DNA of 64,000 nt from Dehalococcoidia bacterium (lineage in GTDB: Bacteria; Chloroflexota; Dehalococcoidia; UBA2979). Positions 1 to 64,000 of this stretch are shown one piece after another. The position numbers and the translations under genes were made by a program. The stretch is from contig OZ244720.1 of assembly GCA_965219085.1 (NCBI GenBank), positions 3,104,001-3,168,000 of the forward strand, read 5' to 3'. The number at the start of each line of letters is the position of its first letter. The stretch's first letter is position 1. The notes under the pieces were generated by a model. That model made no database searches and was not told where the DNA came from. It saw only the letters and a program-made list of their open reading frames with translations.

Positions 1-1823
1 ACGCCGACGGCCAGATCACGGTCGGCACGGGGGTCACGTTCGACGCCGCCGCGACGCCCGAGTACGCCGTCACGGTCGAGGCCCGCGATCGCGCAGGCGC
101 CCCGGCGAGCATCGACGTGACCATCACCGTCACGGCCGGGCCGGTCGTCAGTGGCGGTGGCTTCGTTGGCGGTGGCGGCGGCGGCCCCACAGGCCCGACA
201 CCAAGCGAGGTCGAGTTCGAGTGGAACGTCAAGCGCGACATCGAAGCGCTCGACTCGAGCCACGACTCGCCCACCGGCTCCTGGTCCAATGGCTCCATCC
301 TCTGGCTCCTCGAGAACGGCTCGGGCGCCGACGACGCCATCTACGCCTACGACCTCGAGACAGGCGGGCGTGTCGAGGACTTCGAGTTCGACCTCGACGC
401 AACCAACCGCGCGCCTCGCGGTGTCTGGTCCCACACGAGCGTGGTCTGGGTCTCCGACAGCGGCCAGAACCGCCTCTTCGCCTACGACCTGGAGAGCGGC
501 GAGCGCCTCCCGGAGCGCGACATCGCGCTCGCCGAGCGCAACCGCGCCGCCCGCGGCATCTGGTCCAACGGCGAGCGGATGTATGTGCTCGACGGCGGCA
601 AGGACAGCCTCTTCGCCTACGACCTGGAGAGCGGCGAGCTGCTCGCCGAGTTCGCCTTGGACGACGCCAACGGTGACCCCCACGGCATCTGGTCCGACAG
701 CGTCACGGTCTGGGTCTCCGACCACGGCGCCAAGCGGCTGTTCGCCTACCGGCTGCCCGTGCTGCCGGACGACGATGAAGCCTCCGATGGGGAAGACAAG
801 GAACTCGAACGCGTCCGTGACGAAGAGTTCGGAGGGTCCCGGGAACTGACGAAGGCCAGCAACAACAGCCCACGGGGCATCTGGTCTGGCGGCGACGTGA
901 TGTACGTGGCCGACGAGAGCGACGACAAGGTCTACAGCTACAACATGCCCGACGCGATCGACGCCCGCCTCGCCTCGCTCACGCTCAGCGGCGTCGACAT
1001 CGGGGAGTTCCTGCCGCGCCGCACGGACTACGAAGGCGACATCGCCGAGGGCGTGACGGAGACGACCGTCGACGCGGTGGCGGTGCAGCGCCGCGTGGAT
1101 GTCGCCATCGATCCGCCCGATGCCGACGAGGAGGCGGACGGCTACCAGGTGGCCCTCCAGGACCTCGGCGAGATCACCATCACCGCCAGCTCGGCGGACG
1201 GCAGCCGCAAGAAGGTCTACCGCGTTAGCTTCCCGGAGGCGGCGTGGGACCCGGCCCGCGATCCCTGGCCCCACTGCCTGCGCGGCGCGGTCGCCGAGGG
1301 GTTCAGCCTCGTCGTCTTCGAGGGTGGCAGCATCGAGGACCTCGATGCCTGCGCGGAGGGCCGGGAGATCGTGACCCTCTACGCCCTGCATGAGGGCGTC
1401 TACCGCTCCTTCATCCTCGGGGGTCCGGACTTCGTCAACCGCGAGTTCGCTGAGCTGTTCGCCGACGGGCTCCCGGTCATGACGCCGCTGGTCGCCGGCA
1501 GCAACGGACCGCCCTCGGCGGACCCGTTCGGGGATGGCCTTGACGCCGCTGGGCCGCAGCCGTGGCCGGAGTGCCTGCGCGGGGACGTTGTCGAGGGCTT
1601 CAGCCTCGCGGTCTACGAGGGAGGCAGCGTCGAGGAACTGGAGGCGTGCGCCGAGAGCCAGCAGGTCACGGCCCTCTACGCCCTGCACGGCGGCGAGTGG
1701 GTCTCCTACATCCTCGGAGCTCCGGAGTTCGCGAACGCGGGGTTCCGGGAGCTGTTCCCGGACGGCCTGCCGGTCCTCATGCCGCTGGTCGCCAGGAGCG
1801 AGGGACCGGCCGCGGCCAACTGA
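1..1823 (+). CDS. Large secreted/surface protein, 5'-partial: cadherin-like end, YWTD/NHL-like beta-propeller, cadherin-like beta-sandwich, two C-terminal ~80-aa repeats
   Basis: Frame is open from position 3 (ADGQITVG...YAVTVEARD...IDVTITVT). Repeated PRGIWS-x-VWVSD-x-LFAYDL blades; ARLASLTLSG sandwich; duplicated PWPxCLRG...GLPVxxPLVA domain. Confidence 0.75.
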   Translation, partial: ADGQITVGTGVTFDAAATPEYAVTVEARDRAGAPASIDVTITVTAGPVVSGGGFVGGGGGGPTGPTPSEVEFEWNVKRDIEALDSSHDSPTGSWSNGSILWLLENGSGADDAIYAYDLETGGRVEDFEFDLDATNRAPRGVWSHTSVVWVSDSGQNRLFAYDLESGERLPERDIALAERNRAARGIWSNGERMYVLDGGKDSLFAYDLESGELLAEFALDDANGDPHGIWSDSVTVWVSDHGAKRLFAYRLPVLPDDDEASDGEDKELERVRDEEFGGSRELTKASNNSPRGIWSGGDVMYVADESDDKVYSYNMPDAIDARLASLTLSGVDIGEFLPRRTDYEGDIAEGVTETTVDAVAVQRRVDVAIDPPDADEEADGYQVALQDLGEITITASSADGSRKKVYRVSFPEAAWDPARDPWPHCLRGAVAEGFSLVVFEGGSIEDLDACAEGREIVTLYALHEGVYRSFILGGPDFVNREFAELFADGLPVMTPLVAGSNGPPSADPFGDGLDAAGPQPWPECLRGDVVEGFSLAVYEGGSVEELEACAESQQVTALYALHGGEWVSYILGAPEFANAGFRELFPDGLPVLMPLVARSEGPAAAN

Positions 1824-1859
1824 CCGTTGCACAGGGATGGCAGCGGAGTCGGTCGCGGA

Positions 1860-2141
1860 CTCGGCGGCCAGACGCAGCCCGTGCAGGTCGTATTCATGGC
1901 CTACCGGAACACCCTCCAGGCCAGCGCCCTCAAGCTGGTGGCGAAGAAGCTGCAAAGCTCCCTCGCCGTCGAGGGCGAGCTCCCCGAGGACGGTCTCGCC
2001 GCCTACGGGGACGACGGCGATGACCTGATGCTGGCGCTCGCCAGGAAGATCGACGCCGGGGAAGGGGGCGAGGAGTCCGTGGAGGATGTGGGACAGCTCG
2101 CCAACTCGCTCACCGTCACCGTCACCGGGCCGGGCCAGTAG
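1860..2141 (+). pseudogene. C-terminal fragment of an SNF2/helicase-like protein
   Basis: GQTQPVQVVFMAYRNTLQASALKLVAKKLQSSLAVEG resembles the region after helicase motif VI; N-terminus absent. Confidence 0.6.
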
Positions 2142-2329
2142 GGGGCGACAAGACGGGAAACTCTTCCGGCTGTGCACTGGGGGAGGTTGCGGGAGGCCCC
2201 ACGACGTGCGGAACGCCGGCCCGCTCTCGTCGTTCCGCACGTCGCGCTGGCGCATGCAGGAAGCTGTCGCGCGGCGCGATCTCAGCCGTCCGGTACCCGT
2301 GAGCCGCCCTTGCGCCAGACCCGGCCCCG

Positions 2330-2514
2330 GACGCCACGGCCTCGGACTCGAATGCCATTGTCTTGCCGGCACCCGGTTCAGCGATCAGCACGTACGCTGC
2401 GGTGTTTGCATAGTCGCTCAGCGGCGCCGAGCGCTCGTTCACGCCGCGCGTCGCCTCGCCTTCGTTGACTACCGTGCATGTCCTCGGGGCCACGTAGGGC
2501 GCTGCTGTGTTCAT
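2330..2514 (-). pseudogene. N-terminal fragment of a P-loop (NACHT/STAND-like) NTPase
   Basis: YVLIAEPGAGKT Walker A motif, then the sequence degenerates within ~15 codons. Confidence 0.5.
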
Positions 2515-2586
2515 CGCGCTGCCCGAATCGCTGGACCCCGAGTTCCGAACCGCGCAGTGCCTCTTGGCAGCCTGCAGGGCTTCTAG

Positions 2587-3684
2587 GGATGGTCTGAACA
2601 ACTCGCCTGAGCGGGTGAACGGATGCGATCATGGGGCGACCCGGAGAGGGGCGACCCATGCAGCAGCGTTCGTTCGGCAGCGTCGAGTACGAGCACAAGA
2701 AGGTCAAGACGAGGCGGCAGGCGTTCCTCGAGCGCATGGACAGGCTCGTCCCCTGGGACGAGCTGGAGCAGCGCATCGCGCCCGTCTACCCGAAGCCGGG
2801 CCGCGGGCGCCGCCCCTACCCGCTGCGCGTGATGCTGCGCATCCACTGCCTGCAGCTCTGGTTCAACCTCAGCGACCCCGGCATGGAGCAGGAACTCTAC
2901 GACTCCCGTTCGATGCTCGAGTTCGCCGGTCTCAGCCTCTCCGAGCCGATTCCCGATGAGACGACGATCCTCAACTTCCGCCACCTGCTGGAGCGTCATC
3001 AGTTGGGAACGGCGCTGTTCGCGACGATCAACGCGCACCTCGCAGCGCGCGGTCTGCAGGTGCGCGAGGGCACGATCGTGGACTCCACGATCATCAGCGC
3101 GCCGTCGTCGACGAAGAACCGCGAGCGTGCGCGCGACCCCGAGATGCATCAGACCAGCAAGGGCCGGCAGTGGTACTTCGGGATGAAGCTGCACACCGGC
3201 ACGGATGCGCGGACGGGGCTGGTCCACAGCGTGAGCACGACGGCGGCGAACGTCTCCGACGTGACCGAGGCGCATCGCCTGTTGCACGGCGGCGAGACGG
3301 AGGCGTGGGGCGATGCCGGCTACCAGGGAGTGGAGAAGCGCCCGGAGCACGCGGGGTCGGAGGTGAGCTGGCAGGTGGCGATGCGCCCGGGTCTCAGGCG
3401 GCAGCTGGCGCCGGGGGGCGAGGAGGCGCAGGCGGAGCGGCGCAAGGCCTCGGTGCGCGCGAAGGCTGAGCATCCGTTTCTCTACGTGAAGCGGCACTTC
3501 GGGTACGCGCAGGTGCGCTACCGCGGTCTTGAGAAGAACCGCCAGCGTCTCATGCTGCTGCTCGGCTTCACGAACCTGTTGCGCGCTGAGCCTCAGCTCG
3601 CGTGATCGCGGGAGCGCTGCGTCCCGAATCGCCCGCCGGAGCGCTTCCGGAGCGACATGGAGGCGAGACCACCCATGGACCGCG
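2587..3684 (+). mobile_element. IS5-family element, copy 1 (intact transposase, right end missing)
   Basis: CTAG then TIR GGATGGTCTGAACA at 2587; identity with copy 2 stops at 3684, before the right TIR. Confidence 0.85.
2658..3605 (+). CDS. IS5-family DDE transposase
   Basis: TRRQAFL, PDETTILNFRH, IVDST, WYFGMKLH, GDAGY, RAKAEHPF and VRYRGL motifs. Confidence 0.93.
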   Translation: MQQRSFGSVEYEHKKVKTRRQAFLERMDRLVPWDELEQRIAPVYPKPGRGRRPYPLRVMLRIHCLQLWFNLSDPGMEQELYDSRSMLEFAGLSLSEPIPDETTILNFRHLLERHQLGTALFATINAHLAARGLQVREGTIVDSTIISAPSSTKNRERARDPEMHQTSKGRQWYFGMKLHTGTDARTGLVHSVSTTAANVSDVTEAHRLLHGGETEAWGDAGYQGVEKRPEHAGSEVSWQVAMRPGLRRQLAPGGEEAQAERRKASVRAKAEHPFLYVKRHFGYAQVRYRGLEKNRQRLMLLLGFTNLLRAEPQLA

Positions 3685-3810
3685 CTCCATACTGGCTTTG
3701 GCTCCAGTCGCGAGTTCGGCTAGGAGCGGCATTGCGTCAGCTATGGCTCGGGAGAAGCCCGCACCCAGGATAAACAGTTCTTCTCGTAGCGTGTCTCGCG
3801 GGTGCACCAT
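3685..3810 (-). pseudogene. SIR2-like domain N-terminal fragment
   Basis: LFILGAGFSRAIADAMPL is the SIR2 GAGxS motif; cut at the IS5 junction. Confidence 0.6.
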
Positions 3811-4227
3811 AGGTGATCCACCCCCTCCGAGTGGCAGCGACGGACTGGCGGCAACTACTCTCCCCTGGGAGCGGCGGACAGTCTGTGTCCTGATCCAGAG
3901 TAGTTCGGAATGTTGCCGATCGTGCTAGCGATGTCAAGGACGGAAGGCACAGGCGGTGGCAGGGCCTGCAGGCCTAGAACCGACCCGTGAACCGTGGGTA
4001 GCCGACCCACGCCGATTCGGCGGTGCGTGCGCTCCTGCATGCGACGCGGGATACTCCGGCGGGGCTGCGGGAGTCGCTTGAGAGCCGATTGTCGGAGCGA
4101 CGGTGCGACCGGCCTCAGAACGAGAGCGACGCGAAGGACGGGGCGCATCCCCGTTCGCACGAGCGGCGTCGGCATCCCCGGGTGTTCGTGCCGTAGTGAG
4201 ATTGGAACGCCGGTAGGCTCGCCGCCG

Positions 4228-5489
4228 TCATGCTTCAGCGTCGGGCGGGAATCCAGGAACGTCCCCTCGAGGGTCATCGGCTTCATCCGGGGTGAGTTCG
4301 GCGAGCCTGTCGAAGTCCTGCTCCGCCTCGTCGGCCTTCCCCAGCCACTGCCGGCCCACCCCTCTCGCGAAGAGGGCGCCATGGTCGTCGGGGTTGATCT
4401 CCAGGATGGCGCTGAAGTCCTCGTTGGCGCCGAGACGCATGCGGGCGACTCCCCTGGCGACGCGCACCCTGGAGTCGTCGGGGTCGGTCGCGATGACCTT
4501 GCTGAAGTCCTCGATGGCCCGGTCGTACTGACCGAGGTTGTCATGGGCAACCCCCCTGGCGGCGAGGGTCTCCAGATTCTCGGGGTCGAGGCGCAGTGAC
4601 CGGTCGAAGTCCTCGATCGCCTCGGCCGGTCTCTCCAGGTTGCCGCGGGCGACGCCCCGGCTGTGGAGGGCGCCGGCGTTGTCCGGGTCGAGCTCCAGGG
4701 CGGCATCAAGGTCCCGGAGCGCGCTCTCGTACTCGCCGAGATTGAGCTTCGTGACTGCCCTCGCGCAGCGCGAGAGGTTGCTGAGCGGCTCCAGCTCGAT
4801 GGCGCTGCGAAGTCCTTGATCGCCCGCTTGAAGTCGCCCAGATCGCGGTAGGCGAGGCCCCGGTGGTGGTAGGCGGCCGCGAGACCGGGGGCGATCTCGA
4901 TCGCCCCGCTCAGATCCTCCACCGCCCGGGCCGGCTCGCCCAGTTCGGCGTAGGTGTTTCCGCGGTTGTAGTAGGGGTTGGGATCGGCAGGGTCGGGGCC
5001 GATCGCCGTGTCGAAGTCTTTGAGCGCGGCGGCCATGTCGCCTAGCTGGGCGAGGGAGGCGCCGCGGCTGTAGTGCGCGACGGCATCACCCGGATCGAGC
5101 AGGATGGCAATGTCGTAGTCTCCCACCGCCGCGCGGTGCTCCCCCAGCTCGGCACTGGCATGTCCGCGGTAGTGGTGGGCCTCGGCGTCACCGGGCGACA
5201 GCTGCAGGGCCTTGCCGAAGTCCTCCTTCGCGCGACGGTCGTCGCCCAGTTGCTGATGCAGCAGCCCCCTCGCGGACAGCGCGGTAGCGTCGTCGGGATT
5301 GGCCGAGTCTGGGTTGAGGCGCTCCAGCAGCTGCCGCAGCTTCTGCTGACTGAAGTCGTCCAGCACCCCATGGTGTCTGCCTTGGTCGTCCGGTCGCTCC
5401 TGCCCATCCTTCCGGTCGTGCTCTCCACGCCTCGCTGTGCTCCTCTGTCCTTCTCTCGGCGTCCCGCCGTCGGGCCGGTCTGTCCCCAT
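4228..5489 (-). pseudogene. TPR-repeat protein, frameshifted
   Basis: 34-aa repeats (AHHYRG, AHYSRG, PYYNRG, AYHHRG); repeats continue in other frames after ~4810. Confidence 0.8.
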
Positions 5490-5592
5490 AGCGCCGCGCC
5501 CCCAAAATAGCACACCCGTTCTCACCGTTGCAGAGTGCGCGCAGCTGCTCTGCCGCGCGGTTGAGAGAAGCGCACACGGGTACCGACTAGCT

Positions 5593-7150
5593 GAGGCTGT
5601 CGCACGGAGTGGCGTGGGTGGAGTGCCAAGAGGGCAGCCGGTCGGCAGTGGGCGCGGAGCGGTCGTGTCTGGCGGGGCAGGCGCGCTACGCGGCAGCGGC
5701 GGCGGTAGCCCGGTCTCCTCGTCGGGGGTTGCTGTTCGCTGGCCGGGGTGACGGGCGCGCCCGACGATAGAGCTTCTTGAGGTTGTGGGTGGCGGCGATC
5801 AGCTTCCATTCGCTGGCGCACGCGACGATCCCGCGCCGCATGAAGCGGCGGATGCCGCGGTTCTCCTTGATGTCGCCGAAGACGGGTTCGATCATCCAGC
5901 GCCGCTGCTCGTAGAGACGCCGGCCACGCTGCGTCGCCAGCTTGCGATCCATCCGTTCACGTACGGAGAGCCCGGCAGGGATGCGCCCGCGCGGCGGCGC
6001 TGCGCGGGCGCGCCGGTTGCGGTCGCTGCGGGTCGCGAGCAGCAACTCCGGACCCCTGCCTTCGGCCTGCCGCACGTTCGCCTCGGAGTAGTAGCCGGCG
6101 TCGGCCAGCAGCACGCGCGGCGGCCCGCAGTGTGCGGCCTGCAGGTGGGGTTCGTTGCCTCGATCATCGGCTGTAGTTCGTGCATGTCCGTCGCCGCACG
6201 TGTCACCTCGGCCACGACGATGATCTGGTCGCTACTCGTCACCGCCTGCACGTTGTAGCCCTGGAAGTAGCCGTGATAGTCGCGCACCACGCGGCTGTCC
6301 GGGTCAGTGACGTTCACCTTCGCACCCGGGCCGGGCTGCGGCGGCTGCGGGCGGCGCCCGCGCCGGTCCTTCTGCGCGCGGCTCCTGAGGCGTTCCTCGT
6401 AGTCCTCCTGGCGCTCCCGCTCACGGGCCGCCAGCCGCTCCCGCGCCTCGCGCAGCCGCTGCAGGCGCTCCCCGCGGTCCCTGAACCCCGCAGGCAACTC
6501 GTCGCCCCGCGCGTCGCCGCGCGCGTGCTCCTCGGCGTCCACCCGCTCCGCCTCGGCGAGGATGCGCCGCACCTCGGCCTCAAGCTCCGCATCCGTGCGG
6601 TTGCGCTCACGGCTGGCGTTCGCGCGGAGTTTGGTGCCGTCGAGCGCGACCACGCCGACCCGCAACAGACCCGCCTCGGCGCACAGCCTGAGCACCCCGG
6701 CGAACAGTCCCGCCAGCGCTTGCTCGTGCTGCTGGCGGAAGCGGCAGATCGTGGCGTGGTCGGGCTGCTGGTTCGCGGTCAGCACGCGGAAGGCGATGTC
6801 CTCGCGGCAGCGCCGTTCGATCTGGCGGCTCGAGCGCTCGCCCTCGCAGTAGGCATAGAGCAGGAGCGCGACCATCATTGAGGGCTCGTACGCCTTCCGC
6901 CCCCAACCGTCCTCGCGGTAGCGCGCGTAGAACGCCGTGAGATCGAGCTGGCTGACCGCATCGAGCACGAACCACGCGAGGTGGTCCTCGGGCAGCCAGT
7001 CGCGGAGGCTGGCGGGCATCAGGTATTGCTGGTCACGCTCGCACGGCAGGAAGCGCTGGGTCACGGCGGCACCCCGGAATCACTCCGCCCCCGCCGCCCC
7101 GCTCATCCTACTGTGATGCCACCTCGCTCGGGGGTTTGTGCGACAGCCTC
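5593..7150 (-). mobile_element. IS1182-family element
   Basis: Perfect 13-bp TIR GAGGCTGTCGCAC at 5593-5605 and 7138-7150; no target duplication visible. Confidence 0.85.
5686..7064 (-). pseudogene. IS1182-family transposase with a frameshift near 6150
   Basis: DWLPEDHLA, PDHATICRFR, LDGTK, NVTDPDS, GYNVQ; then LADAGY and IEPVFG in a second frame. Confidence 0.88.
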
Positions 7151-7279
7151 TAGAGGGCCGCACCCTCACGTAAGGGGGATCCCCGCCTCGGTGCTTCGAC
7201 TCCAGTGAGGGAACCCACCTCAGCGAAGCGACGGCAAGCTCGCAGCCCACGAGTAGCGCAGCGTTTCGTGCTGATTGGA

Positions 7280-8100
7280 AAACCCAGAACTCCGTCTCGT
7301 ACCAGCAAATCGTCGGGAACTCGATGAGGTCGAGGCCGGTCTGCACCAGCCGCGGGTGGCAGACCAGCACGTCGACGCCCTCCTCGACCCGCTGCGCCAC
7401 CCATGCCTCGCGGCGCTCGGGAGGGACCGCGTCCGCCTTCATCACCGCGACCCTGAAGCCGTGGCGGCCGAGGAACTCCTCCATGCGCCCGGTGATGTCG
7501 CGCGTGCCCGTGTGGGTCGCGTAGACGAGCACCCGGCGGCCCGCCAGCCGCTCGGCGGCGACGAGGTCGACGAGCGCCTGCTCCTTCGGGTAGAGCTTTC
7601 CCTCCGGCAAGGGCGGGACCTGCACGAGCAGCTCCTCGCTCTCCGGGTCGAAGACCGTCTCGCCGCGCGTGCAGCCGTCCGGGTAGGCCAGGAGCGTCTG
7701 CAGGTAGGTCGCGGGCAGCCTCCGCGAGCCCTTCGAGAGCGCGTCCGCGAGCGCCGCCCGCAGCGTCTCGAAGAGCGTGTCGTAGCCGCTGCGCTGCGAG
7801 AGCTCCGTCGCGCCCGCCTCCGTGTCCATCGACGAGAGCAGCACGCGCTCCTCGTACGGCGGCAGCCCCGACGCGACGTCCGAGAGCCGCAGGAACACCG
7901 AGTTGCCGATCAGGTGGAAGAGCGCGGCGGGGGCGAGCCCCGGCCGCTCCCTGATCACCTTCCGGTACTTGCGGCGGCGGCTGGTGCGCCCGTCCTTCTC
8001 GGCGATGTCGTCGTCGCGGCCGATCGTGTGCTCGACGAAGCCGTAGCGCTCGATCCAGCGGCCCTCCTCGGAGCGCCCGAACTCCGTGCGGATCTCCGGG
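7280..8100 (-). pseudogene. SNF2-like helicase internal fragment (RecA2 domain)
   Basis: LYPKEQAL, RRVLVYATHTGTRD, LVQTGLDL (motif V-like); ends before motif VI; no N-terminus. Confidence 0.7.
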
Positions 8101-8205
8101 ACTCCAGTGCCTGCGCTCGTGTCGACGGCGGACGCCGCTCGCCTGGGCGCATCGGCGAGTCACCCCGGCGCGCGGGCCGAACAGCGAGGGCTCTCGGGCT
8201 CTAGC

Positions 8206-8662
8206 TGTAGTTCCCACGTAGGTTGTTGCAGGTGAGGGGCCCCGCCTGCTGCTGTGTGTGTAGCAAGCACCAGTAGCAGGGGAGGAGCCTCTCGTGGCAC
8301 ATCGTAACGCGCGTCTGACGCCGGTCACCCGGCTGGAGTTGGTTCGCGAGGTGGAGGCCGGCTGGTCCCAGGCGGAGGTCGCGCGGCGCTTCCGGGTCTC
8401 CCCTCCCGACCGTCGGGAAGTGGGTACGGCGCTTCCGCGAGGCGGGAGCGGACGGGCTCGACGATCGCAACTCGGCGCCGCAGCGTCACCCCCGGCGCAC
8501 CGCACCCGAGCTGGAGCGGCGCATCTGCGCCGTGCGCCGCAGCCAGGGGTTCGGGCCGCACCGCATCGCCTGGGCGCTCGGGCTCGCCCGCTCTACCGTC
8601 TACGCCGTGCTCAAGCGCTTCGGCCTCAATCGCCTCGACCAGCTGCATCGCGTGAGCAGGCG
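8206..8662 (+). mobile_element. IS481-family element, 5' remnant with frameshifted transposase N-terminus
   Basis: TGT terminus at 8206; MAHRNARLTP, HTH, then TVGKWVRRF and GPHRIA..LGLARSTV in a shifted frame; DDE core absent. Confidence 0.8.
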
Positions 8663-8664
8663 TG

Positions 8665-10430
8665 GGAATGACAACTCCATTTGGGAGCGCCAGGCGAACT
8701 GGTGCGTGGGCAGGAGGTGCAAGTCCTCTGCGGCGAAGGAGCAAGTCACTCCACGCCGCTCCGCGAGCCGTGCGCGGGTCATCGTGAGGTGGGTCGTGAA
8801 GCGTCGGTAGCGGGGTATGTGGGCGGAGCTATCGAGCATCGAAAGGGCAATCTGGAGCGCCGAGGCCCTCCATTTGGTCGAAGGCAACACCGGCGGCGGC
8901 GCTACGGGCGAGTCGTCGTCGGGCTCCACGGTGTCGAAGAACTCAGGCACGCATACACGTCCAGCACCGGGACCTGGGAAGGCTGCGCGCCGTCCCGGCG
9001 GGTCGTACGCCGGGACCGCATCGGGAAGGGAGGCAACCGAAGCCGATGATGGACGGAGCGCAGCAGTCTGACGCGGGCGTAGTAGCGAGGAAGGCGGCGA
9101 ACAAAGGGGCGCGAGTCCCGGCGGAGCCGCTGGACCGAAGGGCCGCGGCCGAGAGGAATCCGCGACGCACGGGCACGGTCCGGACGCAGAGCCGGGGAGC
9201 GGTGTCACCCGGGGCGGAGCGGATACGGCAGTTCGTAAAGGAGAAGCCGGGGGAGAGGCTCACCGCGCTCCTGCACCACATCACGCCGGAGGCGCTGCGG
9301 GAGGCGTACCTCGCGTTGAAGCGAGACGCGGCCCCGGGCGTGGACGGAGTGAGGTGGCGCGAGTCCGGGGACGGGCTGGACGAGCGGCTGCTCGACCTGC
9401 ACGGCCGCGTGCAGAGGGGAGCGTACCGGGCGAAACCCGTGAGGCGGGTCGAGATAGCCAAGCCTGACGGGGGCGTACGGCCGCTCGGTATCGCGTCGCT
9501 GGAGGACAAGATCGTCCAGCGAGCGGTGGTGGAGCAGATCCTGAATCCGATCTACGAGTCGGAGTTCTACGGCTTCAGCTACGGGTTCCGGCAGGGGCGT
9601 TCGGCGCACGACGCACTGGACGCGCTGGCCTACGCGGTGGACCGGCGCAAGGTCGGCTGGATCGTGGAGGTGGACATCCGCGAGTACTTCGAGCGCATCG
9701 ACCGGGAGCAGCTGATGGCGTTCCTGGAGATGCGGATCGGGGACCGGCGGGTGCTACGCCTGACCCGGAAGTGGCTGAACGCCGGCGTCATCGACGCGGG
9801 GCTTGCGGTCGACTTCGTGCGGGGGACGCCGCAGGGGGCGGTGATATCGCCGCTGCTGGCGAACGTCTACCTGCACCACGTGCTCGACCGCTGGTTTGCG
9901 CAACAGTGGCGACCGCGGGAGGTCTGGGGCGAGGCGTACATCGTGCGGTATGCCGATGACTTCGTCCTGGGGTTCCAGTACCGCAGTGATGCGGTGCGGT
10001 TCATGGAGGCGGTGCGGGAGCGGTTGGCAGCGTTCGGGCTGGAGTTGCACCCGGAGAAGACCCGTCTTGTGGAGTTCGGCAGGTTCGCGGAAGCGAACCG
10101 GCGGCAGCGCGGGGAGCGGCGACCGGATACGTTCGACTTCCTTGGGTTCACGCACTACTGCCGGACAACGCATGAGGGGCGGTTCGGACTGGGGCGCAAG
10201 CCCGTTGCGAAGCGGATGCGCCGCACGCTGCAGGCGGTCAAGGCCGAACTGCGGCGACGCATGCACGCGGACCCGGTGGTGACGGGGCGGTGACTTGGAC
10301 GGGTATTGCGTGGGTGGCTGGGCTACTACGCGGTGCCGACGAGCGCGCCGTCGCTGTCACGGTTCGTGCGGTTTCTGAGGCGGCTCTGGATGCGAGTCCT
10401 CCGCCGGAGTCACAGCGGGGCTACTTCCCG
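8665..10430 (+). mobile_element. Group II intron (class E-like), defective; domains V/VI not found
   Basis: Intron-like hairpinned 5' RNA (GGTGCAAGTCC, GCCGAG..CGAAGGC, GTAGTAGC..GAAG..GAACAAAG) followed by the RT ORF; 5' boundary uncertain (8660-8702). Confidence 0.8.
9046..10430 (+). pseudogene. ltrA: Group II intron reverse transcriptase/maturase with premature TGA (10291-10293) and 3' truncation
   Basis: AAPGVDG, RPLGI, DKIVQ, SYGFR, GTPQG, SPLLAN, RYADD, FDFLGF; domain X GWLGYYAVP continues in frame after the stop. Confidence 0.9.
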
Positions 10431-11770
10431 CTCCTCGGCGACCTCTCGCTGACGGAGATGCACCGGGTGCATATCGGGCGCCTCGCGCTCGGCGGCGAAT
10501 GCCACGTAGAAAGCGTCGACGGATGTGCCGAACGCAGCCTCGAAGCTTCGGCGCCAGTCTCCGGACGAGCCCAGGGACTGGAAGAACGTGATGAACGCCG
10601 AGCCACCGGTAGAGGATGCGTCGCCCTGAATCGCCGCTGCCTGTTCCTCCAGCGACTCCACAGCCAGCGCGCTGAGGCTGTCCGCGGACGGTCCGGCCCT
10701 ACGATACGGCGCCTCGCCTTCGAGTTGATCGAGGGGTGGAAGCGAGTTCGCCCGGACGTGTGCCCGCCGGTCCACACGCAGCTGCGCTGCGTTTGTCTCG
10801 CCTCGCGCCTGCTGGTCCAGGCCGCTCGCGTAGGCGGAGGCACCCTTCGACAGCCAGGCCGGGACGGCGTGATCGCCTGCCCACTGCCGCTGGAGCAGGT
10901 ATGAGTACTCGCGGATGAGCACAGGCCCGGTCGCGGCCTCCTCTACGACCGGGCGACCCAACACGATCTCGCTACGGGTGGTCGTGACGAGTCCGGAGAG
11001 TCGTGGATCGAGGACCACCGAGAACTCCGGTGGGAGGATCCCGTACTGTTCGGCATAGAGGCCAACACCGAGGCCGTAGCGCCCGGATCTCGGCCTGGTG
11101 CTCGTCTGGGACGTCGCCGGCAACTACGAACTGCGTGCGCGCAGTCCCTGACTGCCACCAGCGCGCGTCCGGGGACAACTCGACCCAGAGCGCGTCGCCC
11201 AGGTACAGCTCGCGCAGCGTGTTGGCGGAGTCCGTCCATCCCGGTCTGTATTGCTCGTACCGTTGCGTTCCCGCGTTCCACAGGGAGAGTCTGGTCAGCG
11301 CGTCCCCGAACCGGGCGACTGTCTCCTCGACCGGCATCCCCTCGCGGCCGGTCCAGCCGACGAGGCTCCGGCCCGCGTGCAGAGACAGCAACACGGGATC
11401 CTCGACCACCGGCCGCGTCCACTGCACTGTTGCCGTGCCGCCGATGTACATCCACACGCCCAGACCCGGCGTGAGCGGCGGGAGACGGCGGTTCGACGGA
11501 TTGTTGCGGGTTGCCCACCCGTATCGCTGATGCTCGCCAAGCCAGACGTAGACGCGCTCCAACTCCGGGACGGCCTCGAACAGCTCGGAGACGGGCGTCT
11601 CCGGTCCGAGCCACCCGAGCATGTTCCAGCCGGGCTGCAGCTCCGTCGTGACCACGTCGCCGCGAGGGCTCGTGACCGGATCCGCCCACGCGGGACGGGC
11701 ACTGGAGGTGAGCGCCACGCTGAGCACGAAGAGGACGAGGGCAGCGCGGAGCGTGTTGGCGAGACGCCTC
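10430..11770 (-). pseudogene. Secreted protein, frameshifted near 11075 and 3'-truncated
   Basis: Signal peptide, two LxxGxxxxGW repeats, then a gluzincin-like segment (REYSYL..PAWLSKGSA) in a second frame. Confidence 0.5.
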
Positions 11771-11934
11771 AATAGGGTCGTTCCCTCACGGCAAGCAGCT
11801 GCGCATCGCCTGGGAGCGCGGCACCTCGCCTGCACGGAGTATACGAACGAGCCTCGCCCCGCGGATTCGCGGCTGAGCGCGCGCCGCCCCCGACGTTCAG
11901 CGTCGGGGGCGGCCCTCGTCGGGCCTGGTCGGCG

Positions 11935-12663
11935 CTAGCCTTGAGCCCGCCGTCGCCTCCCAGTGACGGCCCTTGCCGCCAGCACCACCACGACCGCCGC
12001 GACCGCGACCGCGGCAAGAGCGCTCGCGCCGCTGTCACGTTCCGTGGCCAGGACGCCGTGGCCCGTCACCGGCTGCGCGGGTGCTGCGGCGCTCCCCGTC
12101 GTGCTCGCCATGAGTTGCCGCGGCTCCGTGCTCGTGAAGTCGATATCCCAGACGAACGCGCCATCCTCGATGCGGTCGGCGTTATGTTCGCCGATCTCGC
12201 CCGGCAGCTGGACACGCACACGCCCCCACGCGCCCGCGAGCAGTTCCGGTGGTGGCGGCGCCTCCGTGCCCGAGGGGTCGGCCGTTGGGGCCAGGACGGT
12301 GGCGAATCGCCATCCGCCCTCGCCGTCCGGCTGCAGTTCGAAGTCGGTCGCGAGGGCGTCGGACTCCGACGAACCCATCAGCAGCCCCAGCTGCTGGAGG
12401 TTTGCGAACGGCACCGCCATCTGGATGCCGGTGAAGCCATCTTCGCTGTACTCGCTGATTTCGGCCCCCGGCAGGCCGCCTTCGTCGAGATCGAGGGCCT
12501 GCTCGGTGGTGCTGCCGGTCATCGCCGTGAACTGGTCGCTGATGGCGACGAGCGCGCTCATCACGCCCGATCCGTCCGCGTTCACGGTGAACCCGAGCTC
12601 GTAGCGGATGCAGCCGACCATGGAGAAGGCTGTCACGGCCAGCAACAGGGTGAGCACTCGCAT
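11935..12663 (-). CDS. LppM-like lipoprotein with C-terminal membrane anchor
   Basis: Lipobox MVGC, TVNADGSG, LPGEIGEHNAD, hydrophobic tail followed by RRRR. Confidence 0.65.
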   Translation of the reverse strand: MRVLTLLLAVTAFSMVGCIRYELGFTVNADGSGVMSALVAISDQFTAMTGSTTEQALDLDEGGLPGAEISEYSEDGFTGIQMAVPFANLQQLGLLMGSSESDALATDFELQPDGEGGWRFATVLAPTADPSGTEAPPPPELLAGAWGRVRVQLPGEIGEHNADRIEDGAFVWDIDFTSTEPRQLMASTTGSAAAPAQPVTGHGVLATERDSGASALAAVAVAAVVVVLAARAVTGRRRRAQG

Positions 12664-12841
12664 CCGGCGGATCGCAGCTCTCGTTGGTCCCATATCGGCA
12701 CTCCCATCCGTGCGCGCGCAATCCATATTACGACGAGGAGAGCACAGGTAGCAGGCACCCCGAGGCATCGTCGCTCTGCCGCGGGCGAGACGGCGCGGCG
12801 CGGGGTTGCTACCGTCTGCACGTCGGGAGAGGAGCGCCGCG

Positions 12842-13903
12842 ATGCGCGTGACAGCGATGTATGACCTGCGAGGCGTGATGGGCGACGCCACCGAGTGGGC
12901 GCGGCGGCACGAGGAACTCGGCTTCGACGCCATCCACTTCCCCGAGGTGGCCCGCAACCCGTTCACGTCGCTCACGCTCGCTGCCGAGCACACCGAGTCG
13001 ATCCGCGTCGGCACGAGCGTGGCGATCGCCTTCGCGCGCTCGCCATACGTGATGGCGAACCTGGGCTGGGACCTGCAGGAGTACTCCGGGGGACGGTTGC
13101 TGCTCGGCCTCGGCTCGCAGGTGAAGGGCCACAACGAGCGGCGCTTCTCCGTGCCCTGGGGTCCGCCCACCGCGCGCCTGCGCGAGTACGTCGGGACGAT
13201 GCGCGCGATCTGGCACACATGGCGCACCGGCGAGCGCCCCTCCTACGAGGGCGAGTACTACCGCTACACGCTGGACAGCTACGTGTTCAATCCGGGCCCC
13301 ATCGACTACCCCGACCCGCGGATCGCCATCGCGGCGGTGCGCCCTCGCAACACCGCGCTCGGCGCCGAGATCGCCGACGGCGTGATGTGGCACGGGATGC
13401 TGAGCTGGGCGTACCGGGACCAGGTGCTGCTGCCCGCCATCGAGGAGGGCGCACGTGCCGGGGGCAAGGACCCGAAGGACCTCGTCATCTCCGGTGGTGG
13501 CTTCGTCATCACGGCCCGCGACGAGGAGCGTCTGCAGGCGACACTCGGTGAGGCGCGGCGGCAGATCGCCTTCTACGCCTCGACGCGCACGTACCAGGAC
13601 AGCATCAAGATGGCGGGGTTCGAGGACGAGGGCGCGCTGCTGCACCGCCTCTCGATGGAGCAGCGCTGGGCGGAGATGGCGAAGATCGTCGACGACGACT
13701 TCATGGAGCAGTTCTCCATCGTCGCGACGTGGGACGAGCTGCCCGCGAAGATGGCGGAGCGCTACGCCGGCGTGAACACCGAGGTCGGCTTCGGCGCGGC
13801 TATCGAGACACCCGAGGACGCCGAGCACGCCCGCGAGGTGATCGAGCACCTACGCGCGATCCCGGCCTACGGCGAGGTGGAGCCGGCGGCCGTCTCCCGG
13901 TAG
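12842..13903 (+). CDS. LLM-class (probably F420-dependent) oxidoreductase
   Basis: GTSVAIAFARSP, GRLLLGLGSQVKGHNERRFS, QIAFYASTRTY. Confidence 0.9.
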   Translation: MRVTAMYDLRGVMGDATEWARRHEELGFDAIHFPEVARNPFTSLTLAAEHTESIRVGTSVAIAFARSPYVMANLGWDLQEYSGGRLLLGLGSQVKGHNERRFSVPWGPPTARLREYVGTMRAIWHTWRTGERPSYEGEYYRYTLDSYVFNPGPIDYPDPRIAIAAVRPRNTALGAEIADGVMWHGMLSWAYRDQVLLPAIEEGARAGGKDPKDLVISGGGFVITARDEERLQATLGEARRQIAFYASTRTYQDSIKMAGFEDEGALLHRLSMEQRWAEMAKIVDDDFMEQFSIVATWDELPAKMAERYAGVNTEVGFGAAIETPEDAEHAREVIEHLRAIPAYGEVEPAAVSR

Positions 13904-13924
13904 GTGACTGCGCCCTGAGCAGAG

Positions 13925-14170
13925 CTACGCGGCCGCGAACCGACCGACTGGACGCAGCGCCTCGCGGATCAGCGCCTCGTCGCTCGCGTCGATTCCCTCG
14001 AGCGAGACACCCCGGCTGACCGCGAGGAACTCGTACGCAAAGACGTTGCCCGCTCGATCAAGGTGAGCGATGCGCGTCTCGTCGAGGCGTTTGCCGCGCG
14101 CCTCACCACCCTCGGCGGTTCGGAGCGCGAGGAAGATCACATCGGCTTCGGAGTCGTAGCGGAGCTGCAT
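13925..14170 (-). CDS. DUF2283-family small protein
   Basis: MQLRYDSEADVIFL...LDRAGNVFAYEFL signature. Confidence 0.7.
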   Translation of the reverse strand: MQLRYDSEADVIFLALRTAEGGEARGKRLDETRIAHLDRAGNVFAYEFLAVSRGVSLEGIDASDEALIREALRPVGRFAAA

Positions 14171-14203
14171 GCCGACCTGGTGCGCAGGTAGCGTCGAGGG
14201 GCG

Positions 14204-14653
14204 CTACGCGCGGGAAGGCAGCAGCACCATGCCCGTCGCGCGGGTCGCCATGCCCTCGCGGTCGTTCTGGATCGAGAGCTCGATCTCGACGACGTTGCCG
14301 TCCTCGGTCTGCTCCTTGCCGACGACCTCACCGCTCACCACGATCGTATCGTCCGGCATGTTCATACGGCGCATCTCGAAGTGGAGCTTGCGCACCCAGC
14401 CATCGGGGCCGGCGTAGTCGGAGAGCAGCCGGTAGAGGTTCGCGCGCGTCCAGCCGGTGTTGTAGAAGATCGTGCGGTGACCGCCCGACTGGGCGAACGG
14501 CGGGTCGTGGTGGACGGCGTAGAAGTCCTGCGAGCCGCTGACCTGCTTCACCATCTCGGTCCACGTGAGCTCGTAGCTGAAGCCCGCGATCTCGTCGCCG
14601 ACCTCCACGTCCTCGAAGTAGGTCTGCGGCAGCGGGTCGAGCTTGACGGCCAT
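14204..14653 (-). CDS. MaoC-family dehydratase
   Basis: YFEDVEVGD, QDFYAVHHDPPFA hydratase motif. Confidence 0.85.
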   Translation of the reverse strand: MAVKLDPLPQTYFEDVEVGDEIAGFSYELTWTEMVKQVSGSQDFYAVHHDPPFAQSGGHRTIFYNTGWTRANLYRLLSDYAGPDGWVRKLHFEMRRMNMPDDTIVVSGEVVGKEQTEDGNVVEIELSIQNDREGMATRATGMVLLPSRA

Positions 14654-14679
14654 GATGTGTCCTCCCTCGCGAGGTGCGC

Positions 14680-15255
14680 TTACTTGGTCTGCAGGCCGAG
14701 CGGGTCGGGGTCGGCTTCGACCTCGGCCGGCTCGCGGTGGCGCAGGCCGGTGTTGCGGCTCATGGCCACCAGTTCGTCGTCCTGGTTGTAGAAGCGCGTC
14801 TCGTTCACGATCCAGATGGCGTTCGGATCGAGGCGGATGGGCTTCACGAACACGTCGGCCACCGAGGGCTGCGACCACAGCCGGTCGCCGATCCTGATCG
14901 GCCGCAGGAACTCCCACGTCGTGCTCAAGTTGATGGCGCGATCACCGAGCGCCGGCACGTCGAGCTCATCGTCGCCGCGGTCCGGCAGCGCCTGGCCCCC
15001 GTTCCAGGACGGCCACGTGCCGTCGCCGGCGAAGTAGTCCGCCATCACGCCGGGGGCGATGTTGTCGCCGTACTGGCTGTCGCGGCCGTACGCGGGGTCG
15101 ATGAACAGCGGGTTGGCGCCGTAGCACATGTGCTCATGGCGCCGAATGGGGTCATGCTCGACCGGGTAGAGCCCGTCGGAGCGCTCGCCCATCCTGCCGA
15201 TGTAGTCGGCGCGGATCTGGTCGATGTCGAAGTCTTCCGGGGCGACCTTGCCCAT
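14680..15255 (-). CDS. MaoC-like hot-dog dehydratase partner subunit
   Basis: NPLFIDPAYG, IAP, WEFLRPIRIGD, NQDDELVA. Confidence 0.8.
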   Translation of the reverse strand: MGKVAPEDFDIDQIRADYIGRMGERSDGLYPVEHDPIRRHEHMCYGANPLFIDPAYGRDSQYGDNIAPGVMADYFAGDGTWPSWNGGQALPDRGDDELDVPALGDRAINLSTTWEFLRPIRIGDRLWSQPSVADVFVKPIRLDPNAIWIVNETRFYNQDDELVAMSRNTGLRHREPAEVEADPDPLGLQTK

Positions 15256-15350
15256 GCGCCTCCCCTTTCGTGTAGTGCTCGATTGCGGCGCCAGCATACC
15301 GTATGACGCCCGGTGATGGCTCGGTAGTCATGGGTCGTACGCCCCGCTCG

Positions 15351-16958
15351 CTACTGGATGCGCCAGAGCTCGCTCTCGGGGAAGAACACGAACCAGCCGA
15401 GCCAGAAGGCGATGTGCCCGTTGATGCGCTCCAGGCGTTCGCCCGAGGGGCCGACGAGCGCCTCCTCGGTCACCGTCCACGCTCCCCCATCCTCGTCGAG
15501 GATGGTGTCGGGATCGGGCCCCGGCGAGAAGCTGTTGCGCCCGCGCTCGAACGATCGGACCTCGCCCCCGTAGTCGTAGTTCGGCCACGGGATGCGCAGC
15601 ACGATGTCCTCGACGTCGGCGAGGCCGCGCGTGGCGACGAGCACGATCGGCGAGCCGGCGAAATCGTCGTTGAGGACCTGCTCCCGCGCGAGGTCGTCGA
15701 TGACCCAGGCCTTGCGGATGCCGCCGAGGCGCAGCCCGTAGACGCGCTGCTTGGGGTGCAGTTCGTCGCTCTGCCGGAACACCGGGAAGCGAATCTCGTT
15801 GGTGCGGAAGTAGTCGCCATAGGGCTGCCCGAAGATCTCGTAGAGGCGGTCGTGGCCGGTCCGGACGTCCAGCACCTCGGTCTCCGGGTGCTGTCCGAGC
15901 CAGTCGCGCCACGAGGTCGTCACGACGGGCAGGAGCTCGAGCTGTAGCGGGTCGGCGCCGGCTGCCGGTTCCACGGCGAGGGGACCGATCACGGGCCTGC
16001 CGGTGAACTGGTTCCACAGCGTGCGCGTCGTGCGGTCGTACATCAGCTTGTTGCTGCGGTAGAGCAGGCCCGAGGTGCCGAAGACGTAGGTGTTCCCGTC
16101 GGGCGCGCGGCCATCAAACGCGATGGCCGCTCCGCAGAGCGTGCAGTAGGCGAGCGAGACCGGGACGCCGCCGACCACGTCGTTGGAGAGTTCGTGCCAG
16201 TCCATGATGCGCACCGGGTACGCCATCGCCTCGCCGTTCAGCGCGATGCCGAAGACAGGTTCGTTGGGATCGAGGTAGCTGGCGTCGTCGGGGCTCAGGC
16301 GCCTCGGGTTGTCGAGACTCGGGATCCCGTCGACGCGCACCCCGCCCCACAGCACCTCTTCGACGCGGATGGTCGCGGGCGCGTCGGGCGCGAGGAATCC
16401 CGCGAACAGCGGGTCGATGCGCGAGATCAGCTGGCCCTTCCAACCGGTGAAGCCCGGCGGCGGTTCCAGGTCGGTGCGGGCGTACCAGTCGAACCACCCG
16501 TACCAGTGCGGCCCCAGGTCCACGCCGGACAGCGCGATGAGCGCGTCCTGGATGACGCGCAGCGATTCGATCCCCTGCACACTGCGATTGAAGCTGGCGC
16601 GGATGATCTCGATGAACGGGGCGATGAACCGGTAGTCCCGCGCTTCGAGGATGCGGTCGGTCGTGGTGATGGTGAGCTCGAGATTCCTGCCGGCTTCCAG
16701 CAGGTTCTCGAGCAGCTGGCGCGCCTCGGCGTCCGGGATGGCGGGCGTCGGCGTCGGCTCGGGCGTGGGCGCCGCCGCGGTAGCCTCGACCGCCTCCTCG
16801 ACCGTCTCCGCGACCGCCTCCTCGACCGGCTCCTCGGCGGGCTCGTCGCCCGTGCAGGCGGCGACGAACAGCAGGGCGAGCGCGAGCGCGGCGACGGCGA
16901 GTCGCCGCAGGGTCGAGATTGTGCTGGGGCCAGAACGCCCGTCGGGTCGAGCGCGCAC
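15351..16958 (-). CDS. DUF3179-family lipoprotein
   Basis: Lipobox VAAC; WGGVRVDGIPSL, AYP..WHE..ND, YCTLC, FGTSGLLYRSNKLMYDR, FWLGW; start uncertain. Confidence 0.85.
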   Translation of the reverse strand: MRARPDGRSGPSTISTLRRLAVAALALALLFVAACTGDEPAEEPVEEAVAETVEEAVEATAAAPTPEPTPTPAIPDAEARQLLENLLEAGRNLELTITTTDRILEARDYRFIAPFIEIIRASFNRSVQGIESLRVIQDALIALSGVDLGPHWYGWFDWYARTDLEPPPGFTGWKGQLISRIDPLFAGFLAPDAPATIRVEEVLWGGVRVDGIPSLDNPRRLSPDDASYLDPNEPVFGIALNGEAMAYPVRIMDWHELSNDVVGGVPVSLAYCTLCGAAIAFDGRAPDGNTYVFGTSGLLYRSNKLMYDRTTRTLWNQFTGRPVIGPLAVEPAAGADPLQLELLPVVTTSWRDWLGQHPETEVLDVRTGHDRLYEIFGQPYGDYFRTNEIRFPVFRQSDELHPKQRVYGLRLGGIRKAWVIDDLAREQVLNDDFAGSPIVLVATRGLADVEDIVLRIPWPNYDYGGEVRSFERGRNSFSPGPDPDTILDEDGGAWTVTEEALVGPSGERLERINGHIAFWLGWFVFFPESELWRIQ

Positions 16959-17035
16959 GGGCGCTCCTCTCAGGAGCGGGGTGGCAACGCCTGCGCTACC
17001 AGCGTATCACCGGCGCGGGTGCGTCCTCGTGCGGG

Positions 17036-17362
17036 CTAGCGGACGAGGGCCCGTTCGACCGTCTCGGCGAGCCAGGCGTTCAGGCTCTTGCCCTCGGCCC
17101 GGGCCGTCTCAGTAGCCGCCCGGTGCAGTTCGGGTTGGATCCTCAACGGGATCTTGCCTGAGTAGGACTTGTCCGGAGTCCGCCCTCGTTCGGCGCACAC
17201 CTTGAGGTATTCGTCCACGGACGCTGCGAACGCCTCGTTCAATTCGGGGACCGAGGTTCCCTGGAACGTGATGACGTCGCGCGTGCCGACCACCTCGCCG
17301 TGGAACAGCCCCGCCTCGTCGTCGAACACGACCGCAGCGCGGTACCCGCCGTACTCCAACAT
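17036..17362 (-). CDS. hicB: HicB-family antitoxin
   Basis: YGGY, FHGEVVGTRDVITFQG, SVDEYL, SGKIPLRI, SLNAW. Confidence 0.9.
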   Translation of the reverse strand: MLEYGGYRAAVVFDDEAGLFHGEVVGTRDVITFQGTSVPELNEAFAASVDEYLKVCAERGRTPDKSYSGKIPLRIQPELHRAATETARAEGKSLNAWLAETVERALVR

Positions 17363-17373
17363 GTGCCTGGCCC

Positions 17374-17620
17374 CTACTCGCTAGGCCGAACCCCTGCCGC
17401 TGCGAGGAACCTCCGTACCGCCGCTACCGATCCCTTGTTGGTTTCTTTGCGCGGATGGGGGCGGTGGAAGATGGCGATCACTCCGTTCAGCTCGACCGCC
17501 ACGCGGGAGCTGGCCCGCTCCTCCACATCCGCGCCGCACGCTCGCAGAAGCGACTCGATGTCGTCCCGGCGGATGCCCGCCTGCACCGGCTGCCGAAAGA
17601 CAGCCGGTGGCGAGTGACGG
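17374..17620 (-). pseudogene. hicA: HicA-family toxin lacking a plausible start codon
   Basis: DIESLL..GA, SRVAVELNG, FHRPHP; N-terminus abuts the upstream gene's stop. Confidence 0.7.
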
Positions 17621-17624
17621 CGCG

Positions 17625-18038
17625 CTACGCAGGCTCGAACACCGGGATCGGGTACTCGCCCTCGTCTTGCTCCTCGAACGCCACGCGCACGCGCATCCCG
17701 CACTCGATGTCCTGCGTCGGGTCGTCGATGCCGACGACGTTCGTGAAGACACGGAACCCCTCGTCGAGGTCCACGTACGCGACGGCGTACGCGCCGAGGT
17801 CTGCGAAACGCGGATTCCTGTTCTGGCGTACCACCGAGTAGGTGTAGACCGTGCCCTCGCCGCTAGACGTGTGCGACGCGAGGTCACCTGATCCACAGCT
17901 CGTGCAGTGCAGCCGGGGCGTGAACACGACCTCCTCGCAGGCGTTGCATTGCTGGTAGCGCAGTTCGCGCTGCTGGACGCCCTCCCAGTACGAGGCGGTG
18001 TTCGGCTCGGGGAATCGTGGTTGTGGTCGGTTTGGCAT
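17625..18038 (-). CDS. Zn-ribbon/OB-fold (DUF35) protein
   Basis: CxxC...CxxC, GTVYTYSVV, VDLDEG. Confidence 0.9.
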   Translation of the reverse strand: MPNRPQPRFPEPNTASYWEGVQQRELRYQQCNACEEVVFTPRLHCTSCGSGDLASHTSSGEGTVYTYSVVRQNRNPRFADLGAYAVAYVDLDEGFRVFTNVVGIDDPTQDIECGMRVRVAFEEQDEGEYPIPVFEPA

Positions 18039-18079
18039 TGCTGTTCTCCCGTTGTGTTGGCTGGTCGGAGCGGTCGACG

Positions 18080-19282
18080 CTAGTCGCGCGCGAGGATGAC
18101 GGTGCCGCCGGAGTGCGACCCGCCCAGCGTGCCGCCGGTGCCGTGCGCCACCGCCAGGCTCGCGCCGTCGACCTGCGAGGTCGACTCGCCACGCAGCTGC
18201 CGCGCCGACTCGAGCAGCAGGAAGAGCCCGCGCATGCCCGGGTGGTTCGAGGACAGACCGCCGCCGTCGGTGTTGAGCGTTGGCTTCAGCCGGTTGTCGA
18301 AGCGCAGCCGGCCACCCTGCACGAAGTCGCCGATCTCGCCCTTGCCGCAGAACCCGAGGTCCTCGAGACACGCCGCCGTGGTGATCGAGAACGAGTCGTA
18401 GATCATCGCGATGTCGATCTCGTCCGGCGTGATGCCGGCCTGCCCGTAGGCGATCGGCGCGCTCTGCGCGCCCGCGGTGGTGGTGATGTCGCCGCCGTTC
18501 TCGCGGTACTTCGTGGCCTCGCCCGTGCCGAGGATCCAGACGGGCGGCTTGTTGATGTCCTGCACCACCTCGGGCGAGACGATCACGAGCGCGCCGCCGC
18601 CGTCGCTGACCATGCAGCATTCGAGGAGGTGCAGCGGGTCGGCGATGACGCGCGAGTCGAGCACCTCGTCGATCGTGATCTCGCTGACGGGGTGGACCGC
18701 GCCGAACTCGAGGTCGTTCATCGCCTTGACGGCCTCGGGGTTGCGCATCGCGTGCGCGCGGGTGACCACGGAGAGCTCGGCGAAGGCCTCCTCGGGCGTG
18801 CCGTACTCGTGCATGTGCCGCATCTTCACCATCGCGTAGCCGGAGATGAGCGTGAGGCCGTACGGGTCTTCCATGTTGCCCTGCCAGTTGGCGGGGCCCT
18901 GGCCGGTCATGCCGCCCGTGCCGATGGCGCGGCGCTCGGAGTGCGACGTCGAGCCGTAGCTGAGCACCGCGATCTTGCACGCGCCCGCGGCGATGTCGCG
19001 CAGGGCGTGCGCGGTCTGGAACTCGAACGCCGAGCCACCGACCTGCGTGGTGTCCGTGACGGTGGGGTTGATGCCCATGTAGGCGGCCATGCCGAGGCCG
19101 CCGCCGCCCTCGCCCTCGTCGCAGTCGTAGAGGCCGTCGACGTCGGACCATTCGAGGCCGGCGTCCTGTAGGGCCGCGCGGATCGACTCGATCTTGATCT
19201 GCATCGAGTTGACGCCGGGTGCGACGCGCAACGGGTATTCGTGGATGCCGGCGATTGCCGCCAGGCGACTCTGGGTGGCCAT
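18080..19282 (-). CDS. SCP2/Ltp2-type thiolase-superfamily protein
   Basis: IADPLHLLECCMVSDGG, IYDSF, NTDGGGLS, HPG. Confidence 0.9.
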   Translation of the reverse strand: MATQSRLAAIAGIHEYPLRVAPGVNSMQIKIESIRAALQDAGLEWSDVDGLYDCDEGEGGGGLGMAAYMGINPTVTDTTQVGGSAFEFQTAHALRDIAAGACKIAVLSYGSTSHSERRAIGTGGMTGQGPANWQGNMEDPYGLTLISGYAMVKMRHMHEYGTPEEAFAELSVVTRAHAMRNPEAVKAMNDLEFGAVHPVSEITIDEVLDSRVIADPLHLLECCMVSDGGGALVIVSPEVVQDINKPPVWILGTGEATKYRENGGDITTTAGAQSAPIAYGQAGITPDEIDIAMIYDSFSITTAACLEDLGFCGKGEIGDFVQGGRLRFDNRLKPTLNTDGGGLSSNHPGMRGLFLLLESARQLRGESTSQVDGASLAVAHGTGGTLGGSHSGGTVILARD

Positions 19283-19380
19283 ACGTGACTCCTTCGACGG
19301 GCGCCGCGAGGATGCGACGCGTTACGCCGCGCACTACAGCACTCGCACGCGAGCGCGTCAACGCCGGGCCAGAGATCACG

Positions 19381-19698
19381 CTACGTGGTGCGGACAGGCT
19401 CCACGGAAGCCAGGCGCTGGGAGAGCCGATCGCTCGCGACCTCAAGTTCGTACTGAGTCTGCAGGCCCATCCAAAACTCGGCGCTGTTACCGAAGTACCT
19501 TGAGAGCAGCAGCGCTGTTTCCGCGGTGATGGAGCGTTCTCCGTGCACGATCGCGTGGACGCGGCGCGCGTCAACGCCAATCGCCTTGGCGAGCCGGTAC
19601 TGGCTGATGTTCATGGGGATGAGGAACTCCTCGTTGAGGATTTCCCCAGGGTGGATGGGAGGCAGCCTGCTCTCTTGGAGTGCCGTTGTGATGGTCAT
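19381..19698 (-). CDS. higA: HigA-family antitoxin
   Basis: PIHPGEIL, HTH, ITAETA, FWMGLQ. Confidence 0.92.
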   Translation of the reverse strand: MTITTALQESRLPPIHPGEILNEEFLIPMNISQYRLAKAIGVDARRVHAIVHGERSITAETALLLSRYFGNSAEFWMGLQTQYELEVASDRLSQRLASVEPVRTT

Positions 19699-19723
19699 GG
19701 TAGTCCCGCTTTCCGCTCCGGTC

Positions 19724-20005
19724 TCAATGGTAGTCGACGATCTCGACTCCATAAGGGTTCCCGTCGATCCATACGAAACAGATACGCCATTGGTCATTGA
19801 TGCGGATACTGTGCTGACCCGCACGATCCCCTGAGAGCGCCTGCAGGCGATTCCCTGGAGGTACTCTCAGGTCATTCAAGTATCGAGCTCGATTCAGCAT
19901 TGTTAGTTTCCGCTGCGCGCGCAACTGAATGTCAGGAGGTATCTTCCTGACACGTCGCCGCTCAGCAACTGACTGAGTGTCCCGGTCCCGGAAGCTCCCG
20001 ATCAC
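19724..20005 (-). CDS. higB: HigB/RelE-family toxin
   Basis: MIGSF, DLRVPPGNRL, GQHSIRINDQWRICF, EIVDYH. Confidence 0.92.
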   Translation of the reverse strand: MIGSFRDRDTQSVAERRRVRKIPPDIQLRAQRKLTMLNRARYLNDLRVPPGNRLQALSGDRAGQHSIRINDQWRICFVWIDGNPYGVEIVDYH

Positions 20006-20015
20006 AAGCCAATAC

Positions 20016-20049
20016 TAGCGCAACGCACTAATAGCGTATACCACTATTA
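20016..20049 (-). promoter_or_regulatory. Putative higBA promoter/operator
   Basis: AT-rich patch with inverted repeat TAATAG-N9-CTATTA (20029-20049) and an adjacent imperfect palindrome, just upstream of higB. Confidence 0.55.
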
Positions 20050-20126
20050 TAATCAGGATGTGTGGCGGCGCGGCAAGGGATCGACCCCGCCTTGCTCGCC
20101 CCGCGAGCCACGGCTACGGTTCGGCG

Positions 20127-20765
20127 ATGCGCGTGGGTCTCATCTCCGATACGCACCTGCCCTCCCTCATCCGCCACCTCGACGGGCTCGGGCCGGAGCC
20201 TGCCGCGTTCCTCGCCAGCGTCGACCTGATCCTGCACGCCGGCGACATCAGCACCCGCACCGTGCTCGATTGGTGCGAGCAGTTCGCACCCGTCCTCGCC
20301 GCCCGCGGCAACCACGATGTGTTCGACGACCCCCGCCTGGCCGACCGCCAGGTGCTCGAACTCGAGGGCTGGCGGATCGGCATGACACACGACCTGCGCC
20401 CGCGAGCCGCCTCCCCCGCCGAGCTGGCCGCCCTGCACTTCGACGGGGCCGACCTCGACGTGATGATCGCGGGCGACACGCACGTCGAGTGGCTGACGCA
20501 TCGCGAGGGCGTGGTGCTGATGAACTCGGGCAGCCCGAACTTGCCCCACAACAAGGAGACGCGGCTCGGCACCGTCGGCCTGCTCGAACTCGAACGCGGG
20601 CGCCTGCACGCCGAGATCGTGATGCTGGGCGAGACGACGGGGCGGCTCAATCCCGGCACGCCCCAGCACCTCGAGATCGAGGACGGCAGCGTCATCAGCC
20701 ACTCCTATGGCGATGGCGGCTCGCCCGTGGCCCCGGATACGGCGTCCGGCGCCGGCGACGGGTAG
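20127..20765 (+). CDS. YfcE/MJ0936-like metallophosphoesterase
   Basis: SDTH, HAGD, GNHD, GDTH, NSGS motifs. Confidence 0.88.
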   Translation: MRVGLISDTHLPSLIRHLDGLGPEPAAFLASVDLILHAGDISTRTVLDWCEQFAPVLAARGNHDVFDDPRLADRQVLELEGWRIGMTHDLRPRAASPAELAALHFDGADLDVMIAGDTHVEWLTHREGVVLMNSGSPNLPHNKETRLGTVGLLELERGRLHAEIVMLGETTGRLNPGTPQHLEIEDGSVISHSYGDGGSPVAPDTASGAGDG

Positions 20766-20774
20766 GCCGGAGCG

Positions 20775-21539
20775 GTGGCGGCCTCCAGGCCCGGCTTGAG
20801 ACAGCAGAGCACGACGGGGCGAGACCGCGTCGACGTTGGCGACGCCACCATCGAGTACGAGGTGCGGCGCAGCGCCCGCCGGAAGAAGACGGTCGAGATC
20901 ACGGTCGAGGATGGCTCCGTCCGCGTCGCCGCGCCGTCGTCGATGCCGGACCGCGAGCTGCGAGACATCGTTCGGGCGCGAGCTCCGTGGATCCTGCGCC
21001 ACGTGGCCGGGGCGACCCCGGAGACGCCACCGGACCCATTCGTGAGCGGCGGAACGCTGCCATACCTGGGCCGCAACATTCGCATCGTCGTCGAGACCGC
21101 CGAGGCGCCCGCGGTGGAGCTGCGATTCGACCACTCGCGGTTCCGGATCGCGGTGCCGGCGGGCCTCGATGCCGCCGAGCGCGACGCCCAGATCCGGAGC
21201 GCGGCGGTCGCGTGGTACAAGGCTCGCGCTGCCGAGCGGCTGACGGCCTGCGTCGAGCGCTGGTGGCCCCGGCTGGGTCGCGAAGCACCGTCGCGCGTGC
21301 TCGTCCGCGACCAGCGGCGGCGCTGGGGAAGCTGCGCGCATGACGGGACGCTGCGCTTCAGCTGGCGGGTGATGATGCTGGAGCCGGCGCTCATCGAGTA
21401 CGTCGTGGTCCACGAGCTGGCGCACCTCACGGCGCCGAACCACTCGCCCGAGTTCTGGGCCGCAGTCTCTGCCGCGCTGCCTGACGTGCCGGACTTGCGC
21501 CGACGCCTGCGTGAGGTGGGCTCGACACTCCCGCTGTAG
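20775..21539 (+). CDS. YgjP/DUF45-family metal-dependent hydrolase
   Basis: RWGSC, YVVVHELAH, NHSPEFW. Confidence 0.9.
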   Translation: MAASRPGLRQQSTTGRDRVDVGDATIEYEVRRSARRKKTVEITVEDGSVRVAAPSSMPDRELRDIVRARAPWILRHVAGATPETPPDPFVSGGTLPYLGRNIRIVVETAEAPAVELRFDHSRFRIAVPAGLDAAERDAQIRSAAVAWYKARAAERLTACVERWWPRLGREAPSRVLVRDQRRRWGSCAHDGTLRFSWRVMMLEPALIEYVVVHELAHLTAPNHSPEFWAAVSAALPDVPDLRRRLREVGSTLPL

Positions 21540-21694
21540 TCGCCGGGCTGGGACACTCGGACCGGCAACCCCAATCACGAACCGGTTGTGGGGTGGTTTG
21601 CCGAGCAGTCGGTAGCCGCGCCACAGCGTGGGCACTCTGCGGACGAGGCCTGGACCGGAAGACCGCGCCGGCCGAGTAGACATGCAGAGGTTGG

Positions 21695-23190
21695 TTGATG
21701 TTCAGCCCGGTCGTCGTCGTCGTGTTCGTCGCGTACTTCCTGGCGCTCGTCGGCATCGCCGTCGTGCGCGCGCGGCGCATGGACGCCATGTCCGACTACG
21801 TCCTCGGCGGCCGACGCATGAGCAGCTTCACGTCCGGGCTCAGCACGAGCGTGTCGACCACGAGCGGATGGACGATGCTGGCGCTGCCCGCGCTCGCCTT
21901 CACCGAGGGCGCCAACATCCTCTGGCTCGTCGGCTTCCTCGCGGTGGGCGTCTGGCTCAACTGGACGTTCGTCGCCAGGCGGCTGCGGCGCTACACGATC
22001 GCTGCCGAGGACTCGCTGACCGTCCCGGAGTTCTTTGAGCGGCGCTTCGCCCACCGGAGCGGAGCACTGCGCACCGTTGCCGGGTCCTCACGATCTTCTT
22101 CATCGTCTTCTACACCAACTCGGGCCTGATCGCGGGCGCGGACCTGATGGGCTCCGTGTTCGAGATCGACCTCAATCCCGGGATCTGGATCACGCTGTTC
22201 GCGGTCACCTCGTACACGTTCATCGGCGGCTTCCTCGCTGTGTCGCGGACCGACGTATTCCAGGCGGTGCTGATGCTCGCGGGCCTCATCATCGTGCCCA
22301 TCGCGCTGCTCGTGGTTGCCGACGAGCCGTTCCGCGAGGTCGGCGGAGACGCGGGCGGATTCTTCAACCCGTTCACCGACCCCGGCGGCAAGCTCGTGAC
22401 GCCGATGTTCCTCATCGGCCTGGCGGGCTGGGGATGGGCGCCGTTGGCTCGCAGCGCGTGTTGCAGCGCTTCATGGCGGTGGAGAGCGAGGCAAAGATCA
22501 ACGAGAGCCGCAACATCTCGTTCGCCTGGATCGTGGTGATCTACGCGCTCAGCTTCCTGCTCGGGCTGCTCGCCCACCCAGCCCTCGAGGCGGCCGGCGT
22601 GGTGACGACGGATCCCGAGCTGGCCTACTTCGCCGTCGCCGACCACTTCTTCCCGGTGCTGATCGGCGGACTGCTGCTCTCGGCGGTGATGAGCACGGCC
22701 GACTCGCAACTGCTGCTCGGCTCCGCGGCCGCCTCGAACGACCTGCCGTTCGTGCGAGGGGTGAGCGCATCGCTCGATACGCGGGGGCAGGTCTGGCTGG
22801 GGCGCGCCTCGCTCGTCGTCATCGGCGTGCTGTCCGGCCTCCTCACGGTCGCGTTCCCCGACTCGATCCTCAACCTCGTCGCGTACGCGTGGGGCGGGAT
22901 GGGAGCGGCGTTCGGGCCGGTGGTGGTGCTCTCGCTTTACTGGCGACGGTTCAACGCGGCGGGGGCGATGGCCGGGCTCCTGGTCGGGTTCGCGGTGGCC
23001 ACGCTCTGGCAGTTCGGCCTCGAGGGCGGCCCGCAGGGCGTCTTCGACATCATGTCCGGCACGCCGGGGTGCGTCTTCGCCACGATCGCGGCGGTCGTGG
23101 TCACGCTCCGCACCGCGCCGCCGTCCGCGGACGTCGTCGCGACGTTCGACGCGGTCGTCGGACGCGCGGCGTCGAGTCGTTGCCGTGGCT
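21695..23190 (+). pseudogene. putP: Sodium/proline symporter with two frameshifts (~22085, ~22440)
   Basis: DYVLGGR, GGFLAVSRTD, QRFMA, MSTADSQLL, YAWGGMGAAFGP spread over three ORFs. Confidence 0.85.
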
Positions 23191-23195
23191 GGTGG

Positions 23196-23978
23196 CTACG
23201 CCTCGGCGAGCACCGACCGGTCGTAGAGGATGTTGCCGGTGTAGCCGCTCGGCTCCTGCTGGCAGATCCAGACCGTCGCCTCGCCCATGGGGTCGGCGGC
23301 CTCGAAGTTGAGGTCCGGGTTCTCCAGGTCGTTGCCGGCGAAGAGCAGGCCGGGCGTGCGGTACCCGCTCTCCGGCGAGAGCACGTTGACGGCGATGTTG
23401 TCGTCCTGCAGCTCGACGGCCTGCGACTGCGAGAAGTGTTCGAGGCCGGCCTTGATGCCGCCGTAGAGCAGGTCGCCGCCGCGGCGCACCTCGTCGCCGT
23501 AGGGGCCGGGACCGGGCGGGATCGCGCCGCGCGAGGAGATGTTGATGATGTGTCCGCCACCGCCCTCGCGCATGTGCGGGACGACGGCCCGCATCATCAT
23601 GATGTAGCCGATGTAGTTGACCTCGAGGCTGAGGTGGATGTGGCGCTCGCGCGCGCTCTCGATGGTGCCGGGGATGAAGATGGCGGCGTTGTTGACGAGC
23701 ACGTCGATGCGGCCCCACTCCTCGACGACACGCTGGGCGCAGGCCTGGATGCTCTCAGCGTCGCGGAGGTTGAGGACCACCGGCATGGCCGTGCCGCCGG
23801 CCTCGGTGATCGACTCGGTGACCGAGTGGATGGTGCCCGGCAGGCGCGCGTCCTGCACGGTCTCGGTGCGAGCGGCGACGGCGGTCCTGGCGCCGGCAGC
23901 GGCGAGGTGGCGAGCGATATCGGCGCCGATTCCGCGGCTCGCGCCGGCGACGATGGCGACCTTCCCGTCAAGCGACAT
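23196..23978 (-). CDS. SDR-family oxidoreductase
   Basis: GASRGIG, NNAA, YGGIK. Confidence 0.9.
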   Translation of the reverse strand: MSLDGKVAIVAGASRGIGADIARHLAAAGARTAVAARTETVQDARLPGTIHSVTESITEAGGTAMPVVLNLRDAESIQACAQRVVEEWGRIDVLVNNAAIFIPGTIESARERHIHLSLEVNYIGYIMMMRAVVPHMREGGGGHIINISSRGAIPPGPGPYGDEVRRGGDLLYGGIKAGLEHFSQSQAVELQDDNIAVNVLSPESGYRTPGLLFAGNDLENPDLNFEAADPMGEATVWICQQEPSGYTGNILYDRSVLAEA

Positions 23979-24208
23979 GTGATCCTCCTCGGGTGCGTCG
24001 AGGCGCGATGGTTCGCCGCGCCTCGGGTGAATGTCCGCGTCGGCTGGCGAGTCTAGCCCGATCCAGTCGCCAGCACACCTTCGACGTGCAGCGATGGGCG
24101 CGTCTGATAGCTTGGATGCAGCTCGCAACGCGCGTCTGGAGTTCACCCGTGTCCGCATCAACCCGTCCGCCGCGACCTCGAGACCGTAGTCGCGAGCCCT
24201 GGTGGGAG

Positions 24209-24337
24209 TCGCTGCCCGACACGTCGTCCCCTGCATTCGCCGCCGAGGCGCGTCGACAATCGCTTATGGCCGCGAACAGCGCGTATGCCGAGAGTGATCA
24301 GGCGTTCGTTGACTCGATCTCCGACTGGCCTGACTGA
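24209..24337 (+). pseudogene. DUF3018/MazE-like antitoxin C-terminal remnant
   Basis: PDTSSPAFAAEARRQS...DQAFVDSISDW; expected N-terminus absent. Confidence 0.55.
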
Positions 24338-24384
24338 GGCGCATCCAACACCCCGCACCTACCACCATCCCCTACACTCCCCCC

Positions 24385-25764
24385 ATGACCCCCACCGGCA
24401 GGCAGCCGCGACGACGCGGCGATGCGCCGCCCGGGCTCCAACGCGACCTCTTCACCGGCGACGAGCCCCGCCTCCCCGAGGGCGCCGTCGGCGACGCGCG
24501 GCGTGGCTCCGCCCCGCTCGCCACGCGCCAGCGCCCCAGGGACCTCGACGACTTCGTGGGACAGGAGGCGGTGGTCGGGCCGGGGAGTCCGCTGCGAGGG
24601 ATGATCGAGCGCGACGAGACGCCCTCGCTCGTGCTCTGGGGGCCACCCGGCTCCGGGAAGACGACGCTCGCCGCCATCATCGCGCGGCGCACGCAGCGCT
24701 ACTTCGAGCCCCTGTCCGCCGTCGACGCCGGCGTCGCTGACATCCGGCGCGTCGTCGCCGAGGCGCGGCAGCGGCGTTCGGTGGGCGGCGTCGAGACCAT
24801 CTTGTTCATCGATGAACTGCACCGCTTCAACCGCGCGCAGCAGGACCACGTGCTCCCCCACGTCGAGGACGGCACGGTTACGTTCATCGGCGCGACGACG
24901 GAGAACCCGTCGTTTTATGTCGTGGCTCCGCTGATCTCGCGCGCGCGCGTGTTCAAGCTCGAACTGCTCTCCGACGACGACCTCCGCACGATCGTGACGC
25001 GCGCGCTCGAACGCGACGCGCAGCTCGGCGAACTCGACCTCGACGTAGCGGACGACGGGATCGACGCTATCGTCCGGCTCGCGGGCGGCGACGCGCGCGC
25101 GGCGCTCAACCTGCTCGAGCTCGCGGCTACCTCAACGCGGCCCGGCGCAGACGGCGTGCGTCATGTGACGCGCGAGGTGGTTGAGGCCACCGGACAGCGC
25201 CCGACGGTGCTCTACGACCGCGCGGGCGACGCCCACTACGACCACATCTCCGCCTACATCAAGTCGGTCCGCGACTCCGACCCGGACGGGGCGCTCTACT
25301 GGCTCGCGCGCATGCTCGAGGCCGGCGAGGACCCGCTGTTCGTGGCGCGACGGATGGTGATCCTCGCCGCCGAGGACGTCGGGCTCGCCGACCCGCAGGC
25401 GCTCGTCGTCGCGGTGTCGGGGCAGCAGGCGGCGCATTTCCTCGGCATGCCGGAGGCGCGCCTGCCGCTCGCCGAGGTGACCGTGTACCTCGCCCGCGCG
25501 CCGAAGTCGAACTCGGCCTACGCGGCCTACACGCGCGCCGCCGCCGATGTCGAGCGCACCCGCAACGACCCCGTGCCGGTGCACCTCCGCAATGCCGCCA
25601 CCAACCTCATGCGCGACTTCGGCTACGGCGGGGGCTACCGCTACGCGCACGACTTTGAGGGACACGTCGTCCCCGACCAGACGCACCGCCCGCCCTCGGC
25701 CGAGGCGAACGTCTACTACGAGCCGGGCATGCTCGGCGACGAGGCGAGGCCGCGCGACGCGTAG
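24385..25764 (+). CDS. rarA: Replication-associated recombination protein A
   Basis: PLA..RP, GPPGSGKTT, DELHRFN, ATTENP, SDPDGA, EDVGLAD, PKSNS. Confidence 0.95.
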   Translation: MTPTGRQPRRRGDAPPGLQRDLFTGDEPRLPEGAVGDARRGSAPLATRQRPRDLDDFVGQEAVVGPGSPLRGMIERDETPSLVLWGPPGSGKTTLAAIIARRTQRYFEPLSAVDAGVADIRRVVAEARQRRSVGGVETILFIDELHRFNRAQQDHVLPHVEDGTVTFIGATTENPSFYVVAPLISRARVFKLELLSDDDLRTIVTRALERDAQLGELDLDVADDGIDAIVRLAGGDARAALNLLELAATSTRPGADGVRHVTREVVEATGQRPTVLYDRAGDAHYDHISAYIKSVRDSDPDGALYWLARMLEAGEDPLFVARRMVILAAEDVGLADPQALVVAVSGQQAAHFLGMPEARLPLAEVTVYLARAPKSNSAYAAYTRAAADVERTRNDPVPVHLRNAATNLMRDFGYGGGYRYAHDFEGHVVPDQTHRPPSAEANVYYEPGMLGDEARPRDA

Positions 25765-25765
25765 C

Positions 25766-26881
25766 TCAGGCTGCCTCGCCCCCACCGAGGATCGCCGGTG
25801 GCATGGCCGCCTCGAAGGCTGCTTGCTCGGCGCGCCGCCGCGCGATCTCGTCGGGCGCGGGGACAGCTCCGCCCTCCAGCGCCGCGATCAGTTCGGCGCG
25901 AGCAAGGGAGAAGACATCGCCGGCCTCGTGGAGCGCACCGCGAGCCTTGAGGTGCTCGCCGAGCCGCAGCCACATCCGCCGCCCGGCCGCCACGAGGCGC
26001 TCGGTGGGCTCCTCCAATGCAGCGAGGGCGAGCGCGTGCTCCAGCGCCGCCGGCAGCAGCGCCATGAGGTTCGCGACCGCCGGATCGCTCGCCGAGGCAG
26101 CGATCTCTGCCGTGGCCGCCCGACGCTGCGCAAGGCGCGCCCGCTGCACGTCGGGTGGGCTCGGCGTGTCTGGCAGCGCGGCCGCCTCGCGGATGGCGCG
26201 CGTGAGCATGGCTCGGTTCTCGCGCCATGAGGGCACGTCCTGGCGGTAGCCCGGCGTCGTGTCGCCGAAGTCACGCTGTGCGCGCTCGAGCCCCTGCATG
26301 TACTCGCGCTGGCCGCCCGTCGGCCCGAAGGTTTGCGAGAGCCTGCTGCCCTGGCTGCGCAGCAGCCGGCTCATCTCCCAGACGGCGATCGCGCGCCGCG
26401 ACTCCCGCGACGGGATCGCCTCGATGAGCGCCCGCGCGTCGTCGCGACGCCCCTCGCCGAAGTGCGTCGCGAACGCGTCCGTGAGCGCCGCGGCCGCGCG
26501 CCCGGTCGGGCCAAGGATGTCGCGACGCATGCGCTGAGAGATGGCCGCCCACTCGTCGATGCGGGCGCCGAGCGCGGCAGCCCACCCACGCTCGCCGACC
26601 GCGCCCGGCTCGAGGCCATCCAGGGCGAGGGCAAGCGCCTCGACGCGCGGCAGCCACTCCTCCTCCAGTCGGTCGAGGGTCGTGGCGCCTCCACCGTCGC
26701 CGTCGTCCTCGTCGCGAAGATACATGTAGCCGCCGACTGCTACGGCGTCGTCGCCGAGCATCTCGGCGTAGAGCTCGGCGATCAGCGGCGGGTGGGACTG
26801 CGGGTCGCGCTCGCAGGCGAGACGCCAGCGGTCTGCCGCCAGGGCGGGATCAGGCAACTCGAACGAGACCTCGACGCTCAT
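25766..26881 (-). CDS. Helical protein resembling the central domain of PEP-utilising dikinase/rifampin phosphotransferase-like enzymes
   Basis: PSWREN, LRLGEHL..RG.L....DVFSL...EL, PP.ILG; no ATP-grasp or His domain. Confidence 0.5.
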   Translation of the reverse strand: MSVEVSFELPDPALAADRWRLACERDPQSHPPLIAELYAEMLGDDAVAVGGYMYLRDEDDGDGGGATTLDRLEEEWLPRVEALALALDGLEPGAVGERGWAAALGARIDEWAAISQRMRRDILGPTGRAAAALTDAFATHFGEGRRDDARALIEAIPSRESRRAIAVWEMSRLLRSQGSRLSQTFGPTGGQREYMQGLERAQRDFGDTTPGYRQDVPSWRENRAMLTRAIREAAALPDTPSPPDVQRARLAQRRAATAEIAASASDPAVANLMALLPAALEHALALAALEEPTERLVAAGRRMWLRLGEHLKARGALHEAGDVFSLARAELIAALEGGAVPAPDEIARRRAEQAAFEAAMPPAILGGGEAA

Positions 26882-27052
26882 CCTGGCTCCAGGCTTCCGG
26901 CCACCGTCGGCCGCTGCACGCGTGCTCGCGCCATGCTAATGCGGTCGGGCGCACAACGGGAGCATCGCGCACAGGCATCCGCCGCCCCGGCGGTGATACC
27001 CTCCGCAATGCGTATCGTGACTGACGACACAGAACGCACGGGCGAGGTGGAA

Positions 27053-28267
27053 ATGACGACATCGGATGCGGGGGCCCTCCAGCTCGGTGCTCCGGAGCGG
27101 GTGAGCACCGTCGAGGCGATCGACGAGTTCCGGCGGGGGCGTCCCGTCATCATCGTCGACGACGAGGGCCGCGAGAACGAGGGCGATCTGTGCATCCCCG
27201 CGCAGTTCATCGATACGCAGATGGTCGCGTTCATGACGACCCGCGCGCGCGGCCTCGTCTGTGTCGCCATGGGCGGCGAGCGCCTCGACGCGATGAACGT
27301 GCCGCTGATGACCGGCCGCAACACGTCGCCGCTGTCGAAGCAGTTCACCGTCTCCGTCGAGGCCCGCGACGGTGTCTCCACCGGAGCATCGGCCGCCGAC
27401 CGCGCCCGCACGATCCAGGTCCTCGTCGACCCCAACTCGACGCCCGAACTGCTGACGCGGCCCGGCCACATCTTCCCGCTGCGCGCCCGCGACGGCGGGG
27501 TACTCGTGCGCGCGGGACACACCGAGGCGTCCGTGGATCTGGCTCGGCTCGCCGGCTGCACGCCCGCGGCCGTCATCTGCGAAATGCTGCAGGACGACGG
27601 CTCCGTCGCGCGCACACCGGACCTCATCGCGTTCGCGCGCGAGCACGACCTCAAGATCGTCACCGTCAACGACGTGATCGCGCACCGTCTGCGCACCGAC
27701 ACGCTCATCGAGCGCGTCACCGAGGCAGACCTGCCGAGCCGCTTCGGCGACTTCACGGCGGTCGGCTACCGCACCCTCATCGACACCCGCGAGCACATCG
27801 CCTTCGTGCTCGGGGACATCACCACGCCCGAGCCGGTGCTCGTCCGCGTCCACGACCAATGCGTGACCGGCGACGTGTTCCGCTCGCTAAGCTGTGACTG
27901 TGGTTACCAGTTGCGCGCCTCGATGGACCTCGTGCGTGAGGCGGGCCGGGGGGTCGTTGTGTACCTCTACCAGCAGGGGCGCGCCGTGGGTCTGCACCAG
28001 AAGGGCATTCAGCCCGCCGCGGCGGGTGACGGCGAGGCCATGGCGCCGATCGAGGCGCTTGGCCTGCCCGACTACGGGATCGGCATGCAAATCCTCGTCG
28101 ACCTGGGCGTGCGGCGGATGCGGCTCATCACCGACAACCCCGTGAAGCGCTCCGGTCTGGACGCATACGGGCTTGAGATCTCCGAACTCGTACCCCTCGC
28201 CGAGCGGACGCGCGAGCAGCGCGAGGAAGCGCTCAGCGCCGCCCGTGGAGACGACGAGGGCGCGTAG
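27053..28267 (+). CDS. ribBA: DHBP synthase fused to a degenerate GTP cyclohydrolase II domain
   Basis: DDEGRENEGD, RPGHIFP, RAGHTE, ICE; VRVHDQC..CDC. Confidence 0.88.
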   Translation: MTTSDAGALQLGAPERVSTVEAIDEFRRGRPVIIVDDEGRENEGDLCIPAQFIDTQMVAFMTTRARGLVCVAMGGERLDAMNVPLMTGRNTSPLSKQFTVSVEARDGVSTGASAADRARTIQVLVDPNSTPELLTRPGHIFPLRARDGGVLVRAGHTEASVDLARLAGCTPAAVICEMLQDDGSVARTPDLIAFAREHDLKIVTVNDVIAHRLRTDTLIERVTEADLPSRFGDFTAVGYRTLIDTREHIAFVLGDITTPEPVLVRVHDQCVTGDVFRSLSCDCGYQLRASMDLVREAGRGVVVYLYQQGRAVGLHQKGIQPAAAGDGEAMAPIEALGLPDYGIGMQILVDLGVRRMRLITDNPVKRSGLDAYGLEISELVPLAERTREQREEALSAARGDDEGA

Positions 28268-28343
28268 CACCGTAGTGCCACGCGCCCGCATGCGTCTCGG
28301 CTGCGCTGGCAGACGCCCGCGCGCCGGGATCAGTCGACCTGCA

Positions 28344-28862
28344 TCAGTCGATCAGCGCCGCGATCACCTCGTCGATGACGGCGTCCGCCTTCGCGTGCAA
28401 CTCGTCGTCCGTCGCATCCTGGATCGGGTGCTGGACGAACGCGCGCTGCATCGCAGGCAGACCGAGTGAGACGGCCTGGGCCTCGGCGGCGTCGACGAAC
28501 TCGTTCGAGGCCATCATCACCGAGGGCATGCCCTGAATCTCGAACCAGACTGTGTCGTGCACACTGCACGTCGTACACGACCCTCAGTCGGCAAGCGCTT
28601 CGATGACGAAGTCCACCTCCTCCATCATCTGGCGCCGCAGCGGCTCTGGCGCGGGCTTCGCGAAGGTCGGCTTCATGTAGCGCTTCACGCTCACCTCGGG
28701 CAGCCGCTCGCCTATCAGCATCTCGATGCGGTCGAGCAGGACGTCGCCCTTTGGCTTGCTGATGTCGAGCAGCCCAACCGTCCCGGTGATGTGCTCGGGC
28801 CGCTCCGTGAGCTGCCGTCCAATCGGTTCCCGTTCGTCCGTCGGGTCAAGAATCGTCGTCAT
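28344..28862 (-). CDS. UGSC-motif selenoprotein (in-frame TGA at 28584-28586 read as Sec)
   Basis: ORFs 28584..28862 and 28344..28562 share a frame; readthrough gives EALAD-U-GSCTTCSVHD; hairpin directly after the TGA. Confidence 0.85.
28551..28583 (-). promoter_or_regulatory. Putative bacterial SECIS hairpin
   Basis: After UGA: CGTGCA-GTG-TGCACG stem with a G-first loop ~19 nt downstream; alternative stem GTCGTGTAC/GTGCACGAC. Confidence 0.65.
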
Positions 28863-30430
28863 ACGACCTCCTCGATCTTCCTGTTGTCCAATCCGCTCGC
28901 CCAGCCCGGGAAGATCGAAGTGAACTTCCCGGCCCCACTACCGGCCACGACGATGTGGATGCGGTCGGGCGATTCGAACTTTGGTATGAGTTCGTCGAGC
29001 TGCGCATCGCTTGGTCCGTTCGGGCCAAAGCTCTCCGGCGGGATCCCCGCCCCGGCGCGCTCGTCGATCAGAAGCTCGCGCACCGGCCGGTGCGTGAGCT
29101 CCCACAGCCGCCGCTGCAGGTCGGTGCGCGTCCAACCATCGCGCGCGATGGTGTCGACGTGTTCGGGGCAGATCACCATCAGCACCTCGCCCGACCTCGA
29201 CCGCGGGTGGCTGATTGCCTGGAGCGACATCGCGAGGCTGCCCGCAAGCCCCTCGGCGGTACGCGACGTCTGGTCGACGCTCACCAGCGGCCCGGGCGAC
29301 GCGGGGAATACGGAGACCACGCTGTCCGCGGCGTCGTAGCCGTGCTCGACGTGGAACGGCTTCCAGGGACTGCGTTCTTCCCGTTCGGCGAACGCCAGCG
29401 TGAACTTCGCCGGGGATCCGAGCATCGAGCGTTCGGTGCCGCCGGGCTTCGCCCCGCCGACGTTGCGCAGCACGAGCCGCACGGCGCGCCCGATCGTTGC
29501 GTTCGCGCGGTTGCCTTGCCCGAGCGCGCCCAGTCCGGAGTTCATCCCGATGCGGTCGCGGATCGGGCCGTTGACGATCACCGCCGGCGAGGCGCCCATC
29601 GTCGTGGCCATCACGCCGTGCGCGTTGAACTGCTCGGTGCACACGGCTTCGACGGCGGCGATCACGACCGGCAGGTACTCGGGCTTGCAGCCGGCGAGCA
29701 CTGCGTTGATCGCGATCTTCTCGATGGTCGCCTCGCCCATATTCGGCGGGACGATGGCCACCACCTCCTGCGCGTCGCGACGGGTGCCGCCCAGCATCCG
29801 CAGTACGCGTTCCGGACTCGGCGCCACCACGGGCAGCCCGTCGGTGAAGCCCTGGTCGAACATGAACTCGTCGACGTCGTCGGCGCTGCCGACCTCGATG
29901 CGCCGCGCGCGCAGCGGGCTACCCTCGGCCTCCGCGGCGAGCCGCTCGGCGATGCCGGGCTCAAGGGTCCGCGAGCCGCAGCCGGGCTGCGAGACCGGGT
30001 AGCGCTCCCAGTCCACGTCGCCCGCGTCGGCGTCCGTGAGGTCCGCGAGCCTGCCGTACAGCATGCGCCAGTCCTCGCGGCCGAATCCGACGAAGCGGTC
30101 GACCTCGGCGCCGTCGGCGTCGGTCAGGATCACGGTCGGCACCGTCTCGAGGTCGTAGCGGTACGAGACATCGAGCTCGGAGTCGTCGAGTAACGGTAAC
30201 GTCAGCGCGTGGCGGTCGACGAGGATCGCGTTGCCCTCGGTATCCTGGCCGATCGCCAGCACGTCGACCTCGCCGCCGAAGGCGCGATGCGCGCCCTCGA
30301 TCAGCGGCATCGAAGTGCCGCACGTGGGGCAGTCTTCCTTGACGAAGGCGAGGAGCGTCGGGCGGCCGGTCGGGAACGCACGCTCCTCGCTGCGTTGGTC
30401 GCGCAATGCGAAGCCAGGCAGTTCGGTCAC
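28859..30430 (-). CDS. Thioredoxin/AhpC-like domain fused to a large uncharacterised domain
   Basis: KEDCPTC, TVP cis-Pro loop, PGCGS; TDGLPVV..P, AINAVLAGC.PEY, RANATIGRA; 4-nt overlap with the UGSC gene. Confidence 0.75.
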   Translation of the reverse strand: MTELPGFALRDQRSEERAFPTGRPTLLAFVKEDCPTCGTSMPLIEGAHRAFGGEVDVLAIGQDTEGNAILVDRHALTLPLLDDSELDVSYRYDLETVPTVILTDADGAEVDRFVGFGREDWRMLYGRLADLTDADAGDVDWERYPVSQPGCGSRTLEPGIAERLAAEAEGSPLRARRIEVGSADDVDEFMFDQGFTDGLPVVAPSPERVLRMLGGTRRDAQEVVAIVPPNMGEATIEKIAINAVLAGCKPEYLPVVIAAVEAVCTEQFNAHGVMATTMGASPAVIVNGPIRDRIGMNSGLGALGQGNRANATIGRAVRLVLRNVGGAKPGGTERSMLGSPAKFTLAFAEREERSPWKPFHVEHGYDAADSVVSVFPASPGPLVSVDQTSRTAEGLAGSLAMSLQAISHPRSRSGEVLMVICPEHVDTIARDGWTRTDLQRRLWELTHRPVRELLIDERAGAGIPPESFGPNGPSDAQLDELIPKFESPDRIHIVVAGSGAGKFTSIFPGWASGLDNRKIEEVV

Positions 30431-30506
30431 GGCGACCTCCTTACCGACACCATCCCGTCCGCGTGCATTCTAACCATGTTGGGGAAGGCGCGTGGCGGCG
30501 TCGGGT

Positions 30507-30911
30507 TCAGGTGGTCGCGTCGAGGCGATCGAGCTGGCCCGGCCAGTCGAGGAGTCGGCGGTCCGCGGTCAGGAGTTGGCAGTCGGGGATGGTGAGGGCG
30601 GTAGCGGTGATGATCCGGTCCCCAGGGTCGCCGTGCATGCCCGGGATCAACCCCGCCCGCGCCGCGATTTCCCCGCTGACGGGGACCTCGATGAGACCGT
30701 CGGAGAGGAGTTCGGCGCGCCACCGGTGGACGTCGATGTCGACGTCGAGCCGCTCCTTGCTGACGAGCATAGCCACCTCCCAGAACGTCAGAGTCGACAC
30801 CGCGGCCTCACCGGCCGGCCACACTCGATCGAGTATCGAGCGAGTGCGCCGGCCAAGCTGCGGTCTGTCGAGGCGCAACCAGAGCAGGACGTGCGTGTCG
30901 AGCAGGATCAC
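30507..30911 (-). CDS. vapC: VapC PIN-domain toxin
   Basis: ILLDTHVLLW, WEVA, HGDPGDRII, LLTAD. Confidence 0.92.
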   Translation of the reverse strand: MILLDTHVLLWLRLDRPQLGRRTRSILDRVWPAGEAAVSTLTFWEVAMLVSKERLDVDIDVHRWRAELLSDGLIEVPVSGEIAARAGLIPGMHGDPGDRIITATALTIPDCQLLTADRRLLDWPGQLDRLDATT

Positions 30912-31219
30912 TGGTACTGCGGCAGATCGGGGTTGAGCACGCGATCCGGGTCAGCGAGGACGTCTACCTCCTCCTCGTCGATTGGGCTGATGATGTCACC
31001 GAGGATGCGCATCCGACCCTTGTCGGCGCCCCACGGCGCCTTGAGCGGCTGCTGATACGGCGTCAACTTCGCCACCGGTTTCCCCCGTTTCGTGATGATG
31101 ATCTCCTGCCCCGTCTCGGCGACTTCGTCCATGAGTCGCAGGCACGTCGCCTTGAACTCGGACGCCTTGATGTAGCGCGCCGTGCTGTACACGCCGACGA
31201 GTTCGCGTACCTCAGCCAT
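30908..31219 (-). CDS. Phd/YefM-family antitoxin
   Basis: ASEFKA.CL.LMDEV, IITKRGKPVA; overlaps the vapC start. Confidence 0.9.
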   Translation of the reverse strand: MAEVRELVGVYSTARYIKASEFKATCLRLMDEVAETGQEIIITKRGKPVAKLTPYQQPLKAPWGADKGRMRILGDIISPIDEEEVDVLADPDRVLNPDLPQYQ

Positions 31220-31240
31220 GGCGACCTCCTCTCCTCACGA

Positions 31241-31261
31241 ACCATGGTCATGACTATAGTC
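31241..31261 (-). promoter_or_regulatory. Putative Phd operator
   Basis: Tandem palindromes ACCATGGT and GACTATAGTC upstream of the antitoxin. Confidence 0.55.
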
Positions 31262-31359
31262 TCGTATCCATGGATGCGCAAGCCTCCCGCGTGCGTGAGA
31301 GCCTAGCTCCGAGGGCTGGTAGGCTCGGTTGAGCCTCTGACGAGACTGGAGCTTCGCGA

Positions 31360-32664
31360 GTGAAACTGCTGTCGGCGCCGCGCGTCTTCTACGGCTGGTG
31401 GATCGTTCTCGCGGGCTTCGCCATCCAGTGGACCGTGGGCGCGCTCATGCTGCACCCGTTCGGGATCTACGTGGTCGAGTTCGAGGAAGAGTTCGGCTGG
31501 AACCGCACCAAGCTCTCCGTCGCCTTCTCGCTCGCGCGCGTCGAAGACGGCCTCCTCGGCCCGCTCCAGGGCTGGATGATCGACAGGTTCGGGCCGCGCG
31601 CCGTGATACGTGTGGGGGTGGTCCTCTTCGCGCTCGGGTTCGTCGCGTTCAGCATGATGAACTCGCTGCTGATGTTCTATCTGACGTTTCTGCTCATGGC
31701 GATCGGCGCTGCCCTCGCCGGCTTCCTCTCTGTCACGACCGCCGTCGTCAACTGGTTCGTGCGACGCCGCACGCTCGCCGTGAGCCTTGCGCTCATCGGT
31801 GTGGCGGGCGGCGGTTTCGCCGCACCGGGCATCGCCCTGTTGATCGAGGAGATCGGCTGGCGTGGTACGGCCCTCGTCTCGGCCGCCATCGTCGCGATCA
31901 TCGGACTGCCCGCGGCGCAACTCGTGCGGCATCGCCCCGAGCCGTATGGCTTGCAGCCCGACGGCGACTCCGCGCCGCCGCCGGCCTCCGCTGACGACGA
32001 CGCACCCCGGTTCGCCGAAGTCAGTATGACGCCCCAACAGGCCCTCCGGAGCCGCGCGTTCTGGGCCATCTCGTTCGCCCACGCAGCCGCGCTGCTCGTG
32101 GTCTCGGCGGTGATGGTGCACTTCGTCGCGCATGTCGAGGAGCAGCTCGGTTACTCTCGGGCCGAGGCCGCCTCGCTCATCACGCTGCTCACATTCATGG
32201 TGATCATAGGCCAGGTGGCCGGGGGTTGGGCGGGTGACCGCCTCAACACGAGGGCGATCATCGCCGTGTGCCTGCTCGGCCACGGCACGGCGATGCTGCT
32301 GCTCACCTTCGCAAGCTCCCTCTGGATGGTGGTGGGGTTCGCGGTGCTGCATGGCATCGCGTGGGGCGTCCGAGGCCCCGTGATTCTCTCGATGCGCGCC
32401 GAGTACTTCGGGCCGCACTCCTTCGGCACGATCATGGGTTTCTCGTCGTTGATTGTGATGCTCGGGATGATCGTGGGGCCGATCTTCGCGGGCCTGGTCT
32501 ACGACAACACGGGCTCGTACGAGATCGGCTTCACGCTGCTCGCGCTCATCGCCGGCGCCGGCTCGCTGCTGATGCTCTGGGCCGGGAGCCCACCACCCCG
32601 TCCGGCGCGCCAGCCTGCGGGGGCATCGCTCGATGCCGCTGCGGGCGAGGCGCCTGCCGCGTAG
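31360..32664 (+). CDS. MFS transporter
   Basis: FYGWWIV, GWMIDRFGPR, ~12 hydrophobic segments. Confidence 0.92.
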   Translation: MKLLSAPRVFYGWWIVLAGFAIQWTVGALMLHPFGIYVVEFEEEFGWNRTKLSVAFSLARVEDGLLGPLQGWMIDRFGPRAVIRVGVVLFALGFVAFSMMNSLLMFYLTFLLMAIGAALAGFLSVTTAVVNWFVRRRTLAVSLALIGVAGGGFAAPGIALLIEEIGWRGTALVSAAIVAIIGLPAAQLVRHRPEPYGLQPDGDSAPPPASADDDAPRFAEVSMTPQQALRSRAFWAISFAHAAALLVVSAVMVHFVAHVEEQLGYSRAEAASLITLLTFMVIIGQVAGGWAGDRLNTRAIIAVCLLGHGTAMLLLTFASSLWMVVGFAVLHGIAWGVRGPVILSMRAEYFGPHSFGTIMGFSSLIVMLGMIVGPIFAGLVYDNTGSYEIGFTLLALIAGAGSLLMLWAGSPPPRPARQPAGASLDAAAGEAPAA

Positions 32665-32676
32665 CCGCGCTCGCGC

Positions 32677-33636
32677 TTACCTTCGGCCCACTGCCGCGTC
32701 GATCCGCGCCATCAACTCGCCGTCGAGGACGCCCCGCGCCTCTGCCTCGACGCACTCGCGCAACTCCTCGCGGTTCTTTACGCCGAGGACCACCGTCGAG
32801 ACGCCCGGCATCGACAGCGCGTAGCGGTGTGCCAGGGCGGCCGGCGACTCGCCGACTGCGCGCGCGAGTGCGCGGAACGGGGCGGCGCGATGGAAGTCCA
32901 CGGCGTCTCCGTGCCCCTCGGGCAGCTCGCGGTCGATCGCGTCGGTGAGCGCGCCCGCCTGCACGGCGCGGATACCCATCACGCCCACGCCGCGCTCGGC
33001 GGCTGTCGCGATGACCTCGCGGGGGCGTAACGCAGCGTCGAAGCGCCGGATCGCGCCGGCCGAGTCGAGGAGGTTCGCGATGCACTGCACCGCGCCCGGC
33101 GGTGAGTCGGACTCGAGCGCCGTGATCACGGCGCCGGGCACGCCGATGCCCGTGATGCCCCAGGCGCCCGCCATCCCCTCCGCCACCAAGCCCTCGAGTG
33201 CGGGCCGCACCGCCTCCCCGAAGAGCGTCAGCGGCGTCCCCGCGTAGCGGTCGGCGTCCGCATCCGCGACGAGCATGTTATGTACGATGAACACGTCGAC
33301 GCGCTCCAGTCGGAGCCGCTCGAGGCTCGCCGTCAGGCTGGACCTCAGCAGCTCCGCCACCTCGCCGGCGGGCGGGTTGTTGACCCGGCACTTGGTGGAG
33401 ACGAGCACGCCGTCCGGGAGCCGGCCGTCGAAGGCCACGCCGACCACGCGCTCGGCCTCACCGTCGCCGTAGCTGGGCGCGACGTCGAGCAGGTTGATGC
33501 CGAGCTCGATCGCCTCGCGCGTGGTCGCAACGGACTCCTCGCGGGTCGTCGGCCCCCACACCTGGCCAATCCCACCGCCGCCGAGTGAGAGGGCGCTGAC
33601 GTTGTATCCGAGGCTGCCGAAGGTGCGTTGTTCCAT
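32677..33636 (-). CDS. Aldo/keto reductase
   Basis: LDVAPSYGDGEAE, STK, SLERL..VD. Confidence 0.9.
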   Translation of the reverse strand: MEQRTFGSLGYNVSALSLGGGGIGQVWGPTTREESVATTREAIELGINLLDVAPSYGDGEAERVVGVAFDGRLPDGVLVSTKCRVNNPPAGEVAELLRSSLTASLERLRLERVDVFIVHNMLVADADADRYAGTPLTLFGEAVRPALEGLVAEGMAGAWGITGIGVPGAVITALESDSPPGAVQCIANLLDSAGAIRRFDAALRPREVIATAAERGVGVMGIRAVQAGALTDAIDRELPEGHGDAVDFHRAAPFRALARAVGESPAALAHRYALSMPGVSTVVLGVKNREELRECVEAEARGVLDGELMARIDAAVGRR

Positions 33637-33850
33637 GGGCGCGAGCGTAGTCGCCGCCCGCGCGGCGCGGCAAGGAGCGCGCCCCCAGGGAGCGTGGTCA
33701 CGAGCCTCGACCCGGCGTCCGGAACCGCGCCGTCACGAGAGTGACCCTACCGGGCTCGGAGTGGCGCGCGCTCCACGGCTCGGTGTGCCGGCGTGACGGG
33801 GGTCGCCGACCGGGACGGCGCCACGGGACGCGGTGGGCGGGTGCTCTGTC

Positions 33851-34665
33851 CTACGTCATCGGAGCCCCAACATTCGATCTCGCGATCGTCGCGTAGCCCG
33901 CATGAGTGCAGGGCGCCCGCGGAGACGGAGCGGAATGCGCCTTGGGTGCGTCGGTCTGCCCCCTGTGGTCATCGCCCCAGCACTCGATGGCCCCATCGCT
34001 GTGCAACGCGCACGTGTGGTCCAGGCCGGCGGAGACCGCGAGGAAGGTCCCGGATGGTGCGGCGGCCTGCCCCTCGGAGTTGTCGCCCCAGGAAGTTCGA
34101 GCCCCAGCACTCGATCGCCTGGTCGCCGCGCAACCCGCAGCCATGATCCCACCCGGTCGCGACGGCGCTGAAGCCACTCGGGACGATGCTGTCGAGCGGC
34201 TGGCCATCCAGGTGCACGCCGCCGCTGTAGAGCCAGCGGCCAGCCGCCACGGTGGCCGGGAAGAGCCGGGGTCGCGGTAGGAGGCGATCGCTCCACTCGT
34301 CGCCGACCGCTGGTACAGCGCGAACTCGATCCGTCCGTCTCGTAGCGGTCGTGCGCTGATCCGCAGAGCGTGACCGGTCTCAAACGTCAGCTCGGAGCTG
34401 TGCAGCCAGCGGTTGACCGGGCGCTCACCGGGACGAAGCCGGCCCGCGGTAGCAACCGCGCGCCCCAGCCATCCGCGCCGCGAACCTGCAACGCCACCTC
34501 GGTGCGACCATCGGCGAGCCGTTGCGCTGCGATGCGTATCTCGACGACGCCGGAACCCGGCCCCGGCGCAGTCGCGTTGGCCGGTGAGCCCAGCATCAAT
34601 GCCGCAGTGGTCAGCGCGAAGCATGCAAGCGCGCACAGCGCGTGCGCTGAAAGCGGGATGCGCAT
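33851..34665 (-). pseudogene. Secreted RCC1-repeat protein, multiply frameshifted
   Basis: Signal peptide; SAGLDHTCAL..DGAIECWG repeats spread across frames. Confidence 0.7.
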
Positions 34666-34801
34666 CGACGTTCCCCAGGGCGAGGCTTCACGAAGCCGCA
34701 GCCCGGTTGGCAGGGTAGCAGTGCCAACGGCCGCGCATCGCCGGTCGGCGGCGCACTGCGGATTGCGATCAGGGGCGAGCGCTGGGGCGCCGGTAGCGTG
34801 C

Positions 34802-36079
34802 CTAACCCAGGGCGCCAGCCTCGCGCAGGGCGGCGATCTCGTCAGGCGTCAGGCCGTGCTCGGACAGCACCTCGTCGGTGTCGCCGCCGAGTCCTGGAGA
34901 TGGCCGGTCCGTGCCTGTCGGGGAGTTCGTCATGCGCAGGATCGGCCCGACCATGCGCTCGGGGCCCGTGAGCGGATGGTCGATGTCGATCATGTAGCCC
35001 ATCGCCTCGACCTGCGGGTCGTCGGCCATCTCCTCGGGGAAGTTCACCTTCGTGGCGGGCGCCCCCTGCGCGTCCATGCGCTCAATCCACTCGTCCATCG
35101 TCCTGGTGCGGAACAGCGCACGTACGCGATCCTGGAACGCGACCGCCTGGTCGTTCCAATCGGGATCGAGGGCGTCGAACTCGGGATCCTCCAGCGGGTC
35201 CTCGCCGGTGAGCCCGAGTGCCTCGCGGATCTGCGCCTGGTTGCGAAGCGTCAGCGCCCCGACCACGATCGCGCCGTCCTGCGCGACATACGTGCCGTAG
35301 TACGTGAGGAACGCCGTGCTGATGGCGCGACTGCCTTCGTGGATGTCGATCAGCTCCCGGTAGTTCGCGCCCGCCTGGCGCGCCTCCCTGAGCGCTTCCA
35401 GCATCGGCTGGACGGTGGTCGCGTCCTGGACCGGCATCCGCCCCACCGAGGCCCCCAGCAGTGAGAGCGCCGAGTTGAGCAGCGAGGTCTGGATGAACTC
35501 GCCCTGCCCAGTGATCTGCCTGCGGAACAGCGCGGCGCACACGCCCATGGCCATCGCCAGGCCGGTGCTCATGTCGCCGATGGCGATCGACATCATCTGC
35601 GGTGCGCCGTGCTCATCGAGCTTGTGGTTGTTCGCCATCACGCCCGAGTAGCCCTGCGAGACGACGTCGGAGCCCGAGCGCACCGCGCTTGGCCCCTCGG
35701 TGCCGAACCCCGTGCTGTCGACGTACACGAGATCCGGGCGGAACTGCCGCAGCGTGTCGTAGTCGACCCGCAGGCGGCCCGAGACGCCGGGGCGGGCGTT
35801 GATGATGAAGACGTCGTAGTCGGTGATGATGCGATGCACCAGCTCTTGCGCCTCGGGGCGCTGGAGGTTCAGCACGAGTCCGCGCTTACCGCGGTTCACG
35901 ACGTGGAAGAACTTCCCTTCACCGGGAACTATGGCGCCCAGGTTGCGCGTGTTGTCGCCCTCCGGCGACTCGACCTTGAGGACATCCGCCCCCAGGTCGG
36001 CGAGCATCATCCCGCCGTACGGCGCCGCCAGGATCTGCGACACCTCGAACACCTTGACGCCTTCGAGTGGACCGCCCAC
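34802..36079 (-). CDS. Family III CoA-transferase (CaiB/BaiF)
   Basis: PLEGVKV, LADLGADVLKVE, NRGKR, IGD. Confidence 0.92.
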   Translation of the reverse strand: MGGPLEGVKVFEVSQILAAPYGGMMLADLGADVLKVESPEGDNTRNLGAIVPGEGKFFHVVNRGKRGLVLNLQRPEAQELVHRIITDYDVFIINARPGVSGRLRVDYDTLRQFRPDLVYVDSTGFGTEGPSAVRSGSDVVSQGYSGVMANNHKLDEHGAPQMMSIAIGDMSTGLAMAMGVCAALFRRQITGQGEFIQTSLLNSALSLLGASVGRMPVQDATTVQPMLEALREARQAGANYRELIDIHEGSRAISTAFLTYYGTYVAQDGAIVVGALTLRNQAQIREALGLTGEDPLEDPEFDALDPDWNDQAVAFQDRVRALFRTRTMDEWIERMDAQGAPATKVNFPEEMADDPQVEAMGYMIDIDHPLTGPERMVGPILRMTNSPTGTDRPSPGLGGDTDEVLSEHGLTPDEIAALREAGALG

Positions 36080-36146
36080 GAGGTAGCTCCCTGCAGCTGT
36101 ACGGGTGTACGGGTGCGGGCGCAGGAGCGCCCGCACCCTCAGCTTA

Positions 36147-37328
36147 CTAGGACTCGATGGGCGTGTCGGTGCGGTTGCCCCACTCGACCCAGGAGCCGTC
36201 GTAGACCTTCACGCTCTCGAAGCCCAGCAGCTCGGAGAGCACGAACCACGTGTGGGTCGCGCGCACGGCCGTCTGGCAGAGCGTGTAGATCGTCTTGTCG
36301 GAAACCACGCCCTCGCTGTCGTAGAGGGCGCGCAGCTCGTCGGCGGACAGGAACCGGCCGTCCTCGGCGAGGGCGCGGTCCCAGTTGACGTTCACAGCCT
36401 CGGGAATGTGGCCGCCACGGTCGGCGCGCACGTCACGACCGGCGTACTCCTCCGGCGATCGCGCGTCGCAGACCAGCGTCGAGGGGTCCTCGATGGACGC
36501 GACCACTTCTTGCCAGCCGGCGATCAGGTTCTCGTTCGGCGCGCCGCTGAAGGCGTAGTCCGCTGCCGTCGGCGAGGGCACGTCGGTGCTGACCGCACGG
36601 CCTTCCGCTTCCCAGAGCGGGAAGTCGCCGTCGAGCAGGCGCGCATCGCCGTGGCCGTAGACCGCGAGCACCCAGATGGCGCGCGATGCCCAGATGGAGC
36701 CACGGGCGTCGTAGAAGATGATCGTGTGGTCCGGCGTCGCGCCGATCGAGCCGAGCACTGCTGCCATGTCCTCCGGAGGCGGGATCAGGCCGGGCACGCC
36801 GTCGATCTCCTTCTGGAAGGAGCCACCGGCTGCGAGCCGGATCGCGCCGGGGATGTGGCCCGCGACGTAGGCGTCCTCACCACGCAGGTCGACCAGGATC
36901 ACCGCGTCGTTGTCGAGGTTCTCCTCGATCCACTGGGTGGTGACCAGCCGGTCGGTGCTGGCGTAGCCCCGGTCTTCGAGGCCCGTAACGGCCGGAACGC
37001 CCGTGTCGTCGGCGGCGTCGTCATCCGCCGCGGCGACAGTGTCGTCCGCGTCGGCGGCGTCGTCATCGGCTGCGGCGTCGTCATCGGCCGCGTCCGCGCC
37101 GTCGTCGGCCTCGGCCGCGTCGTCGGCGTCGTCATCAGCATCGTCGGCGGCGGTGGTGGCCAAGACGGCGGTGGCGACCGGAGCCTCGGTTGCGGCCGTG
37201 TCGTCATCGTCGTCGCCGCAGCCCGCGATGAGCGCAGAGCCTGCCAGTAGCATCAGCACCAGCAGCCCGGCGGCGCGGCCCAACAGGCCCCAGCCTCGCT
37301 TCTTCGTGGTTCGTTCCCTCGTATGCAT
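36147..37328 (-). CDS. Tandem-rhodanese sulfurtransferase lipoprotein with Asp/Ala-rich linker
   Basis: Lipobox IAGC; GHIPGA; DARS..EY.G; active loop CQTAVR; YDGSWVEW. Confidence 0.9.
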   Translation of the reverse strand: MHTRERTTKKRGWGLLGRAAGLLVLMLLAGSALIAGCGDDDDDTAATEAPVATAVLATTAADDADDDADDAAEADDGADAADDDAAADDDAADADDTVAAADDDAADDTGVPAVTGLEDRGYASTDRLVTTQWIEENLDNDAVILVDLRGEDAYVAGHIPGAIRLAAGGSFQKEIDGVPGLIPPPEDMAAVLGSIGATPDHTIIFYDARGSIWASRAIWVLAVYGHGDARLLDGDFPLWEAEGRAVSTDVPSPTAADYAFSGAPNENLIAGWQEVVASIEDPSTLVCDARSPEEYAGRDVRADRGGHIPEAVNVNWDRALAEDGRFLSADELRALYDSEGVVSDKTIYTLCQTAVRATHTWFVLSELLGFESVKVYDGSWVEWGNRTDTPIES

Positions 37329-37365
37329 CAGGCACCTTTCCTTCGAACGCGGTTTCTCTGTCTGT

Positions 37366-37623
37366 CTAAGCCTCGACGTGCGCCTCGGCGTTGAAGATGC
37401 GGATCTCCCACTCGCCGGGGCGCCGCTCGGCGATCTCGCAGCCGTAGCCGCGCTTCATCGCCTCGGGCGGGATCGTCGACAGCGCGGGCGGGTGGTCCGT
37501 CCACACCCGCAGCTCCGGCACGCCGGGCCGCACGTCGTCGAGCTCCCGGTTGGTGCGCAGCATCGGGTACGGGCAGATCTCGCCCCGCACGTCGAGGACT
37601 GGCGCCTCGCTCTCGTTGGTCAT
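37366..37623 (-). CDS. TusA/YeeD-family sulfur carrier
   Basis: LDVRGEICPYP. Confidence 0.88.
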   Translation of the reverse strand: MTNESEAPVLDVRGEICPYPMLRTNRELDDVRPGVPELRVWTDHPPALSTIPPEAMKRGYGCEIAERRPGEWEIRIFNAEAHVEA

Positions 37624-37637
37624 GGAGTTCCCTCCTT

Positions 37638-37682
37638 GCTCCCCATTGGTGGGCTCCCTATTGGCGGGCTCCCTATTCGGTG
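37638..37682. repeat. Three imperfect 15-bp tandem repeats
   Basis: GCTCCCCATTGGTGG / GCTCCCTATTGGCGG / GCTCCCTATTCGGTG. Confidence 0.7.
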
Positions 37683-37930
37683 GCCGCCACCGGGCGTACA
37701 CCCGGCGACAGCGTCATCTCGCGCACGCCCTCCGAGGGCGGCTCGAGCCGACATCGCACGCCCCGCTCGGCTGCGGCTGGCAGCACGTACGTGGCGACAA
37801 CGTCGAGGTCGGTGATGATCCGCACCGCTGTCCCCTCGGCGGCCTGCTCGACCGCGGCGTGCGCGCTCTGCATCTGCTCTGGCGGGGGCTTCCCGCGCAG
37901 GTCCAGCACCTCGACTGCTTCCCCACTCAT
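37673..37930 (-). CDS. TusA-like protein lacking the CPxP cysteine
   Basis: LDLRGKPPPE; ATGA overlap with the yeeE stop. Confidence 0.65.
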   Translation of the reverse strand: MSGEAVEVLDLRGKPPPEQMQSAHAAVEQAAEGTAVRIITDLDVVATYVLPAAAERGVRCRLEPPSEGVREMTLSPGVRPVAATE

Positions 37931-39180
37931 GGGAACCGCCGGATGAACGTGGTGCCACCGTACGCCCCGATCGCCAGCGCGATGGCGTAGATCCACCCGT
38001 TGAGCGCGAGCGACGGGATCGCGGAGAAGAACGCGCCGACCGTGCAGCCGAGGCCGAGCCCCGCCCCGTAGCCCATCACGAGCCCGCCGGCGAGCGACTG
38101 CACGTAGCGTCGCGGGCCGCGCGGCACGCGCAGCCGGAACTCGCGCGCCAGCAGTGCGGCGGTGAACGCCCCGGCGATGATGCCGATGTTGAGCATGAAC
38201 GCGTCGGTGAGCCACGTCCCCTCGACGAAGCGCGGGACGCAGCCGGGGATGTCGCTGATGCCCTTGAGCTCGCCGACGCCGGCGCCGAGGTTGTCCGCGA
38301 AGTCCACTGACCAGCGCGACAGCTCGCCGACGACACCGACGGGGCGGTAGCGGATGAACAGCAGGATGTTGACGGCCGCCAGCGCAATACCCCCGATGAC
38401 GGGCGTCCACTCGGCGCGGAAGACCTTCCGCGCGACCGCTCCCAGCGTCGTGTCCGACCCCGGAGCCGCCTGGGCGCCGCTCGCCCCCGGAATCACCGGG
38501 AGCGTGAAGTTCATACCCGCGAAGGCCCGTCGCTCCCACCACGAGACGGCGACGTAGGCGAGCCCGAGCAGCACGAACGTGATCACGACGGCGCCGGTGT
38601 AGTTGAGGTCCGTCGGCAGCCACGAGAGGCGATCCATGCTGATCTGGTTGTCCCACCACCAGTTCCACGTGCGCGCCATCGCGTAGAGCCCGACGAGCAC
38701 GCCGCCGATCGCGACCCACGAGCCGATGTAGCCCTCGCCCATGCGGTACAGCGAGCCGCTGACGCAGCCGCCCGAGAGCACCATCCCGAAGCCGAACATC
38801 ACGCCGCCGAGGACGGTCGCGATGCCGAGCGGGAGGATGTGCGCGTCGGAGGGGAGGACGCCCGAGCCGGGGTTGGGGACAACGGTCGCCATGATCATCG
38901 CGAAGCCCGCCGTCGCGACGGCGAGGCCGGCGATGATGCCTCGCATCATCCGTCCCTGGCGCATGAGGATCAGGTCGCGGAACCCGGCGACGAAGCAGAA
39001 GCGGCTGCGCTGACAGATCGCGCCGAAGGCGACGCCCGTCACCCAGAACACCGGCCATGCCGCGTCGGTGCGCAGCGCGAGCACGTACACGATCGCGAGC
39101 CCTGCCACGGCGAGGATGCCGGCGCCTGTGGAGCGGTCCATCGTGCGGACAGTTGTCAGCGACATCGGGAGGGCGCTCAT
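37927..39180 (-). CDS. YeeE/YedE-family thiosulfate/sulfur transporter
   Basis: QRSRFCF, GGCVSGSLYR, GCTVGA; start uncertain. Confidence 0.9.
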   Translation of the reverse strand: MSALPMSLTTVRTMDRSTGAGILAVAGLAIVYVLALRTDAAWPVFWVTGVAFGAICQRSRFCFVAGFRDLILMRQGRMMRGIIAGLAVATAGFAMIMATVVPNPGSGVLPSDAHILPLGIATVLGGVMFGFGMVLSGGCVSGSLYRMGEGYIGSWVAIGGVLVGLYAMARTWNWWWDNQISMDRLSWLPTDLNYTGAVVITFVLLGLAYVAVSWWERRAFAGMNFTLPVIPGASGAQAAPGSDTTLGAVARKVFRAEWTPVIGGIALAAVNILLFIRYRPVGVVGELSRWSVDFADNLGAGVGELKGISDIPGCVPRFVEGTWLTDAFMLNIGIIAGAFTAALLAREFRLRVPRGPRRYVQSLAGGLVMGYGAGLGLGCTVGAFFSAIPSLALNGWIYAIALAIGAYGGTTFIRRFP

Positions 39181-39323
39181 GCCCGCAATGTTCACATAAT
39201 TGAGTCGGCTACTCAACATCTCTGGGTGATGGCGGTACAGGCAGGTGTGATGCGTCGCCAGCCTCTGTATCATCGCGACCGCAGGCGACAGCAGCAGCGG
39301 CCGGAAGGCCAGAGAGGGAACCT

Positions 39324-40145
39324 ATGCCACCGAACACAAACACCGTCCTGTACGAGAAGCGCGACCGTGTCGCGTGGGTGACGCTCAACCGCCCCGAGGC
39401 GATGAACTCGCTCAACCCGGAGATCAGCCTCGGCATCAAGGAGGCAGTCGACGAGGCGACCGCGGACGACGACGTGCTCGTGGTCGTTCTCATCGGCAAC
39501 GGCGGCCGCGCGTTCTGCGCGGGCATGGACCTGAAGTGGCGGGCCCAGGAGGACGCCGCGGGTGGGACCGACATGTCAGGGGATCAAGTGGGTCCTGGCA
39601 CCGGCCTGGACGCGGTCGGGGCCTGCCCGAAGCCGGTGATCGCGGCCATCGACGGCTACGCGCTGGCCGGCGGGATGCAGCTCACCAACCGCTGCGACAT
39701 GCGCATCGCAACGCGCAAGTCGCGGTTCGGGATGCCGGAAGCACGGCGAGCCCTCGCGGCCGTCGGCGGCGAGGACACGCCCGAGCTGTTCACGAGCGCC
39801 GGCGAGGCGGCGTGGATCCTCCTGACCGGCGGCCACATGACCGCCGAGCGCGCCTACCAGAACGGGCTCATCCAGGTCCTCGTCGAGGACCGCGACGAGC
39901 TGATCCAGGCGACCGAGGAGCTCGCGGGCGAGGTCAAGCTCTGCGCGCCGCTCGCGATCCGCGCGATCAAGGAAACGCTGCGCACGAAGCGCAACATGGC
40001 GGCGCCCAACCCCGGCCAGAAGCAGCTCGCAAAGCTGTCCGAGCTGACCGCCGATGTCAAGGAGATCAACAACAGCAGCGAAGACCGGCTCGAGGGACCG
40101 CTGGCGTTCGCCGAAAAGCGCGACCCGAACTGGAAGAACCGCTAA
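39324..40145 (+). CDS. Enoyl-CoA hydratase/isomerase family protein
   Basis: LNRPEAMN, FCAGMDL, KPVIAAIDG, AFAEKR. Confidence 0.9.
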   Translation: MPPNTNTVLYEKRDRVAWVTLNRPEAMNSLNPEISLGIKEAVDEATADDDVLVVVLIGNGGRAFCAGMDLKWRAQEDAAGGTDMSGDQVGPGTGLDAVGACPKPVIAAIDGYALAGGMQLTNRCDMRIATRKSRFGMPEARRALAAVGGEDTPELFTSAGEAAWILLTGGHMTAERAYQNGLIQVLVEDRDELIQATEELAGEVKLCAPLAIRAIKETLRTKRNMAAPNPGQKQLAKLSELTADVKEINNSSEDRLEGPLAFAEKRDPNWKNR

Positions 40146-40178
40146 CCGGAGGACCCGGCAGGAGCCAACCAGATTCCT

Positions 40179-40286
40179 TGCATGCAGCCATGCTGCATGC
40201 ATCCAGCGCGCGAGCCGGCTGCGGTTCGGCGTGCCGGGAGTAGAGCGAACAGGAGCCCTCCGCACGGAGGGCTCCTTCGCTACTAC
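40179..40286. repeat. Two intergenic inverted repeats
   Basis: TGCATGCAGC-CAT-GCTGCATGCA; GTAG..GGAGCCCTCCG-CA-CGGAGGGCTCC..CTAC. Confidence 0.7.
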
Positions 40287-40301
40287 CCCTGAGATGAGCT
40301 G

Positions 40302-41678
40302 ATGGCCGTCACGCACGCGGGCATGGCCGAAATCGCCGAGGTCGCCGAGCGCGCGGCTGTCATCGCGCGCCGCGGGATCTTCTACGGCTGGTACATCGTC
40401 GCGGCCGGGGCCGGCACGAACTTCATCGTGATCGGCCTCGTCACGTTCAGCTTCGGCGTCTTTATCGGACCGATCCGCGACGAGCTTGGCTGGAGCGTCG
40501 CCGCGATCTCGCTCGGCGTCTCGCTGCGCAGCTTCGAGCAGGGCCTGCTCGCGCCGATCACCGGCATCCTCATCGACCGGCTTGGCCCGCGCCGCATGGC
40601 GATGACCGGGATCGTCTTCACCAGCATCGGGCTCGTGGTCTTCTCGCAGGCCCGCACGCTCGAGATCTACTACGCGTCGAGCCTGCTACTCGCCTTCGGC
40701 CAGAGCCTGGGCTCGCTGCAGCCGTTCTCGGCGGCCCTGATGTTCTGGTTCCAGCGCAAGCGCGGCCGCGCGATGGGCCTGCTCAACACGGGTAACGGCG
40801 CCGGCTACCTGATGACGCCGGGCGTCGCCATCCTCGTCACGCAGGTGGGCTGGCGCGAGACGCTGCTGATGGCCGCGGTGGTCGTGCTCTTCGCCGGCAT
40901 CCCGCTCGCGATGGTGCTGCGCAACCGCCCCGAGCCCTACGGCTACTCCGCCGACGGCGACGAGCCCGAGCCCGGCGAGGCCGGGGTGACGCCCGAGGCG
41001 AGCGGCATGACGGTCGGCGAGGGTCTCCGCACGCCGACGTTCTACCTGCTGGCCGTGTCCACGGCGCTCAGCGGCGGGGTGATCATCTCCTGGATCGTCC
41101 ACCAGATACCGCACCTGGAGAGCGTCGGGTTCTCGCTCAGCGGCGCGGCGACCATCGCCGGCATCTACGGCGCGTGCCAGCTCGCGCTCCGACCGCTCGT
41201 CGGGTGGATGGGCGACCGCTTCGGGCGCGTGGGAATGTACTCGCTCGCGTTCGTGGCGCAGGGCGTGGGCATGGTCATCTTCGCGAACATGACCTCGGAC
41301 CGGCTGTGGCTGCTGCCGTTCTATTACGCCACCTTCGCGTTCGGGAACTCGACGTGGATCGTGCTGCAGATGACGCTCGTCGCTGACTACTTCGGGCCGA
41401 GGCGGTTCGCCACGCTGCGCGGGTTTGCCTCCTCGCTCAACATGCCGGTCGGCATCATCTCGCCGTTCCTCGCCGGCTACATCTTCGACCAGACCGGGAG
41501 CTACCGGGAGATCTTCATGATCTACGCGGCGCTCGCCGCCTGCGGTTCGGTCATGATCCTGATGATCCGCCGCCCGTTCTGGGCCGACGTGGTGCGCCAG
41601 CGCGAGGAGGCGGCAGCCGCCGCGCGCGCCGCACAGGGTGCGGGGCCGTCCCCCGGACGCATACAATCGCGGCCCTGA
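40302..41678 (+). CDS. MFS transporter
   Basis: FYGWYIV, GILIDRLGPR, DYFGPR. Confidence 0.92.
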   Translation: MAVTHAGMAEIAEVAERAAVIARRGIFYGWYIVAAGAGTNFIVIGLVTFSFGVFIGPIRDELGWSVAAISLGVSLRSFEQGLLAPITGILIDRLGPRRMAMTGIVFTSIGLVVFSQARTLEIYYASSLLLAFGQSLGSLQPFSAALMFWFQRKRGRAMGLLNTGNGAGYLMTPGVAILVTQVGWRETLLMAAVVVLFAGIPLAMVLRNRPEPYGYSADGDEPEPGEAGVTPEASGMTVGEGLRTPTFYLLAVSTALSGGVIISWIVHQIPHLESVGFSLSGAATIAGIYGACQLALRPLVGWMGDRFGRVGMYSLAFVAQGVGMVIFANMTSDRLWLLPFYYATFAFGNSTWIVLQMTLVADYFGPRRFATLRGFASSLNMPVGIISPFLAGYIFDQTGSYREIFMIYAALAACGSVMILMIRRPFWADVVRQREEAAAAARAAQGAGPSPGRIQSRP

Positions 41679-41707
41679 TAACGGTCGCAGATAGGCTGGA
41701 GCGACTC

Positions 41708-44140
41708 GTGCCTGACACCGCGCTGGACGATCTCCGCATCATCGAACTCGCCGAGGGGGTGGCCGGCCCCTACTGCGGCAAGCTCTTCGCCGACCTCGGC
41801 GCCGACGTCATCAAGGTCGAACCGCCCGAGGGCGACCGCGCGCGCCGCGCCGGTCCGTTCAGGAACGGTGAGCCCAACCCCGAGGGCAGCGGCGTCTTCC
41901 TCTACCTCAACACCAACAAGCGCGGCGTCACCGCCGACCTCGCCACCGACGAGGGCCGCGAGGCCGTGCTCGGCCTCCTCGCGGGCGCCGACGTGCTCGT
42001 CACCGACATGTACGAGGACGACCTGCGTGCGCTGGGCCTCGACTACGCAGACGTGCGCGAGCGCTTCCCGGCGCTCGTCTTCACCTCGCTCACCCCCTTC
42101 GGGCGAGGCGGACCGCATGGGTCGTACCGGGGCAACGCGTTCACCGTCTACCACTCGAGCGGGATGAGCACGGAGACACCGATGCAGCAGGTGCGCGATC
42201 CGGCCAACGAGCCGCCCCTCGTGCCCGGCAACCCGCAGGCCGACTACCTCACAGGCGTGACAGCGGCGGCCGCGACGATGGGCGCTATCTTCCAGCGCGA
42301 GTCGACCGGTCGTGGCCAACTCGTCGACATCTCCGGGCAGGAGGCGAACGCCAACCACGTCCGCACGACGATCTCCTCCGTCTTCCACACGCCTGACCTT
42401 GTCGCCGGCCGCGCGAAGGCCAACTTTGACTTCCTGGTGCCGGCCAGTGACGGTTATGTCTTCCTCACTCCGTACAACCTCGACCACTGGTGGGAGCGCT
42501 TCCAGCACGTCATGGGCGACCCTGAGTGGGCGACGAGCGACGCTTTCCTCACCGCGGCGGACCGCATGCTCAACTGCGACGCCATCGAGCCGCTGGTGCA
42601 CCTCTGGTCGGTGCAGCACACCCGCGCTGAGCTCTACCAGATGGCGCTCGACATCGGCTTCCCGTGCTTCCCGGTCTACTCCCCCGCCGAGATGATGGAG
42701 TCGGCCCAGTTCCAGCACCGTGGGTTCCTCGAATCCGTCGAGGACCCCGAAGCCGGGTCGTACGTGCGCCCCGGCGGGGCAGCACTGTTCTCGGGCACGC
42801 CGTTCAGGCAGGACGGCCGCGCGCCACGACTCGGCGAGCACAACGCCGAACTGCTCTCGCAGCCCGCGGCGGAGGCCGCGCCGCCGCCGTCCGGCGACCG
42901 CCGTCCGGCGCACCGCCGGGCCGCGGGGAACCTGCCGCTCAGCGGCGTGCGCGTCACGGACTTCGGGTGGATCCTCTCCGTCCCGCACTCGACGGCCTGG
43001 CTGGGCGCCCTCGGTGCCGAGGTCATCCGCATCGAGTCCGAACAACGCCTCGATCTGCTGCGCACGATGGGCATGACCCGCGGCACCGGCGGCATCCCCG
43101 GCATCGAGCGCTCAGGCCCGTTCAACGGGCTCAACTACTCGAAGCGCGGCGTGACGCTGAACATCCGGACAGACCGCGGGAAGGAACTCGCGAAGGAGCT
43201 CGTGAGCCGCAGCGACATCGTCACGATGAACTTCGCCGCCGGGGTGGGCGATCGCCTCGGCCTCGGTTACGAGGACCTCAAGGCCGTCAAGCCGGACATC
43301 ATCATGATGTCGGGCTCGCCCCTCGGTCAGACCGGCCCGGAAGCCCACTCGACCGGCTGGGGTCCGACGACGCTCGCGTACACCATGCTGCCCCACATCA
43401 CCGGCTACCCCGGTGGGACGCCGAGCTCGATGGGCGGCTCGTACCCGGACTTCATGGTCGGCGTGCACATGGCGCTCGCAATGATGAGCGCGCTGCGCTA
43501 CCGCGACCGGAGTGGCCACGGCCAGCACATCGACGTTGCGATGGGCGAGTCAGTCGTGGCGATGACGCCCGAACCGCTCCTCGAGTGGACGATGCTCGGC
43601 GTCGACCCGCAGATGCGCGGCAACCGGGACCCCGCCCGCGCGCCCCAGGGCGTCTATCCCTCGGCCGGCGACGACCGCTGGGTTGCCGTGTCCGTCGAGG
43701 ACGAGGCGATGTGGGCAGGCTTGCGCGAGGTCCTCGGCGACCCCGCCTGGGCGCGGGAACCCGAGCTCGACACCCTCCAGGGCAGGCAGGCGCGCCACGA
43801 TGACATCGACCGCGAGTTGAGCGCGTGGACGGCCACGCGCACGTCGCATGAGGCCGCCACGCTGCTCCAGCGCGCGGGCGTAGCCGCGGCGCCCGTGCTC
43901 GCCGGGCCGGAACTGGTCGAGGATCCGCAGTTGCGTCATCGGGGCTTCTTCGTGGACATCGACCACCCCGAGGTGGGCGTGAAGGCCTCAGCCGGCATCC
44001 CGCTTCGGTTCAGCGAGACGCAGCTCCACTACAGTTCGGCGCCGATGCTCGGTCAGCACAACCGCGAGGTGTTCACGGACCTCGTCGGCATGGAACCGGA
44101 GGAGTTCGATCGGCTCATCCGGGACTCCGTCATCGTCTAG
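41708..44140 (+). CDS. Two-domain family III CoA-transferase, paralog 1
   Basis: Two CaiB units (ADLGADVIKVE..NKRG..QAD; LGAEVIRIE..SKRG..YPD). Confidence 0.92.
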   Translation: MPDTALDDLRIIELAEGVAGPYCGKLFADLGADVIKVEPPEGDRARRAGPFRNGEPNPEGSGVFLYLNTNKRGVTADLATDEGREAVLGLLAGADVLVTDMYEDDLRALGLDYADVRERFPALVFTSLTPFGRGGPHGSYRGNAFTVYHSSGMSTETPMQQVRDPANEPPLVPGNPQADYLTGVTAAAATMGAIFQRESTGRGQLVDISGQEANANHVRTTISSVFHTPDLVAGRAKANFDFLVPASDGYVFLTPYNLDHWWERFQHVMGDPEWATSDAFLTAADRMLNCDAIEPLVHLWSVQHTRAELYQMALDIGFPCFPVYSPAEMMESAQFQHRGFLESVEDPEAGSYVRPGGAALFSGTPFRQDGRAPRLGEHNAELLSQPAAEAAPPPSGDRRPAHRRAAGNLPLSGVRVTDFGWILSVPHSTAWLGALGAEVIRIESEQRLDLLRTMGMTRGTGGIPGIERSGPFNGLNYSKRGVTLNIRTDRGKELAKELVSRSDIVTMNFAAGVGDRLGLGYEDLKAVKPDIIMMSGSPLGQTGPEAHSTGWGPTTLAYTMLPHITGYPGGTPSSMGGSYPDFMVGVHMALAMMSALRYRDRSGHGQHIDVAMGESVVAMTPEPLLEWTMLGVDPQMRGNRDPARAPQGVYPSAGDDRWVAVSVEDEAMWAGLREVLGDPAWAREPELDTLQGRQARHDDIDRELSAWTATRTSHEAATLLQRAGVAAAPVLAGPELVEDPQLRHRGFFVDIDHPEVGVKASAGIPLRFSETQLHYSSAPMLGQHNREVFTDLVGMEPEEFDRLIRDSVIV

Positions 44141-44223
44141 CTGCCATACCTGCAGGGGCCTCCGCCGCCCACATACGCGCGCATCCTCTATAACGGGAGG
44201 AGCAAACACGGCGGGAGGAACCC

Positions 44224-46656
44224 GTGCCTGACACCGCGTTGGACGATCTCCGCATCATCGAACTCGCCGAGGGGGTGGCCGGCCCCTACTGCGGCAAGCT
44301 CTTCGCCGACCTCGGCGCCGACGTCATCAAGGTCGAACCGCCCGAGGGCGACCGCGCGCGCCGCGCCGGTCCGTTCAGGGACGGTGAGCCGAACCCCGAG
44401 GGCAGCGGCGTCTTCCTCTACCTCAACACCAACAAGCGCGGCGTCACCGCCGACATCGCCACCGACGAGGGCCGCGAGGCGGTGCTCGCCCTCCTCGCCG
44501 GCGCCGACGTGCTCGTCACCGACATGTACGAGGACGACCTGCGTGCGCTCGGCCTCGACTACGCCGACCTGCGCGAGCGCTTCCCCGCGCTTGTCTTCAC
44601 CTCGCTCACGCCGTACGGGCGCGGCGGGCCGCATGGGTCGTACCGGGGCAACGCGTTCACCGTGTACCACTCCAGCGGGCTCGGCTGGGAGACGCCGCCG
44701 CAGCAGGTGAGCGACCCGGCTAACCAGCCGCCACTCGCACCCGGCAACCCACAGGCCGACTACTTCACCGGTATCACGGGCGCCGCGGCGACGATGGGTG
44801 CGCTGTTCCAGCGCGAGTCGAGCGGCCGCGGCCAGCTCGTCGACATCTCCGGGCAGGAGGCGAACGCCAACCACGTGCGCCTGACGATCTCCTCGGTCGT
44901 CCACACGCCCGACCTCGTCCCCGGGCGCGAGAAGGGCAACTTCGACTTCCTCGTGCCGGCCAGTGACGGTTATGTCTTCCTCACTCCGTACAACCTCGAC
45001 CACTGGTGGGTGCGATTCCAGCACCTCATGGGCGACCCCGACTGGGCGGCGAGCGACGCCTTCCTCACCGCCGAGGACCGAGGGCTCAACTGCGACGCCA
45101 TCGAGCCGCTGGTGCACTTGTGGTCGGTGCAGTACACGCGCGCCGAGCTGTACCAGATGGCGCTCGACATCAGCATCCCGTGCTTCCCCGTCTACTCCCC
45201 CGCCGAGATGATGGAGTCCGCGCAGTTCAAGGACCGAGGGTTCCTCGAGTCCGTCGAACACCCCGAGGCCGGGTCGTACACGCGTCCGGGACCGGCCGCC
45301 GTGCTCTCCCGCACTCCCTCGAGCCAGGACGGGCCCGCGCCGCGCCTGGGCGAGCACAACGCCGAGTTGCTCTCGCAGCCAGCAGTGGAGGCCCCGCCAG
45401 CCCCGTCCGGCGACCGCCGTCCCGCACACCGCAGGGCGGCCGGCAACCTACCGCTGAGCGGCGTGCGCGTGGCCGACTTCGGGTGGATCCTCTCCGCCCC
45501 GCACTCGACGGCCTGGCTGGGCGCCCTCGGCGCCGAGGTCATCCGAGTCGAGTCCGAGCAGCGCCTCGACCTGCTGCGCACGATGGGCCTCACGCGCGGT
45601 ACCGGCGGCATCCCCGGCCTCGAGCGTTCCGGTTCATTCAACGGGCTCAACTACTCGAAGCACGGCGTGACGCTCAACCTGCACTCGGAGCGCGGCAAGG
45701 AGCTCGCGAAGGAGCTGGTCAGCCGCAGCGATATCGTCACCGCGAACTTCGCGGCCGGGGTCATCGAGCGCCTCGGCCTGGGCTACGAGGACCTCAAGGC
45801 GGTGAAGCCGGACATCATCATGATGTCGGGCTCGCCGCTCGGGCAGACCGGCCCCGAGAGCCACTCGACGGGCTGGGGTCCGACGACGCTCGCGTACACC
45901 ACCCTGCCCTACGTCACCGGCTACCGCGGCGGCACGCCCAGCTCGATGGGCGGCGCCTACCCCGACTTCGCCATCGGCGTGCAGATGGCCTTCTCGATGA
46001 TGACGGCGCTGCGCTACCGCGACCGCACCGGCCACGGCCAGCACGTCGACGTCGCGATGGGCGAGACGGTCGTCGCGATGACGCCCGAGCCGCTCCTCGA
46101 ATGGACGATGGCCGGCATCGACCCGCAGATGCGCGGCAACCGCGACCCGGACTGCGCGCCGCAGGGCGTGTACCCGTCGGCGGGCGAGGACGCATGGGTG
46201 GCGATCTCCGTCGAGGACGACGACGGCTGGTCACGACTGCGGAGCGCCCTCGGTGATCCGCAGTGGGCGCAGGACCCTGGATTCGCCACACTCGAAGGCC
46301 GCCAGGCGCGACACGACGACATCGACCGCGAGTTGAGCGCGTGGACGGCCGGCCGCACCGCGGACGAGGCGACCGAGCTGCTCCAGCAGGCCGGGATCGC
46401 GTCGACGCCGGTGCTCAACGGCCCGGCGCTGGTCGACGACCCGCAGTTGCGGCACCGCGGCTTCCTCGTCGATATCGACCACCCCGAGGTGGGCGTGAAG
46501 GCGTCGGCCGGTATCCCCCTGCGCTACAGCGAGACGCAGCTCCACTATGGCTCGGCGCCGCTGCTCGGCGAGCACAACCGCGAGGTGTTCACGGGCCTCG
46601 TCGGCGTCGAGCCCGAGGAGTTCGAGCAACTCATCCGGGACTCGGTTATCGTCTGA
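44224..46656 (+). CDS. Two-domain family III CoA-transferase, paralog 2
   Basis: Colinear 810-aa paralog of the preceding gene. Confidence 0.92.
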   Translation: MPDTALDDLRIIELAEGVAGPYCGKLFADLGADVIKVEPPEGDRARRAGPFRDGEPNPEGSGVFLYLNTNKRGVTADIATDEGREAVLALLAGADVLVTDMYEDDLRALGLDYADLRERFPALVFTSLTPYGRGGPHGSYRGNAFTVYHSSGLGWETPPQQVSDPANQPPLAPGNPQADYFTGITGAAATMGALFQRESSGRGQLVDISGQEANANHVRLTISSVVHTPDLVPGREKGNFDFLVPASDGYVFLTPYNLDHWWVRFQHLMGDPDWAASDAFLTAEDRGLNCDAIEPLVHLWSVQYTRAELYQMALDISIPCFPVYSPAEMMESAQFKDRGFLESVEHPEAGSYTRPGPAAVLSRTPSSQDGPAPRLGEHNAELLSQPAVEAPPAPSGDRRPAHRRAAGNLPLSGVRVADFGWILSAPHSTAWLGALGAEVIRVESEQRLDLLRTMGLTRGTGGIPGLERSGSFNGLNYSKHGVTLNLHSERGKELAKELVSRSDIVTANFAAGVIERLGLGYEDLKAVKPDIIMMSGSPLGQTGPESHSTGWGPTTLAYTTLPYVTGYRGGTPSSMGGAYPDFAIGVQMAFSMMTALRYRDRTGHGQHVDVAMGETVVAMTPEPLLEWTMAGIDPQMRGNRDPDCAPQGVYPSAGEDAWVAISVEDDDGWSRLRSALGDPQWAQDPGFATLEGRQARHDDIDRELSAWTAGRTADEATELLQQAGIASTPVLNGPALVDDPQLRHRGFLVDIDHPEVGVKASAGIPLRYSETQLHYGSAPLLGEHNREVFTGLVGVEPEEFEQLIRDSVIV

Positions 46657-46795
46657 CGGACCCGCCGCCCGGCGGGCGCAATCAGGTTCGAGCGCGGCAG
46701 CCCGCGGCTGTTACGTGTGCACGGGATCGGCAGCCGGGGGCTGCCTGAAGGCCTGCGAGGAATCCTCGCGTCCCAGAAAGGGAGTCGGGAACGGT

Positions 46796-47653
46796 ATGGA
46801 GTACCACCACATCCTCGTCGATCGGGAAGACGGCGTCGTCACGATCACGATGAACCAGCCGCAGCACCTCAACCCGTGGCTGATCCCGATGATGGAAGAG
46901 ATGATGGTCGAAATCGACCTCGTCGCGGTGAACCCGGACGACAAGGTGCTGGTCTTCACCGGCGCGGGTACCGCCTTCTCCGCCGGCGGCGACGTCCACT
47001 CGATGGGCGGCATCGACCACGCCGACCCGCACTTCATGAAGTGGCTGCCCGACCACAAGCGCGGCTTCCTGACGTACCCGACGATGACCGCCGAGGAGCG
47101 GATGGAGAATAAGACGTTCAGCGGGACGCCGATTCACAAGAAGGTGTTCAACCTCGACAAGCCGACGATCGCGGCCGTCAACGGCGTCGCCGCCGGCGCC
47201 GGCGCGGACCTCGCGCTGACGTGCGACCTGCGCATCGCCTCGGATACCGCGCGCTTCATCGAGGTCTACATCAGGCGCGCGTTCATCCCCCTCGACGGCG
47301 GCGCCTTCTGGGCCCCGTACCACCTGCCGCACGCCAAGGCGATGGAGATGCTGCTGACCGGCGACGCGATGAGCGCCGAGGAGGCGAAGCACTTCGGCCT
47401 CGTCAACGACGTGGTGCCGCCCGACGAGCTGATGCCTCGCACGATGGAGCTGGCGAAGCGTCTCGCTCGAGGCCCGTCGTTGGCCATCCAGTTGACGAAG
47501 CACATGGTGCGCGAGATCCACATGCGCAAGGGCTACGAGCAGATGTGGGACCTCGCGGCGCAGGCGGGACCTCAAGCGATGCAGAGTGCGGACGCGGACG
47601 AGGGCGTGCAGTCGTTCCTGGAGAAGCGCCGGCCGGAGTTCAAGGGGTTCTAG
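46796..47653 (+). CDS. Enoyl-CoA hydratase/isomerase family protein
   Basis: FSAGGDV, KPTIAAVNGVAAGAG, SFLEKR. Confidence 0.9.
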   Translation: MEYHHILVDREDGVVTITMNQPQHLNPWLIPMMEEMMVEIDLVAVNPDDKVLVFTGAGTAFSAGGDVHSMGGIDHADPHFMKWLPDHKRGFLTYPTMTAEERMENKTFSGTPIHKKVFNLDKPTIAAVNGVAAGAGADLALTCDLRIASDTARFIEVYIRRAFIPLDGGAFWAPYHLPHAKAMEMLLTGDAMSAEEAKHFGLVNDVVPPDELMPRTMELAKRLARGPSLAIQLTKHMVREIHMRKGYEQMWDLAAQAGPQAMQSADADEGVQSFLEKRRPEFKGF

Positions 47654-47672
47654 CGAGCGAAGCTCCGGGGAG

Positions 47673-48143
47673 TCAGAGCCTCGGCGCGGCTCCGTTACCA
47701 CCCTCGGTGGCGAGCACGGCGTCGCGCCAATTGTCGATGTCGGCGGGGTCCAGGCGAATCACGCCCGGGATACCGTCGAACTCCCGGTCGGCGGAAACGA
47801 CTCGTTCTACACGCAGGCGTCGCATCACCGCGACGTGGATCAGGTCACGGGCGCTCGCCCGGATGGCGCGGTCCGCCAGCTCAATCGCGACGCCGACATC
47901 CTCCGCGTAGACCGGCTCTGTCCTGCCCCGCATCAGCGCGACGAAGCGCTCAAGCGTATAGCGGCCGGCGGGCCACCGCCTCGGTGTGCTGAAGCGGTGC
48001 AAGAGCTCCTGTAACACCTCGACGTTCGTGACGAAGTTTCCTGGGTGGCCCGAAGCCAGGTCGAGCACTTCGATGCACGGTCGCTTCTGTGGATGCGCAC
48101 CGCCCGCCGCGTAGATCGGGACGTTGGTGTCAAGGAAGGCCAT
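47673..48143 (-). CDS. vapC: VapC PIN-domain toxin
   Basis: FLDTNVPIYA, EVLQE, ARDLIHVA, SADREFD. Confidence 0.9.
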   Translation of the reverse strand: MAFLDTNVPIYAAGGAHPQKRPCIEVLDLASGHPGNFVTNVEVLQELLHRFSTPRRWPAGRYTLERFVALMRGRTEPVYAEDVGVAIELADRAIRASARDLIHVAVMRRLRVERVVSADREFDGIPGVIRLDPADIDNWRDAVLATEGGNGAAPRL

Positions 48144-48381
48144 CGGACTCATACCGCGACTCCAACTCCCGAAAGAGGTCCTGCGGATCGTCTGGGACAT
48201 CCATCTCCATCGCGGCGATCTCGCGCACGAGCTGGCGGCGCCGCTCACGCATGACGGCTTCCCATGCATCGTCGATCAGGCGGCGGACGACCTCGGAAAT
48301 CGTGGCGTCCTGCTCCTCCGCGATATCGTCGAGCCGTTGGCGCTGCTCGTCGTCCAACCGGACTTCGACTCGCGAGACCAT
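48130..48381 (-). CDS. CopG/RHH antitoxin
   Basis: RVEVRLD..RLD.IA..TISEVVRRLI; overlaps vapC. Confidence 0.8.
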   Translation of the reverse strand: MVSRVEVRLDDEQRQRLDDIAEEQDATISEVVRRLIDDAWEAVMRERRRQLVREIAAMEMDVPDDPQDLFRELESRYESDGLP

Positions 48382-48404
48382 GGTGCCCTCCCGTCCGGCT
48401 TCTC

Positions 48405-48443
48405 CTGTACGGTACAGAGTGTACGGCAGAACACGTACGGCAC
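48405..48443 (-). promoter_or_regulatory. Putative RHH operator
   Basis: GTACGG at 48407, 48421 and 48435 (period 14); CTGTAC-G-GTACAG palindrome. Confidence 0.6.
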
Positions 48444-48522
48444 GCACGCACCGGGGCCGCTCACCTCGCGATCTGCGATACTCCCCGCTGGCCCACGCGC
48501 ACGACGGCAAGCGGAGGACACC

Positions 48523-49521
48523 ATGCAGGCGTACCAGCTCACCCCCGGCGGCGGCATCGACGGCATCACGCAGGTCGGGTTGCCCGATCCCGAGCCCGCC
48601 GCCGACGAGGTGGTGATCCGCGTCCGCGCCACCTCGCTCAACTACCGCGACCTCATGCTCGCGAGCGGTACCCGCGAGCCGATCATCCCGCTCTCCGACG
48701 GCGCCGGCGAGGTCGTCGCCGTGGGCGACGAGGTCACCCGCTTCGCCGCCGGCGACCGCGTCACGAGCTGCTTCTTCCTCGACTGGGTCGACGGCGCCGG
48801 CACGCCCGCGAACACGCGCCGCGCACTCGGCGGTGGCGACACCAACGGCACGCTCGCCGAACTGATAGCGCTGCCTGAGCGCGCGGTCGTCGCTACGCCC
48901 GCGCACATGACCGACGAGGAGGCCTCGACGCTGCCATGCGCCGCGCTCACGGCGTGGTGCTCGATGTTCCCAGTCGCCGGGCTGCAGCCTGGGGCAAGCG
49001 TGCTGCTGCTCGGCACCGGCGGCGTCTCCATCGCCGGGCTACAGCTCGCCGCGGTCGCCGGGGTGCGCAGCTTCATTACCTCGAGTAGCGACGAGAAGCT
49101 GGCGCGCGCCCGCGAGCACGGCGCGGACCACACCATCAACTACGTCGACGATGACAACTGGGGCCGCACCGTCCGCGAACTCACGGACGGCCGAGGCGTC
49201 GACCTCACGCTCGAGGTCGGCGGCGAGGGCACGTTCGCGAAGTCGATGACCGCGACGCGCTTCGGTGGGGACATCGCGCTCATCGGCGGGCTCGCCCGCG
49301 AGGAGTCGGACGACACGCAGGTGCCCCTCGTCGGCCGCGGGCTGCGTGCGACACGTATCTACGTCGGCAGCCGCGCGATGTTCGAGGCGATGAACCGCGC
49401 GCTGGAGCTGCGCGAGGTGCACCCCGTCGTCGATCGCGTGTTCGAGTTCGGCGAGGCGCGCGAGGCGTACCGCTACCTCGAATCGCAGGCGCACTTCGGC
49501 AAGGTCGTCATCCGGGTGTAG
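48523..49521 (+). CDS. MDR-family NAD(P)-dependent oxidoreductase
   Basis: SLNYRD, PLSDGAGEV, LPCAALTAW, GTGGVS, HFGKVVI. Confidence 0.9.
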   Translation: MQAYQLTPGGGIDGITQVGLPDPEPAADEVVIRVRATSLNYRDLMLASGTREPIIPLSDGAGEVVAVGDEVTRFAAGDRVTSCFFLDWVDGAGTPANTRRALGGGDTNGTLAELIALPERAVVATPAHMTDEEASTLPCAALTAWCSMFPVAGLQPGASVLLLGTGGVSIAGLQLAAVAGVRSFITSSSDEKLARAREHGADHTINYVDDDNWGRTVRELTDGRGVDLTLEVGGEGTFAKSMTATRFGGDIALIGGLAREESDDTQVPLVGRGLRATRIYVGSRAMFEAMNRALELREVHPVVDRVFEFGEAREAYRYLESQAHFGKVVIRV

Positions 49522-49561
49522 CGACGCTCCGTACGGCTGACCGCGCCCGCCCGAGACGAGC

Positions 49562-49590
49562 ATTGGGCCGCCCTCGAAGGGCGGCCCAAT
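49562..49590. terminator. Hairpin between convergent genes, probable bidirectional terminator
   Basis: ATTGGGCCGCCCT-CGA-AGGGCGGCCCAAT. Confidence 0.7.
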
Positions 49591-49611
49591 TCGCTGGGTT
49601 GCCGGGATGCG

Positions 49612-50823
49612 CTACCCGCGAGGCAGCCCCAGCCCGCGCGTCGCGATGATGTTGCGCTGGATCTCCGAGGACCCCCCGCCGATCGTCGAGGGGATCGAGC
49701 GGACGTAGCCGCGGATGTGCTTGCCGTTCAGCGGCGCCCTCGGGTCGCCCGGCCACAGGTCGCCGTACAGCCCGAACGTGCGGATGCCGACGCGGTACAG
49801 CTCCTGGCCGTGCTCAGTCGAGAACATCTTGCCGATCGACGCCTCGTAGTTCGGCACCATGCCCGCAGCCTGCATCGACGCGATGCGCATCGAGAGCTGG
49901 TAGCAGACCTCGATCGCGACTGCGCGGTCGACGAGCCGGTCGCGCAGCGCGGGGTTCCGTGCGAGCGTCGAGCGGTCGTCGTTGCGAGCCGCCTCGAGCA
50001 ACTCGTTGAGGTCCTGGAGTTGCGTGACTGCGCCGGAGATGCCGGAGCGCTCGTAGTCGAGCAGCGTCATGCCGACATACCAGCCACGGTCGACCTCGCC
50101 GAGCACGTTGGCCGCGGGGACGCGCACGTCCTCGAAGAACGTCTCGTTGACGTGGTGGCCCCACGCCATGTCGATCAGCGGGCGCACGGTCAGGCCCGGC
50201 GTCTTGATGTCGTCGATGAGCAGGAACGAGATGCCGCGGTGCTTCGGCGCGTCCGGGTTGGTGCGCACGAGCGCGAAGATGGCCGTGGCCTGGTGCGCCG
50301 ACGACGTCCAGATCTTCTGCCCGTTCACCACGAACTCGTCGCCGTCGCGCGTCGCGCGCGTCTGCAGCGAGCCGAGATCGGACCCGGCGCCCGGCTCCGA
50401 GTAGCCCTGCGTCCAGCGGGTCTCGCCGGAGAGGATGGCCGGCAGGTACTTCTGCTTCTGCTCGTCGGTGCCATGCACCAGCAGCGTCGGGCCGAGCAGC
50501 ATCACGCCGCTGCCGCCGACGGGCGGGGCCATGGCCCTTGCCATCTCCTCGTTGAAGATGAACTGCTCCATCGCGGTCAGGCCCGCGCCGCCGTACTCCG
50601 ACGGCCAGTGCGGCGCCACCCATCCGCGCTCGGAGAGGGCGTTCGCCCACTCGCGCGCGGCGTCGCGGACCTCGGCGCTGTCGTTGTGCAGGTCCTCGTA
50701 CCACGTGTACATGCCGACGTCGTGCCGTGGTATGTCGGTGAGCGTCCTGGGGAGCCGGGCCCGGATGAAGGTGGCGACGTCCTCGCGGAAAGTCGCTTGC
50801 TCGGCGTTGTCGCTCCAGTCCAT
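49612..50823 (-). CDS. Acyl-CoA dehydrogenase
   Basis: QGYSEPGAGSDL, NGQKIWTS, TIGGGSSEIQRN. Confidence 0.93.
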   Translation of the reverse strand: MDWSDNAEQATFREDVATFIRARLPRTLTDIPRHDVGMYTWYEDLHNDSAEVRDAAREWANALSERGWVAPHWPSEYGGAGLTAMEQFIFNEEMARAMAPPVGGSGVMLLGPTLLVHGTDEQKQKYLPAILSGETRWTQGYSEPGAGSDLGSLQTRATRDGDEFVVNGQKIWTSSAHQATAIFALVRTNPDAPKHRGISFLLIDDIKTPGLTVRPLIDMAWGHHVNETFFEDVRVPAANVLGEVDRGWYVGMTLLDYERSGISGAVTQLQDLNELLEAARNDDRSTLARNPALRDRLVDRAVAIEVCYQLSMRIASMQAAGMVPNYEASIGKMFSTEHGQELYRVGIRTFGLYGDLWPGDPRAPLNGKHIRGYVRSIPSTIGGGSSEIQRNIIATRGLGLPRG

Positions 50824-50903
50824 AGTGTGCCTCCATTCGCAGCCGGCGCGCTCGCGCCGTGCCGCGACTATACCCAAACGTGGTCGATCGCGGCGTCCGG
50901 CGC

Positions 50904-51431
50904 CTATCCGCCGAGGCGATCCGCGAACTCGGCGGCGGTGAGCACCGTCGCCTGCCGCGGGAACACCTTCTCGGTGAGCACGCGGTGCACTTCCTCGTCG
51001 CCGTCGTCGCAGCCGTCTTTCACGACGACGATTTGGTAGCTGATGTCGGCGCCCCAGCGCAGCGTCGAGAGCACGCAGCCGCTGGTGGCGACGCCCATCA
51101 GCACGAGGGTGTCGCGACCGTCCTCGCGCAGGATCGCGTCGAGGCCCGTCGTCGAGAACGAGCCGGCGCGCACCTTGCGGATGATCTGCTCACCCTCGAC
51201 CGGCGCGACGCCGGGGTGGATCTCCACGTCGGGCGAATCGGCCTCGAACTGCGCGCCGCGGTGCACGATGTAGAAGACGGGTATGCCCGCCCCTCGCGCC
51301 GCCGCGAGCGCCGACGCTGCGCGTTCGACGACCCCTTCGGGGTCGCTGGCGTAGGGCCCGACGATCCCGACCTGGAAGTCCATGATCACGACTGCCGTAC
51401 GTCCGGGGTCGATCGTCGCTTCCTGTGTCAC
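50904..51431 (-). CDS. Isochorismatase-like cysteine hydrolase
   Basis: MDFQ, K.R.GSF, GVATSGCV. Confidence 0.88.
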   Translation of the reverse strand: MTQEATIDPGRTAVVIMDFQVGIVGPYASDPEGVVERAASALAAARGAGIPVFYIVHRGAQFEADSPDVEIHPGVAPVEGEQIIRKVRAGSFSTTGLDAILREDGRDTLVLMGVATSGCVLSTLRWGADISYQIVVVKDGCDDGDEEVHRVLTEKVFPRQATVLTAAEFADRLGG

Positions 51432-51478
51432 GTTGTCCTGCCTCCTCCGTTGCCGCCCTGAGCGCGCACATTGCGCGC

Positions 51479-52192
51479 TCACCAGGCGAGCGTGCCTCCG
51501 TCTACCGTGCGGAACGTGCCGGCATCGTCGGGCCCCGCGCCCAGCACGAGGTCGGCGAGCCGGCGCGCCGACTCCTCGGGCGTCAGCGGCGCCGCCGAGC
51601 CGCCCATCGAGGTCGAAACCCAGCCCGGGCTCGCCGAGAACGCGACGATGCCGTCGCGCCGCACCGTCGCCGCGAGCTGCTTTGTGAGCGCGTTCTGGAG
51701 CGCCTTCGCCGGCGCGTAGTACGTCGACCCCGCGTTCATGTCGGCGATGCTGCCGAGGCTGGACGAGATGCTCACGGCGACCGCACCACGCCCCATCAGC
51801 GGCAATAGCGCCCGCGTCACGCGCAGCATCCCGACGCCGTGCACCTGCAACTGGTACTCGAGGTCCTCGATCGGGGCGGTCACGATCGAAGGGCCGTCCG
51901 CGGAACCGATGCCGGCGTTGTTCACGAGCAGGTCGACGCGGTCGAGGTGCTCCGTGCACCAGCGCCCGAACGCCGCGACCGATGCGTCCGAGGTCACCTC
52001 GACCTGGGCCGCGAGCACGTCGGGGTCCGCGTCCGCCGCTTCGAGGAGTGCGCGGGCGGTGGCGGGGTCGCGGTACGTGCCGGCGACGGGCGCACAGCCG
52101 CGGGCGCGCAACTCGTGCACGAGCGCGAGTCCGATGCCGTCGGCGCGGTTCGCGCCGGTCACGACGGCTGTGCGCGGCGCGTGTGCGGTCAT
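51479..52192 (-). CDS. SDR-family oxidoreductase (C-factor-like)
   Basis: TGANRADGIG, NNAG, YAPAK, PGWVST. Confidence 0.88.
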   Translation of the reverse strand: MTAHAPRTAVVTGANRADGIGLALVHELRARGCAPVAGTYRDPATARALLEAADADPDVLAAQVEVTSDASVAAFGRWCTEHLDRVDLLVNNAGIGSADGPSIVTAPIEDLEYQLQVHGVGMLRVTRALLPLMGRGAVAVSISSSLGSIADMNAGSTYYAPAKALQNALTKQLAATVRRDGIVAFSASPGWVSTSMGGSAAPLTPEESARRLADLVLGAGPDDAGTFRTVDGGTLAW

Positions 52193-52356
52193 CGGCGCCT
52201 CCGCGGGCAGTCTAGCGCGGACCGGCGCGCGGGGTCAGCGGCGTGGTGGCCCCGGTGCGTGGTACGTTGCCGCCGCCAGCCTGTCTGGCACTCCCGCCCT
52301 GGTGTGCGCCGAGGCCGCCGGCCGGGACACGGCGGCTGCTTTGAACGGAGGACGAG

Positions 52357-53769
52357 ATGAGCGGCACGCCCAGCTTCCTCTCCAGCGTGATGGAGCAGTT
52401 CGACCGGGCCGCCGCCTACTCGAACCTGCCGCCGGGCCTGATCGACCAGGTTCGCTCGTGCAACGCCGTCTACCACGTGCGCTTCCCGGTCGAACTCGAG
52501 GACGGCACCATCGAGGTCATCGAGGCGTACCGGGCGGAGCACAGTCACCACCGGCTGCCCACGAAGGGCGGCCTCCGCGTCAGCCCCGACATCAGCGAGG
52601 ACGAAGTGACGGCGCTCGCGGCGCTGATGACCTTCAAGTGCGCCGTGGTCGAGGTCCCCTTCGGCGGCGCCAAGGGCGGCATTCGCTTCGACCCGAACGC
52701 GCCGGAGGCCGTGCGCCGACGCGTGATCCGTCGCTACACCGCCGAGCTGATCGCGAAGAACTTCGTGGGTCCCGGCGTCGACGTGCCCGCGCCGGACTAT
52801 GGCACGGGCGAGCAGGAGATGGCGTGGATCGCCGACACCTACCGCGCGCTCCGCGGCGCGGACCTCGATGCCTGGGGTTGCGTCACCGGCAAGCCCGTCA
52901 CGCTCCACGGCATTCCCGGACGCGTCGAGGCAACCGGCCTCGGCGTCTACTACGGCATCTCCGAGGTGGTGGCCGACGCCGACGAGATGGCGAAGCTGGG
53001 CCTGACGCCCGGCACCGCGGGCAAGCGGGTCATCGTGCAGGGGCTGGGTAACGTGGGCTCGCACGCCGCACGCTGCCTACAGGACCAGGGCGGCGCGAGC
53101 ATCGTCGGCGTCGCGGAGATCGACGGCGGCATCTACAACCCGGACGGCCTCGACATCGAAGCTGTGCTGGCCCACCGCGGCGAGCGCGGCTCGATCCTCG
53201 ACTTCCCCGGCGCGACCAATATGTCGACGTGGCAGGACACGATCGAGATGGACTGCGACATCCTCGTGCCCGCCGCGGTCGAAGGCGCCATCACCGCGGA
53301 GAACGCGTCCCGCATCAAGGCGCGCATCATCGCCGAGGCGGCGAACGGTCCCGTCTACTCCGACGCCGAGCCGATCCTCGCCGAGATGGGCACGCTGCTC
53401 ATCCCGGATGTCTGGCTCAACGCAGGCGGCGTCACGGTCTCCTACTTCGAGTGGCTGAAGAACCTCTCCCACGTCAGCTTCGACCGCATGTACAAGCGCT
53501 ACGAGGAGATCTCGACGCGTCGCCAGTTGGAGGCGACCGAGCGGCTCGCCGGCATGGAGTTCCCGCCCGACGAGATGAGGATCCTCACCCGCGGCCCGTC
53601 GGAGATCGACTTCGTCCGCTCCGCCCTCCAGGAGACGATGAGCGAGTCGTACCGGCAGATCTACGAGAAGTGGCGGTCCGAGGACTTGCCCGACCTGCGC
53701 ACCGCCGCGTTCCTGATCGCGATCGAACGCGTAGCGGCGAACTACGTCGCGCTCGGCATCTTCCCCTGA
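52357..53769 (+). CDS. gdhA: Glu/Leu/Phe/Val dehydrogenase (glutamate dehydrogenase)
   Basis: PTKGG, MTFK, PFGGAKGG, DVPAPD, GLGNVG, EAANGP, NAGGVTVSYFEW. Confidence 0.92.
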   Translation: MSGTPSFLSSVMEQFDRAAAYSNLPPGLIDQVRSCNAVYHVRFPVELEDGTIEVIEAYRAEHSHHRLPTKGGLRVSPDISEDEVTALAALMTFKCAVVEVPFGGAKGGIRFDPNAPEAVRRRVIRRYTAELIAKNFVGPGVDVPAPDYGTGEQEMAWIADTYRALRGADLDAWGCVTGKPVTLHGIPGRVEATGLGVYYGISEVVADADEMAKLGLTPGTAGKRVIVQGLGNVGSHAARCLQDQGGASIVGVAEIDGGIYNPDGLDIEAVLAHRGERGSILDFPGATNMSTWQDTIEMDCDILVPAAVEGAITAENASRIKARIIAEAANGPVYSDAEPILAEMGTLLIPDVWLNAGGVTVSYFEWLKNLSHVSFDRMYKRYEEISTRRQLEATERLAGMEFPPDEMRILTRGPSEIDFVRSALQETMSESYRQIYEKWRSEDLPDLRTAAFLIAIERVAANYVALGIFP

Positions 53770-55565
53770 TCGGGTTCCCCTGATTGGGAAGCAAATGGCG
53801 TCGGCAATCCCTGCGGCTGTTCGTCGACGGCCTCGATCCACTCGCCGGTTGCCCCGGTGAAGTCGCCGACGGTCGACGAAGCGAGCGCTCCGCTGATCCC
53901 GGAACGAATCGCGGCCGCGTCGAGACCCAGCAGGCGCAGCACCCACGCGGACATCTCCGTGCCGCCCTCGAGCTCCTCGCAGACGACCTGGGCGGCGCCC
54001 AGCGCCAAGAGCCCGTCGCGCTCGGCGACGTATCGGGTCCGGACGAGGATCGGCACGTTCGGCCACTCCGCGTGCGCCGTGGCGATCGCGCGGCGCGCGG
54101 CAGGTGGGTCGCTGATCAGCAACACGAGCACGCGTGCGTGGCCGAGGCGCGCGTGCGCAAGCGCCTCCGGACTGGTGACGTCGCCGTAGTACACGTGCGC
54201 GTACTCGCGGCGAGCCTCGCGCACGGTCTCGGCGTTGAGTTCGAGGATCACGTAGGGGATCTGCGCCTGCGCGAGCGTCCGGGCGAGCAGCCGCCCGGCC
54301 ACCCCATAGCCCGCAATCACCACGTGGTCCGTCAGGAACGCGTCCTGCGCGGTGGGCTCATCGATACCACGGGCGCGGAGCAACCGCTCCAGGGGCCGCA
54401 GCAGCGCCTCACCGGCGTGCAGCCCGCCGGTCCAGTGCATCAGCGCCCGCGACAGCACGATGCTCAGCACGCCGGTGGTGACGACGAGGCGGAGCTCGGA
54501 GGAGGTGATGAGGCCCTCGCTCGCGCCGAGCAGGAGCACCACGTAGCCGAACTCACCGAACTGTGCGAGGTACACGCCGGAGCGCCACGCGACGCTCGCC
54601 GGGTTGCGCATCGCCAGTGCCGCCAGCGAGGCGACAAAGGCCTTGCCGAGCACGAGGCCGGCCACGATCAGCACGGCGAGCACCGGCTCGTCGGTGAAGA
54701 CCCGCCAGTCCACGAGCATCCCGAGCGAGATGAAGAAGAAGCTTGTGAACGCGTCGCGCAGCGGGATGATGTCGCTCGTCGCGCGGTGGCTGTAGTCGGT
54801 GTCGGCGAGGAGGACGCCCGCGAGGAACGCGCCGAGGGCGAACGAGAGCCCGATCTGGTTCATGAGCCACGCCGAACCCAGGGCGATGGAAATCACGGTC
54901 AGCAGGAACACCTCGCGCGTGCGAGTGGTGTCCACGGCGTTGAACAGCCGCGGGACCAGGAACCGGGCCACGAAGAGCACAGCGCCAATCGCCAGCGTGG
55001 CGCGCGCCAGCGCCCACGCGACCTCGAACATGAAGCCGCTGCTGTCACCACTGGCGAGTACCGGCACGAGCAGCGTGAGCGGAACCACGAGCAGGTCCTG
55101 GAAGATCAATGCGCCCACGATGAACCGACCGTGTGGCGCATCGATCTCGCCTCGGACATCGAGCACGCGCAGCACCACGACCGTGCTCGACAGCGCCACG
55201 ACGAGCCCGAAGACGATCCCGCGCTCCACCGTGTCGCCCATCACCACGAGGATGGCGAGCGCGGCGAGGGTCGTCACGCCTACTTGCAGGGAGCCGCCGA
55301 TGGCGACTGCCCTCCAGATGAATCGCAGGCGCGAGAGCGAGAACTCGAGCCCGATGGCGAAGAGCAGCAGGATGACGCCGATCTCGGCGATCTGCGTGAT
55401 GTGCTCGGTGTCCCCGACGAGCCCGAGGCCGTGTGGTCCAGCCAGGGCGCCGGTGATGAGGAACCCGATGGTCGAGGGCAGGCCGAAGCGGTGCAGACCG
55501 ACGGTGGTCGCCACGGCTAGCGCGCCAATGACGGCCAGCTCGCCGAAGAGCTCTTGTTCCGCCAC
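53742..55565 (-). CDS. CPA2 cation:proton antiporter with TrkA-N domain (Kef-like)
   Basis: LLFAIGLE, LSSTVVV, FQD, QFGEF, GYGVAG. Confidence 0.9.
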   Translation of the reverse strand: MAEQELFGELAVIGALAVATTVGLHRFGLPSTIGFLITGALAGPHGLGLVGDTEHITQIAEIGVILLLFAIGLEFSLSRLRFIWRAVAIGGSLQVGVTTLAALAILVVMGDTVERGIVFGLVVALSSTVVVLRVLDVRGEIDAPHGRFIVGALIFQDLLVVPLTLLVPVLASGDSSGFMFEVAWALARATLAIGAVLFVARFLVPRLFNAVDTTRTREVFLLTVISIALGSAWLMNQIGLSFALGAFLAGVLLADTDYSHRATSDIIPLRDAFTSFFFISLGMLVDWRVFTDEPVLAVLIVAGLVLGKAFVASLAALAMRNPASVAWRSGVYLAQFGEFGYVVLLLGASEGLITSSELRLVVTTGVLSIVLSRALMHWTGGLHAGEALLRPLERLLRARGIDEPTAQDAFLTDHVVIAGYGVAGRLLARTLAQAQIPYVILELNAETVREARREYAHVYYGDVTSPEALAHARLGHARVLVLLISDPPAARRAIATAHAEWPNVPILVRTRYVAERDGLLALGAAQVVCEELEGGTEMSAWVLRLLGLDAAAIRSGISGALASSTVGDFTGATGEWIEAVDEQPQGLPTPFASQSGEPDQGKMPSAT

Positions 55566-55678
55566 GGCGCGCCCCCGGCCGATGAACCCCCGCTCGCGCA
55601 GGCCCCGTGCTGGTTGAGGTTACGTCTACCGGCGCGGCACGGTCAGCGCCGGCAGACGGCCGGCCGGGGCGCTCTCGC

Positions 55679-56821
55679 CTAGCCGCACCCCGATTCGTAG
55701 AGCGCGCGCTCGAGTGCGGCGACTTCGTCGTTGAGCCGGTGCTCGCGTGCGGGCAGCGCGATGCCCACGTCGCCCTCCGACAGCGCCTGGATGCGGGCGA
55801 GCTGGCTGCGAGCTGTGTCGGCGGCGTGGCGCAGCCGCGTGCAGTACTCGTCCCGGGCGGCCGGGTTGTCGGACGGCGCCTGGTACGCGATGACGTGATC
55901 GACCGGGATGTCCAGCCGGCGCTCCACCTGGTGCGCGGTGTCCATGCGGACCCAGCGCGACATCCCCGGCGGGAATGTGCACAGGATCACCGTGTCGTAC
56001 ACGTCCGGGTGCTCGTGCAGTTCATCCTCGATGGCGAGCAGCGGCGTCGGGTCGCCCACCTTTGCGGTGGCGAGTTCGATGCCGGCGTCGCGCAGCACGG
56101 CCCGCGTCTCGACAACCGCGGACTCCGCACTCGCCACGTCGTCGCTCGAGTCGCCGAGCAAGCCCGAGGAGTGCGTCGCGGGAATCAGCAGCGTGAACGT
56201 CGCACGCGTGTCGTTCATGGCGATGTCCGCGAGGTGGTCACGCAGCTCAATGCTGCGGGCGGTGTCGTGCGCAACGACCAGGTAGTGGGCGCCGGGCTGC
56301 ATCACGGAGCCCTGGTGGACGACGAAGACCGGGATGCGCGCGTGGCGAATCACCTCCTCGGCGACGCTGCCCTCGAGGACACGGCGCAGGCCGCGACGGC
56401 CGTGCGTGCCGATCGCGATCATGTCCGCGCCGTAGTCCGCGGCGGCGTCCAGGATCGCCTCCGGCACGTCCTCGGAACCCTCGACGGCGACGTTGAAGTC
56501 CCCGCTGAGATGCCGGTTGCCGAGCACCTGGAGCGACACTATCCGCTCGTTGCGGATGCGTTCGATCATCTGCGAGCGGTCCTCGTTGCGGTGCTGTCCT
56601 TCGTCGTAGTCCACGGGCGCACGGGCCCAGCTGTCGGAGGTCACGACCGGGTCGCCAACGACCAGGTCCTGGGGATGCTGTGGCGCCTCGGGGTGAGTGC
56701 GCTTCGAGTCCCACACCATCATCAGGCGCGCCTCGGCGCCCGCGGCGGATAGCCACGGGGCGAGCGCCTCGACGACCTCGTCGGCAAGTTCGCTGTCGTC
56801 CAGCGCAGCCAGCACACGCAT
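55679..56821 (-). CDS. Universal stress protein-domain protein
   Basis: GTHGRRG..GSVAEEV; second USP-like domain (SRWVRMD). Confidence 0.8.
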   Translation of the reverse strand: MRVLAALDDSELADEVVEALAPWLSAAGAEARLMMVWDSKRTHPEAPQHPQDLVVGDPVVTSDSWARAPVDYDEGQHRNEDRSQMIERIRNERIVSLQVLGNRHLSGDFNVAVEGSEDVPEAILDAAADYGADMIAIGTHGRRGLRRVLEGSVAEEVIRHARIPVFVVHQGSVMQPGAHYLVVAHDTARSIELRDHLADIAMNDTRATFTLLIPATHSSGLLGDSSDDVASAESAVVETRAVLRDAGIELATAKVGDPTPLLAIEDELHEHPDVYDTVILCTFPPGMSRWVRMDTAHQVERRLDIPVDHVIAYQAPSDNPAARDEYCTRLRHAADTARSQLARIQALSEGDVGIALPAREHRLNDEVAALERALYESGCG

Positions 56822-56837
56822 TGGTGGCTCCCCTCAT

Positions 56838-56887
56838 CTTCAGTCAGGCTTCCGGCCATCCGCTTCAGTCAGGCTTCCGGCCATCCG
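56838..56887. repeat. Perfect 25-bp tandem duplication
   Basis: CTTCAGTCAGGCTTCCGGCCATCCG x2. Confidence 0.9.
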
Positions 56888-57090
56888 CCGGTGGTTCCAT
56901 GGTACAGACTGCCCGCGTATCGAGGCAGATCCACATTCGCGATTGCTCCACCGTGGCCCGCGGAGCCGCTGCCGCCGTGAGGCATGCCGTCGCGCGCTCT
57001 CGGCCGGCTGCAACGGCTCTCGCTGTGCGGGGCTACGTCTCGGCGGGACCCGGCCGCAAGGATCACCTTCGCTGCGCCGATGTACCTCCC

Positions 57091-58266
57091 GTGACGCTCA
57101 CAGCCGCTGTGCTCATCGTTCTGGGCCTGCCCTCAGCACAGCCTGCGCTCGCGTGCGGTGGCTTCTTCTGTACGAACAGTCCCGTCGATCAGAACGCGGC
57201 GCATCATCTTCGCGCAGAACGACGATGGAACCGTGTCAGCGTACGTGCAGATCGAGTACACGGGCTCGGCGCCGGACTTCTCATGGATACTGCCGCTGCC
57301 CGAGGCCATCGGCGTCGAGGACGTCGAGGCGCCCGAGGCCGCCATGGCGGCCTTCCGGGAGCTCGAGATCGCCACCGTCCCGGTGTTCAGGCTGCCTCCC
57401 GAACCTGAGTGCGTACGATCGAGACTGATGATGACCACCACCTCATCCTTCAGCTCCGTGGATGTCGTGGCGAGCGGTGAGGTGGGGCCCTACGGATTCG
57501 ATGTGGTTCACTCGGACGATCCGGACGCCCTGGTCGGGTGGCTCCGCGAGTACAACTATCGCGTCACCGCGGAGATGGAGCCGCTCATCGACCTGTACGT
57601 AGACGACGGATTCGTACTCCTTGCCATGAAGTTGCGCCCCGGCCAGGGGGTTCAGGACGCGGCGCCGGTCAAGGTCACGTACCCCTCGAGTGCGCCGATG
57701 ATCCCGCTGCGCCTGACTGCCGTGGCGGCCAATCCAGACATGGCGGTCATGGTCTGGATCTATGCCGACGCACAGGCGACCCCGATCAACTACGACAGCA
57801 TGGAAATCCCGAGTGAAGATCTCGTCTTCTCCCCCTTCGGCGGGAGTGGGAACTATCGACAGCTGATGGCGGTGCGGCCGATGAGGATGGAGGCCAGGCT
57901 TTCATTACCGAGTACGCGGGACCGACGACCGACCTCGCAGTGACGCATCCCCTGCTCCGATCCCTGGGCGATCGCTTCAGCTGCGTGACGCGCCTCAACA
58001 CGGTGATCTCGCCCGAGGAGATGACCGTCGATCCGGTCTTCGGCTACGACCGCGACCTCGACGACGTATCCAACGTGCGCAACCTGGGAGAGATGCGAGG
58101 CGTGTACGGCTGCGAGGACCAGAGGTCCGGCAGGCTCGCGGAGCGCCCGGCGATGATCGCGGAGGCAGGCTTCTGGGGAGTTACGGTCGTCGCGGTGCTG
58201 CTGATCCTGGTGGCGGCGTCCGTGGTGTGGCGCCGCAGCGCCGCCCGGCGGCGCCGTGATTCCTGA
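57091..58266 (+). pseudogene. DUF2330-family membrane-anchored protein with two frameshifts
   Basis: ACGGFFC, FSWILP, MIPLRLTAVAA, TRLNT.ISPEEMTVDP, C-terminal TM across three ORFs. Confidence 0.75.
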
Positions 58267-58374
58267 GTCAGGTCGCCGCACGGATGGAGCGCCGCAACCG
58301 GCCGAACGAGCGCGGCGCAACGCCCCCTGCGTTGCCGTCGGCGCGACCGCGCCCGTACTATTGGTGACGGTCCG

Positions 58375-58449
58375 GCGGAAGTAGCTCAGTGGTAGAGCGC
58401 CTCCTTGCCAAGGAGGAGGTCGCGGGTTCGACCCCCGTCTTCCGCTCCA
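58375..58449 (+). tRNA. tRNA-Gly(GCC)
   Basis: GCGGAAG/CTTCCGC acceptor stem, CTCCT-TGCCAA-GGAG anticodon arm, GGTTCGA, CCA. Confidence 0.97.
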
Positions 58450-58523
58450 CTCCACCATCCCCCGAGTACGCGTCGACGCGCCCGCTTGAGGGCGGCGCGC
58501 GGTCGCGCGATGCTGTGAGCCGG

Positions 58524-58612
58524 GCCGAAGTGGCGGAATGGGTAGACGCGACGGTCTCAAACACCGTTGGGGTTAATGCCCCGTGTGGGTTCGAGTCCCA
58601 CCTTCGGCACCA
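58524..58612 (+). tRNA. tRNA-Leu(CAA)
   Basis: GCCGAAG/CTTCGGC acceptor stem, ACGGT-CTCAAAC-ACCGT, long variable arm, GGTTCGAG, CCA. Confidence 0.95.
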
Positions 58613-58672
58613 GTGTTCTCAACGGTTTCCCGGAATCGGGCCTCGGCGAATTGTACTCACCAGGGTGATCAG

Positions 58673-58694
58673 TTGTGGCCATCTTGTGGCCATC
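58673..58694. repeat. 11-bp tandem repeat, possible integrase arm-type sites
   Basis: TTGTGGCCATC x2, 60 nt after the tRNA-Leu 3' end. Confidence 0.55.
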
Positions 58695-58798
58695 GTTGGA
58701 TCGCACGGCGCGCGCGGCCGTGCGAACTGCGGGATCTCACCCGCGCGATCGGCTCCGCGGGGTCACGCTTCTGTCGGATCGCCGTCGCTTCTCGCGGC

Positions 58799-59788
58799 TC
58801 ATTCTCGGCCTTGCGAGACCCGCGCCCTGTAGGCACGCTGCTTCTCGGCATTCAGGCACTGTTTGCTGCAGAACCGGGTGTTCACTCGGACGGCTCGGAA
58901 CATCCTTTTGCAGGAGGCGCGCTCACAGAGTCGGAAGTCGTGCCCTGCCGCAAGGTCGTTAGCAGCCATGATGGCGAGGCCAGCGAGCGCAGAGGGCGCC
59001 GACCATCGAAGCGAGGCCCGTCTCCCGTCGCTGCTCGGCGACAAGGCCTGCCGAGCGGGGGCCTGGAGGTGATTGAGCGGCACGAAGGCCCGGACCTGCT
59101 CCTCGACCGACCGGCCCGACTCGATGCCCCACTTCGCCGAGTGGAGGGCCGTGCGGAACGCTAACGCCGCAGCCATGAAGTCAGGTACGCATTCGCGATA
59201 TGACGCACGAAACTCAGCCCTGCCGGGCTCGGGCCATTCCCTCTCGAGCATCACCGAGGCCTCAGGGTCCAGTGGTTTTTGTGAGACGCGGAGATGCGGA
59301 TCCCACTAATGTAGGTCGCGCCACAGGCGCGGGAAGAATCTCCACCACGTTTGCGTCATGGTCTCACGGCTCAGTCTGTCGTCCCACCCTATCGTCGAAT
59401 CGAGCTTGCGTAGCAAGACATGCGGCTTCGAACTAGAAGTCTGCGCGAGCCATCCGTCGCCGGCCCACCGATAGAGCGTCCCCTGCGGCAGCGTGACCTC
59501 AGCGGTACGTTGCAGGAGTACCCCCGTCGGTCCGTAGCGATCTGACCACTCGATGATACGCTTAGCTTCGAGGGCAGTGGGCGGCGTGAATTCGCTCTCA
59601 CGGTCGGGATCAGGGACGTCCGCGATGTCGACGTATGCCGGATTCCGCGTGCGGCTCTTCGCGCCGTCCGGGTCCTCCCTCCACAGGTCGAACCGCAAGG
59701 GGGCCTGTCCTTCGCTTACTGGCACCACATAGCCGTCACGGATCGTGTACTGATCGAACCGCCACCACGGGAAAGCGTGTAGATCCAT
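58799..59788 (-). pseudogene. CGNR zinc-finger-like protein split into two ORFs
   Basis: C-terminal CERASC..F..RFCSKQC..KQRAYR; upstream half in another frame. Confidence 0.6.
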
Positions 59789-59801
59789 ACGTTACCCTAT
59801 C

Positions 59802-59820
59802 GTTACTCTGTAAGAGTAAC
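59802..59820. promoter_or_regulatory. Palindrome in divergent promoter region
   Basis: GTTACTCT-GTA-AGAGTAAC. Confidence 0.55.
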
Positions 59821-59891
59821 GCAGGCGAGCCTACTCTGCAGGCGTAGCAGGCCTTCACCCGAGGGCCGCCGCAGTCCGAATCGAGAAGACA

Positions 59892-60305
59892 ATGTCGCTC
59901 ACCCCGGAGCCGAGTGACGCGAATGCCACCAGCATTCGTGTTGGCATCTACGTCGACGGCCCCAATCTCTACGGAGGCGCGCGGCGCCTCACTGGTGATG
60001 GCCGTCTCGAGATCCCTGCCCTGGTGCGGTCGATCGCGAGAGGCCGGGAGATTACGGACATGTGCTTCTGGACCGGGGTCCTGAACCAGGCTCAGGGACC
60101 AGAAGCCTACGCGAAGCAACGGCGCTTCTTTGCCAACATCGAACGCCGAGTTCCCAACGGGAGGATCGGGCGCGCTACGATTCGGGACCGCGGCACTCGA
60201 CAAGTAGAGAAGGGTGTCGATGTTGGGATCGCACTCGACCTCGTCATGGGCGCCTACGAGGATAGGTGGGATGTCGTCCAAGTCGCGATGTATCTGAGCA
60301 CTTGA
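59892..60305 (+). pseudogene. NYN/LabA (PIN-like) domain protein, C-terminally truncated
   Basis: IYVDGPNLY, EKGVDVGIALD; lacks the SGDxD motif. Confidence 0.75.
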
Positions 60306-60339
60306 CCTGGTGTATGACGAGGTTGCCCGATACCGCTAG

Positions 60340-61135
60340 GGATGGTCTGATCAGGTGGCGTGTCGGGCGCGGTGGGTATCGATCAGCGGGCCGAGCCGCG
60401 CTGTGGGGGCCCGATACCGCGGTCCATGGGTGGTCTCGCCTCCATGTCGCTCCGGAAGCGCTCCGGCGGGCGATTCGGGACGCACGGCTCCCGCGATCAC
60501 GCGAGCTGAGGCTCAGCTCGCAACAGGTTCGTGAAACCGAGCAGCAGCATGAGACGCTGGCGGTTCTTCTCAAGACCCCGGTAGCGCACCTGCGCGTACC
60601 CGAAGTGCCGCTTCACGTAGAGAAACGGATGCTCAGCCTTGGCGCGCACCGAGGCCTTGCGCCGCTCCGCCTGCGCCTCCTCGCCCCCCGGCGCCAGCTG
60701 CCGCCTGAGACCCGGGCGCAGCGCCACCTGCCAGCAGGTGGCGGAAGTTGAGGATCGTCGTCTCATCGGGGATCGGCTCGGAGAGGCTGAGACCGGCGAA
60801 CTCGAGCATCGAGCGGGAGTCGTAGAGTTCCTGCTCCATGCCGGGGTCGCTGAGGTTGAACCAGAGCTGCAGGCAGTGGATGCGCAGCATCACGCGCAGC
60901 GCGTAGGGGCGGCGTCCGCGGCCGCGCTTCGGGTAGACGGGCGCGATGCGCTGCTCCAGCTCAGCCCAGGGGACGAGCCTGTCCATGCGCTCGAGGAACG
61001 TCTGCCGCCTCGTCTTGACCTTCTTGTGCTCGTACTCGACGCTGCCGAACGAACGCTGCTGCATGGGGCGCCCCTCTCCGGGTCGCCCCATGATCGCATC
61101 TGCTCACCCGCTCAGGCGAGTTGTTCAGACCATCC
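60340..61135 (-). mobile_element. IS5-family element, copy 2, with 380-bp internal deletion
   Basis: Both TIRs (GGATGGTCTGA[T/A]CA), flanks CTAG/CTAA; near-identical to copy 1 outside the deletion. Confidence 0.9.
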
Positions 61136-61345
61136 CTAAACCTGAGCACGCAGCCTGGTAGAGTGCTGAAAGTTTCTGGCACCGAAGGCCGTAGTTGTCT
61201 GGTCCAGGGCGATCTGGCCACGCCCTATGGTTCGTCGATGGTTGTCCGCTGCCACGGCGGCCTCGCGCAGCACGAGCGCGGGCAACTCCGGGATCGCTAC
61301 AGCGACGGCTGACTCGGCGTGGATATCTAGCGACGAGCGCGCGTC

Positions 61346-61410
61346 TGTAGTCAGTGTCGACGTGCAGCGATTCTGTCAGTCCAACGGAGCAGCGACTTTG
61401 TCAGTACCGC
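61346..61410 (+). mobile_element. Orphan transposon-like end with periodic binding sites
   Basis: TGT start; GTCAGT at 61350, 61375 and 61400; GCAGCGA in the first two units. Confidence 0.55.
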
Positions 61411-61419
61411 GCTGGCCGC

Positions 61420-61804
61420 CGGAGGGTGCCGACCAGGACGCTCAGGCGGCGCTACTTCGCTCTCGCCGGACGGCTCACCCACTCGGCACGGCGCTGGACC
61501 CTGCACCTCCCGAAGCGCTGGCCCTCGGCCGGGCAGCTGGCAGCCGCGCTCGCGCGACTACGGGCGATACCACTCCCGGCCTGACGCGCTCACAGCGCCG
61601 GCCCGGGTCCGAGCCTCGCGCCAGCATGCCGCGCACGCCTCGCGCTCCCCAGCTCCCGCGCCCTCAGCGCCCCCGAGCTACGCTGAGCGACGGCTCATGG
61701 CTCCGGCCCGCCCCTGGCACCGCCCGGCGAACGCCGGCACGCCCGCCGAACTCTCCGGCAGCCCGGCACCCCGTCCCCTCAAGCTTCGATCGGTGGATCC
61801 GAGA
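61420..61804 (+). mobile_element. IS1380-family 3' remnant
   Basis: TLRRRYF.LAGRLTHSARRWTLHLPKRWP C-terminus; CGGTGGATCCGAG end-like motif. Confidence 0.7.
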
Positions 61805-61838
61805 TAAGGACGGTGCACTGTGACACCACCTTGCGCGA

Positions 61839-62320
61839 GTGCGCCCTGAAGTCGAAGGACGGTGCGGGATGACCTGAGTCGTCTGGAGGCATGCTCGTCG
61901 TCGCCAGCCGGTGCAAGTCCGGTCCGGGTAACTGCCAGGAGGCCCGGTAGCAGATCGGCGGCTCGGACCGGAAACGGTCCGGGTCGAAGCCCGATGTCGA
62001 AAGCCCTTGTAGGGGGAGCGACCACACGGTCCGCAGCATGAAGCGAAGCCTGCCGCGTCGTTAGGGTGCCCGCCGTAGCGCGGGGAAGAGGAGGAGCCGA
62101 GCCCAGTCCCTCGGGGTGAAGGCCATGGAAGGGGTGAAGCACCTGGAAGCAACCCCGAAGAACCTCCCGGCGTAGGGGGCGTGGAACGTGTGGAAGGTGG
62201 CGACGGGAACAGGGGAGGCCCTCCCCGGCCCGGCACGACTGCGGAGTGGTGCTGGAGCGGGGCGTCCTATAACCGGTGAGTAGCCGGGAAGTGGGCGGCC
62301 AGCCGGGAGGGAGTCGTACC
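61839..62320 (+). ncRNA. Group II intron 5' fragment (domain I to about domain II), no RT
   Basis: GTGCG start, CCGGTGCAAGTCCGG, GCCGAG..GAAGGC d3-like stem-loop, GGGAACAGGGGAGGCCC; breaks off after GGGAGTCG. Confidence 0.75.
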
Positions 62321-62516
62321 GCGCCAATCCCTTACCCGACCGTGACCCCGGACGGGGTACGACCTCGCAACGAGGCGGCACGACCGGCAGGTGGAACCTC
62401 TGGGTCTGACCGGGTAGCGTGCTACGGAGCTACGCCGACCTCCCCGAGCAGCCCCAGCACCTTCTGCCCACTCACAGCGCGAACCACCCTCTCACTCCGG
62501 GCCTGGATCCGTGCCC

Positions 62517-63882
62517 GGTCACGTCCCTGCAAGTGGTGTAGCAGTGCACCATCCTGATCATTTGCTAGCTGGCAGCTTGCAGCAGCACCTCCTCGCCTGA
62601 GGCGACCTCGGCCACGGCCGCCGGCAGCGACTGCAGCATCGTCATGTAGCGCCTCCCCTCCGCCCACTCGTCGTGCTGCTCGGCGAGCACGGCGCCGACC
62701 AGCCGCACGACCGCGGCGCGGTTGGGGAAGATGCCGACGACGTTGGTGCGCCGCCGGATCTCCTTGTTGAGGCGTTCCAGCGGGTTGTTCGACCAGACCT
62801 GCCGCCAGTGCTGGGACGGGAAGGCCGTGAACGCCAGGATCTCGGGTCCGGCGTCGGCGAGCAGCGCCGCGGCCTCGGGGAAGCGCTCGGCGAGCTGCTC
62901 CACCACACGGGCGTGCTGGGCCTGCACCTCGGCCGCAGAGGACTGCTCGTAGATCGTCCGCACCGTCGTCGCCACCAGCTTCTCGGCGCTCTTCGGCACC
63001 CGGGTGAGCAGGTTGCGCATGAAGTGCGTCCTGCAGCGCTGCCAGGAGGCGCCGGCGAAGACGGTCGCGATCGCGTCTCTGAGCCCCTGGTGGGCGTCCG
63101 AGGTCACCAGCTCGACCCCGGACAGACCGCGCGCCACGAGCCCGCGCAGGAAGCTCAGCCAGAACGCCCCGTCCTCGGAGGTACCGACGTCGATGCCCAG
63201 CAGCTCGCGCTTGCCTGTCGCGTTGACGGCGGTGGCGACGACCACGCTCACCTGGACGACGCGGCCCTCCTCGCGCACGAGCTGGGTGAGCGCGTCGAGC
63301 CAGAGGTAGCGGTAGGGGCCCGAGTCGAGCGGCCGCTCGAGGAAGCTCTCCACGACCTCGTCGAGCTCGGCGCAGATGCGCGAGACCTGGCTCTTCGAGA
63401 TGCCATCACAGCCGAGCGAGCGCACGAGGTCGTCGACGCGGCGCGTCGAGACGCCCTCGACGTAGGCCTGCGTGACCACGGAGAGGAGGGCGCGCTCCGA
63501 GCGCCGCCGCGGCTCGAGCAGCGAGGGGAAGTAGCTGCCCTCGCGCAGCTTCGGGATGCCCAGTTCGATCGTGCCCACGCGCGTGTCCCAGCGCCTGGGC
63601 CGGTAGCCGTTACGCCGGGTGAGGCGCGTCTCGCTGCGCTCGCCGTGGGCGGCGCCGATCTGCGCCGAGACCTCGGCGTCCATCACCGCCTGGGCGAGCA
63701 CCGCGACCGCCTCGCGCAGGAAGTCAATGTCAGCTCCGTCCGCCTGCTTGCGAAGCAACTCCAACAAGTCCACGCTCTCCTTGACCACCGTAGTCCTCCT
63801 TCACGTGACTGTTTCCTGTGTGAAGGATGGCGCGGTGGTCTCCTACGTCCACCTCTGTGACACCACTTCCTGGGACGCTACC
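62517..63882 (-). mobile_element. IS256-family element, complete
   Basis: TIRs GGTCACGTCCCTGCAAGTGGTGT / GGTAGCGTCCCAGGAAGTGGTGT; perfect 8-bp TSD CCGTGCCC at 62509-62516 and 63883-63890. Confidence 0.95.
62565..63788 (-). CDS. IS256-family transposase
   Basis: RNGYR, GVSTRRV, WLDA, SDAHQGL, WQRCRTH, NPLERLNKEIRRR. Confidence 0.95.
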   Translation of the reverse strand: MVKESVDLLELLRKQADGADIDFLREAVAVLAQAVMDAEVSAQIGAAHGERSETRLTRRNGYRPRRWDTRVGTIELGIPKLREGSYFPSLLEPRRRSERALLSVVTQAYVEGVSTRRVDDLVRSLGCDGISKSQVSRICAELDEVVESFLERPLDSGPYRYLWLDALTQLVREEGRVVQVSVVVATAVNATGKRELLGIDVGTSEDGAFWLSFLRGLVARGLSGVELVTSDAHQGLRDAIATVFAGASWQRCRTHFMRNLLTRVPKSAEKLVATTVRTIYEQSSAAEVQAQHARVVEQLAERFPEAAALLADAGPEILAFTAFPSQHWRQVWSNNPLERLNKEIRRRTNVVGIFPNRAAVVRLVGAVLAEQHDEWAEGRRYMTMLQSLPAAVAEVASGEEVLLQAAS

Positions 63883-64000
63883 CCGTGCCCCCGCCCGTGG
63901 TCCGGCGAGGGCAACTCGCGCGCGCTGTCCCGACTGCCAACGACGCCACGGCCGATCGGCCTGCGTCGCTACAGCCGCTCCCCGTGCGGACGCAAAGCCG

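Follow-up and report, generated by a model that had tools for sequence, protein, structure and literature searches.

A dead group II intron splits an IS256-family inverted repeat and belongs to a lineage that very probably homes to that site

The window (the whole 64,000-nt stretch of DNA that was analysed) contains a group II intron inserted between positions 7 and 8 from the tip of an inverted repeat of an IS256-family element, a family with a Mutator-family DDE transposase. The 5' GTGCG of the intron begins at 61839. Upstream lies the end of a different IS and downstream an intact IS256-family element, so that the following features are found, in order (a slash within a sequence marks the point of intron insertion).

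61426..61802, forward strand: 3' end fragment of another IS ('IS-Y', IS1380-like), with multi-copy matches that end at 61801-61812
61803..61838, forward strand: 5' exon, the inner 36 nt of the transposase-downstream inverted repeat (IRR) of an IS256-family element of 'IS256-B' type
Exon positions -12 to -7, forward strand: candidate IBS2, CACCTT
Exon positions -5 to -1, forward strand: IBS1, CGCGA in the window and CGGGA in the intact copy
61839..62340, forward strand: group II intron of 502 nt, without an ORF and without domain V, with an internal deletion of ~410 nt
61905..62041, forward strand: domain I core (Rfam RF02003, group-II-D1D4-4, 104.1 bits, E 5e-23)
62062..62068, forward strand: candidate EBS2, TAGGGTG, pairing by eye with CACCTT at -12 to -7 (6 bp, one of them G-U)
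62105..62113, forward strand: EBS1 hairpin loop, AGTCCCTCG, with the core TCCCT at 62107-62111
62317..62340, forward strand: retained 3' end of the intron (last 24 nt), TACCGCGCCAATCCCTTACCCGAC, ending ...TTACCCGAC, which matches the 3' ends of cp2, cp3 and the G031 intron (below)
62341..62347, forward strand: 3' exon CGTGACC, the 7-nt tip of the split repeat, identical to the tips of the intact IS256-B copy and of the neighbouring IS256 IRR
62517..63882, reverse strand: intact neighbouring IS256-family element (transposase at 62565-63788; PF00872, 448 bits)
62523/62524, reverse strand: empty target site, AGGGA/C
63875/63876: empty target site, TGGGA/C

The window genome is a single contig of 3.3 Mb and holds three copies of the intron, all of them ORF-less. 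The window intron was 86% identical over 478 nt (its first 478 nt) to the two sister copies, cp2 and cp3, which are 911 nt long and have a domain V/VI match. Alignment to these copies showed that the domain V region of the window intron has been deleted, as part of the loss of ~410 internal nt, and that the deletion junction carries a TCG microhomology. At its 3' end the window intron has only 2 mismatches in 27 nt to the same 86%-identical copies. A search for domain V (RF00029) gave no match at E<=1 between window positions 55000 and 64000; the 24 nt retained at the 3' end are not long enough to be matched by a model. Domain V is present in cp2 and cp3, in the intron of G031 (a genome of another genus in the same family) and in those of two metagenome contigs, L083 and L079. 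The window copy also has no ORF for an intron-encoded reverse transcriptase (RT) with a maturase domain. As both domain V and the ORF are missing, this copy is dead and can neither splice nor move; it is a dead derivative of a true group II intron. The first-pass annotation had described it as a dead 5' fragment. It is dead, but both of its junctions are kept (3' end at 62317-62340), and the presence of the TIR tip at 62341-62347 led us to reject the reading of a 5' fragment only.

The 36 nt upstream of the intron (61803-61838) resemble both ends of the neighbouring IS256 element, and 34 of the 36 are shared with one end of a diverged copy of IS256 (C1:891716-891751, E 8e-8). That copy, which is 84% identical to the neighbouring element over 994 nt, continues as ...CACCACCTTGCGGGA/CGTGACC (...GCGGGA/CGTGACC) and then into unrelated DNA. 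The ends of the neighbouring element itself are fixed by eight further genomic copies and by an 8-bp target duplication, CCGTGCCC, at 62509-62516 and 63883-63890; target duplications in the IS256 family are usually 8-9 bp. Its terminal inverted repeats begin GGTCACGTCCC... and GGTAGCGTCCC..., so that the tips are GGTCACG and GGTAGCG, or, reading outward, ...CAGGGA/CGTGACC and ...CTGGGA/CGCTACC. The intron site is therefore 7 nt inside the tip. The exact ends of the neighbour and the CGTGACC beyond the intron thus agree with the position first proposed from the sequence, and the sequence facts given with that proposal (the intron start, the likeness of the flank and the letters of the loop) all hold.

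Nothing of a transposase survives in the IS remnant around the intron. The rest of this upstream IS256-type element was removed by IS-Y, the end of which lies at about 61802; the IS-Y fragment matches PF13701 (DDE_Tnp_1_4) at 26 bits, below the cut-off. By our own count of IS256 ends in the window genome, 19 are empty and one is occupied.

What directs the intron to this position? The 9-nt loop that follows GAGCCC has the form x-G-NNNNN-C-x, and its five variable bases track the last five bases of the exon. Relatives for this comparison were collected within the same family, where six of 99 genomes hold the intron (the window's own included). A flank-blind pattern scan of the species genomes gave 51 matches in 40 stretches, 45 of them with a readable loop. 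Over 34 distinct junctions in seven EBS1 classes, the mean pairing of cognate EBS1 and IBS1 was 4.35 out of 5, compared to 1.79 for non-cognate combinations, and only 2 of 20000 class-level permutations reached the observed pairing sum. The seven classes were as follows.

EBS1 TCCCT, exon end (N)GGGA: IS256 TIR
EBS1 GCCGT, exon end ACGGT: IS110-family end (the two sister copies in the window genome)
EBS1 GGGAT, exon end ATCCC or GTCCT: IS5-like TIR
EBS1 ACCCT, exon end CGGGT: no target assigned
EBS1 GTGGT, exon end ACCGC: RT ORF of another intron, and other sites
EBS1 CAATT, exon end GGTTG: 44-46 nt inside the end of an unnamed element
EBS1 GGAAT, exon end CTTCC: IS256 transposase ORF

In the RNAalifold consensus the EBS1 segment lies in a terminal hairpin loop. 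Together, the covariation with exon positions -5 to -1 and the placement in a terminal loop identify the loop at 62105-62113 as EBS1, with its core at 62107-62111, as had been suggested by eye.

The window EBS1 pairs at 5/5 positions with the neighbouring IRR (AGGGA), and at 4/5 with both the transposase-upstream repeat (IRL) of that element and the intact IS256-B end. At the site that it occupies the pairing is only 3/5 (4/6 as counted in the first pass). We attribute this weak pairing to decay of the occupied site, because 2 of the 36 exon bases differ from the intact copy. Natural sites mostly pair at 4/5 positions with EBS1 rather than at 5/5. By eye, the G that precedes the EBS1 core could in addition pair with the C at exon position +1. 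A second segment, which follows CCGCG(Y)CGT, varies with the target between intron variants and can pair with the ACACCAC region of the repeat. The register of this pairing differs between variants (-12 to -7, -15 to -11 or -17 to -13), and the segment therefore stays a candidate EBS2.

Introns with the same EBS1 were found in IS256-type ends elsewhere. In G031, an intron with EBS1 TCCCT occupies the IRL of an IS256 element, with the transposase starting on the opposite strand. Its 5' exon reads ...GGTCGCCTACCTCCACCCGCCTCTTACACCACGTCCCGGGA/, ending ...ACACCACGTCCCGGGA/, and that genome also has an unoccupied copy of this IS end, ...GGGA/CTCTACT, after which the sequence diverges; this again gives a 7-nt tip. 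A metagenome scan, for which the EBS1 hairpin was the only pattern, returned 16 contigs; as a sample chosen on EBS1, these say nothing on the abundance of relatives with another EBS1. The 5' junction is kept in 13 of the 16, and in 12 of these 13 the exon ends GGGA/ in TIR-like sequence, with eight distinct exon sequences among them. The exception (L081) has the same EBS1 with an unrelated 5' flank (2/5 pairs) and a divergent first 55 nt. Thus, homologous introns with this EBS1 do have IS256-TIR 5' exons ending GGGA/, as the first-pass annotation had anticipated. It had also expected 3' exons of the form CG(T/C)NACC. Those found were CGTGACC in the window, CCCTACT in G031, CGCTACT (L076), CTTGACC (L084) and CAACC (L083 and L079, the flanks of which then diverge), a set that we took as agreeing with that form.

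Remains of the host transposase are still present beside several of these introns. An upstream, sense-orientation Mutator-family transposase remains in L077 and L075 (65% and 54% identity to the window transposase, respectively), and the upstream transposase of L070 matches PF00872 at 69 bits. Only transposase fragments are left in L071, L085, L072 and L074, with that of L085, at 20 bits, just below the cut-off. No transposase was found upstream of the intron in L080 and L078, and the upstream sequence of L082, L079 and L083 is too short for the search. For these five contigs the assignment of the flank to IS256 is putative, being taken from TIR similarity alone. The occupied end is the IRR in the window, L077, L075, L071, L070 and L085, and the IRL in G031.

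L083 and L079 contain full-length introns of 2035 nt that match both RF02003 and RF00029. Each encodes an IEP in an open frame of 455 codons, with RVT_1 (129 bits) and GIIM (50 bits) matches, and no HNH or other endonuclease domain was found in the IEP of either. In the flank-blind scan of the species genomes, only 1 of the 45 junctions with a readable loop was of the TCCCT/IS256-TIR type. The named records that hold the intron clade are titled Dehalococcoidia MAGs.

We conclude that an endonuclease-less group II intron very probably retrohomed, via EBS1, into an IS256-family inverted repeat at ...GGGA/C..., and that its lineage uses this site repeatedly. The direct support comes from the anatomy, the recurrence of the site and the EBS1–IBS1 covariation. 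The first pass had put forward EBS1-guided homing of the lineage to one set position of the IS256 inverted repeat, and this is supported by the latter two. In the mechanism that we propose, the EBS1 loop UCCCU would pair with the conserved (A/C/U)GGGA of the repeat, the G beside EBS1 might in addition bind the C at +1, and the candidate EBS2, in a second loop, would pair deeper in the repeat, near the ACACCAC motif. Both ends of the IS carry the same sequence when read outward, and each IS would in this way offer two sites. Introns with a TCCCT EBS1 use the GGGA/C site in diverged IS256-family elements, across several genomes and metagenomes. The window copy later lost ~410 internal nt, domain V included, and its host IS was cut by another IS, leaving a fossil.

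By analogy with other endonuclease-less introns, retrohoming would be expected to take place at replication forks. The cumulative GC skew of the window genome has its minimum near 1.38 Mb and its maximum near 3.12 Mb, on a noisy curve. All three intron copies in the genome are oriented against the expected co-directional orientation, a count of three that depends on this noisy skew and includes cp3, which belongs to a duplicated composite. As for the host element, excerpts of PMC3299598 describe how IS256-family elements transpose by way of circles that bring the two ends directly together. For this reason a split end, with the 7-nt tip moved 0.5-2 kb away from the transposase-binding part of the repeat, would probably mean loss of IS mobility.

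Could the introns have been carried by the elements instead? A single entry into an IS256 end, followed by spread and divergence of the IS-plus-intron composite by transposition, would need no further homing, and composites can indeed multiply in this clade: in G111 two nested introns, 1116 nt apart, are repeated as a fixed unit 44-46 nt inside the end of an element. We nevertheless consider such an origin improbable here. The insertion is at the IRR in the window but at the IRL in G031. The IEPs of L083 and L079 differ at few residues, yet their TIRs have diverged and their outer flanks are different. Similarly, DNA identity between the introns is 80-86%, against only 54-65% protein identity between the host transposases. 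Most IS256 copies are empty, and a TIR split 7 nt from its tip would be an unlikely substrate for the transposase. With both ends in use, near-identical introns in diverged TIRs and most ends unoccupied, mobility of the intron is favoured over co-descent.

A chance landing in an IS256 end by one-off ectopic retrotransposition, with the likeness between loop and TIR a coincidence, is less probable still. It would account for the 3/5 pairing at the occupied site, and for the IS110-family target of the closest relatives in the same genome, but not for the occupation of the same position by introns with the same EBS1 in G031 and at 12 of 13 metagenome junctions, nor for the covariation of EBS1 across the clade. 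Finally, the dense nesting of ISs in this region might suggest that the IS256 end arrived second, by transposing beside a pre-existing intron, an order of events to which we give next to no credence and which we rejected since the 7-nt TIR tip is found beyond the intron, at 62341-62347, no IS can divide its own end by inserting, and uninterrupted copies read GGGA/CGTGACC.

Retrohoming through EBS1 to the IS256 repeat is thus the reading that we prefer, and it does not extend to every member of the clade. The closest relatives of the window intron (the 86%-identical copies in the same genome) occupy an IS110-family end and not IS256, which shows that IS256-TIR specificity belongs to the EBS1 variant and not to the whole clade. 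In G032 the intron lies inside an IS256 transposase ORF. No domain V was found in the introns of G022 within the 4.2 kb examined. As a separate observation, the window genome also has an IS110-family element for which other ISs serve as specific insertion sites.

No cognate IEP was found in the window genome: tblastn with the L083 IEP returned one RT, with 33% identity, which is that of another intron in the window (RF02005, 8720-8943). As all three copies in the genome are ORF-less, the intron family appears extinct or dormant there.

A tree of domain I was built from 20 distinct rows, after G022c, L071 and L072 had been dropped for a short or deleted domain I. Introns with a TCCCT EBS1 fall on both sides of the midpoint root. 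In one half, which also includes the retargeted classes, the window and G031 copies branch at the base without resolution. This is compatible with ancestral IS256-TIR homing in the clade, and is a lead only, given that the metagenome rows were selected on EBS1 and that the root is arbitrary. It leads to a wider proposal, which we make tentatively and with rather more doubt than conviction. The IS256 inverted repeat, with its conserved G/TCCC core 5-7 nt from the tip, may have been the ancestral main niche of the whole endonuclease-less clade (Dehalococcoidia-type and soil bacteria). Switches in EBS1 would then have repeatedly directed offshoots to new sites at the ends of other IS families, one in an IS5-like TIR (2 nt from the tip) and one at an IS110-family end (15-17 nt in). 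As such insertions would split a DNA end and not an ORF, splicing could not repair them, and the introns would be hyperparasites that permanently disarm IS copies.

The first-pass annotation regarded homing to IS ends as a strategy not yet described. However, it has already been published for RmInt2 and ISRm17, and the present intron is a further example of homing to IS inverted repeats, not a new principle. According to excerpts of the papers cited, all seven copies of RmInt2 in S. meliloti GR4 lie in ISRm17 inverted repeats, left or right (PMC4615759, PMC5894124), and RmInt2 retrohomes into ISRm17 inverted-repeat targets in plasmid assays, with a lagging-strand bias (PMC4615759). Its authors remark there that inverted repeats double the number of sites (PMC4615759, PMC5894124). 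From what these excerpts give, RmInt2 resembles the present intron in that it is endonuclease-less, reads its target by EBS-IBS pairing and has two sites per IS on opposite strands. The two differ in their hosts. ISRm17 is described in a further excerpt as an ISNCY-family element (PMC10194956), whereas the element here is IS256, and RmInt2 resides in an alphaproteobacterium, whereas the present intron is in a different phylum. They also differ in the intron itself. RmInt2 belongs to ORF class D, for which the C-terminal motif LX3AX3PXLF[V/A]HW is quoted (PMC4615759), and by eye this motif was not seen in the L083 IEP. The mobility of RmInt2 has been shown experimentally, whereas the present lineage is known from sequence comparison. 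The literature searches, in the excerpts that they returned, gave nothing on IS256 inverted repeats as intron targets.

Homing of group II introns to IS inverted repeats thus has a second case, which is independent of the first and apparently widespread. The precedent involves another intron group (by the quoted motif, the present one is not class D), an IS family other than IS256 and another phylum. Here the site is so near the tip that the insertion physically divides the end of the IS. Two questions have become testable. One is whether the insertion abolishes IS mobility, which would make the intron one parasite disabling another. The other is whether drift of EBS1 lets a single intron clade move among the ends of IS families that are unrelated. 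In annotation, such insertions account for orphan IS256 end fragments beside intron pieces in the repeat-rich genomes of uncultured bacteria.

In the excerpt consulted, bacterial group II introns are said to make wide use of IS elements as targets, most often at set positions within transposase genes (PMC3522654). Examples of homing into transposase genes given in such excerpts are RmInt1 in ISRm2011-2 and E.c.I4 in IS3-like transposases (PMC3522654, PMC5894124). Like the present clade, these introns use a multicopy IS as a source of safe and abundant homing sites, and the G032 intron in an IS256 transposase ORF may be compared with them. Their sites are coding, so that splicing can restore the mRNA, and the ends of the IS are left intact; the present site, in contrast, is non-coding and splits the end that the transposase cuts.

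Class C (IIC) introns, in the excerpted account, use terminators and integron attC sites as targets (PMC7923331). They resemble the present intron in that the target is a repeated, structured, non-coding motif of another genetic element. IIC introns are short ribozymes with an IBS1 of 3-4 nt and recognition of a stem-loop, whereas here domain I is large, EBS1 measures 5 nt and there is a candidate EBS2. Lastly, IS4321 and IS5075, of the IS110 family, insert into Tn21-type inverted repeats. They too take the terminal repeat of another element as their target, but do so by means of a DNA transposase and not by RNA-guided reverse splicing.

Two 911-nt introns in the same genome as the window intron (L002 and L003, G000:C1:1972909-1973819 and 1859038-1859948) are identical to each other and ORF-less: of the IEP (intron-encoded protein) they retain no more than the first codons. 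Both lie within an IS110-family element, 15-17 nt from its end (...CTTCTATGAGGGACGGT|CTTTC...). That element is in turn nested within an IS5/IS1182-like one, and the genome has at least eight empty copies of the intron insertion site. Another species of the same genus carries an ORF-less 911-nt intron 99.6% identical to this type (L018 in G015:C4), its 5' end lying at locus 1232. The insertion site differs (...GATGAATGAGCGGC|) and forms 5/5 pairs with the intron's EBS1, the loop that pairs with the last exon bases. These observations suggest that an ORF-less intron was recently mobilised in trans.

Site-specific nesting of ISs is seen in G000:C1, where the IS110-family element, present in several places (for example 1936775-1938290), has one fixed insertion position in IS-Y, the IS1380-like element (equivalent to window 61483), and one in IS-X, the IS5/IS1182-like element.

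Two introns of the EBS1 GGGAT class (L014 and L016, G022) have the 5' junctions ...GTTGTTCAGAGCATCCC| and ...TCTGTTCAGAGCGTCCT|. Their 5' exons are similar to the end of the window IS5-like element (gagttgttcagaccatccc|ta, 61119-61138), a likeness that places the junctions about 2 nt from its tip; the 3' ends of these two introns were looked for and not found. The IS5-like element interrupts an ORF starting at 59892 and is internally deleted: in other copies in the genome, about 376 nt separate the sequences of its two halves (60336-60735 and 60731-61138 in the window). Two tRNA genes lie immediately upstream of the IS-rich stretch.

Features of the IS-rich stretch and its border (window coordinates)
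58375-58446, tRNA gene, 73 bits
58524-58609, tRNA gene, 60 bits
60336-61138, IS5-like element, internally deleted; DUF772 N-terminal domain, 69 bits

The window carries another group II intron at 8650-10400, distinct from that at 61839-62340. No domain V was detected within 8000-12000 at E ≤ 0.1. Judged by eye, the frame upstream resembles an IS transposase N-terminus with its HTH.

Features of the second intron (window coordinates)
8720-8943, RF02005 group-II-D1D4-6, 161 bits
9169-10374, RT frame, 33% identity to the intact IEP of the full-length metagenome intron L083

The IEP of an IS256-TIR intron in another genus of the family (G031) contains an insertion (L013, 393-2150) encoding a 585-aa protein, whose sequence, by eye, resembles a large serine recombinase. 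A single genome (L026-L065) holds 45 or more intron copies, among which an EBS1 GTGGT intron lies within the RT ORF (...FESIP...) of an EBS1 CAATT intron, the latter sitting within a repeated element, 44-46 nt in from its end (CTAGTGTCC...). This pair recurs with a fixed spacing of 1116 nt in at least eight places.
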